A stretch of 32,000 nucleotides of DNA, taken from contig NZ_CP011041.1 in NCBI RefSeq assembly GCF_002310835.1, forward strand, positions 2,190,001-2,222,000. Direction: 5' to 3'. The stretch is from Pseudoalteromonas tetraodonis (GTDB lineage: Bacteria; Pseudomonadota; Gammaproteobacteria; Enterobacterales; Alteromonadaceae). How positions within the stretch are numbered: position 1 is the first letter of the stretch; each line of letters starts with the position of its first letter. Made by a program: the position numbers and the translations under genes. This document shows, piece by piece, positions 1-32,000 of this stretch. The notes under the pieces are model-generated. The model saw only the letters and a list, made by a program, of their open reading frames with translations. It did no database searches and was not told where the DNA came from.

Positions 1-78
1 GAGCGCCTTAAGCGATTAGAAAAACAACAAGCCAAAGAAGCGCTTGCCGCTCATGAGCAACCTGCGACTAAAGAGTAA
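1..78 (+). CDS. 3' end of an upstream CDS, probably the PhoH-like ATPase YbeZ (partial)
   Basis: Frame +1 is open from the window edge (..ERLKRLEKQQAKEALAAHEQPATKE) to TAA at 76-78. It lies directly upstream of ybeY-corC-lnt, which matches the conserved ybeZ-ybeY-ybeX-lnt order. Identity rests on synteny only. Confidence 0.4.
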   Translation, partial: ERLKRLEKQQAKEALAAHEQPATKE

Positions 79-82
79 TACC

Positions 83-541
83 GTGAAAACAGAACTTGAT
101 TTACAAATAGCGTGTGAGTTTGACAACTTACCCAGCCTTGAGCAGTTTGCAATGTGGGCCGATAAAGTACTTAGCCAATACCGCGATGAGTCTGAGCTGA
201 CCATTGTCATTAGCGATGAAGCACAGTCGCAACAGCTCAATAATGACTACCGTGGTAAAAATAAGCCTACCAACGTATTATCGTTTGAATTTGAAGCGCC
301 ACCGGGTATTGATATCCCACTTGTGGGTGACTTAATTATTTGTCCAGCCATCGTTTTGGCTGAGGCGCAAGAGCAAGAAAAGTCATTTCATGACCACTTT
401 GCCCATATGGTTATTCATGGATGCTTGCATTTACTTGGATTTGACCATATAAAGAGTGAAGATGCGTTAGAGATGGAAAGTATAGAAAAGCAATTACTTG
501 CTGAACTAAACATAGCAGACCCATACCGGGACGATATTTAA
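83..541 (+). CDS. ybeY: Endoribonuclease YbeY (rRNA maturation factor)
   Basis: The ORF track gives 44..541. It contains the Zn-binding motif HGCLHLLGFDH (HxxxHxxxxxH) typical of YbeY/UPF0054. I prefer the in-frame GTG at 83, which is 5 nt after the upstream stop. The resulting N-terminus (M)KTELDLQIACE resembles E. coli YbeY ..ILDLQLACE. ATG at 44 would overlap the upstream CDS by 35 nt. Confidence 0.88.
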   Translation: MKTELDLQIACEFDNLPSLEQFAMWADKVLSQYRDESELTIVISDEAQSQQLNNDYRGKNKPTNVLSFEFEAPPGIDIPLVGDLIICPAIVLAEAQEQEKSFHDHFAHMVIHGCLHLLGFDHIKSEDALEMESIEKQLLAELNIADPYRDDI

Positions 542-563
542 ATAAACGGAGCAATTAGACGTA

Positions 564-1448
564 ATGAGCGACGATAACTCGCAATCTAGCCAGGGTTCTT
601 CTGGCAGGACTTGGCTGGGCCGTATAACCCACATGTTGCAAGGGGAACCCCAGAATAGAGAAGAGCTGGTTGAGGTGATTGCCGATGCCCAAGAGCGGGA
701 TGTAATCGATCCTGAAACCAAAGAAATGATTGAAGGTGTGCTTGGTGTGTCTGAGCTTAAAGTGCGAGATATTATGATACCGCGCTCACAAATGGTCACT
801 TTGGAAATTGATAGCCCGCTTGAAGAGCATATACCTATGATGGTTGACTCTACCCACTCTCGTTTTCCGGTTGTGTGTGAAGATAAAGACCATGTAGAAG
901 GGATTTTACTCGCAAAAGACTTATTACCTCTCATTTTAAACAAAGATGAGCATTTACCATCGCTACGTGACTATTTACGTCCAGCTATGGTGGTGCCTGA
1001 AAGTAAACGGGTTGATACCCTGCTTAACGAATTTCGTCAGCAACGCTACCATATGGCGATTGTGATTGATGAATACGGCGGCGTATCTGGTTTGGTCACC
1101 ATTGAAGATATTCTTGAGATCATTGTTGGCGAAATCGAAGATGAGCACGATGAAGAAGAAGAACAACAAGATATTCGTCAACTAGCTAAACATGTTTACG
1201 TTGTGCAAGCACTAACCCCTGTAGATGACTTTAACGAGCATTTTAAATCAGGCTATAGTTCGCAAGACGCCGATACTATTGGTGGTACCGTATTACATGC
1301 CTTTGGCCATATGCCGAGTCGTGGCGAAACCATTGATATAGACGGATTTCAGTTTAAAGTAACTAATTCTGATAACCGTCGTATATTACAACTGCAAGTC
1401 ACCATTCCTAAGGCTGATGATAACGACAGTGAAGAAACTGCTAACTAG
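564..1448 (+). CDS. corC: CorC/YbeX family Mg/Co efflux-associated protein (CBS pair plus CorC_HlyC domain)
   Basis: 294 aa. The tandem CBS region ([11 protein letters not shown].., RFPV.., [32 protein letters not shown]) is highly characteristic of the CorC/TlyC family. Synteny between ybeY and lnt supports the call. Confidence 0.88.
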
Positions 1449-2979
1449 CCTCACCCTACTAGCAAAAGATAAAAAAGCATGGCTCGCACTGGTTGCGGGC
1501 CTTGTTTTGACTTTTAGCTACGCGCCTTTTGGTATTTGGCCAATTGTATTTTTTAGCTTGGCCGCATTATTTTATTGTATCCCTGCAAACCTCACCGGAA
1601 AAAACCACGCTAAAACGGCGGCTAAATATGGCTTTATATTTGGTCTGGGCTGGTTTGGTGCAGGCATTAGCTGGGTGCATGTATCTATTGCCACCTTTGG
1701 TGGTATGCCACTTATCGCTTCCATTTCGTTAATGGTATTGCTGTGCAGCTACCTTGCATTATTTCCTGCGTTGGCACTATGGGCAACCACTCGTTTTTCA
1801 AACGGCTCTATAAATTTTGCAGCGCTACTACTACCTTGTTTTGCGATTAGTGAGTATTTGCGAGCCAACCTATTAACCGGTTTTCCTTGGTTAAGCTTTG
1901 GCTATACACAAACCGACAGTCCACTTAATGCCCTTGCTCCTTTTATTGGTGAATTTGGACTCACGCTATTATGTATTGCCATTGGTTTTGCATTGTACTG
2001 CTTAACCCAAAAACAATATAAAGTGCCTGCTATTACCGCTGCTGTGGTTGTTTTAGCTTTCGTAGGTGCACATTTTACAAAGGCACCCCATTACTCCAAT
2101 AAAGACCTTTCTGTGCTGCTTGTACAAGGTAATATAAAACAACACTTGCGCTTTGACCCCAGTGAGTTTTGGACCACCATGAGTAAGTATCAGGATATGA
2201 CGCGCCGTCACTGGGATGCTGATTTAATTGTGTGGCCTGAAGCCGCAGTCCCTGAAATAGAAGCCCTCGCTGATTCATATTTAGCAGGCTTAGACAGTGC
2301 CGCCTCATTTAATAAAACCGCGCTAGTAACGGGTATTGTCGATTACCAACGCGATACAAGAACCATTTTTAATACACTTATTGTGGTCGGTAACAAAGAG
2401 CAAAATGATGAACACGGCCACTATCGTTACTTAGATAGTAACCGCTATCAAAAGCATCAGTTATTGCCTATTGGAGAATTTGTTCCTTTTGAAGACATAC
2501 TCCGCCCCATAGCGCCGTTATTTGATTTGCCTATGTCGTCGTTCTCTCGCGGTGATAGAGTGCAAAATAACTTACGCGCGAATGGCTTTAATCTACTGCC
2601 CGCTATTTGCTATGAAATAGTCTTTGCCGATTTAGTGCGGGGTAACTACAAAAGCGACTCTGATTTACTATTTACCGTAAGCAACGATGCCTGGTTTGGT
2701 GATTCAATCGGCCCCCACCAGCATATGCAAATTGCCCGCATGCGCGCCCTTGAACTACAGCGCCCATTGGTACGTGTTACCAACAACGGCATAAGCGGTG
2801 CATATGACCCCATAAGCCAAACACGCCAAACTATGCCACAGTTTGAAGCTACTACTCTCAAAGCCAATATAAAGCTCATACAAGGGGATAGCGTGTATAG
2901 CCAATACGGCAATATGGTTGTGTGGGGAGTAATGGTGTTGTTGGGTATGATTGGATTTGGGGTTAGGTTTAGCAAGTGA
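1417..2979 (+). CDS. lnt: Apolipoprotein N-acyltransferase
   Basis: 520 aa. It has a polytopic N-terminal membrane domain followed by a nitrilase-type CN-hydrolase domain (VWPE.., ICYE.., NDAWFG). It follows corC as in E. coli. The start overlaps the corC end by 32 nt, so the exact start is uncertain. Confidence 0.9.
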   Translation: MITTVKKLLTSLTLLAKDKKAWLALVAGLVLTFSYAPFGIWPIVFFSLAALFYCIPANLTGKNHAKTAAKYGFIFGLGWFGAGISWVHVSIATFGGMPLIASISLMVLLCSYLALFPALALWATTRFSNGSINFAALLLPCFAISEYLRANLLTGFPWLSFGYTQTDSPLNALAPFIGEFGLTLLCIAIGFALYCLTQKQYKVPAITAAVVVLAFVGAHFTKAPHYSNKDLSVLLVQGNIKQHLRFDPSEFWTTMSKYQDMTRRHWDADLIVWPEAAVPEIEALADSYLAGLDSAASFNKTALVTGIVDYQRDTRTIFNTLIVVGNKEQNDEHGHYRYLDSNRYQKHQLLPIGEFVPFEDILRPIAPLFDLPMSSFSRGDRVQNNLRANGFNLLPAICYEIVFADLVRGNYKSDSDLLFTVSNDAWFGDSIGPHQHMQIARMRALELQRPLVRVTNNGISGAYDPISQTRQTMPQFEATTLKANIKLIQGDSVYSQYGNMVVWGVMVLLGMIGFGVRFSK

Positions 2980-2986
2980 ATGGAGT

Positions 2987-3012
2987 TGATAGCTGTCGGT
3001 TGTCAGCTATCA
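2987..3012 (+). terminator. Hairpin downstream of lnt (possible terminator, no clear U-tract)
   Basis: TGATAGCTG (2987-2995) and CAGCTATCA (3004-3012) form a perfect 9-bp stem with an 8-nt loop, 8 nt after the lnt stop. It sits between convergent genes. Confidence 0.3.
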
Positions 3013-3046
3013 GTATATAAATACAACCCCAATAATTTAGTAAGAT

Positions 3047-3538
3047 TTAAACATCAGGGTAATTTTTTATCCATTGATCAGTACACCCTCTTTCAAGATA
3101 AATTGAGATTGTTTTCTTTAAAAGACGACTTGTCATGTCCATTAATGCAGTTGTTCCCCCAGTAATTGCATTTTTCTCATAAATATAGCGACTTTCAATA
3201 AAGGTATGTCGATATCTTTCAATCAGTATCAATGAAAGGTCGCTTGAAAATTTATGCTTAATTGAAGTTGGTAACGCATTAAATAGATACACCAAATCAT
3301 GTGCATTTTCTTTTTTATTAAGAACCTTAGCGTTAAATTGATATTTTTCGTTTATTAATCCATCACTGCTTACTACTTTGCAGTTAAAGCTTTTAAGTAA
3401 TATCTCCAAAGCTAATGCTGCATTAGCTATCGAAATACTAATTGAATGACTCCACATAAGCTCTGATGCCTTCAAATATAGATATGATGTTTCAATCATA
3501 TGAGGAGCTAAAACCCAATCATAGCTGTCATCGTTCAT
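3047..3538 (-). CDS. Hypothetical protein, classical HEPN-domain-like (solitary)
   Basis: 163-aa ORF in an AT-rich stretch. Helix pattern ..AALALEILLKSF.. then ..NAHDLVYLFNALP.. then ..IERYRHTFIESRYIYE.. resembles the PF05168-type HEPN signature (A.E..LK, tHdL..L, ..sRY). No nucleotidyltransferase partner gene lies adjacent. Confidence 0.5.
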   Translation of the reverse strand: MNDDSYDWVLAPHMIETSYLYLKASELMWSHSISISIANAALALEILLKSFNCKVVSSDGLINEKYQFNAKVLNKKENAHDLVYLFNALPTSIKHKFSSDLSLILIERYRHTFIESRYIYEKNAITGGTTALMDMTSRLLKKTISIYLERGCTDQWIKNYPDV

Positions 3539-3590
3539 AGCCTTTCCTTAAAAATAATCTAAATATTTTTATTCTTATAAAACTAGGTTT

Positions 3591-4448
3591 CTAGTTACTT
3601 AATAATTCTTTAATCCCATAATACCAACTAAGTGCGGCGACTGTGCCATGGGTTTCATCTTCAAAATAACGTTGATTTATAACTAAATTATCGCTCGGGT
3701 GCGCTTTTAACTTTTTAGCAAACGCTAAACCCCATTGGTAATTTGTTTTACCAATTTCGCCAAACGCTTCGACATTATTTGCAAAGGTAAAATACACATT
3801 GCCGTTAAGCTGCTTATTTATAAATTGGTTATCATTAAAATAACGATTGAGGTAGTTATTATCCCACAGATAGGTTGCATCAATAATTAAGTAATCTGTA
3901 AATAGCGCATGGTTGGTAAGCAATACATAGCTGGCAAATAAGCCACCGAAAGACTCGCCAATTAATACGCGTTTAGTTGATGTCCGGTAATTTTTATTAA
4001 TGAGTGGAATAAGTTCTTTTTCAAAAAAGGCGCTGTAGTTTAAGGCGTTGCCGATATTTTCAAATCTTTCTAGGAGTTTACCGTTAAATGTCCGATCAAC
4101 ATTGGTTGGGGTAAAGTCACGCTCTCTTATCGCATTTTTACTATTAGGAATGGCTACTATAATTGCTTGCTGTATTTGCTGCTCTAGCCGGTCCGTACTA
4201 AGTGTCTCTACTAGCCCAGCTACGGCTTTTAGATGTGTTTGGTCACCATCGAGCAAGTAAATAACTGGATATACTTTATTAGGGTTTTCATTATAGCTTG
4301 GCGGTAAATAAACGCTAAAGCTGCGTTGCTCACCTAAAATAACAGACGTAAGCTGATGCGTTTTTGCGAACACAATATTTTCTGACGCATACGAAACCGT
4401 AATAAAATACAGATCAATAAATACAATTAATAAAGCTTTCATAACCAT
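3591..4448 (-). CDS. Secreted alpha/beta hydrolase, putative esterase family (PF00756/COG2819, IroE-like)
   Basis: 285 aa with an N-terminal signal-like hydrophobic segment. It has VYPVIYLLDGD near the N-terminus, the nucleophile elbow GESFGG (GxSxG) and a C-terminal ..ETHGT.. histidine. Confidence 0.72.
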   Translation of the reverse strand: MVMKALLIVFIDLYFITVSYASENIVFAKTHQLTSVILGEQRSFSVYLPPSYNENPNKVYPVIYLLDGDQTHLKAVAGLVETLSTDRLEQQIQQAIIVAIPNSKNAIRERDFTPTNVDRTFNGKLLERFENIGNALNYSAFFEKELIPLINKNYRTSTKRVLIGESFGGLFASYVLLTNHALFTDYLIIDATYLWDNNYLNRYFNDNQFINKQLNGNVYFTFANNVEAFGEIGKTNYQWGLAFAKKLKAHPSDNLVINQRYFEDETHGTVAALSWYYGIKELLSN

Positions 4449-4467
4449 CCTTGTAATAAGAGCAAAG

Positions 4468-5478
4468 TTAACTTTTAACAGTCTCTTCTACCGTTTGCAC
4501 ATTTACAACTTGGTTAATACTCCCTTTAATAACCACCGTGGCTGATATTTTATCTTGAATAGCTTGTCTGTTTGGGTCCCAGTACACTTGTAAAAAGCCT
4601 AACAAGCCGGTGGCAAAACCTGCGCCGTAACCACCGTAGCGGCCAAAACAATCAAGTAAACCCAGCGGTTCACCACTTAATGCAACCACTCGGGTGTTAC
4701 AGAGCTTTTTACCAGGGGTTTGACCGCGCCATAATAAAGAAAACAGTGTGAAGTACACAGTCGCCCAGCCAAAACCCAAACCTAAATCTTGAATAATACC
4801 TTTACCCCACTGCAAAATACTGTGCGTGGTTGTTTGTGCGGGCTTATCTTCTATTAACTGCGCAAGCTTTAATTCATTATTTTCACCAAACACTAATAAT
4901 TGTAAAAATGCTTTTGCAAGTTGTGGGTTTTGTAAGTCGTCCATTTCGGCTAATTTGGGTACTTGCCCTATCAAATTATCAAGCGCATTTTGTTGGCAAA
5001 GTTGCTCACAGCTTTCGTCGGCTGTTTGCACTAAGTAGGCATTTACCTGCTTTTTTTCTGTGGAGGTAAGCTGAATGTCATCCTGTATTTTTAAGCCTTT
5101 AACAGTTAAGCCTTGAACAGGGTCATCGCCTTCTAAGTAATCTATGCCAATTGAAAGCACAGCAAGAGCGCTTACAAATAAAATACTTGCTGCTACTATT
5201 TTTAATATTCTTCGCCACACACTCGACATTTTAGGAAGGTATTGCTGCGCCGTTCCTTTGTAAAAAGCCATCGCAGCAACGAATGCAATAATAGTTGCAC
5301 TGAGCTTTGCAGCTATGAATATTAATGCAACATCAATAATCATAGCTAATGCGCGCCGAGTCGGCGAAGCCAAAGGCAAGCCAAGTAAAGCATTATCAAC
5401 CTCAAAGGCATATGGCGTGATCACTTCTCGAGTTTCGGCTTTAGATAACGCTAATTGTTCTAATTCTTGTGCTTTCAT
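4468..5478 (-). CDS. RDD family membrane protein
   Basis: 336 aa. It has an N-terminal RRALAMIIDVALIF.. motif, several TM helices and a C-terminal WRGQTPGKKLCNTRVV motif typical of RDD domains. A long soluble insert separates the membrane halves. Confidence 0.7.
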   Translation of the reverse strand: MKAQELEQLALSKAETREVITPYAFEVDNALLGLPLASPTRRALAMIIDVALIFIAAKLSATIIAFVAAMAFYKGTAQQYLPKMSSVWRRILKIVAASILFVSALAVLSIGIDYLEGDDPVQGLTVKGLKIQDDIQLTSTEKKQVNAYLVQTADESCEQLCQQNALDNLIGQVPKLAEMDDLQNPQLAKAFLQLLVFGENNELKLAQLIEDKPAQTTTHSILQWGKGIIQDLGLGFGWATVYFTLFSLLWRGQTPGKKLCNTRVVALSGEPLGLLDCFGRYGGYGAGFATGLLGFLQVYWDPNRQAIQDKISATVVIKGSINQVVNVQTVEETVKS

Positions 5479-5664
5479 TATTATACTTGTTATTAAAATA
5501 GGTAACGCGATTAAATTACGCGCTTTTTAATTTTTGCTCAAGCGAATAAAATGGATAACGAGAGTTCACATTGAAAATAGCCGCTAGTAATAGATTAATT
5601 CTTAAAAGAGTGAACAATTAATCTATCGTATCGTATTAAATATAAAAGCTACGAGGAAGAGCTT

Positions 5665-6189
5665 ATGACAACCAAACAACTCTCATCACTTTTCGTTTTT
5701 CACTTACTGTTTGCCACAACCGAGGCAAACGCCAATGCTCGCTGGTATGTAGTGAATGATTCGGTGATGGGTGGCATTTCTAATAGTCAGGTTTTGTATG
5801 AAAACGACAATTTAGTGTTTACAGGCAATGTATCGCTTGCAAACAATGGCGGGTTTGCTTCTATTCGAACGCTATTGGATGTACAAAGCCAAGACATCAC
5901 TAAAATTATGCTACGTGTTAAGGGCGATGGTCAAACCTATCAATTACGTTTAAGAACCAATGAGTACATGGATGGTGCGGCTTATACCCGCTCGTTTAGT
6001 ACCACAAAGAGCGAGTGGCTTAATATTGAGTTTTTACCTGAGGATTTTCAGCTTACTTATCGCGGCCGCTTACTTGAACAACAACCTACAATTAACTTTA
6101 AAGATGTAAGGCAGCTTGGGTTTATGATTGCAGGTAAACAGGCGGGAGAATTTAGGCTTGAGGTTGAAAAAATTGAGTTTAAAAACTAA
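5665..6189 (+). CDS. CIA30 (complex I intermediate-associated protein 30-like) domain protein, secreted
   Basis: 174 aa with a signal peptide (..LLFATTEANA). WYVVNDSVMGGISNS and GGFASIR are hallmark CIA30-domain motifs. AGGAAG lies 7 nt upstream of the ATG. Confidence 0.8.
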   Translation: MTTKQLSSLFVFHLLFATTEANANARWYVVNDSVMGGISNSQVLYENDNLVFTGNVSLANNGGFASIRTLLDVQSQDITKIMLRVKGDGQTYQLRLRTNEYMDGAAYTRSFSTTKSEWLNIEFLPEDFQLTYRGRLLEQQPTINFKDVRQLGFMIAGKQAGEFRLEVEKIEFKN

Positions 6190-6245
6190 CTTTTCTGCGT
6201 ACATTACAAGGTTAAATAACCTGAACTAATACAGTTAGACTTTGG

Positions 6246-6758
6246 TTAAATAGTAAAGTCGTCGCCTCGCCTTTTCATTTCGTTGATTACTAGCTCAATA
6301 ATTTGTTGTTTTATTGCTGCCTGCTGTGACTTTACCTCACTAAGTTGCAGCTCCAATCTATTTATCTCTTCTTGTTGTTGCTCGGTTTTATACTTTTTAG
6401 CTCCCATATGCTCAGCATCCATAGTTAAGCGACTATCGTCTTCAGCTGGCCCATATTGGCTATTATCTATGGTTAAACTGCGTTGTACCGTACTCTGCTT
6501 AAGCTTATTTACTTGTTCTTGCAATGCAACCACTTGCTGGGTGAAATATTTATATGCCTTTTCTAAATTTTGATATTGCTCAGCAAATGTTGAGTTATCT
6601 TCGCTGTATTTTTGAACCTTAGCATCTAAAAACTCTGATAAAACATAGTCAGGCTCTTCCTCTGATTTATCATTAATGCGTTGCTGCTCTGATTCTATTA
6701 AAGGCTGATTGTTATAATTAGATGCTTGATATTGAATTGAGGCGGTTGAAATCTTCAT
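6246..6758 (-). CDS. Hypothetical Q/E-rich coiled-coil protein
   Basis: 170-aa ORF with no recognisable family. It has long heptad-like Q/E/K-rich segments (VALQEQVNKLKQ.., EEINRLELQLSEVKSQQAAIKQQIIEL). Confidence 0.55.
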   Translation of the reverse strand: MKISTASIQYQASNYNNQPLIESEQQRINDKSEEEPDYVLSEFLDAKVQKYSEDNSTFAEQYQNLEKAYKYFTQQVVALQEQVNKLKQSTVQRSLTIDNSQYGPAEDDSRLTMDAEHMGAKKYKTEQQQEEINRLELQLSEVKSQQAAIKQQIIELVINEMKRRGDDFTI

Positions 6759-6840
6759 TATTTTATCCCTAAAATAAATTTGTCACTATTTTAGGTATCG
6801 ACTGATATTTTAAATTCTTGAGTAGGATTGACTGATAAGA

Positions 6841-6877
6841 GCAAATAAAAAAGCCCTACTTGATTAAAGCAGGGCTT
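6841..6877 (-). terminator. Rho-independent terminator of the FKBP/Lon-like operon
   Basis: The minus strand reads AAGCCCTGCTTTAATCAAGTAGGGCTT followed by TTTTATTTGC. It lies 22 nt downstream of the FKBP stop at 6899. Confidence 0.65.
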
Positions 6878-6898
6878 AAAGTATTTTTTACCTTAAAA

Positions 6899-7375
6899 TT
6901 ACGACTCTATAGCCAGTAATTCCACCTCAAAAATAAGCAATGACGCAGGAGGTATACTCCCTACCCGCTTTTCACCATAGGCAAGCTGGTGCGGTATATA
7001 AAACTGAAATTTATCGCCCGGGCTCATCAGTTGCAGACCCTCAGTCCAGCCTTTTATAACTTGGTGCAAGCCAAAGCTAATCGGAGTTTTACGCTCCACT
7101 GAGCTGTCAAATACAGTGCCGTCGATTAAAGTGCCGTGATAATGCACTTTCACCATACTCGTTGGGCTAGGTGTATTTTCGCTCTGTCCTTTATGGATTA
7201 TTTTATATTGCAAGCCAGACGCAGTTTCTTGAACGCCTTCTACCTTTGCATTAGCAATTAAGTAATCACTTTCAATTTGCGCGTTAGCGATTGCTTGCTG
7301 CTTGGCTTTTTTACTGTTTTTAAAAATCAAAACGCAAAAAATAGCGATAACAATCAGTAAAATAATATTGATCAT
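6899..7375 (-). CDS. FKBP-type peptidyl-prolyl cis-trans isomerase with N-terminal membrane anchor
   Basis: 158 aa. One N-terminal TM helix (INIILLIVIAIFCVLIF) is followed by an FKBP core (VHYHGTLIDGTVFDSS, GLHQVIKGWTEGL, IPPASLLIFEVELL). The start overlaps the Lon-like stop by 4 nt (ATGA). Confidence 0.88.
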   Translation of the reverse strand: MINIILLIVIAIFCVLIFKNSKKAKQQAIANAQIESDYLIANAKVEGVQETASGLQYKIIHKGQSENTPSPTSMVKVHYHGTLIDGTVFDSSVERKTPISFGLHQVIKGWTEGLQLMSPGDKFQFYIPHQLAYGEKRVGSIPPASLLIFEVELLAIES

Positions 7376-9864
7376 AACTCCCCTTTTTCATCTTCTGAGT
7401 CGTCTTTGTCGTCGCTGTTATCGCCATTAACAATATCAGCAATGTCTTTTAATCGCGCTAATGCGATGCCATTCACTGAATCTTCTGGGTACTGCTCATC
7501 AATCATGTCACCCGCGTCAATGTCCATTAGTAAGTTTAGCGCTTGGTCAACTGTTTCAACGGCGAAAATATTAAATTTACCCAGTTCAACCGCATTCAGT
7601 ATTTCATCATCAAGTACTAAGTTAACTTGGTTTGATTTTGGAATAATAACGCCTTGCTCGCCCGTTAAGCCACGCATTTTACATAGCTTAAAGAAGCCTT
7701 CTATTTTTTCATTTACGCCACCGATTGCCTGCACATCACCATGCTGATTAATAGAACCGGTTAGTGCAATAGATTGGCTTATTGGTAAACTGGTGATCGC
7801 CGAAATTAGCGCACAAAGTTCAGCAAGAGAGGCGCTATCACCATCTATATAGCCATAGCTTTGTTCAATGGCGATATTCGCACTGAGTGTTAAGCTAAAG
7901 TGCTGCGCGTATTTGTTACCTAAATAACCAGTAAGCAACATTACCCCTTTTGAGTGAATTGCCTTACCCAGCTCTGCTTCGCGTTCCACATCAATAACGC
8001 CATCGGCGCCCGCATAAACGGTAGCGGTAATACGTGCAGGTGTACCAAACGAAGTATCACCAATGTGCAGAACTGTTAAACCATTTACTTTACCTACGGC
8101 TTGCCCGTCGGTTGCAATTAAGGTATGCCCTTCTTTTATATCGCTGAGCATATTTTCACTAATTTGCCCCGTACGGTATTGTTTGCCTTCAATCGCTTCG
8201 TCAATATGGCGAGCATCAATCACCGTCAGCTTATCTTGCTTAGCGTAAAAACTGGCCTCAGCCACAAGCTCTAGTACATCAGCAAAACGGGCTGAGAGTT
8301 TATTATGGTGCTCAGCTTGGCGATAACTAAACTTAAGCAATCGCACCATTGCTGATTCGTTTAACGTGCACTTTAATGTTTGCTCGCAGTAATCGCTTAC
8401 TTTAGTAATAAACTGATACTGCAGCTTATCGCTGCTTGGTAAGTAATAATCAAAATCGGCAAGTACTCTAAATAACTCGGCAAATTCTTCGTCGTATTCA
8501 CCGATGGTGTAATAGAGTTCACGTGAGCCGAGTAAAATAATTTTCACATCAAGCGGTATTAACTGCGGGCGAAGCGTAAAGCTACTGCCAACTACACTGT
8601 CTTGATAAGGTAAGTCATTTTTTATTTGATGCGTTTTTAGCGACAGCTTTAGCCCATCCCACACTTGGGGTTGAGCCATTACTTTTTCAGCATCCATAAT
8701 TAAATAGCCGCCATTCGCGCGGTGCAATGCACCTGGTTGAATTGATCGATAGCTGGTAATTAACGACCCTTGCGATGTGGCATATTCAATTTTGCCAAAA
8801 ATATTACCAAAAGTGGGGTTCGGCTCGTAAACAACCGGTGCCGCATCGCCTTCTTTATATTCGACCAAAATATTAGGCGCAAAAAAGTCGGTAAGCATGC
8901 CTTTACGATCAAAGTCTTCTTTGTTTTCTTCGCTTTCACCTTCATCATCAAGCCATTCAAGGACGGCATCAATAATTTCTACACGTATATCTTTTAAATA
9001 ACGCAGTACACCAATATGGCTGGCATATTTATGTTCTAAATCTTTTAATAACGGTTTAGTGGCTTGCTCAGCAGTAGACTTTTTAAGGTTGCGGAGCTTT
9101 TCTTTCGACTCGCGTTTCCAGCGCGGTAACTCAATAAGCGCCTCAATGAGGGCATCTTCTAATTTTTCTATACGCTCAAAAAACATCTCGCGTAAGTCAT
9201 CTTCAAGATCAGAAAACTCATTATCGGTAAGTTGTTTACCATCAATCAGCGGTGCAAAGCCGACCACGCCTTTTTCTTCAATTAGTGCCACACTTTGTTC
9301 AAGTGCTGCTATTTCTACTGCGGTAATTGCGCCGTCGTAAGCATCGTTAAATTCACGATCTATCGATTTTTTCTTGCGCTGATAGGCTGGGTTATCAAAT
9401 GCAGCAGGAAAAGTGTCGAGCACTTCATCAATAAATGAGTCAATATCATCGGCTAATTGTTTGCTTTGCCCTGCATGCATAAATAACGCAATAGGCTCAC
9501 GGTGATCATCGTAGTTATTAACATATAACCATTCATGCGGTGTTGTGCGCTCTTTAGCGTGTTGTTTTAATTTGTCTTTTACTAGAGTAAAACGCCCGTG
9601 TGCCGCCTCTCCCATTACATAAACATTATAACCGGGTAGGTCCATTCCTAAAGAAAAGTCCAATGCACTTTGCGCACGTTGTTGGCCTATAAAGGTAAGT
9701 TGCTCAGGGTATGGATTACTCATGCAAGTGTTTACATGGCTCGATGAAATACTCGGTGCAAGATTTGATACGGGTAGTGGCAGCAATTTTTTCGTCATTC
9801 TAACTTCTTTTTTTACCAGCATATTCGCTAGATTTTGGACGTATTGAGTGGCTATATAAGCCAC
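7372..9864 (-). CDS. Lon-like protease family protein (AAA_32-type N-domain plus Lon_C protease domain)
   Basis: 830-aa ORF. The C-terminal Lon proteolytic domain has a Ser-Lys dyad context (IDGDSASLAEL.., GGVNEKIEGFF). The N-terminal P-loop position reads GEAAHGRFT and is degenerate. The start is uncertain: alternative ATGs lie at 9822 (M15) and 9798 (M23, MTKKLL..). Confidence 0.85.
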   Translation of the reverse strand: MAYIATQYVQNLANMLVKKEVRMTKKLLPLPVSNLAPSISSSHVNTCMSNPYPEQLTFIGQQRAQSALDFSLGMDLPGYNVYVMGEAAHGRFTLVKDKLKQHAKERTTPHEWLYVNNYDDHREPIALFMHAGQSKQLADDIDSFIDEVLDTFPAAFDNPAYQRKKKSIDREFNDAYDGAITAVEIAALEQSVALIEEKGVVGFAPLIDGKQLTDNEFSDLEDDLREMFFERIEKLEDALIEALIELPRWKRESKEKLRNLKKSTAEQATKPLLKDLEHKYASHIGVLRYLKDIRVEIIDAVLEWLDDEGESEENKEDFDRKGMLTDFFAPNILVEYKEGDAAPVVYEPNPTFGNIFGKIEYATSQGSLITSYRSIQPGALHRANGGYLIMDAEKVMAQPQVWDGLKLSLKTHQIKNDLPYQDSVVGSSFTLRPQLIPLDVKIILLGSRELYYTIGEYDEEFAELFRVLADFDYYLPSSDKLQYQFITKVSDYCEQTLKCTLNESAMVRLLKFSYRQAEHHNKLSARFADVLELVAEASFYAKQDKLTVIDARHIDEAIEGKQYRTGQISENMLSDIKEGHTLIATDGQAVGKVNGLTVLHIGDTSFGTPARITATVYAGADGVIDVEREAELGKAIHSKGVMLLTGYLGNKYAQHFSLTLSANIAIEQSYGYIDGDSASLAELCALISAITSLPISQSIALTGSINQHGDVQAIGGVNEKIEGFFKLCKMRGLTGEQGVIIPKSNQVNLVLDDEILNAVELGKFNIFAVETVDQALNLLMDIDAGDMIDEQYPEDSVNGIALARLKDIADIVNGDNSDDKDDSEDEKGEL

Positions 9865-9877
9865 TCAATATTCATAT

Positions 9878-10336
9878 TTAAGGTTGTAAAGCCTGGCGGC
9901 TAAAATAGATGCTATCACACTGTGTACACGGAATAATTTGCGTTGCATGATAAACATCGTAACTATGGTTGCAATTCTTACATACTAATGTGCCCATGGC
10001 TATCCATTCACCTGCGTGATAAACACCATTATGCTTAAAATCTTCACTTAATGACTGCCATTCAAGCTGTGTTTTGTCTTCAATATGAGAAAGCTCAAAC
10101 CACAATGACTCTTTAAGCTCCTGCCATGCAAGCGAATTATAGTAGTTGTTATTTTCTTGTAGATGAGAAATGTCACGCATTAGGTAATTTCGATAAAGAT
10201 AATATTTTTCTTCACCTAAATCTTTAAGTGCCTGCTCGGATTCAATAAATCGCTTTACTGCTGCTTTAACTTCATGCTCTTTTACATCTTTTAACCAATC
10301 GGTTAAATCGCTTAGCCATGCTCTGTAATCTGCCAT
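9878..10336 (-). CDS. Zinc-ribbon-containing protein (DUF1451-like)
   Basis: 152 aa. A helical N-terminal part is followed by a C-terminal CxxC..x17..CxxC motif (CKNCNHSYDVYHATQIIPCTQCDS). It ends 13 nt upstream of the Lon-like ORF and is probably co-transcribed. Confidence 0.7.
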   Translation of the reverse strand: MADYRAWLSDLTDWLKDVKEHEVKAAVKRFIESEQALKDLGEEKYYLYRNYLMRDISHLQENNNYYNSLAWQELKESLWFELSHIEDKTQLEWQSLSEDFKHNGVYHAGEWIAMGTLVCKNCNHSYDVYHATQIIPCTQCDSIYFSRQALQP

Positions 10337-10422
10337 TTTTTACTCCTTCAAAATTGTGAGGGGACTGATATTTATACGGCGCTATTAGCTGTTGATAAAA
10401 ACAACACCATACAGGCTTTGTT

Positions 10423-10690
10423 TAGGGTCTGTTGACCTTTTAAGGTTAAATTTGCAGCAGTCTGTTTGGTATTTAGGCAAGGCAGAGCCTATGTGGTGTG
10501 GTTATTCCCCATAAATAGGCGATAACGCAGCATCAATGCCAAACAGGCGCTGCCCGAAGGGTTCTGCCTAGGGGTGATTTACTCTTTGTTGCTCGGTTTT
10601 TACTTAGCCCACTAGGTTACAAACCTCGCGTCGCGATTAAATCGCCCCTAGTTTGAACAAATTGTAATCCACAAAGATCAACAGACCCTA
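10423..10690. repeat. Roughly 268-bp nested-palindromic MITE-like element or structured RNA locus
   Basis: The terminal inverted repeats are TAGGGTCTGTTGACCTTT (10423-10440) and AAAGATCAACAGACCCTA (10673-10690), matching 17 of 18. Two internal inverted pairs are also present. One is GCAGCAGTCTGTTTGGTATT (10454-10473) with AATGCCAAACAGGCGCTGC (10535-10553). The other is CTAGGGGTGATTTA (10568-10581) with TAAATCGCCCCTAG (10638-10651). There is no ORF of 60 aa or more. Confidence 0.45.
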
Positions 10691-10910
10691 GCTTAAACCT
10701 CAAATACTTGCGTGTAAACTCAACTAAAAAGATTAACAAACGCTAAGTTAAAACTGACTCCTAACATAGATAAGTATAGGTTAACCTGCACTGAAAACTA
10801 ATTTAGCGGCAAATTTGTAAAAAGCGCCGCTTTGGCGCTGTGAATAACGCTTTATTTGGGGTATCCTATCGACAATTTTTTATTAGTATGCAAGAAGTTT
10901 GGAAACGTAA

Positions 10911-13499
<2,589 letters not shown>

Positions 13500-13500
13500 T

Positions 13501-13992
13501 ATGGCTACTTTAAATGCCATTAAAAACGGACTAGCCTTAGTGCTAGTCTGTTTTTTGTTATCGAGCTGTGGCTTTCATCTTAAAAAAGCATCAAGCCTAC
13601 CCGATGATTTAAAACAGCTAACGCTTGTGGGGGATGATCAAAAATCTGCTTTATTTAGCTATTTGCAAAGCGAACTGGCTATGAGCGATGTCACTTTAGT
13701 GCCTGCAAGTAAACAATCAGCGCAGCTTTATTTATTTAAAGAACAACTAGAGCGTCAAACCTTATCGTTGTTCCAAAACGGACAAGTAGCTGAGTACGAA
13801 CTGGCATACAGCGTAAGTTATGTAGTAAAACGCCCGAAACAAAAAGCCATCGAAAAACGCTTTGAGTTATACCGTAACTACCAAGACGATCCAGATAACG
13901 CACTAGCAAAAGCAAAAGAGCTTGAGCTGCTAATTAGCGAAATTCGCCAACAAGCGAGTCGTCGTATTGTTAGAGAGTTGTCACAACTATAA
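13501..13992 (+). CDS. lptE: LPS-assembly lipoprotein LptE (RlpB)
   Basis: 163 aa with lipobox LLSSC-G. It lies immediately after leuS (1-nt gap) and before holA, as in E. coli. Confidence 0.85.
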   Translation: MATLNAIKNGLALVLVCFLLSSCGFHLKKASSLPDDLKQLTLVGDDQKSALFSYLQSELAMSDVTLVPASKQSAQLYLFKEQLERQTLSLFQNGQVAEYELAYSVSYVVKRPKQKAIEKRFELYRNYQDDPDNALAKAKELELLISEIRQQASRRIVRELSQL

Positions 13993-15032
13993 TGCGTTGT
14001 TATGCAAATCAGCTACCGAGTGAATTAAAAAAAGGCTTAAAACCTTTTTATTTGGTTTTTGGCGAAGAGCCTTTTCAAGAAGCGCAATGTGTACAGCTCA
14101 TTCGCGACACGGCAAAGGCACAAGGATTTGATGAAGTAATTAAATTCACTTTAGCTCAGGGCTTTGATTGGCAAGAAATAATCGCGCAATACCAAAGTAT
14201 GTCGTTGTTTAGCGCGCGCACTATTATTGAGCTTGATTTAAACCAGCAAAAACCGGGGACACCCGGCGCAAACACCTTTAAAAAAATAGTAGAGCTTGAA
14301 AACCCTGATACGATCTTAATCGTAAAAGGCGCTAAGGCCAGTCAAGATGTTCAGCGCGGCGCGTGGTTTAAAGCACTTGATAAGCATGGGTTATTTGTCC
14401 CCTGCTACCCACTTAGCGGAAATCACTTAAAGCGTTGGCTTGATGAGCAGTGCCAACGCTTGTCACTAAATATTCAAAACGAGGCCAAACTCAGTTTAAT
14501 TAATGCCACTGAAGGCAACTTACTTGCATGTTACCAAGAGCTTGAAAAACTAGCATTAATACACGGTGACGCTCTGATCACGCAACAGCTGGTGATGCAA
14601 GGACTACTAAACCAAGCTAAGTTTGATATTTTTGATTTAAGTGATGCGCTTTTAAACGGCCACACCGCTCAGGCTATAAAAGTACTTAACAAACTTGCCA
14701 GTGATAACACTGAGGTTGTGAGTATCTTATGGGCCATCAATAAAGACCTTAATACATTATTGAGTGTGCAGCAGGGATTATTGCAAGGTGAGTCATTAGC
14801 AACCTTATTTAAACAAAAAGCGATTTGGAAAAATCAACAAGCGCCAGTACAAACAGCCATTAACAGGCTAAACATTCATACCCTAGAGAATATTAGCAGT
14901 GAACTGGCATTGTTTGATGCAAGTTACAAGCAAGGCGCATTGATTGCCCCTTACCAAGCATTGGCGCATATTTGCATTAAGTTCTGCCAACCGCTCGATA
15001 TTCCACTTCCCTGCCATAGTAACCGTCAGTAA
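13992..15032 (+). CDS. holA: DNA polymerase III subunit delta
   Basis: 346 aa. The N-terminus (..QLPSELKKGLKPFYLVFGEEPF) is typical of HolA. Its ATG shares one nt with the lptE stop (TAATG), and synteny supports the call. Confidence 0.88.
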   Translation: MRCYANQLPSELKKGLKPFYLVFGEEPFQEAQCVQLIRDTAKAQGFDEVIKFTLAQGFDWQEIIAQYQSMSLFSARTIIELDLNQQKPGTPGANTFKKIVELENPDTILIVKGAKASQDVQRGAWFKALDKHGLFVPCYPLSGNHLKRWLDEQCQRLSLNIQNEAKLSLINATEGNLLACYQELEKLALIHGDALITQQLVMQGLLNQAKFDIFDLSDALLNGHTAQAIKVLNKLASDNTEVVSILWAINKDLNTLLSVQQGLLQGESLATLFKQKAIWKNQQAPVQTAINRLNIHTLENISSELALFDASYKQGALIAPYQALAHICIKFCQPLDIPLPCHSNRQ

Positions 15033-15042
15033 AGGGAAATAC

Positions 15043-15672
15043 ATGATTGCAATTTTTGGTGGTACTTTTGATCCCGTTCATTTGGGACACCTTAATATGG
15101 CGCAGCAATGCGTTGCGACCTTTAAATTACACTCACTCTATTTTATGCCCTGTGCAATACCCGCACACAAAGCGGCACCGGGGATCAGCACCGAGCATCG
15201 TATAGCAATGCTTAAAGCCGCAATTACACCTTATGCGCCGTTCAAACTTGATTTACGAGAACTGCAACGCAGCGGCCCGTCGTATTCTTTATTAAGTTTG
15301 CAAGAGCTAAGAGCAGAAAACCCCGATACCCCTATTTTATTTTTAATTGGCATGGACTCATTCAACAATTTCGATAAATGGTATCAATGGCAAACAATAA
15401 CTCGCCTTTGTCATCTGGTGGTGTATCAACGCCCTGGCCAAATTTGTGATACACAGGGTGAACTTAAATGCTATCAACATAACGCTGTTACCACTGATAT
15501 TGCCTTGCTGCAAAAAACAAATGCCGGACACCTTTACTTTTTAGAGGGGGAACAGCTGGATGCCGCATCCAGCGAGATCCGTCAAGCCCTTAAAAAAAGT
15601 ACTAAAAAGAGTGAACTATTACCCGACGCCGTGAGTCACTATATTAAGCAGCACCAGCTTTATCAAGAGTGA
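15043..15672 (+). CDS. nadD: Nicotinate-nucleotide adenylyltransferase
   Basis: MIAIFGGTFDPVHLGH is the (H/T)xGH nucleotidyltransferase motif at the true N-terminus. ATG at 15043 is preceded by AAGGGA and follows the holA stop at 15032. The ORF-track start at 14944 lies inside holA. Confidence 0.9.
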   Translation: MIAIFGGTFDPVHLGHLNMAQQCVATFKLHSLYFMPCAIPAHKAAPGISTEHRIAMLKAAITPYAPFKLDLRELQRSGPSYSLLSLQELRAENPDTPILFLIGMDSFNNFDKWYQWQTITRLCHLVVYQRPGQICDTQGELKCYQHNAVTTDIALLQKTNAGHLYFLEGEQLDAASSEIRQALKKSTKKSELLPDAVSHYIKQHQLYQE

Positions 15673-15734
15673 TTGGTATAAACCCCTCAGCGTGTTAAAA
15701 TAACCGCTATTAAATTTTAAATTGAGACAAAACC

Positions 15735-16052
15735 TTGGATTCGAAACAACTACTCGCTTTTGCACTAGACAAAATTGACGATATGAAAGCACGTGATGTG
15801 ATTCAACTTGACGTAACTGGCAGCTCAGACGTAACCGATTACATGATTGTATGTTCAGGCACATCAAGACGTCATGTATTGTCAATTGCTGATAACTTAG
15901 CAAAAGAAGCTCGCCACGCTGGTGAAGAGCCATTAGGGTATGAAGGCCAAAGCGATGGTGAATGGGCACTCGTTGATTTAGGTGATGTGATTGTTCACGT
16001 TATGCAAGATCAAGCACGTAGCTATTACGATCTAGAAAAGCTTTGGGGCTAA
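15735..16052 (+). CDS. rsfS: Ribosomal silencing factor RsfS (YbeB)
   Basis: 105 aa with a TTG start. The D(Y/F)MIV.SG.S.RH and DLGD(V/I)(I/V)VH(V/I)M motifs are typical of RsfS/IojAP. Synteny nadD-rsfS-rlmH supports the call. Confidence 0.9.
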   Translation: MDSKQLLAFALDKIDDMKARDVIQLDVTGSSDVTDYMIVCSGTSRRHVLSIADNLAKEARHAGEEPLGYEGQSDGEWALVDLGDVIVHVMQDQARSYYDLEKLWG

Positions 16053-16089
16053 TTGCTCCCTATTTTAGACAACGCTTGGAAGTAACGTC

Positions 16090-16560
16090 GTGAAAATACA
16101 AATGATTGCTGTTGGTACAAAAATGCCAGCATGGGTAGAGACAGGTTTTGCAGAGTATCAACGCCGCTTTCCCAAAGATATGGCATTGGAACTCATTGAG
16201 ATCCCTGCTGGTAAACGCGGAAAAAATGCCGATATAAAGCGTATTTTGCACATTGAAGGTGAAAAAACCTTAGCCGCCATACCTAAAGGCAATCGTATTG
16301 TCACACTAGAAGTAACCGGTAAAGCACTGGATACTCATCAACTAGCGAAAAACATGGAAAAGTGGCAACTAGATGGTCGCGATGTCAGTTTATTAATTGG
16401 CGGACCTGAAGGCTTAGCCCCAGAGTGTATTGCTGCCTCTGAGCAAAAATGGTCGTTATCAAATTTAACGCTCCCACACCCTTTAGTACGCATTATTGTT
16501 GCTGAAAGCCTCTACAGAGGCTGGAGCTTAAATAACAACCATCCTTATCATCGCGAGTAG
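16090..16560 (+). CDS. rlmH: 23S rRNA (pseudouridine1915-N3)-methyltransferase RlmH
   Basis: 156 aa with a GTG start. It has SPOUT-family motifs (LLIGGPEGL.., HPLVR..L.E.LYR), and its size and synteny match E. coli RlmH. Confidence 0.92.
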
Positions 16561-16569
16561 TTTCTTGCC

Positions 16570-18450
16570 ATGCTAAAACGAAGACCCACCATTCGCGACC
16601 ACTCAGCAGAAGCTAATTTATTTGCTCGGCGTGCATTCGTGGGTTTTATTTTTATATTAGTCCTTGTAGCAATATTGCTGTCTAACTTGTATAAAATCCA
16701 GGTTGATGATCATCAAGATTATCAAACTCGTTCTAATGATAACCGTATAAAAGTTATACCTATAGCCCCCAATCGCGGTTTAATTTACGACCGCAATGGT
16801 GTTTTACTAGCCGAAAATAAGCCCGTTTATAACCTTGAGGTGATCCCCGAAGAAGTTGATGATTTAACCGCCTCTTTGAAGTCTATCAGCAAAATCATTG
16901 AAATAACCGAGCAGCAACAAGCTGATTTTCTTGATGATATAAAACATACTCGACGTTTTAAAAGTCAAGTCCTCAAAGCCCGTTTAAATGAAAACGAAGT
17001 AGCGATGTTTTCAGTAAACCAACATAAGTTCCCAGGCTTTAGTATTGAGGCACGCCTAGCGAGATATTACCCCTTTGGCGATACTTTAACCCATGCATTA
17101 GGCTATGTCGCAAAGCTCAATAGAAAAGAATTAAACAAGCTTGAACAACAAGATGAAGCCACAAACTACCGAGCCACGCATGATATTGGTAAACTGGGTA
17201 TCGAAAAATACTACGAGCCGTTATTACATGGCCAAGTTGGCTCACAACGAGTTGAAGTTAATAACCGCGGCCGAATTATCCGCACTTTAAGTATGGATCC
17301 ACCGCAAGCGGGTGACGACTTAGTACTTACTCTCGACATTGGTTTACAACAAATAGCCCAACATGCACTTAAAGATATGCGCGGCGCTATTGTGGTAATG
17401 GATGCAAAAGATGGCGGCGTTTTAGCGCTGTATTCAAACCCAAGTTATGATCCCAATTTATTTGTGCACGGTATTAGCAGTAAAGACTACAAAGCCTTAC
17501 TCAACCCTGATCGTCCACTGATCAATCGCACGACTCAAGGTCGCTACGCACCAGCATCGACTGTTAAACCACACATGGCTATTTTGGCATTAGAAGAAAA
17601 TATAGTGCAAGAAACCACCAGTATGTGGGATCCGGGCTTTTTTCAAATTCCCAACGTAGAGCATAGATGGCGTGATTGGCGACGTTGGGGCCATGGCCAT
17701 GTGGATGTTTATAAAGCAATAGAAGAGTCATGCGATACCTACTTTTATGACGCAGCCTATCGAATGGGGATCACAAAAATAAGTAACTTTATGGCTCGCT
17801 TTGGCTTTGGTGAATTATCCGGTATTGATATTCATGAAGAAACAACCGCTATTTTACCCTCAAAAGAGTGGAAAGAAGCCCGTTTTAAAGAGTCTTGGTG
17901 GCCTGGAGATACTATTTCTGTAGGAATTGGCCAAGGTTATTGGACTGCCACCCCCATTCAAATAGCGAATGCCACTAATATTTTAGTTAACAGAGGGATA
18001 AATCACCCTCCTCATTTAGTGCAAGTTGCTAAAAAAGAAGATCAAATTACTCAGCTCAATAATGAAGAAAAACCGCCGGTTGTACTCAATAACGAAGATA
18101 ACTGGCGCATCGCGATTGATGCCATGCATAACACCGTTAAAAAAACTACCGGAACTGCCCATCGTGCATTTAAAGGGGCTACTTATGACCCTGCAGGTAA
18201 AACCGGTACTGCCCAAGTGGTGAGTATTGCTCAGGGCGAGCGTTACGACGCCGATGCACTCAAAGAGCGCCAACGCGACAACGCCATTTATATAGGTTTT
18301 GCACCGTTTAATAACCCACAAATTGTTGTCTCTATTGTGGTAGAAAATACCGGTGGGGGAAGCTCAGTAGGTGCGCCCATTGCGCGCCAATTAATGGATT
18401 ACTATTTTGCAGCTAACCCAATCCAATCTTCAGGGGACAAAGCACCATGA
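16570..18450 (+). CDS. mrdA: Peptidoglycan D,D-transpeptidase MrdA (PBP2)
   Basis: 626 aa. An N-terminal TM anchor is followed by the transpeptidase motifs STVK (..APASTVKP), SCD (EESCDTYF) and KTGT (AGKTGTAQ). Confidence 0.95.
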   Translation: MLKRRPTIRDHSAEANLFARRAFVGFIFILVLVAILLSNLYKIQVDDHQDYQTRSNDNRIKVIPIAPNRGLIYDRNGVLLAENKPVYNLEVIPEEVDDLTASLKSISKIIEITEQQQADFLDDIKHTRRFKSQVLKARLNENEVAMFSVNQHKFPGFSIEARLARYYPFGDTLTHALGYVAKLNRKELNKLEQQDEATNYRATHDIGKLGIEKYYEPLLHGQVGSQRVEVNNRGRIIRTLSMDPPQAGDDLVLTLDIGLQQIAQHALKDMRGAIVVMDAKDGGVLALYSNPSYDPNLFVHGISSKDYKALLNPDRPLINRTTQGRYAPASTVKPHMAILALEENIVQETTSMWDPGFFQIPNVEHRWRDWRRWGHGHVDVYKAIEESCDTYFYDAAYRMGITKISNFMARFGFGELSGIDIHEETTAILPSKEWKEARFKESWWPGDTISVGIGQGYWTATPIQIANATNILVNRGINHPPHLVQVAKKEDQITQLNNEEKPPVVLNNEDNWRIAIDAMHNTVKKTTGTAHRAFKGATYDPAGKTGTAQVVSIAQGERYDADALKERQRDNAIYIGFAPFNNPQIVVSIVVENTGGGSSVGAPIARQLMDYYFAANPIQSSGDKAP

Positions 18451-19553
18451 CAGCTTTACATGATAAGCGCTCTATTTGGCTGCGACTGCATATTGATTTG
18501 CCACTTTTTATTGCGTTATTGTTGATGATGGCCGGTAGTATCACTATTGTATACAGCGCCTCAGGGCAAGACTCTGCCATGATGGTTCGCCATATTACGC
18601 GAATGGCTGGCGCCATTATAGGTATGTTTGTACTTGCTCAAATTCCACCAGCGACTTTAAAACGTTTAGTTATTCCCATGTATTGCCTAGGATTACTCAT
18701 GCTGGTTGGGGTACTGCTATTTGGTGTAAGTTCTAAGGGAGCTCAACGCTGGTTAGATTTAGGCATTACTCGCTTTCAACCCTCAGAGCTAATGAAACTA
18801 GCGGTTCCGATGATGGTTGCTTGGTATATTGGCCGCCACCATTTGCCGCCGCGTCCGTTACATTTAGTCATTGGCTTTGCCATTGTTATGCTGCCTACCC
18901 TACTAATTAAAGAACAACCTGATTTGGGCACCTCAATTTTGATTGCCAGTTCCGGTGTATTTGTATTGTTTTTATCAGGCTTGAGCTGGCGTTTAATCGG
19001 CTTTTTAAGCTCGGTTGTTGCTTTGGCAGCATGGCCATTTTGGCACTACGGTATGCACGATTATCAAAAGCAAAGGGTACTGACCTTTTTAGACCCTGAG
19101 AGCGATCCGCTGGGTTCTGGCTATCATATTATTCAATCAAAAATTGCCATTGGTTCAGGCGGTATCGAAGGTAAAGGCTGGCTGCAAGGCACGCAATCGC
19201 AACTAGAATTTTTACCTGAGCGACATACTGACTTTATTTTTTCAGTACTGAGTGAAGAGTTTGGCTTATTTGGTGTGTGTGTTTTACTTAGTTTATATTT
19301 ATTTATTATTGGCCGTGGGCTTTATATTGCGGTTAACGCACAAGATGCGTTTGGTAAACTATTAGCCGGCTCACTCACACTTACATTTTTTGTTTATATT
19401 TTTGTAAATATTGGCATGGTATCGGGTTTGCTGCCTGTTGTAGGTGTACCGTTACCATTAATTAGTTATGGCGGTACCTCAATGGTGACCCTGATGGCTG
19501 CATTTGGCATTATTATGTCGATTGCCACAGATAAAAGGATGCTCTTAAAATAA
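18447..19553 (+). CDS. mrdB: Peptidoglycan glycosyltransferase RodA (MrdB), SEDS family
   Basis: 368 aa, polytopic, with SEDS motifs (QPSE(L/F)MK, TDFIF, PLP(L/F)ISYGG(T/S)S). It overlaps mrdA by 4 nt (ATGA). Confidence 0.95.
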   Translation: MTALHDKRSIWLRLHIDLPLFIALLLMMAGSITIVYSASGQDSAMMVRHITRMAGAIIGMFVLAQIPPATLKRLVIPMYCLGLLMLVGVLLFGVSSKGAQRWLDLGITRFQPSELMKLAVPMMVAWYIGRHHLPPRPLHLVIGFAIVMLPTLLIKEQPDLGTSILIASSGVFVLFLSGLSWRLIGFLSSVVALAAWPFWHYGMHDYQKQRVLTFLDPESDPLGSGYHIIQSKIAIGSGGIEGKGWLQGTQSQLEFLPERHTDFIFSVLSEEFGLFGVCVLLSLYLFIIGRGLYIAVNAQDAFGKLLAGSLTLTFFVYIFVNIGMVSGLLPVVGVPLPLISYGGTSMVTLMAAFGIIMSIATDKRMLLK

Positions 19554-20314
19554 TGCGCCTTTACAAACAACTTATAATTATTATTCTCGTTAGCCTCTTT
19601 TTAAGTGCATGCAGCAGTTCAAATAGTCGTTACAGCATGCGCCATGATGCGGCGCCGCTTCGTGCACCGACCGAATTAGAAATGCAAGATGCCATTGTTA
19701 CTCAAGTTATTAAAAGTGCGAGTACTACGCGCCCCTACGAAGTGCTTGGCAAACGTTATACCCCGATGCTCGATGAAACCGGCTATTCAGAAACGGGCAT
19801 TGCTTCGTGGTATGGCCGTAAATTTCATGGGTATCACACCTCTAATGGCGAAATTTACGACATGTTCGCGATGACCGCAGCCCATAAAACGTTGCCTTTA
19901 CCTAGTTTTGTGCGGGTAACAAATACGGCTAATGGCAAATCAATTATTGTTCGTGTTAATGACCGTGGCCCCTTTCATGATAATAGAATTATTGACCTTT
20001 CTTATGCCGCTGCATACAAACTTGGATACCATAAGTATGGTACAGCAGAGGTTAAGCTAGAAGCCATTACTCTAGCCGATACCCATGCACGAAAAACCTA
20101 CGTTCAAGTTGCCGCGGGCAGTACCTTAGCCAACATAGAAGCGTTAGCAAGTACACTGCGAGAACAGTATAAGTTACCGACAAATATCGTTGAAAAAGAC
20201 GCTATTTATAGATTGCACTTAGGGCCAATAAAAGATGCCCAACATGCGCAACAAGTACTAGAAACATTAAAACAAAATCAATTTCAAAACGCGTTCTTGC
20301 TTTACACTCAGTAA
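19553..20314 (+). CDS. rlpA: Septal ring lytic transglycosylase RlpA family lipoprotein (DPBB plus SPOR domains)
   Basis: 253 aa with lipobox LSAC-S. The DPBB core reads GIASWYG.KFHG..T.(N/S)GE.YDM...TAAH(K)TLP.PS.VRVTN..NGKS(I)IVRVNDRGPF. A C-terminal SPOR-like region follows. The junction with rodA is TAATG. Confidence 0.9.
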   Translation: MRLYKQLIIIILVSLFLSACSSSNSRYSMRHDAAPLRAPTELEMQDAIVTQVIKSASTTRPYEVLGKRYTPMLDETGYSETGIASWYGRKFHGYHTSNGEIYDMFAMTAAHKTLPLPSFVRVTNTANGKSIIVRVNDRGPFHDNRIIDLSYAAAYKLGYHKYGTAEVKLEAITLADTHARKTYVQVAAGSTLANIEALASTLREQYKLPTNIVEKDAIYRLHLGPIKDAQHAQQVLETLKQNQFQNAFLLYTQ

Positions 20315-20358
20315 GCCCTTTAGAATGGGAATACGCATATTTTTAACTTTAACCATTA

Positions 20359-21528
20359 ATGAGTATGATGAAATCTATTAAACATAAAATTCTTACTGGT
20401 GTTTGCGGCTTAGTCTGTTCTGCCGCCGTATTTTCAGCCACCGCCCAAATTATTCCAGCGCCTCCTCAAGTTAATGCAAAAGGTTACTTTTTGGTGGACT
20501 TCACCACAGGTAAAGTCATTGCACAAGGCGAGGCTGATACCAAACTCGCACCGGCCAGCTTAACTAAAATGATGACCAGTTATGTAATTGGTACCGAAAT
20601 TAATGCTGGTAATATTGCGCCTACCGATATGGTTACTGTTAGTGAAAAAGCGTGGGCAAAAAACTTCCCTGAATCATCAAAAATGTTTATTGAAGTCGGT
20701 AAACAAGTTAGTGTCGATGATCTTAACCATGGCATTATTATTCAATCAGGAAATGATGCATGTGTTGCTATGGCAGAGCATATTGCTGGTAGCGAAAGCG
20801 CGTTTGCAGATTTAATGAATGCTCACGCCGAAAAAATAGGCATGACTAATACGCATTTTGTTAATAGCCATGGCCTTGATACTGATGCGCATTATACAAC
20901 GCCACGCGACATGGCAACATTAGGGGCTGCACTTATCAGAGATGTGCCTGATGAATACGCTCTATATAAACAAAAGTCTTTTACCTTCAATGGCATAAAG
21001 CAATATAACCGCAACTCTTTGTTGTGGGATGAAAGCCTAGATGTAGATGGTATTAAAACGGGTCACACGTCTGAGGCGGGTTACAGCTTAGTCACCTCTG
21101 CAACAAAAAACGACATGCGTTTAATTGCCGTTGTAATGGGCACCTCAAGTGAGCGCGCGCGTAAAGTAGAAAGTAAAAAACTACTAAACTATGGTTTTCG
21201 CTTTTTTGAAACAATTACCCCGTATAAAGCCGGCGACAGCTTTGCTGAGCAACGTGTTTGGATGGGCAATAAAGAGAATGTTTCTTTAGGAATTTTAGAA
21301 GATACACCTATTACTATTCCTCGTGGTCAGCATAAAAACCTTAAAGCAAACTTTGAGCTAGACGATACCCTTGAGGCACCTTTAGCTAAAGGCACAAAAG
21401 TAGGTACTTTATTTTTACAGCTTGAAGGCGAAGATATTGCACAATATCCGCTAGTTACACTTGAAGAAATACAAGAAGGTAGCTTCTTTAGTAAAATATA
21501 TGACTACTTACGCTTACAGATTATGTAA
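20359..21528 (+). CDS. dacA: D-alanyl-D-alanine carboxypeptidase (PBP5/6 family)
   Basis: 389 aa with a signal peptide. Motifs are SLTK (SxxK), SGND (SxN) and KTGHT (KTG), plus a C-terminal amphipathic anchor. The start could be 20359, 20365 or 20368. Confidence 0.92.
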   Translation: MSMMKSIKHKILTGVCGLVCSAAVFSATAQIIPAPPQVNAKGYFLVDFTTGKVIAQGEADTKLAPASLTKMMTSYVIGTEINAGNIAPTDMVTVSEKAWAKNFPESSKMFIEVGKQVSVDDLNHGIIIQSGNDACVAMAEHIAGSESAFADLMNAHAEKIGMTNTHFVNSHGLDTDAHYTTPRDMATLGAALIRDVPDEYALYKQKSFTFNGIKQYNRNSLLWDESLDVDGIKTGHTSEAGYSLVTSATKNDMRLIAVVMGTSSERARKVESKKLLNYGFRFFETITPYKAGDSFAEQRVWMGNKENVSLGILEDTPITIPRGQHKNLKANFELDDTLEAPLAKGTKVGTLFLQLEGEDIAQYPLVTLEEIQEGSFFSKIYDYLRLQIM

Positions 21529-21547
21529 TTGCGAGTAAAGTAATATG

Positions 21548-21578
21548 AACGCCTCCACTGTGAGGCGTTTTTTTTTGC
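21548..21578 (+). terminator. Rho-independent terminator after dacA
   Basis: AACGCCTC (21548-21555) pairs with GAGGCGTT (21562-21569), followed by TTTTTTTTG. Confidence 0.8.
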
Positions 21579-21738
21579 TTGAAAAGTGCTAGAATGCGCC
21601 CCATATATACCAATCGTATTGAATGACTATCATTGGCTTGGGTCAACAATAGCATCATTTCAAGATTGCCATTAGCCTGTCAGTTTTAAGCTTCGCGTTT
21701 TAGCAAAGCCAACACTTTTTGTTTGAGGAGTTCCCGTC

Positions 21739-22017
21739 GTGGTTGAACCTGTTAAAGACACTAAATTTGATGAGTACTTAGAGTACCCTTGCCCATTTAC
21801 ATTTAAAATTATGGGTCTAGCTAATGTAAACTTAACTGATCAAATTTTAGCTAAATTACAACCTATTGCTCCAGGTGATTATGCGCCAAAAGTAAAACCA
21901 AGCAGTAAAGGTAATTACGAGTCTGTAACGCTAGTAGCTACTGTAACAAGCGGCAAACACATTGAAGAAATTTACAACGTGATCAGCAACATCGATGACG
22001 TACGCCATATGCTTTAA
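21739..22017 (+). CDS. ybeD: YbeD/DUF493 family protein (UPF0250)
   Basis: 92 aa with a GTG start and GAGGAG 8 nt upstream. The YPC.FTFK(I/V)MG motif is typical of YbeD. Synteny dacA-ybeD-lipB supports the call. Confidence 0.85.
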
Positions 22018-22024
22018 TCCATAG

Positions 22025-22690
22025 TTGAGATTTGTTGTGAGCGAAAACACCCTAATCGTACGCCAACTGGGTCGTCAGCGTTACATGCCGATTTGGCAAA
22101 AAATGCAAGAGTTTACCGACACCCGTGATGAAAATACCCCAGATGAAATTTGGCTGGTAGAGCACGAAAGTGTATTTACCCAAGGCCAAGCCGGTAAAGA
22201 TGAGCACTTGCTCGCCCCAGGTGACATTGAAGTGATTAAAGTGGATCGTGGCGGACAAGTAACTTACCACGGCCCAGGTCAGCAAATGATGTATGTATTA
22301 TTTAACTTACGTCGTTTAAAGATTGGCGTACGAGAGCTAGTAACATGGCTTGAGGAATGTATTATTGAATCCCTTGCTGAGTACGGTATTGATGCATACG
22401 CAAAAGCCGATGCACCCGGTGTTTACGTGAACGACAGCAAAATTGCCTCTTTAGGCCTAAGAGTTCGTCGTGGCTGCTCATTTCATGGTTTAGCATTAAA
22501 TGTTAACATGGACCTAAGTCCATTTTTACGCATTAACCCTTGTGGTTATGCGGGCATGAATATGGTGCAAACTAAAGAATTAAATGGCCCTCAAAACCTT
22601 GAAGCTGCAGGTCAAGGGCTGGTAAAACACATGATCAAAAAGCTTAATGCAACACAGGTTAAGCATACTGAAGGGTTTGAAAACGAATGA
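22025..22690 (+). CDS. lipB: Octanoyltransferase LipB
   Basis: 221 aa. ..[17 protein letters not shown]...[22 protein letters not shown] and [12 protein letters not shown] align closely with E. coli LipB. The start is TTG at 22025, or GTG at 22037. Confidence 0.92.
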
Positions 22691-23652
22691 ATAAACCAGT
22701 CAAAATGGAACCAGGTGTAAAACTACGCGACGCAGAAAAAATGGCGTTGATCCCCGTTAAAGTTTTACCAACAGAAAAAACCGAAATGCTCCGTAAGCCA
22801 GAGTGGCTTAAAATCCGCTTACCCAAGTCAACCGAGCGGATTGACGGCATAAAACAAGCAATGCGTAAGCATGGCCTTCACTCTGTATGTGAAGAAGCCT
22901 CGTGCCCCAACTTATCAGAATGTTTTAACCACGGTACGGCGACCTTTATGATTTTAGGGGCTATTTGTACACGTCGTTGCCCATTTTGTGATGTAGCACA
23001 TGGCCGTCCATTAAAGCCCGATGCAGCAGAGCCTGAAAAGCTTGCACTGACCATTAAAGACATGAAGCTAAGCTACGTAGTGATCACTTCGGTAGACCGT
23101 GATGATTTACGTGACGGTGGCGCTCAGCACTTTGCCGATTGTATCCGTGAAATTCGCAAGCACAATCCAGAAATCACCATTGAGATATTAGTCCCTGATT
23201 TTCGTGGTCGTATGGACAGAGCGTTGGAAATATTAATTGAAACGCCGCCAGATGTATTTAACCACAACCTAGAAACAGCACCACGTTTGTACAAATTGGC
23301 GCGTCCAGGTGCTGATTACAAGTGGTCACTTGAATTATTACGTCGCTTTAAAGAAGCACACCCTGAGGTTAAAACTAAATCGGGGTTAATGGTTGGTTTA
23401 GGTGAAGAAATTAGCGAAATTGAAGAAGTACTGCGTGATTTACGTGAGCACAACGTTGATATGCTAACCGTAGGCCAATACCTACAACCCTCTAAGCATC
23501 ACTTACCAGTAAAACGCTACGTGCCGCCTGCTGAGTTTGATGCACTAAAAGAGTATGCTGATGAAATTGGCTTTACACACGCGGCTTCTGGCCCGTTTGT
23601 ACGCTCAAGCTATCACGCAGATCAACAAGCAGCGGGTAAAGAAGTAAAATAA
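22687..23652 (+). CDS. lipA: Lipoyl synthase (radical SAM)
   Basis: 321 aa. It has the N-terminal cluster [12 protein letters not shown] and the radical-SAM cluster CTRRCPFC. It overlaps lipB by 4 nt (ATGA). Confidence 0.97.
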
Positions 23653-23666
23653 GCCTGCTGATTAAC

Positions 23667-23697
23667 AAAAAGCTGCCAACGAGCAGCTTTTTTTGTT
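23667..23697 (+). terminator. Rho-independent terminator after lipA
   Basis: AAAAGCTGC (23667-23675) pairs with GCAGCTTTT (23684-23692) and runs into TTTTTTTG. Confidence 0.8.
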
Positions 23698-23790
23698 TAT
23701 GGGTGTTATTTTCAGCAAATGTAAAATAAAGTTAGGCTAAAGCGGGGTTACTTGAGATAATTACCGCTGATACCCTTAATTAGGTTCATT

Positions 23791-24030
23791 ATGAAACTAT
23801 TAGTTCGCAACTTATCTCGTGCTACCACTGAGCATGAGCTTCGTACTTTATTTACAGCGCACGGTAAAGTGACCACCTGTAACTTAGTACTCGATAAAGA
23901 AACTGGCCAATCAAAAGGTTTTGCTTTTGTAGAAATGCCAAACGACATTGAAGTTAAAGGCGCTATTAAAGCCCTTAATCAAACAACCGTTGATAAAAGC
24001 AAAATCCGCGTAAAACTAGCCGATGCTTAA
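23791..24030 (+). CDS. RRM (RNP-1/RNP-2) type RNA-binding protein
   Basis: 79 aa. RNP-2 is LLVRNL and RNP-1 is KGFAFVEM. This is the canonical single-RRM bacterial Rbp architecture. Confidence 0.85.
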   Translation: MKLLVRNLSRATTEHELRTLFTAHGKVTTCNLVLDKETGQSKGFAFVEMPNDIEVKGAIKALNQTTVDKSKIRVKLADA

Positions 24031-24083
24031 TAACGATTGAGGGGTTGGAAGTTTATACGTATTTTCAGCGTTTAACCTCGCTT

Positions 24084-24124
24084 TATATTGCTCAAAGCTT
24101 AGCTTTAACACTTTGAGCAATATA
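24084..24124. terminator. Perfect 14-bp-stem hairpin between convergent genes (probable bidirectional terminator)
   Basis: TATATTGCTCAAAG (24084-24097) pairs with CTTTGAGCAATATA (24111-24124) around a 13-nt loop. It sits between the RRM gene (+) and the kinase gene (-). Confidence 0.55.
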
Positions 24125-24135
24125 ACCAATTGGGC

Positions 24136-25209
24136 TTATATCTGAGTTAACATCGCCTTTAATACCTGCTGCTTACTTACTATATCCCTGTACAACGCAA
24201 ATTGATTTTTTGCGCGATCTAAATTGTGTCTCTCATATTTAACACTAAAGTAATTATCGCCGTCTATATAGTCGGTTAAAAAGCGTAAGCCAATCATAAA
24301 AGGCATTACTTTAGCACCTAACCAAAAGCTTTGTTTTTCTGCGGCCGTTAATACTGACTTTAATGGTTCAACGTAACCTTTAACAATTGCTGCAAAAATG
24401 TCTTCACGAACACCTACTTTTTCAAGCGCTGTTGAATCTTCTTGCTCTGCAGAGCAGAATGTTCTGACCATATCGCCAAAGTCATTAAGCCAATAACCTG
24501 GCATACAGGTGTCTAAATCAATCACCGCTTTTGCATCATTTGAATCTGAACAAAATAGCATGTTGTTTATTTTAGTATCGTTATGACACACGCGAATAGG
24601 GACTTTTCCAGCTAATGCATTGAGCTCATCAATGAGTGAGAACTGCGACAAGCAAAAATCAACCTCCTCCTGACAATGAGCTACACGTTTATGAGGATCG
24701 GCGTTAATAACTTGCTTAAAAACCTCTGCACGCATGGCTAAATTATGAAAGTTAGGGATAACTGCATGTAATTTGTTAGCGTCAAAATCCTCTAATGCTG
24801 CAGCAAATTGGCCAAATGCATTAGCCGCGGTTTGCGCTTGGCTAACAGTATTAACCACATCTTCGCTGTAACTGCCACCAATAAACTCAAGGGCTCGCCA
24901 AGTATCGTTATTATTATTTACTAAATAGTCATGCTGAGTTGTTGCTACATGCCGCACAATTGCTAAGTTGAACTCACCTACTTGCTGCTTTTTGCTTAAG
25001 TGTCGTTCTATTAATCTTGCATTATCAACAAGTAACTGTGGTTTTGGGAATACCACCGTATTGAGCTTCTGTACAACCAATGACCGCTTAGGTGTGCTCA
25101 ATAACATGGTAGTATTGATATGCCCACTACCAATGGGTTTTATACTCGCATGCTTATCGTCAAGGCCAAAACTCTCAGATAAGTAAACTTCTATAGGAAT
25201 TGAATTCAT
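24136..25209 (-). CDS. APH-fold phosphotransferase, likely anomeric sugar kinase (NahK/AmgK-like)
   Basis: 357 aa. It has a glycine-rich nucleotide loop (IGSGHINTT) and Brenner-type catalytic motif (CHNDTKINNMLF) followed by IDLD. This is the aminoglycoside/choline-kinase fold. The specific sugar-1-kinase role is inferred from the adjacent nucleotidyltransferase gene. Confidence 0.65.
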   Translation of the reverse strand: MNSIPIEVYLSESFGLDDKHASIKPIGSGHINTTMLLSTPKRSLVVQKLNTVVFPKPQLLVDNARLIERHLSKKQQVGEFNLAIVRHVATTQHDYLVNNNNDTWRALEFIGGSYSEDVVNTVSQAQTAANAFGQFAAALEDFDANKLHAVIPNFHNLAMRAEVFKQVINADPHKRVAHCQEEVDFCLSQFSLIDELNALAGKVPIRVCHNDTKINNMLFCSDSNDAKAVIDLDTCMPGYWLNDFGDMVRTFCSAEQEDSTALEKVGVREDIFAAIVKGYVEPLKSVLTAAEKQSFWLGAKVMPFMIGLRFLTDYIDGDNYFSVKYERHNLDRAKNQFALYRDIVSKQQVLKAMLTQI

Positions 25210-25418
25210 TTTCTACTTCACTCTTTTCGCCCAAGGCGACAATAATTTATATCAATTGCATTAAATTAGTGAACGATTACAGCGACAAGGAAATAACGCG
25301 ATAACAAGGCGAAAATTATGATACATAGTTGTTCTATATAAATAATTTTTAACGCAGGTAGCGGGTTATTTAATACGCTAGATTGATCATGTTTTTAATA
25401 AAATTGGTATTAACACCT

Positions 25419-26294
25419 TTACGCTTGACGTAATGCGCACAAAGTAGCCGCAATGCTTGTCAGTTCTGATTTATAGGTAACCCCAAACCAAGGCTCTTTT
25501 GCAGTGTATACAAATACAGGCTGTGCTTTTACATTAATCGCTTGCTGGATTTGATCAGGTAAGTAATATTCTTGCTGAGTATTAACGTTATATTGCTGTA
25601 AAAACGTCTCAAAACCTTGTTGCAAATAATCAAAAAAGCACGGCGTGACCCCCCAAAAACTCATAGATCCTAGCGCATCTTGGCTAATTTTTATACGCAA
25701 GCCCTGCGGATTATTTCCAACAATATGTGCAGACTCTTTTTGAATATTTAAATATTCCGTCACTGCAACAAGCCTTCCATCAGCAATACTACATACTCCG
25801 CGATTAACCCCACCGTGCTCAGAGAGGGTATTGATAATCGGGTACCCCACCATTGCCCATTCGGGGCTATTTTTAAAATGCTCACTAAGCAATAAAAATG
25901 AAGACGCACCATAATAGTCATCTGCGGTAATAACAATTGCAGGGTTGTTAATATATGCTTTGGCACACAGTAACGCATGCCCTGTGCCCCATGGTTTTAT
26001 ACGTTGCTGTGATAGTGCTTTGTATGCATCAGGAACAAGCGCGTTATGTTGCTCTACTAATACCACGTCAAGGGCTTTAGGTAAGCGAGGTAAAATAGTG
26101 TGTTCTATCTCACTGCGAACGGCTTGATTGATGATCAGTACAACCTGTGTCACACCGGCGCGATACGCATCAGTAATGCTTAACTCCATAATCGTGCAAT
26201 TTAGCCCAGGGATTGCTGCTATTTGTTTATTGCCACCAAAGCGACTACCTAAGCCACCCGCAAGCACAACCAAACTCAGTTTATGTTTTTTCAT
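25419..26294 (-). CDS. Sugar-1-phosphate nucleotidylyltransferase family protein (NTP_transferase, GT-A fold)
   Basis: 291 aa with the N-terminal signature LAGGLGSRFGG.K. It is on the same strand as, and upstream of, the kinase gene. Confidence 0.72.
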   Translation of the reverse strand: MKKHKLSLVVLAGGLGSRFGGNKQIAAIPGLNCTIMELSITDAYRAGVTQVVLIINQAVRSEIEHTILPRLPKALDVVLVEQHNALVPDAYKALSQQRIKPWGTGHALLCAKAYINNPAIVITADDYYGASSFLLLSEHFKNSPEWAMVGYPIINTLSEHGGVNRGVCSIADGRLVAVTEYLNIQKESAHIVGNNPQGLRIKISQDALGSMSFWGVTPCFFDYLQQGFETFLQQYNVNTQQEYYLPDQIQQAINVKAQPVFVYTAKEPWFGVTYKSELTSIAATLCALRQA

Positions 26295-26309
26295 TTAGAG
26301 TCTGCGCAT

Positions 26310-26759
26310 TTATGAGGGTAATTTACCAAGCCAAGCTTGCAACCAAGGCTCAGTTACCGGCCATGGCTCAAAGTCTTCACAGGCATCAATTTCTAGTCGG
26401 TTACCAACAGGTTTAGCTTGTAAATCACGTAGTAGCTCATCAAAGTTGCGCCCTGCCCCACAAAACGTATCACCGTAACTTCTATCACCCATGGCAACAA
26501 TACCAAAAGGCTTGTCTGTTAGCATTGGAAAAGTACTATTTAATTGATGATAAAGATCCGCTAAATTATCAGGAATATCGCCTTGCCCAGTGGTCGAGGT
26601 AACAATTAAAATATGCGAAGCATTTTTTATATCATCTAAAGTAGGCTGCTCGAAGACACTAACCTGATGACCAGCTTGCTCTAGCGTGTCGCTAACTTGC
26701 TCACTTAATCGCTCTGCACCGCCATACACGCTGCCAACAAAAATACTAATATGTGCCAT
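26310..26759 (-). CDS. yqcA: Flavodoxin-like FMN-binding protein YqcA
   Basis: 149 aa. MAHISIFVGSVYGGAE.. and ..VTSTTGQGD(I)P.. are flavodoxin motifs. Its length and its position next to truC match E. coli yqcA. Confidence 0.8.
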   Translation of the reverse strand: MAHISIFVGSVYGGAERLSEQVSDTLEQAGHQVSVFEQPTLDDIKNASHILIVTSTTGQGDIPDNLADLYHQLNSTFPMLTDKPFGIVAMGDRSYGDTFCGAGRNFDELLRDLQAKPVGNRLEIDACEDFEPWPVTEPWLQAWLGKLPS

Positions 26760-27524
26760 TTAATAATCCTCTTCTTGTTCTGGCCACCCCAGCTGTTTGC
26801 AAATGTTTAACATTGCATCACCCAGCGGCGCTTTAATTGTTATGGGTTCATTATTATAAGGGTGCACAAAGCTAAGCTCTGATGCAAACAACATTAGACG
26901 GCGAAGCGAAAAATGCTCCCTAAAAAACTGATTATGCTGGTTATCGCCATGATTTACATCACCAATAATAGGTAAAGACAAGTGCTTTAAATGCCGGCGT
27001 ATTTGATGTTTGCGACCCGTTTTAGGAAAACACTCTACCAAAGAATAACGAACCGTTGGGTATTTTCCTATTGGGATAGGCAGCGCAGCTTGATGCAAAC
27101 AATTAAATTGTGTTTGTGCTTCTTGCGCGGCTTTGTCTTGATCAGCAAACTTATCGGCTATTTTGTCGAGCTCTTCTTTTAACGGTTTATCTAAAAAAAC
27201 AGATTCAGGCGCAAACCCGCGTACCAACGCTAAATAACGTTTTGTTATTGTGCCCTCAATAAATAATTGATTCATATCACGCGCCGCCTCTGAGCTTAAT
27301 GCAAACAGTAATACACCCGAAGTAGGCCTATCAAGACGGTGAACAGGAAACACATGTTGCCCTATTTGATCGCGCAGCATTTGCATTGCAAATTGAGTTT
27401 CATGTTTATCTAAAAATGAGCGATGAACAAGTAGCCCAGAGGGTTTATCTATTGCTACATAATTTTCATCTTGATAAAGAATCGACAGTTCGCCGTATTC
27501 AATAGGCTCTGGGCGCTCACTCAT
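26760..27524 (-). CDS. truC: tRNA pseudouridine(65) synthase TruC
   Basis: 254 aa. It is near-collinear with E. coli TruC (ILYQDE..VA..KPSG.LVHRS, GQHVF..HRLDRPTSGVLL, ELDKIADKFA, PKTGRKHQ(I/L)RRHL). The catalytic Asp lies in HRLDRPTSG. Confidence 0.9.
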   Translation of the reverse strand: MSERPEPIEYGELSILYQDENYVAIDKPSGLLVHRSFLDKHETQFAMQMLRDQIGQHVFPVHRLDRPTSGVLLFALSSEAARDMNQLFIEGTITKRYLALVRGFAPESVFLDKPLKEELDKIADKFADQDKAAQEAQTQFNCLHQAALPIPIGKYPTVRYSLVECFPKTGRKHQIRRHLKHLSLPIIGDVNHGDNQHNQFFREHFSLRRLMLFASELSFVHPYNNEPITIKAPLGDAMLNICKQLGWPEQEEDY

Positions 27525-27843
27525 TAGGCTCTCCTAAATATGAATCTAATTGGGTCAGTAAAGCGATAATGTCTTCGCTGCCTGATTTATCAGTGAGTGT
27601 CATTTGCGCCATCGGGGCGACTGCAAAATTGCGCGGTAACGGCTGCTTGTTGTCAATTAGCCGCTGTAACTTTTCAATAAATACAAACTGCAACCATTGT
27701 TCAAATGCCAGTGTATCGTGACAAAACGGTACGCTAGAATCTAATAAATCGGGATTCAGTGGCTCAACCTGCCACAGTTGATGCTTTTTAAGTAGCGCCG
27801 CTAATTGCTGTAAATATATGTGGGTTTGCTGGTACATAATCAC
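27517..27843 (-). CDS. yqcC: YqcC family protein (DUF446)
   Basis: 108 aa. It overlaps the truC start by 8 nt. The F..WLQ(F)(V)F(I).(K/R) motif and the position upstream of truC match E. coli yqcC. Confidence 0.72.
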   Translation of the reverse strand: MIMYQQTHIYLQQLAALLKKHQLWQVEPLNPDLLDSSVPFCHDTLAFEQWLQFVFIEKLQRLIDNKQPLPRNFAVAPMAQMTLTDKSGSEDIIALLTQLDSYLGEPNE

Positions 27844-27940
27844 CCTTTGGTCTGTGTATTATGCAATTATACCCTGTTCCCACAACAGTCGCTATGGCGT
27901 ATAATTAAGGTAATTTTGTAGTAAAAACAGTTGGAAATCC

Positions 27941-28969
27941 ATGAGTGAACATATAGCTACGTTAGGCCAGCTTTTAGATGGTGCAGGCACTCAATGGCGT
28001 GCTTTTGATATTGGCAGGCACATTACCAAGCTTGATAAACAACAATTTTTAGCCGTTGAACAAGCGCAAATTCCTTACCCTTACCCATTAGCAGGTCATG
28101 CATGGTTAGCGATTCAGTTTTGGGATAGCAAAGCCAGTAAAGAACCCTATGTGTGGTTCTTAAAATTCCCACTTGATGAGCAAAGTAAGTTAGTAAGCGC
28201 GAGCCGTGATCACTTTGCTGATATGGTTATTCAGGCACTAGGAACAGAAATTACCGGCGAGCAAGCCGATGGCACACTCGATAACAACCCTTATGTATTT
28301 ACTCCGAACGCGAATAAATTAGCGGCGTTCAATGCACAAGTTAAAGTGTTGCTAAAGCAACCAGCGTCTCAATACTACGAGCACGCCCAACTCTACTTTA
28401 GTGGCCAAATTGGCTTTGATAATTGGCAAAATGTCGCGTTACAAGGCATTGCCGATTTTGCTTATCGTCTTCATAGTGCTGATAACTTAAAGCACTTACA
28501 AGCAGCGTGGCCTAAATTACCAGTTGAAGTATTACAGCCATTAAGTGCAATGCTTGAACACATCGAAATACCGCCCTCGTTAAGTGAGTTATTGTTAAGT
28601 TATGGGCAAACCGCCCTTAGTAATAATGATGTTGTTGCGGCCTCTGCCGCGCTGCGTGCAATATCATCAGGGCAAGCAGCAGGGCTTAGCGCACAACTTG
28701 TTGACTGCGCGCTTAACTCACCTTTAGGGCAAGATTCTGATATTTTGTTGACCATTGCTGGTCGCTGCTTCAAACAGTTAGAACAGCCACAGCGTTTACA
28801 TGTGTTTATGGATAACTGTGCGCATCATGAGAAAATAGCTGAATTATTTCCTAGCGTTTTTGCAGATTTAGTTGCAATTGAGACTATTCGCCCTCACTTA
28901 TTAGCTTTATTACGTGAAGAAAACAGAAGCGAGACATTAGCTCGCGCAATTGGAAGGTTATTCTCTTAA
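27941..28969 (+). CDS. Conserved hypothetical protein (DUF3549-like, from memory of neighbouring-gene annotations)
   Basis: 342-aa ORF with good coding character, divergent from yqcC. No catalytic motif is recognised. The family name comes from recollection of Vibrio/Alteromonadales synteny and is not verified here. Confidence 0.5.
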   Translation: MSEHIATLGQLLDGAGTQWRAFDIGRHITKLDKQQFLAVEQAQIPYPYPLAGHAWLAIQFWDSKASKEPYVWFLKFPLDEQSKLVSASRDHFADMVIQALGTEITGEQADGTLDNNPYVFTPNANKLAAFNAQVKVLLKQPASQYYEHAQLYFSGQIGFDNWQNVALQGIADFAYRLHSADNLKHLQAAWPKLPVEVLQPLSAMLEHIEIPPSLSELLLSYGQTALSNNDVVAASAALRAISSGQAAGLSAQLVDCALNSPLGQDSDILLTIAGRCFKQLEQPQRLHVFMDNCAHHEKIAELFPSVFADLVAIETIRPHLLALLREENRSETLARAIGRLFS

Positions 28970-29269
28970 ATGGCTAGTTTATGGACGTTCATACTTATTG
29001 GTGCTGTAATTTATTTTTTTTGGCTAAATCGTAAAATAGCCGAAGCAGCGAACGTTCATGCCAAACGCCAAAGCGAGCAATTGCAAGTGCAACTTATGAG
29101 TGTAGCTTGCAACAAGCGTCGATTTGGCATTTTAAAAAGTGGTAAACCGGGCATGAAAAGCGAATTTATTTTTGAGTTTTCAAGTGACGGTGAAAACGCC
29201 TACCAAGGGGTATTAATCATGGAAGATGAAAAACTAAAAAGTGTGGTTGTGCCACCACATAGAATATAA
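28970..29269 (+). CDS. Small membrane-anchored hypothetical protein (DUF3301-like)
   Basis: 99 aa with one N-terminal TM helix (LWTFILIGAVIYFFWL). Its ATG immediately follows the stop of the preceding ORF (TAAATG), suggesting coupling. Confidence 0.5.
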   Translation: MASLWTFILIGAVIYFFWLNRKIAEAANVHAKRQSEQLQVQLMSVACNKRRFGILKSGKPGMKSEFIFEFSSDGENAYQGVLIMEDEKLKSVVVPPHRI

Positions 29270-29273
29270 TTTC

Positions 29274-29310
29274 TTAGCACAAAAAACTAAGGCGTAACCT
29301 CAGTTACGCC
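29274..29310 (-). terminator. Rho-independent terminator of the Csr-type sRNA
   Basis: The minus strand reads GGCGTAAC-TGAG-GTTACGCC followed by TTAGTTTTTTGTG. On the plus strand the hairpin has no downstream T-run, so it is oriented for minus-strand transcription. Confidence 0.72.
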
Positions 29311-29665
29311 CCAATTGCAAACATCCTGTAAGGTATCCTTTACCTATTCCCTGTTTATCATCCTCTGAACGAGCAAACTACCGTGTTTACTCTCTATTGC
29401 ATCCTGCAATATCCACTTGCCGCCTTGGCTATCCTGCGTAAACTAACGCTCCTGCAATTTCCTATCGCATCATCCTTGGTGTCCTTTAAATAGCTCCCAG
29501 CTATTTTAGTACTCCGTGTACTTCCTGTTTCATCCCTGCATCCGTGTTAACTTGTCCTTTGTGCTTCCTGCTAGTAACTACTTAGTTGCCTGATTCCTTA
29601 TCCGTGGCAGTAGCTCAATCATTGGGCTATGTCGTCTTGACAAAATAAAGTTTAAAGCAAACGGC
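29278..29665 (-). ncRNA. csrB: CsrB/RsmB-family CsrA-sequestering small RNA
   Basis: There are 20 TCC on the + strand (GGA on the - strand) between 29334 and 29603, and no GGA on the + strand in the same span. Minus-strand motifs include CAGGATG, AAGGATA, GAGGATG, CAGGGA, ACGGAT and CAGGAAG. One, TTACAGGATGTT, nearly matches the CsrA SELEX consensus RUACARGGAUGU. There is no ORF, and a minus-strand terminator sits at the 3' end. The 5' end is approximate, with a candidate -10 TATCAT at 29676-29671. Confidence 0.8.
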
Positions 29666-29785
29666 TTCGTATGATAGTGAGGAAAACAAAAAAAATTACG
29701 GTCATAAAATTGAAAAATAAAAATAACTATAAATAACAATAGCTTGATGTTTTTAAGAAGATAAAATACGGAGTTAAACTGACAA

Positions 29786-29825
29786 GGCGCACGTTAATGT
29801 AAGATATATCTCACGTAAGTGCGCC
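29786..29825. promoter_or_regulatory. GacA/UvrY-type upstream activating palindrome for the sRNA promoter
   Basis: TGTAAG-ATATAT-CTCACG (29798-29815) compares with the consensus TGTAAG-N6-CTTACA. It is embedded in the larger inverted repeat GGCGCAC..GTGCGCC (29786-29792 / 29819-29825). It lies about 140-165 bp upstream of the inferred sRNA start, separated by A-tract-rich DNA with an IHF-like ATCAAgctaTTG (minus strand, about 29741-29752). Confidence 0.5.
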
Positions 29826-29914
29826 CTATTTGGAACATAGGCTTACATAATCACTGGTATCTGTCATTCGAAGTGAGATTCTCAGTCACTTGATAATTAG
29901 ACTCTATATAGCAC

Positions 29915-30538
29915 TTATTTAAAATTTAGCTTTGGTAGGATATTTCGGTATGTATCTCGAATACGGGTAATATCATTTAAAACATGCATGTTACCCGTCA
30001 TTGTTGCCAAATGGACAGCTGATAACATTACTAATCCATTTGAATTAACTAGTATTTGTTCCAACAACTGTAACGGGTATCCTTCACCGTGTCGTTTCAT
30101 CGCATGAATTCCACCGTGTACGTAAGAGCTTGAAGCTTTCCAAGTAACATCTCTAAACTCAGTTAGCATTCGAGTAGCTTCAGCTGGTGCTTTGCCATCA
30201 ATCTGCTTAATCATTTCGCAATGCGAAGGTAGGCCATTATCAGCATTAGCCGTATTTATAGATAAGTCTTGCATGATCCGATCAACTTTTTTCTCAGAAG
30301 CTCCCCAGAGTAGCCATACAGATCTTGTTAAAGCATCAAATTGAAGCCTTAACAGCGATATTGCTGAAGTGCAGTTACCAATCTCCATTAAGTTTTGTAG
30401 AGAGTGAGCATGTTCAATTGCAATATCACACATTACCCAACTGCCTAAACATCGTTTACTACTCTTATTCGGGCCAAGAGAAATAATCATGTTTAATTCA
30501 TTGAGTAATAAGTTCGAACGTTCTAGAAGTGACTCCAT
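29915..30538 (-). CDS. Hypothetical all-helical protein, third gene of the ATPase-HNH operon
   Basis: 207-aa ORF, 53 nt downstream of the HNH gene on the same strand, with AAGGCGGG upstream of its ATG. It has no TM helix or signal peptide and no family I can name with confidence. Motifs LLRLQFDALTRSVWLLWG and SSYVHGGIHAMKRHG are noted. Confidence 0.6.
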   Translation of the reverse strand: MESLLERSNLLLNELNMIISLGPNKSSKRCLGSWVMCDIAIEHAHSLQNLMEIGNCTSAISLLRLQFDALTRSVWLLWGASEKKVDRIMQDLSINTANADNGLPSHCEMIKQIDGKAPAEATRMLTEFRDVTWKASSSYVHGGIHAMKRHGEGYPLQLLEQILVNSNGLVMLSAVHLATMTGNMHVLNDITRIRDTYRNILPKLNFK

Positions 30539-30591
30539 TCATTTATCCCGCCTTAAGGCTACTCTATATTGCTCTATTGATTGGTAACTGT

Positions 30592-31455
30592 TTAAACCCC
30601 TCTCATCTGAGAGGTATGTAGCCACAGTTTAAACATCTCTTTGCAAGCTACAGAGTAAGGTTGAGAATCATCAAGGTAATCTTCTTTAATAATTAATAAC
30701 TCTTCCTCGATTTCATTGGTAAAGTCTATTCCCTCTTCTTCCTGTCGTTTAAAATATCTTTCTATTCGAAAAAAACAGCGTTGTAGCCCTTTGTAAGTTT
30801 TCGCTCTACTTTCGACTAATTCCGGTCTATTTAATCCAAAATATTTGATAGAAGCTTTAGCTTTTAGCCGACTAACGCCGGATTGATTCACAGGCTTTGC
30901 GATGGGACGCTCACACACTGGATAAAATGTTAGGTAGTCTGAAGGATTCTCTTCACACGGATTAATAAGTAGCGGGATTTCATTTACTTCACTACCCTGA
31001 ACTCTTAGCGTGTTTGATGTGGGATATATAGGAAAGTGGTCAGATTTACCTAGATTGATTTGATTATTACGTATTAAGTGACCCCTCTTACGGTTACAAT
31101 CTATACAAGACGGTAATAAGTTGCTCCAGTCGGCAGCTAACCACCAGTACCCAGGACTAATCGTTCCTTGTTCTCCTTCTTTTTGAATTCTGGCTTTAGG
31201 TCTGAAGTGCTCAATGTCAGTAGGATGTACATCAAGATAATAACTTTCACAGTAAGCACATTTTTTTTTGAATAAACTATGCAATGCTCTGCTGATGTCA
31301 GCATTCTTATATACTTTAAAGCTGTATGCCTTCTCACCTGGAACATAGTTGTTATAGAATGCTGTTGCTTTTTGTAGCTCTTCACTTGCTGCTGAGTTTT
31401 GGCCGTCACAAGAGCCTGGAACAGCAATTGAGGTACGGTCTCTATATATCATCAA
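30592..31455 (-). CDS. HNH endonuclease, TIGR02646/PtuB-like (Septu-type)
   Basis: 287 aa. The layout is ..VYKNADISRALHSLFKKKCAYCES..(H)PTDIEHFRPK..W.NLLPSCIDCNRKRG.. then LLINPCEENPSDYLTF. This gives a CxxC...H...N...CxxC HNH zinc-finger arrangement like PtuB/retron-associated HNH proteins. Its start overlaps the ATPase stop by 14 nt. Confidence 0.8.
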   Translation of the reverse strand: MMIYRDRTSIAVPGSCDGQNSAASEELQKATAFYNNYVPGEKAYSFKVYKNADISRALHSLFKKKCAYCESYYLDVHPTDIEHFRPKARIQKEGEQGTISPGYWWLAADWSNLLPSCIDCNRKRGHLIRNNQINLGKSDHFPIYPTSNTLRVQGSEVNEIPLLINPCEENPSDYLTFYPVCERPIAKPVNQSGVSRLKAKASIKYFGLNRPELVESRAKTYKGLQRCFFRIERYFKRQEEEGIDFTNEIEEELLIIKEDYLDDSQPYSVACKEMFKLWLHTSQMRGV

Positions 31456-32000
31456 TCATCCCAAGACTTTTAGCTTTTTCAAATAAAGTTTCAATTGACT
31501 CTTTTGACCACTCCGAGTAATAAAGATCCTTCCTGTGCTCTGCTATTTCTAGATCTATCAGGCGCGTCAACATCCGTTCTCGCTTTGTTAAACCAGTATT
31601 GCTTTTCAACTCCAGTTCTTTGGGGGGGCTGATGTTCTCAATTATTTCTATTGAATTAGAATCACTAGATTCACTAGCAACTCTTTCAAGCTCTTTGTAA
31701 TAGTCTTGAAGGATATCCTCTGTTTCGATGTCCTGAGTTGTTTGCAGCCCAAACATGTCAGATGTGAGTAACTGATCGACAGAAGCACCTTTTAATGAAG
31801 GATAATCTGTTATTGCAACCAGCTCATCATCTTCATCGTGCTTTAGTATCAATAATTCACCTTCATTTAAGCCTCTCAAAATTAAGGGATCATGAGTTGA
31901 AACATAAAAATGAACTAGAGGAAACGCATCTCTAAAAGCTTGCAGTATCTTAAGCCTCCAAGAGGGATGTAAATGAGCATCAAGTTCATCGATTAAAACA
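31442..32000 (-). CDS. ABC/AAA_21-type ATPase, PtuA-like (C-terminal part; N-terminus lies beyond the window)
   Basis: The reading frame is open to the window edge. My translation of 32000-31880 gives ..VLIDELDAHLHPSWRLKILQAFRDAFPLVHFYVSTHDPLILRGL.., which shows Walker B/D-loop (LIDELDAHLH) and H-loop (STHDP) motifs. The TTG at 31879 in the ORF track is not the real start. Confidence 0.78.
   Translation of the reverse strand, partial: VLIDELDAHLHPSWRLKILQAFRDAFPLVHFYVSTHDPLILRGLNEGELLILKHDEDDELVAITDYPSLKGASVDQLLTSDMFGLQTTQDIETEDILQDYYKELERVASESSDSNSIEIIENISPPKELELKSNTGLTKRERMLTRLIDLEIAEHRKDLYYSEWSKESIETLFEKAKSLGMIDDI

What the first reader, a model, noticed from the sequence alone, without database searches (positions are those of the whole stretch)
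29915..32000. Septu-like ATPase plus HNH operon with an extra, unassigned third gene (system truncated by the window edge)
The minus strand encodes three genes in a row:
- **ATPase.** An ABC-type ATPase with Walker B/D-loop LIDELDAHLH, H-loop STHDP and LLTSDMFGL.
- **HNH nuclease.** It overlaps the ATPase stop by 14 nt (translational coupling) and has the TIGR02646-type layout (KCAYCE...DIEHFRPK...NLLPSCIDCNRKRG...LINPCEENP).
- **Third gene.** A 207-aa helical protein of unknown family, 53 nt further downstream.

ATPase plus TIGR02646-type HNH is the defining pair of the Septu defence system (PtuA/PtuB). A tightly linked third gene is not part of the canonical two-gene definition as I know it.

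The cassette sits directly beside a core regulatory sRNA gene and looks AT-richer than the core genes by eye (not computed), consistent with an acquired island. This could be a three-component Septu variant or a distinct system built on a PtuAB-like core.
Basis: partly seen in the sequence, partly recalled or inferred. Interest (0 to 1): 0.8.

Follow-up and report, generated by a model that had tools for sequence, protein, structure and literature searches.

The report
Septu pair plus separate DUF6988 gene
The first two genes are an ordinary Septu (PtuA/PtuB) anti-phage pair at the end of a horizontally moving restriction-modification defence island, and the 'extra' third gene belongs to a catalogued but untested stand-alone defence-candidate family (DUF6988 / PADLOC PDC-S52) that follows many different defence systems, so it is most likely not a new Septu subunit.

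Summary
The three minus-strand genes are real and the Septu call is correct. The ATPase fragment matches PADLOC PtuA (4e-49) and the HNH gene matches PtuB (6e-70). The genes overlap by 11-14 nt. Near-identical contigs supply the missing upstream part: a complete 729-aa PtuA with Walker A and its own N-terminal HNH domain. It is preceded by hsdM-hsdS-hsdR and a NucS/DUF5655 gene, with no reverse transcriptase.

The "unassigned" third gene is assigned: Pfam DUF6988 (5e-64), which is PADLOC PDC-S52 (2e-75), an untested single-gene defence candidate.

Across 80 DUF6988 loci from different species, PtuAB lies directly upstream in one and 3.3 kb away in another. Elsewhere the gene follows other HNH proteins, PDC-S19, DRT1, PDC-M59 or PDC-S11. 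It also stands alone between opposite-strand genes, and is the sole ORF between integron-type repeats. Catenovulum has the same hsd and DUF6988 flanks (92-97% nt), but a dCTP deaminase plus an unrelated HNH replace PtuAB. Close PtuAB relatives exist without DUF6988, and one carries it as a pseudogene.

Verdict: a composite, horizontally moved defence island of known modules, not a three-component Septu. Operon-level coupling here cannot be excluded. Interest is low to moderate.

The parts
31442..32000 (-). 3' part (186 codons) of ptuA, cut by the window edge. It encodes the C-terminal part of an ABC-type ATPase: Walker B/D-loop VLIDELDAHLH and H-loop STHDP. The full gene encodes 729 aa, with an N-terminal PtuB-like HNH domain and Walker A GTNGLGKTT.
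   Evidence: Translation. PADLOC PtuA PDLC00292 4.3e-49. Full-length protein from contig L001 (99.5% identical to the window) matches PDLC00292 over 6-702 of 726 positions at 2.1e-136.
30592..31452 (-). ptuB, an HNH endonuclease of the TIGR02646/PtuB type (286 aa from the ATG; an alternative TTG start lies at 31455). It overlaps the ptuA stop by 11-14 nt.
   Evidence: PADLOC PtuB PDLC00319 6.3e-70. NCBIfam TIGR02646 scores 48.5 bits, just under the 52.15 cut-off, and PtuB NF041761 gives 1.2e-15. The gene call is the same in all metagenome contigs.
29915..30538 (-). DUF6988 / PADLOC PDC-S52 gene (207 aa). The protein is all-helical and single-domain. It is the terminal gene of the island, 53 nt after ptuB, with no predicted promoter or terminator in between.
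   Evidence: Pfam PF22491 4.9e-64. PDLC05034 1.6e-75. AlphaFold2 model with pLDDT 86.5 and ten helices. Promoter and terminator scan.
29856..29914 (-). About 60 nt of conserved 3' flank that travels with the DUF6988 gene. This is the right-hand end of the transferable island; similarity to the Catenovulum island stops here.
   Evidence: blastn of L001 against L011 ends at L001 10684, which is window position about 29855. Alignment A4.
29798..29815 (-). CGTGAGATATATCTTACA, which resembles the GacA/UvrY box (TGTAAG-N6-CTTACA, consensus recalled from memory) upstream of the Csr-type sRNA. It is a neighbour of the island, not part of the defence cassette.
   Evidence: Read from the sequence. The block is conserved in four loci, including Catenovulum. 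The function is inferred.
29275..29600 (-). Csr/Rsm-type GGA-rich sRNA gene with an intrinsic terminator at 29285-29316. It is a core-genome neighbour of the island.
   Evidence: 20 GGA motifs against 2.1 expected, 15 of them unpaired in the minimum-free-energy fold. Rfam CsrC 21.3 bits, E = 3e-4, below the gathering score. Terminator-like hairpin.

Best explanation
The window ends inside the right-hand part of a defence island of about 10.7 kb that moves horizontally. The host is Pseudoalteromonas tetraodonis or a very close relative.

**Gene order of the island.** NucS/DUF5655 gene (PADLOC PDC-S18), hsdR, hsdS, hsdM (type I R-M), ptuA, ptuB (Septu type I), then DUF6988 (PDC-S52).

**Septu module.** PtuA/PtuB is a complete two-gene Septu module. 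It belongs to the subfamily in which PtuA carries its own N-terminal HNH domain. By analogy with studied Septu and retron-Eco7 PtuAB, the ABC ATPase assembles with the HNH nuclease. On infection the complex cuts nucleic acid (tRNA-Tyr or DNA) and stops phage growth. This step is inferred from the literature, not shown here.

**DUF6988.** It is a separate module without a fixed partner and does not define a Septu subunit. It is a single-domain helical protein. Strongly conserved polar residues (H43, R64, Q66, E68, R72, S138, H141, N167) suggest an enzyme or a ligand-binding site. My guess, at roughly 30% confidence, is a hydrolase-type abortive-infection effector that acts on its own.

**Why it sits here.** The hsd genes and DUF6988 form a conserved frame, and the cassette between them is exchanged by recombination. 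In this strain DUF6988 is probably co-transcribed with ptuAB. That is read as island packing, not as functional dependence.
For: **Identity of the parts.**

**Upstream context.** Context and the complete PtuA come from 99.5-100% identical contigs.

**DUF6988 has no fixed partner.**
- Among 80 DUF6988 loci from different species, PtuAB is directly upstream only in L019 and 3.3 kb upstream in L052.
- A PADLOC scan of 136 upstream neighbours found PtuA/PtuB models matched by only two proteins. These are presumably the L019 pair seen.
- Other immediate upstream genes are: a 275-279-aa C-terminal-HNH protein, PDC-S19, DRT1a, PDC-M59A/B and PDC-S11. A Ppl-like ATPase is another, and PDC-M01 lies in the same hsd array.
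- In beta-proteobacteria the neighbours are ICE-type genes such as DUF932 and ParB_N.

**DUF6988 looks autonomous.**
- 24 loci have an opposite-strand upstream gene, and 14 are flanked by opposite-strand genes on both sides.
- In Aliivibrio fischeri chromosome II it is the only ORF between two 133-138-nt repeats of a cassette array.
- Nearly all of the 150 best family representatives (of 1870 matched) are single-domain proteins of about 200-230 aa.

**The middle cassette is swapped.** L001 against Catenovulum L011 gives 97% and 92% nt identity over the hsd genes and 94% over DUF6988. There is no similarity across PtuAB, which is replaced by a dCTP deaminase plus an HNH gene.

**Each module occurs without the other.**
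- PtuAB relatives L100 (PtuB 78% identical) and L102-104 (65%) have no DUF6988 downstream.
- L019 keeps intact PtuAB but carries DUF6988 with one stop codon and two frameshifts.

**Literature.**
- Two-gene Septu is sufficient for defence, and it needs the Walker A/B and HNH motifs (PMC13096335).
- PDC systems are untested candidates found by embedding in BREX, DISARM and type I R-M loci (bioRxiv 10.1101/2024.01.29.577857).
Against: - In this locus the gap is only 53 nt, with no predicted terminator or promoter between ptuB and DUF6988. An operon, and hence some functional coupling, cannot be excluded.
- Within the nearest PtuAB clade, four of six sampled lineages carry DUF6988 downstream (window, L095, L019, L105). 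In L105 there is no intact hsd operon. However, L105 still has about 200 nt of the hsdM 3' end upstream of ptuA, so it derives from the same frame.
- In the closest DUF6988 clade (72% identity or more), seven of eight lineages have an HNH nuclease gene directly upstream. That could point to a nuclease-linked role.
- No experiment shows that DUF6988 defends on its own.
- The DefensePredictor link (DS-15 gene 3, HHpred 0.94) was not reproduced by hhalign (probability 0.14).
- My gene calls for the 80 loci are crude: longest-ORF selection plus a GC3 filter.
Confidence: 0.72

Rival explanations
1. Three-component Septu variant. DUF6988 is a dedicated third subunit or regulator of this HNH-fused PtuAB subfamily, made from the same transcript.
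For: - The spacing is tight: 53 nt here and 41 nt in L105. No terminator or promoter is predicted between the genes.
- The trio PtuA-PtuB-DUF6988 recurs in the window, L095, L105 and, decayed, in L019.
Against: - Only 1-2 of 80 DUF6988 loci have PtuAB nearby.
- The four trio lineages all trace to one hsd-framed arrangement. L105 keeps a remnant of the hsdM 3' end.
- L100 and L102-104 have PtuAB of the same subfamily without DUF6988.
- L019 has intact PtuAB with a DUF6988 pseudogene.
- Catenovulum keeps DUF6988 at 92% aa identity with PtuAB replaced.
- Published Septu works as two genes (PMC13096335).
Confidence: 0.1
2. DUF6988 is a generic downstream add-on: a regulator, a sensor or a second-line effector. 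It couples to whatever effector precedes it, especially nucleases, or to the type I R-M frame. It would be neither independent nor specific to Septu.
For: - When the upstream gene is on the same strand the gaps are often very short or overlapping: 5-7 nt in L011, L012 and L014, and -4 nt in L044, L047 and L071.
- Seven of eight lineages in the closest clade follow an HNH gene.
- hsdM lies upstream on the same strand in 9 of 80 loci, from different hsd families and gene orders.
- PDC candidates were defined by embedding in BREX, DISARM and type I R-M loci.
Against: - There are many monocistronic occurrences. These include one between integron-type repeats, large plasmids and ICE-like regions with no defence gene next to it.
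- Partners include non-nucleases, such as a Fic protein and DRT1a.
Confidence: 0.1
3. DUF6988 is not an immune protein at all. It could be a gene for mobile-element maintenance or counter-defence, or a factor tied to the Csr/Rsm post-transcriptional network, and it merely rides in variable regions.
For: - In beta-proteobacteria the neighbours are typical of ICEs (my knowledge of these families): DUF932, ParB_N, DUF2958 and SSB.
- A CsrA-DUF6988 fusion protein exists (P0314), and a csrA homologue lies 139 nt upstream in L045.
- In the window and in Catenovulum the gene abuts a Csr-type sRNA gene.
- No direct experimental proof of defence was found.
Against: - In the marine clade it is consistently placed after recognised defence genes.
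- It is absent from 50,697 phage records and from PHROGs.
- The Csr links are few. The sRNA adjacency is one shared insertion event.
Confidence: 0.08

Closest known systems
Septu type I (PtuA ABC ATPase + PtuB HNH nuclease; Doron et al. 2018; PADLOC septu_type_I)
   Same: Both proteins match PADLOC PtuA/PtuB models end to end. The genes overlap. Walker A, Walker B, the H-loop and the HNH CxxC/H/N motifs are present. There is no reverse transcriptase.
   Different: PtuA is 729 aa and carries an extra N-terminal PtuB-like HNH domain. This subfamily is already represented by PADLOC models PDLC00292, PDLC00288 and PDLC00291. The pair is nested at the end of a type I R-M operon.
PADLOC PDC-S52 / Pfam DUF6988 (PF22491): a single-gene phage defence candidate predicted by 'guilt-by-embedding' (Payne et al., bioRxiv 10.1101/2024.01.29.577857)
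   Same: The match is full length (1.6e-75 and 4.9e-64). The context is the one the PDC candidates were drawn from: embedded in or appended to BREX, DISARM or type I R-M loci.
   Different: Nothing structural differs. The family itself has no demonstrated function and no detectable fold relative in PDB or BFVD.
Retron type I-A (Retron-Eco7/Ec78), called Septu type II in PADLOC, where the third gene is a reverse transcriptase (PtuC)
   Same: It uses a PtuA/PtuB effector pair. It is the known three-gene form of Septu (PMC8565338).
   Different: Here there is no reverse transcriptase and no room for an ncRNA: hsdM ends 34 nt before ptuA. NCBIfam retron PtuA and PtuB equivalog scores are far below their cut-offs (68 against 500, and 58 against 150). 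The third gene lies downstream and is unrelated to a reverse transcriptase.
Defence genes embedded in type I R-M loci (PrrC, which is almost exclusively embedded in type I R-M; other embedded systems and PDCs)
   Same: It shows the same genomic logic: extra defence cassettes sit inside or at the end of an hsd operon. The middle cassette is exchanged between conserved flanks.
   Different: No evidence here that PtuAB or DUF6988 is functionally controlled by the R-M enzyme, as I recall (from memory, not checked) PrrC is by EcoprrI.
DefensePredictor DS-15 (ParA-like ATPase + 132-aa protein + 221-aa protein annotated DUF6988 by HHpred; validated in E. coli)
   Same: It is the only experimental link between a DUF6988-annotated protein and phage defence (PMC13092281).
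   Different: The partners differ and there is no PtuAB. The DUF6988 assignment covers residues 68-144 only. My hhalign of the DUF6988 alignment against that protein gave probability 0.14.

Membership tests
Septu type I (PtuA/PtuB) | PtuA: an ABC/AAA_15-AAA_21-type ATPase with intact Walker A, Walker B and H-loop | tested here: met
   PDLC00292 at 2.1e-136 over 6-702 of 726 positions. Walker A GTNGLGKTT lies in the upstream part from L001. Walker B VLIDELD and the H-loop STHD lie in the window.
Septu type I (PtuA/PtuB) | PtuB: an HNH nuclease of the TIGR02646 type, encoded next to PtuA | tested here: met
   PDLC00319 at 6.3e-70. TIGR02646 scores 48.5 bits, 3.6 bits under its cut-off. CxxC...EH...N...CxxC motifs are present. 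The overlap with ptuA is 11-14 nt.
Septu type I (PtuA/PtuB) | Two genes suffice: there is no obligatory third component | tested here: met
   Relatives L100 and L102-104 have the pair without DUF6988. L019 has the pair with a DUF6988 pseudogene. The literature shows a two-gene system that is active.
Septu type I (PtuA/PtuB) | Protects against phage | not testable with these tools
   This needs plaque assays.
   Only 1 of 80 DUF6988 loci has PtuAB directly upstream, plus 1 at 3.3 kb. The four trio lineages share one hsd-derived frame.
Retron type I-A / Septu type II | A reverse transcriptase and msr-msd ncRNA upstream of ptuA | tested here: not met
   The upstream genes are hsdM, hsdS, hsdR and a DUF5655 gene. 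The gap between hsdM and ptuA is 34 nt. Rfam finds no retron RNA in the window.
DUF6988 / PADLOC PDC-S52 | Sequence match to the family model above threshold, over the full length | tested here: met
   PF22491 scores 215.6 bits against a cut-off of 27, covering profile positions 1-167 of 167. PDLC05034 matches 3-207 of 211 positions at 1.6e-75.
DUF6988 / PADLOC PDC-S52 | A single-gene unit that can occur without a fixed partner | tested here: met
   The upstream neighbours are diverse. Some loci are flanked by opposite-strand genes. One locus lies between integron-type repeats. Nearly all of the 150 best family representatives are single-domain.
DUF6988 / PADLOC PDC-S52 | Anti-phage activity | not testable with these tools
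   PDC systems are described as untested. No paper mentions PDC-S52.
Csr/Rsm sRNA (neighbour of the island) | Many GGA motifs in loops, a terminator, and a match to an Rfam Csr model | tested here: inconclusive
   The motif statistics are strong: 20 GGA against 2.1 expected. A terminator is present. The Rfam CsrC score of 21 bits is below the gathering score of 61.

The most novel reading that the evidence does not exclude
DUF6988 may be neither a Septu subunit nor a free-standing effector. It could be a portable plug-in module placed at the 3' end of many different effector cassettes: the PtuB HNH, a 279-aa HNH protein, the REase-like PDC-S19, DRT1 and a Fic protein. There it would act as a common sensor, regulator or back-up. 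It might work through RNA, given the CsrA-DUF6988 fusion and the position next to a Csr sRNA. The hsd...DUF6988 frame would then be a dedicated cassette-exchange site for defence genes.
Probability: 0.12. Interest if true: 0.55.

Novelty: new member of a known kind. Interest (0 to 1): 0.25.

Why it matters
The proposed new three-gene Septu is not supported. The locus is a stack of modules that current tools (PADLOC) already name: PDC-S18, type I R-M, Septu type I and PDC-S52.

Three things remain useful:
- **A natural cassette swap.** Two genera share hsd and DUF6988 flanks at 92-97% nt identity, while the cassette between them differs. This is a clean example of cassette exchange inside an R-M-anchored island.
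- **A description of DUF6988.** The survey shows a widespread, single-domain family without a fixed partner: 1870 cluster representatives. It has a conserved His/Arg/Gln/Glu/Ser set and no detectable fold relative. That makes it a reasonable, cheap candidate for single-gene phage-challenge tests.
- **An uncatalogued sRNA.** The neighbouring sRNA is a Csr-type RNA that Rfam does not capture at its gathering score.

Tried and rejected
- **Rfam at gathering threshold on the window:** nothing. Only a weak CsrC hit appears at the E-value threshold.
- **tRNA scan for an integration site:** none.
- **Fold searches with the DUF6988 model (pLDDT 86.5):** no match with E < 0.09 in PDB or BFVD. The best 'meaningful' hit was a HEPN protein, 2hsb, at E = 0.93 and TM 0.43/0.66, too weak to use.
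- **Profile search against PDB sequences:** nothing below E = 0.98.
- **DinB-like His-triad idea (H43, H141-x3-H145):** dropped. The HGGIH stretch is a loop in the model, not a helix. H145 is under 90% conserved in the wider family.
- **Weak Pfam relation to DUF5677:** found in 15 of 20 members, best E 0.015. It leads nowhere functional. The one DUF5677 gene tested in the literature was not among those giving defence.
- **hhalign of DUF6988 against DefensePredictor DS-15 gene 3:** probability 0.14.
- **PHROGs and 50,697 phage records:** no DUF6988.
- **Two exact-pattern scans of metagenome contigs to extend the island leftwards:** no match. The left side was reached instead through homologues of the DUF5655 gene.
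- **Terminal inverted repeats or Tn7-type ends:** searched between the 60-nt block after DUF6988 and the Tn7-like element on the left, with nothing significant. The 9-nt direct repeat ATATAGAGT flanking DUF6988 is at chance level.
- **GC content as evidence of acquisition:** too weak alone, at the 7.7th percentile.
Full report
**What is in the window**

- An ORF runs in from the window edge and ends at 31442. Its translation contains VLIDELDAHLH, STHDP and LLTSDMFGL.
- A 286/287-aa ORF spans 30592-31452 (ATG start) or 30592-31455 (TTG start). It carries the HNH-type CxxC/EH/N/CxxC motifs and overlaps the previous stop by 11 or 14 nt.
- A 207-aa ORF spans 29915-30538, 53 nt further on.

**Identity of the first two genes**

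- The ATPase fragment matches PADLOC PtuA models, best PDLC00292 at 4.3e-49.
- The HNH protein matches PtuB models, best PDLC00319 at 6.3e-70.
- NCBIfam gives the retron-type PtuA and PtuB equivalogs and TIGR02646 only below their cut-offs. This fits a stand-alone Septu rather than a retron effector pair.

**Sequence beyond the window**

The exact 207-aa protein is recorded for Pseudoalteromonas tetraodonis GFC. It occurs on 23 public contigs. These are 99.5-100% identical to the window where they overlap.

They show a complete 729-aa PtuA.
- Its C-terminal two thirds are the ABC ATPase, with Walker A GTNGLGKTT.
- Its N-terminal 250 residues are a second, PtuB-like HNH domain (HKCAFCE...VEHFRP...CIECSKYKGN).
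- The whole protein aligns end to end with PDLC00292 at 2.1e-136. This fused subfamily is therefore already in PADLOC.

Upstream of ptuA lie hsdM (34 nt away), hsdS, hsdR and a 314-aa NucS/DUF5655 gene. That last gene matches PADLOC PDC-S18 at 1.3e-130. There is no reverse transcriptase, so this is not a retron I-A / 'Septu type II' locus.

**Identity of the third gene**

It is not unassigned.
- It is a full-length member of Pfam DUF6988 at 4.9e-64.
- It matches PADLOC PDC-S52 at 1.6e-75.

PDC systems are 145 untested candidates. They were predicted from genes embedded in BREX, DISARM and type I R-M loci. No paper mentions PDC-S52.

The only DUF6988 mention is in DefensePredictor. There, gene 3 of the validated three-gene system DS-15 (ParA-like ATPase, a 132-aa protein and a 221-aa protein) was annotated DUF6988 by HHpred over residues 68-144. 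My hhalign comparison did not reproduce that relation (probability 0.14).

**Is DUF6988 a Septu component? The view from DUF6988**

A scan of one genome per species returned 169 relatives, and the best 80 loci were kept.
- phmmer with this window's PtuA and PtuB found the pair directly upstream only in L019 (Pseudoalteromonas sp. MMG007). It found the pair 3.3 kb upstream in L052.
- A PADLOC scan of the two upstream genes of 75 loci (136 proteins) found PtuA/PtuB models matched by only two proteins. These are presumably the L019 pair.

Other immediate upstream genes:
- a 275-279-aa protein with a C-terminal HNH domain (L011, L012, L014; gaps of 5-7 nt);
- PDC-S19 (L015, L018, L020);
- DRT1a (L016);
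- PDC-M59A/B, which includes a Fic protein (L024);
- PDC-S11 (L040);
- a Ppl-like ATPase (L071).

PDC-M01A/B lies further upstream in the L017 hsd array.

In beta-proteobacteria the neighbours are ICE-type genes: DUF932 in 10 loci, ParB_N in 9, plus DUF2958 and SSB. On large plasmids the gene stands among unrelated genes.

Further signs of autonomy:
- 24 loci have the upstream gene on the opposite strand. 14 are flanked by opposite-strand genes on both sides (crude gene calls).
- In Aliivibrio fischeri ES114 chromosome II, DUF6988 is the only ORF between two members of 133-138-nt repeat families spaced like integron cassettes.
- The family has 1870 representatives at 50% clustering. Nearly all of the 150 best are single-domain proteins of about 200-230 aa.

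**The view from PtuAB**

I sampled homologues of this PtuB with their contexts. Identities are amino-acid identities to this window's proteins.

| Locus | PtuA id. | PtuB id. | DUF6988 downstream? |
|---|---|---|---|
| L095 | 77% | 86% | yes |
| L105 | 78% | 58% | yes (84% identical, 41-nt gap) |
| L019 | 87% | 52% | pseudogene: one stop codon and two frameshifts, PtuAB intact |
| L100 | 71% | 78% | no; hsdM upstream, opposite-strand gene downstream |
| L102-104 | 59% | 65% | no |

L105 lacks an intact hsd operon but still carries about 200 nt of the hsdM 3' end before ptuA. All four trio lineages therefore trace to one ancestral arrangement. Each module occurs without the other.

**The frame**

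L001 (this locus) compares with Catenovulum maritimum L011 as follows:
- 97% nt identity over hsdR and the first part of hsdS;
- 92% over the rest of hsdS and hsdM;
- no similarity over the 3.2 kb that hold PtuAB;
- 94% over DUF6988 plus about 60 nt of 3' flank.

In Catenovulum the middle holds a dCTP-deaminase defence gene and the 275-aa HNH gene. Alignments place the right junction at the 5' end of DUF6988 and the island end about 60 nt after its stop.

The island is 98.9% identical between contigs whose core flanks are about 76% identical (L005). The left boundary is just upstream of the DUF5655 gene when L095 is compared.

On the left, P. espejiana-type contigs carry a Tn7-like tnsA-tnsB-tnsC-tniQ set about 3 kb away, oriented away from the island. 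I found no transposon ends that include the island.

hsdM lies upstream on the same strand in 9 of 80 DUF6988 loci, with different hsd families and gene orders. This agrees with how the PDC candidates were discovered.

**What DUF6988 might do**

- The AlphaFold2 model is confident (pLDDT 86.5, pTM 0.85) and consists of ten helices.
- Nothing in PDB or BFVD matches it at E < 0.09.
- Nothing in PDB sequences matches the family profile below E = 0.98.
- In 75 diverse members, W75, A80 and G143 are invariant. S8, H43, R64, Q66, E68, R72, P104, M109, S138, H141 and N167 are at least 90% conserved.
- The polar part of that set suggests a catalytic or ligand-binding site.
- Phage records and PHROGs lack the family.

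My working guess is an autonomous abortive-infection-type enzyme. This is inference only.

**Septu mechanism (from the literature, not tested here)**

A two-gene E. coli Septu protects, needs the PtuA Walker A/B and PtuB HNH motifs, and cleaves tRNA-Tyr (PMC13096335). Retron-Eco7 co-opts the same ATPase-nuclease pair (PMC12819146).

**Local transcription**

No sigma-70-like promoter or terminator-like hairpin is predicted between ptuB and DUF6988. Co-transcription is therefore likely. This is the main residual argument for coupling, and I cannot exclude it.

**Neighbourhood**

The adjacent Csr-type sRNA is real on motif grounds. A GacA-box-like element at 29798-29815 is conserved in related loci, including Catenovulum. 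There the island also sits next to a GGA-rich, terminator-ended region.

The GC content of the island part is 38.1% against 41.2% for the rest, which is only suggestive.

**Verdict**

The Septu identification and the 'acquired island' reading are supported. The 'unassigned third gene / three-component Septu' reading is not. The locus is a new instance of known modules stacked in an R-M-anchored island.

Noticed in passing
P0314 (loci L106 1393-2238 and L107); L045 9710-9883 and 10022-10612; window 29275-29915: A CsrA-DUF6988 fusion protein exists (CsrA domain at residues 1-49, DUF6988 at 108-278), found in two assemblies beside Dcm, Vsr and AIPR genes. In L045 an unfused csrA homologue lies 139 nt upstream of DUF6988. 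In the window and in Catenovulum L011, DUF6988 abuts a Csr-type sRNA gene. Whether this is a functional link or coincidence is unresolved.
   Followed up: partly
L001 6908-7650 (outside the window, upstream of 32000): PtuA carries its own N-terminal PtuB-like HNH domain with an apparently intact motif set. The system therefore encodes two HNH domains. The subfamily is already represented by PADLOC models PDLC00292, PDLC00288 and PDLC00291.
   Followed up: partly
L001 1-10684 against L011 460-10684: The hsdR-hsdS-hsdM and DUF6988 flanks are 92-97% identical in nucleotides between Pseudoalteromonas and Catenovulum. The cassette between them differs completely: PtuAB in one, a dCTP deaminase plus a 275-aa HNH protein in the other. 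This is a natural cassette swap inside an R-M-anchored frame.
   Followed up: yes
L011 9166-9993, L012 9156-9995 and L014 9156-9995: A conserved pair occurs in three genera: a 275-279-aa protein with a C-terminal HNH domain (66-70% identical to each other), followed 5-7 nt later by DUF6988. This may be a two-gene unit in its own right.
   Followed up: partly
L027 9836-10747 (Aliivibrio fischeri ES114 chromosome II): DUF6988 is the only ORF between two copies of 133-138-nt repeat families that recur every 0.5-2 kb. This looks like a single-gene cassette of the chromosomal integron array.
   Followed up: partly
L019 10001-10627 (Pseudoalteromonas sp. MMG007): DUF6988 is a pseudogene there, with one in-frame stop and two frameshifts. 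The upstream PtuA (726 aa) and PtuB (304 aa) remain intact.
   Followed up: yes
L097 2350-6790 and L099 2330-6621: A Tn7-like tnsA-tnsB-tnsC-tniQ set lies about 3 kb to the left of the island in P. espejiana-type contigs. Its tnsA end faces the island. No shared end repeats with the island's right end were found.
   Followed up: partly
window 29275-29815 (-): The GGA-rich sRNA (20 GGA in 371 nt), with a terminator and a GacA-box-like upstream element, scores only 21 bits against Rfam CsrC (gathering score 61). Pseudoalteromonas appears to have a Csr-type sRNA that current Rfam models do not capture at threshold.
   Followed up: partly
window 3000-5500: This is the stretch of lowest GC in the window (0.32-0.36). 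It carries three consecutive minus-strand ORFs (3047-3538, 3591-4448 and 4468-5478). They were not examined.
   Followed up: no
L001 1-910, L097 10001-10945: The first gene of the island, a 314-aa NucS/DUF91-DUF5655 protein that some sources annotate as 'predicted transport protein', matches PADLOC PDC-S18 at 1.3e-130. It has thousands of relatives.
   Followed up: partly
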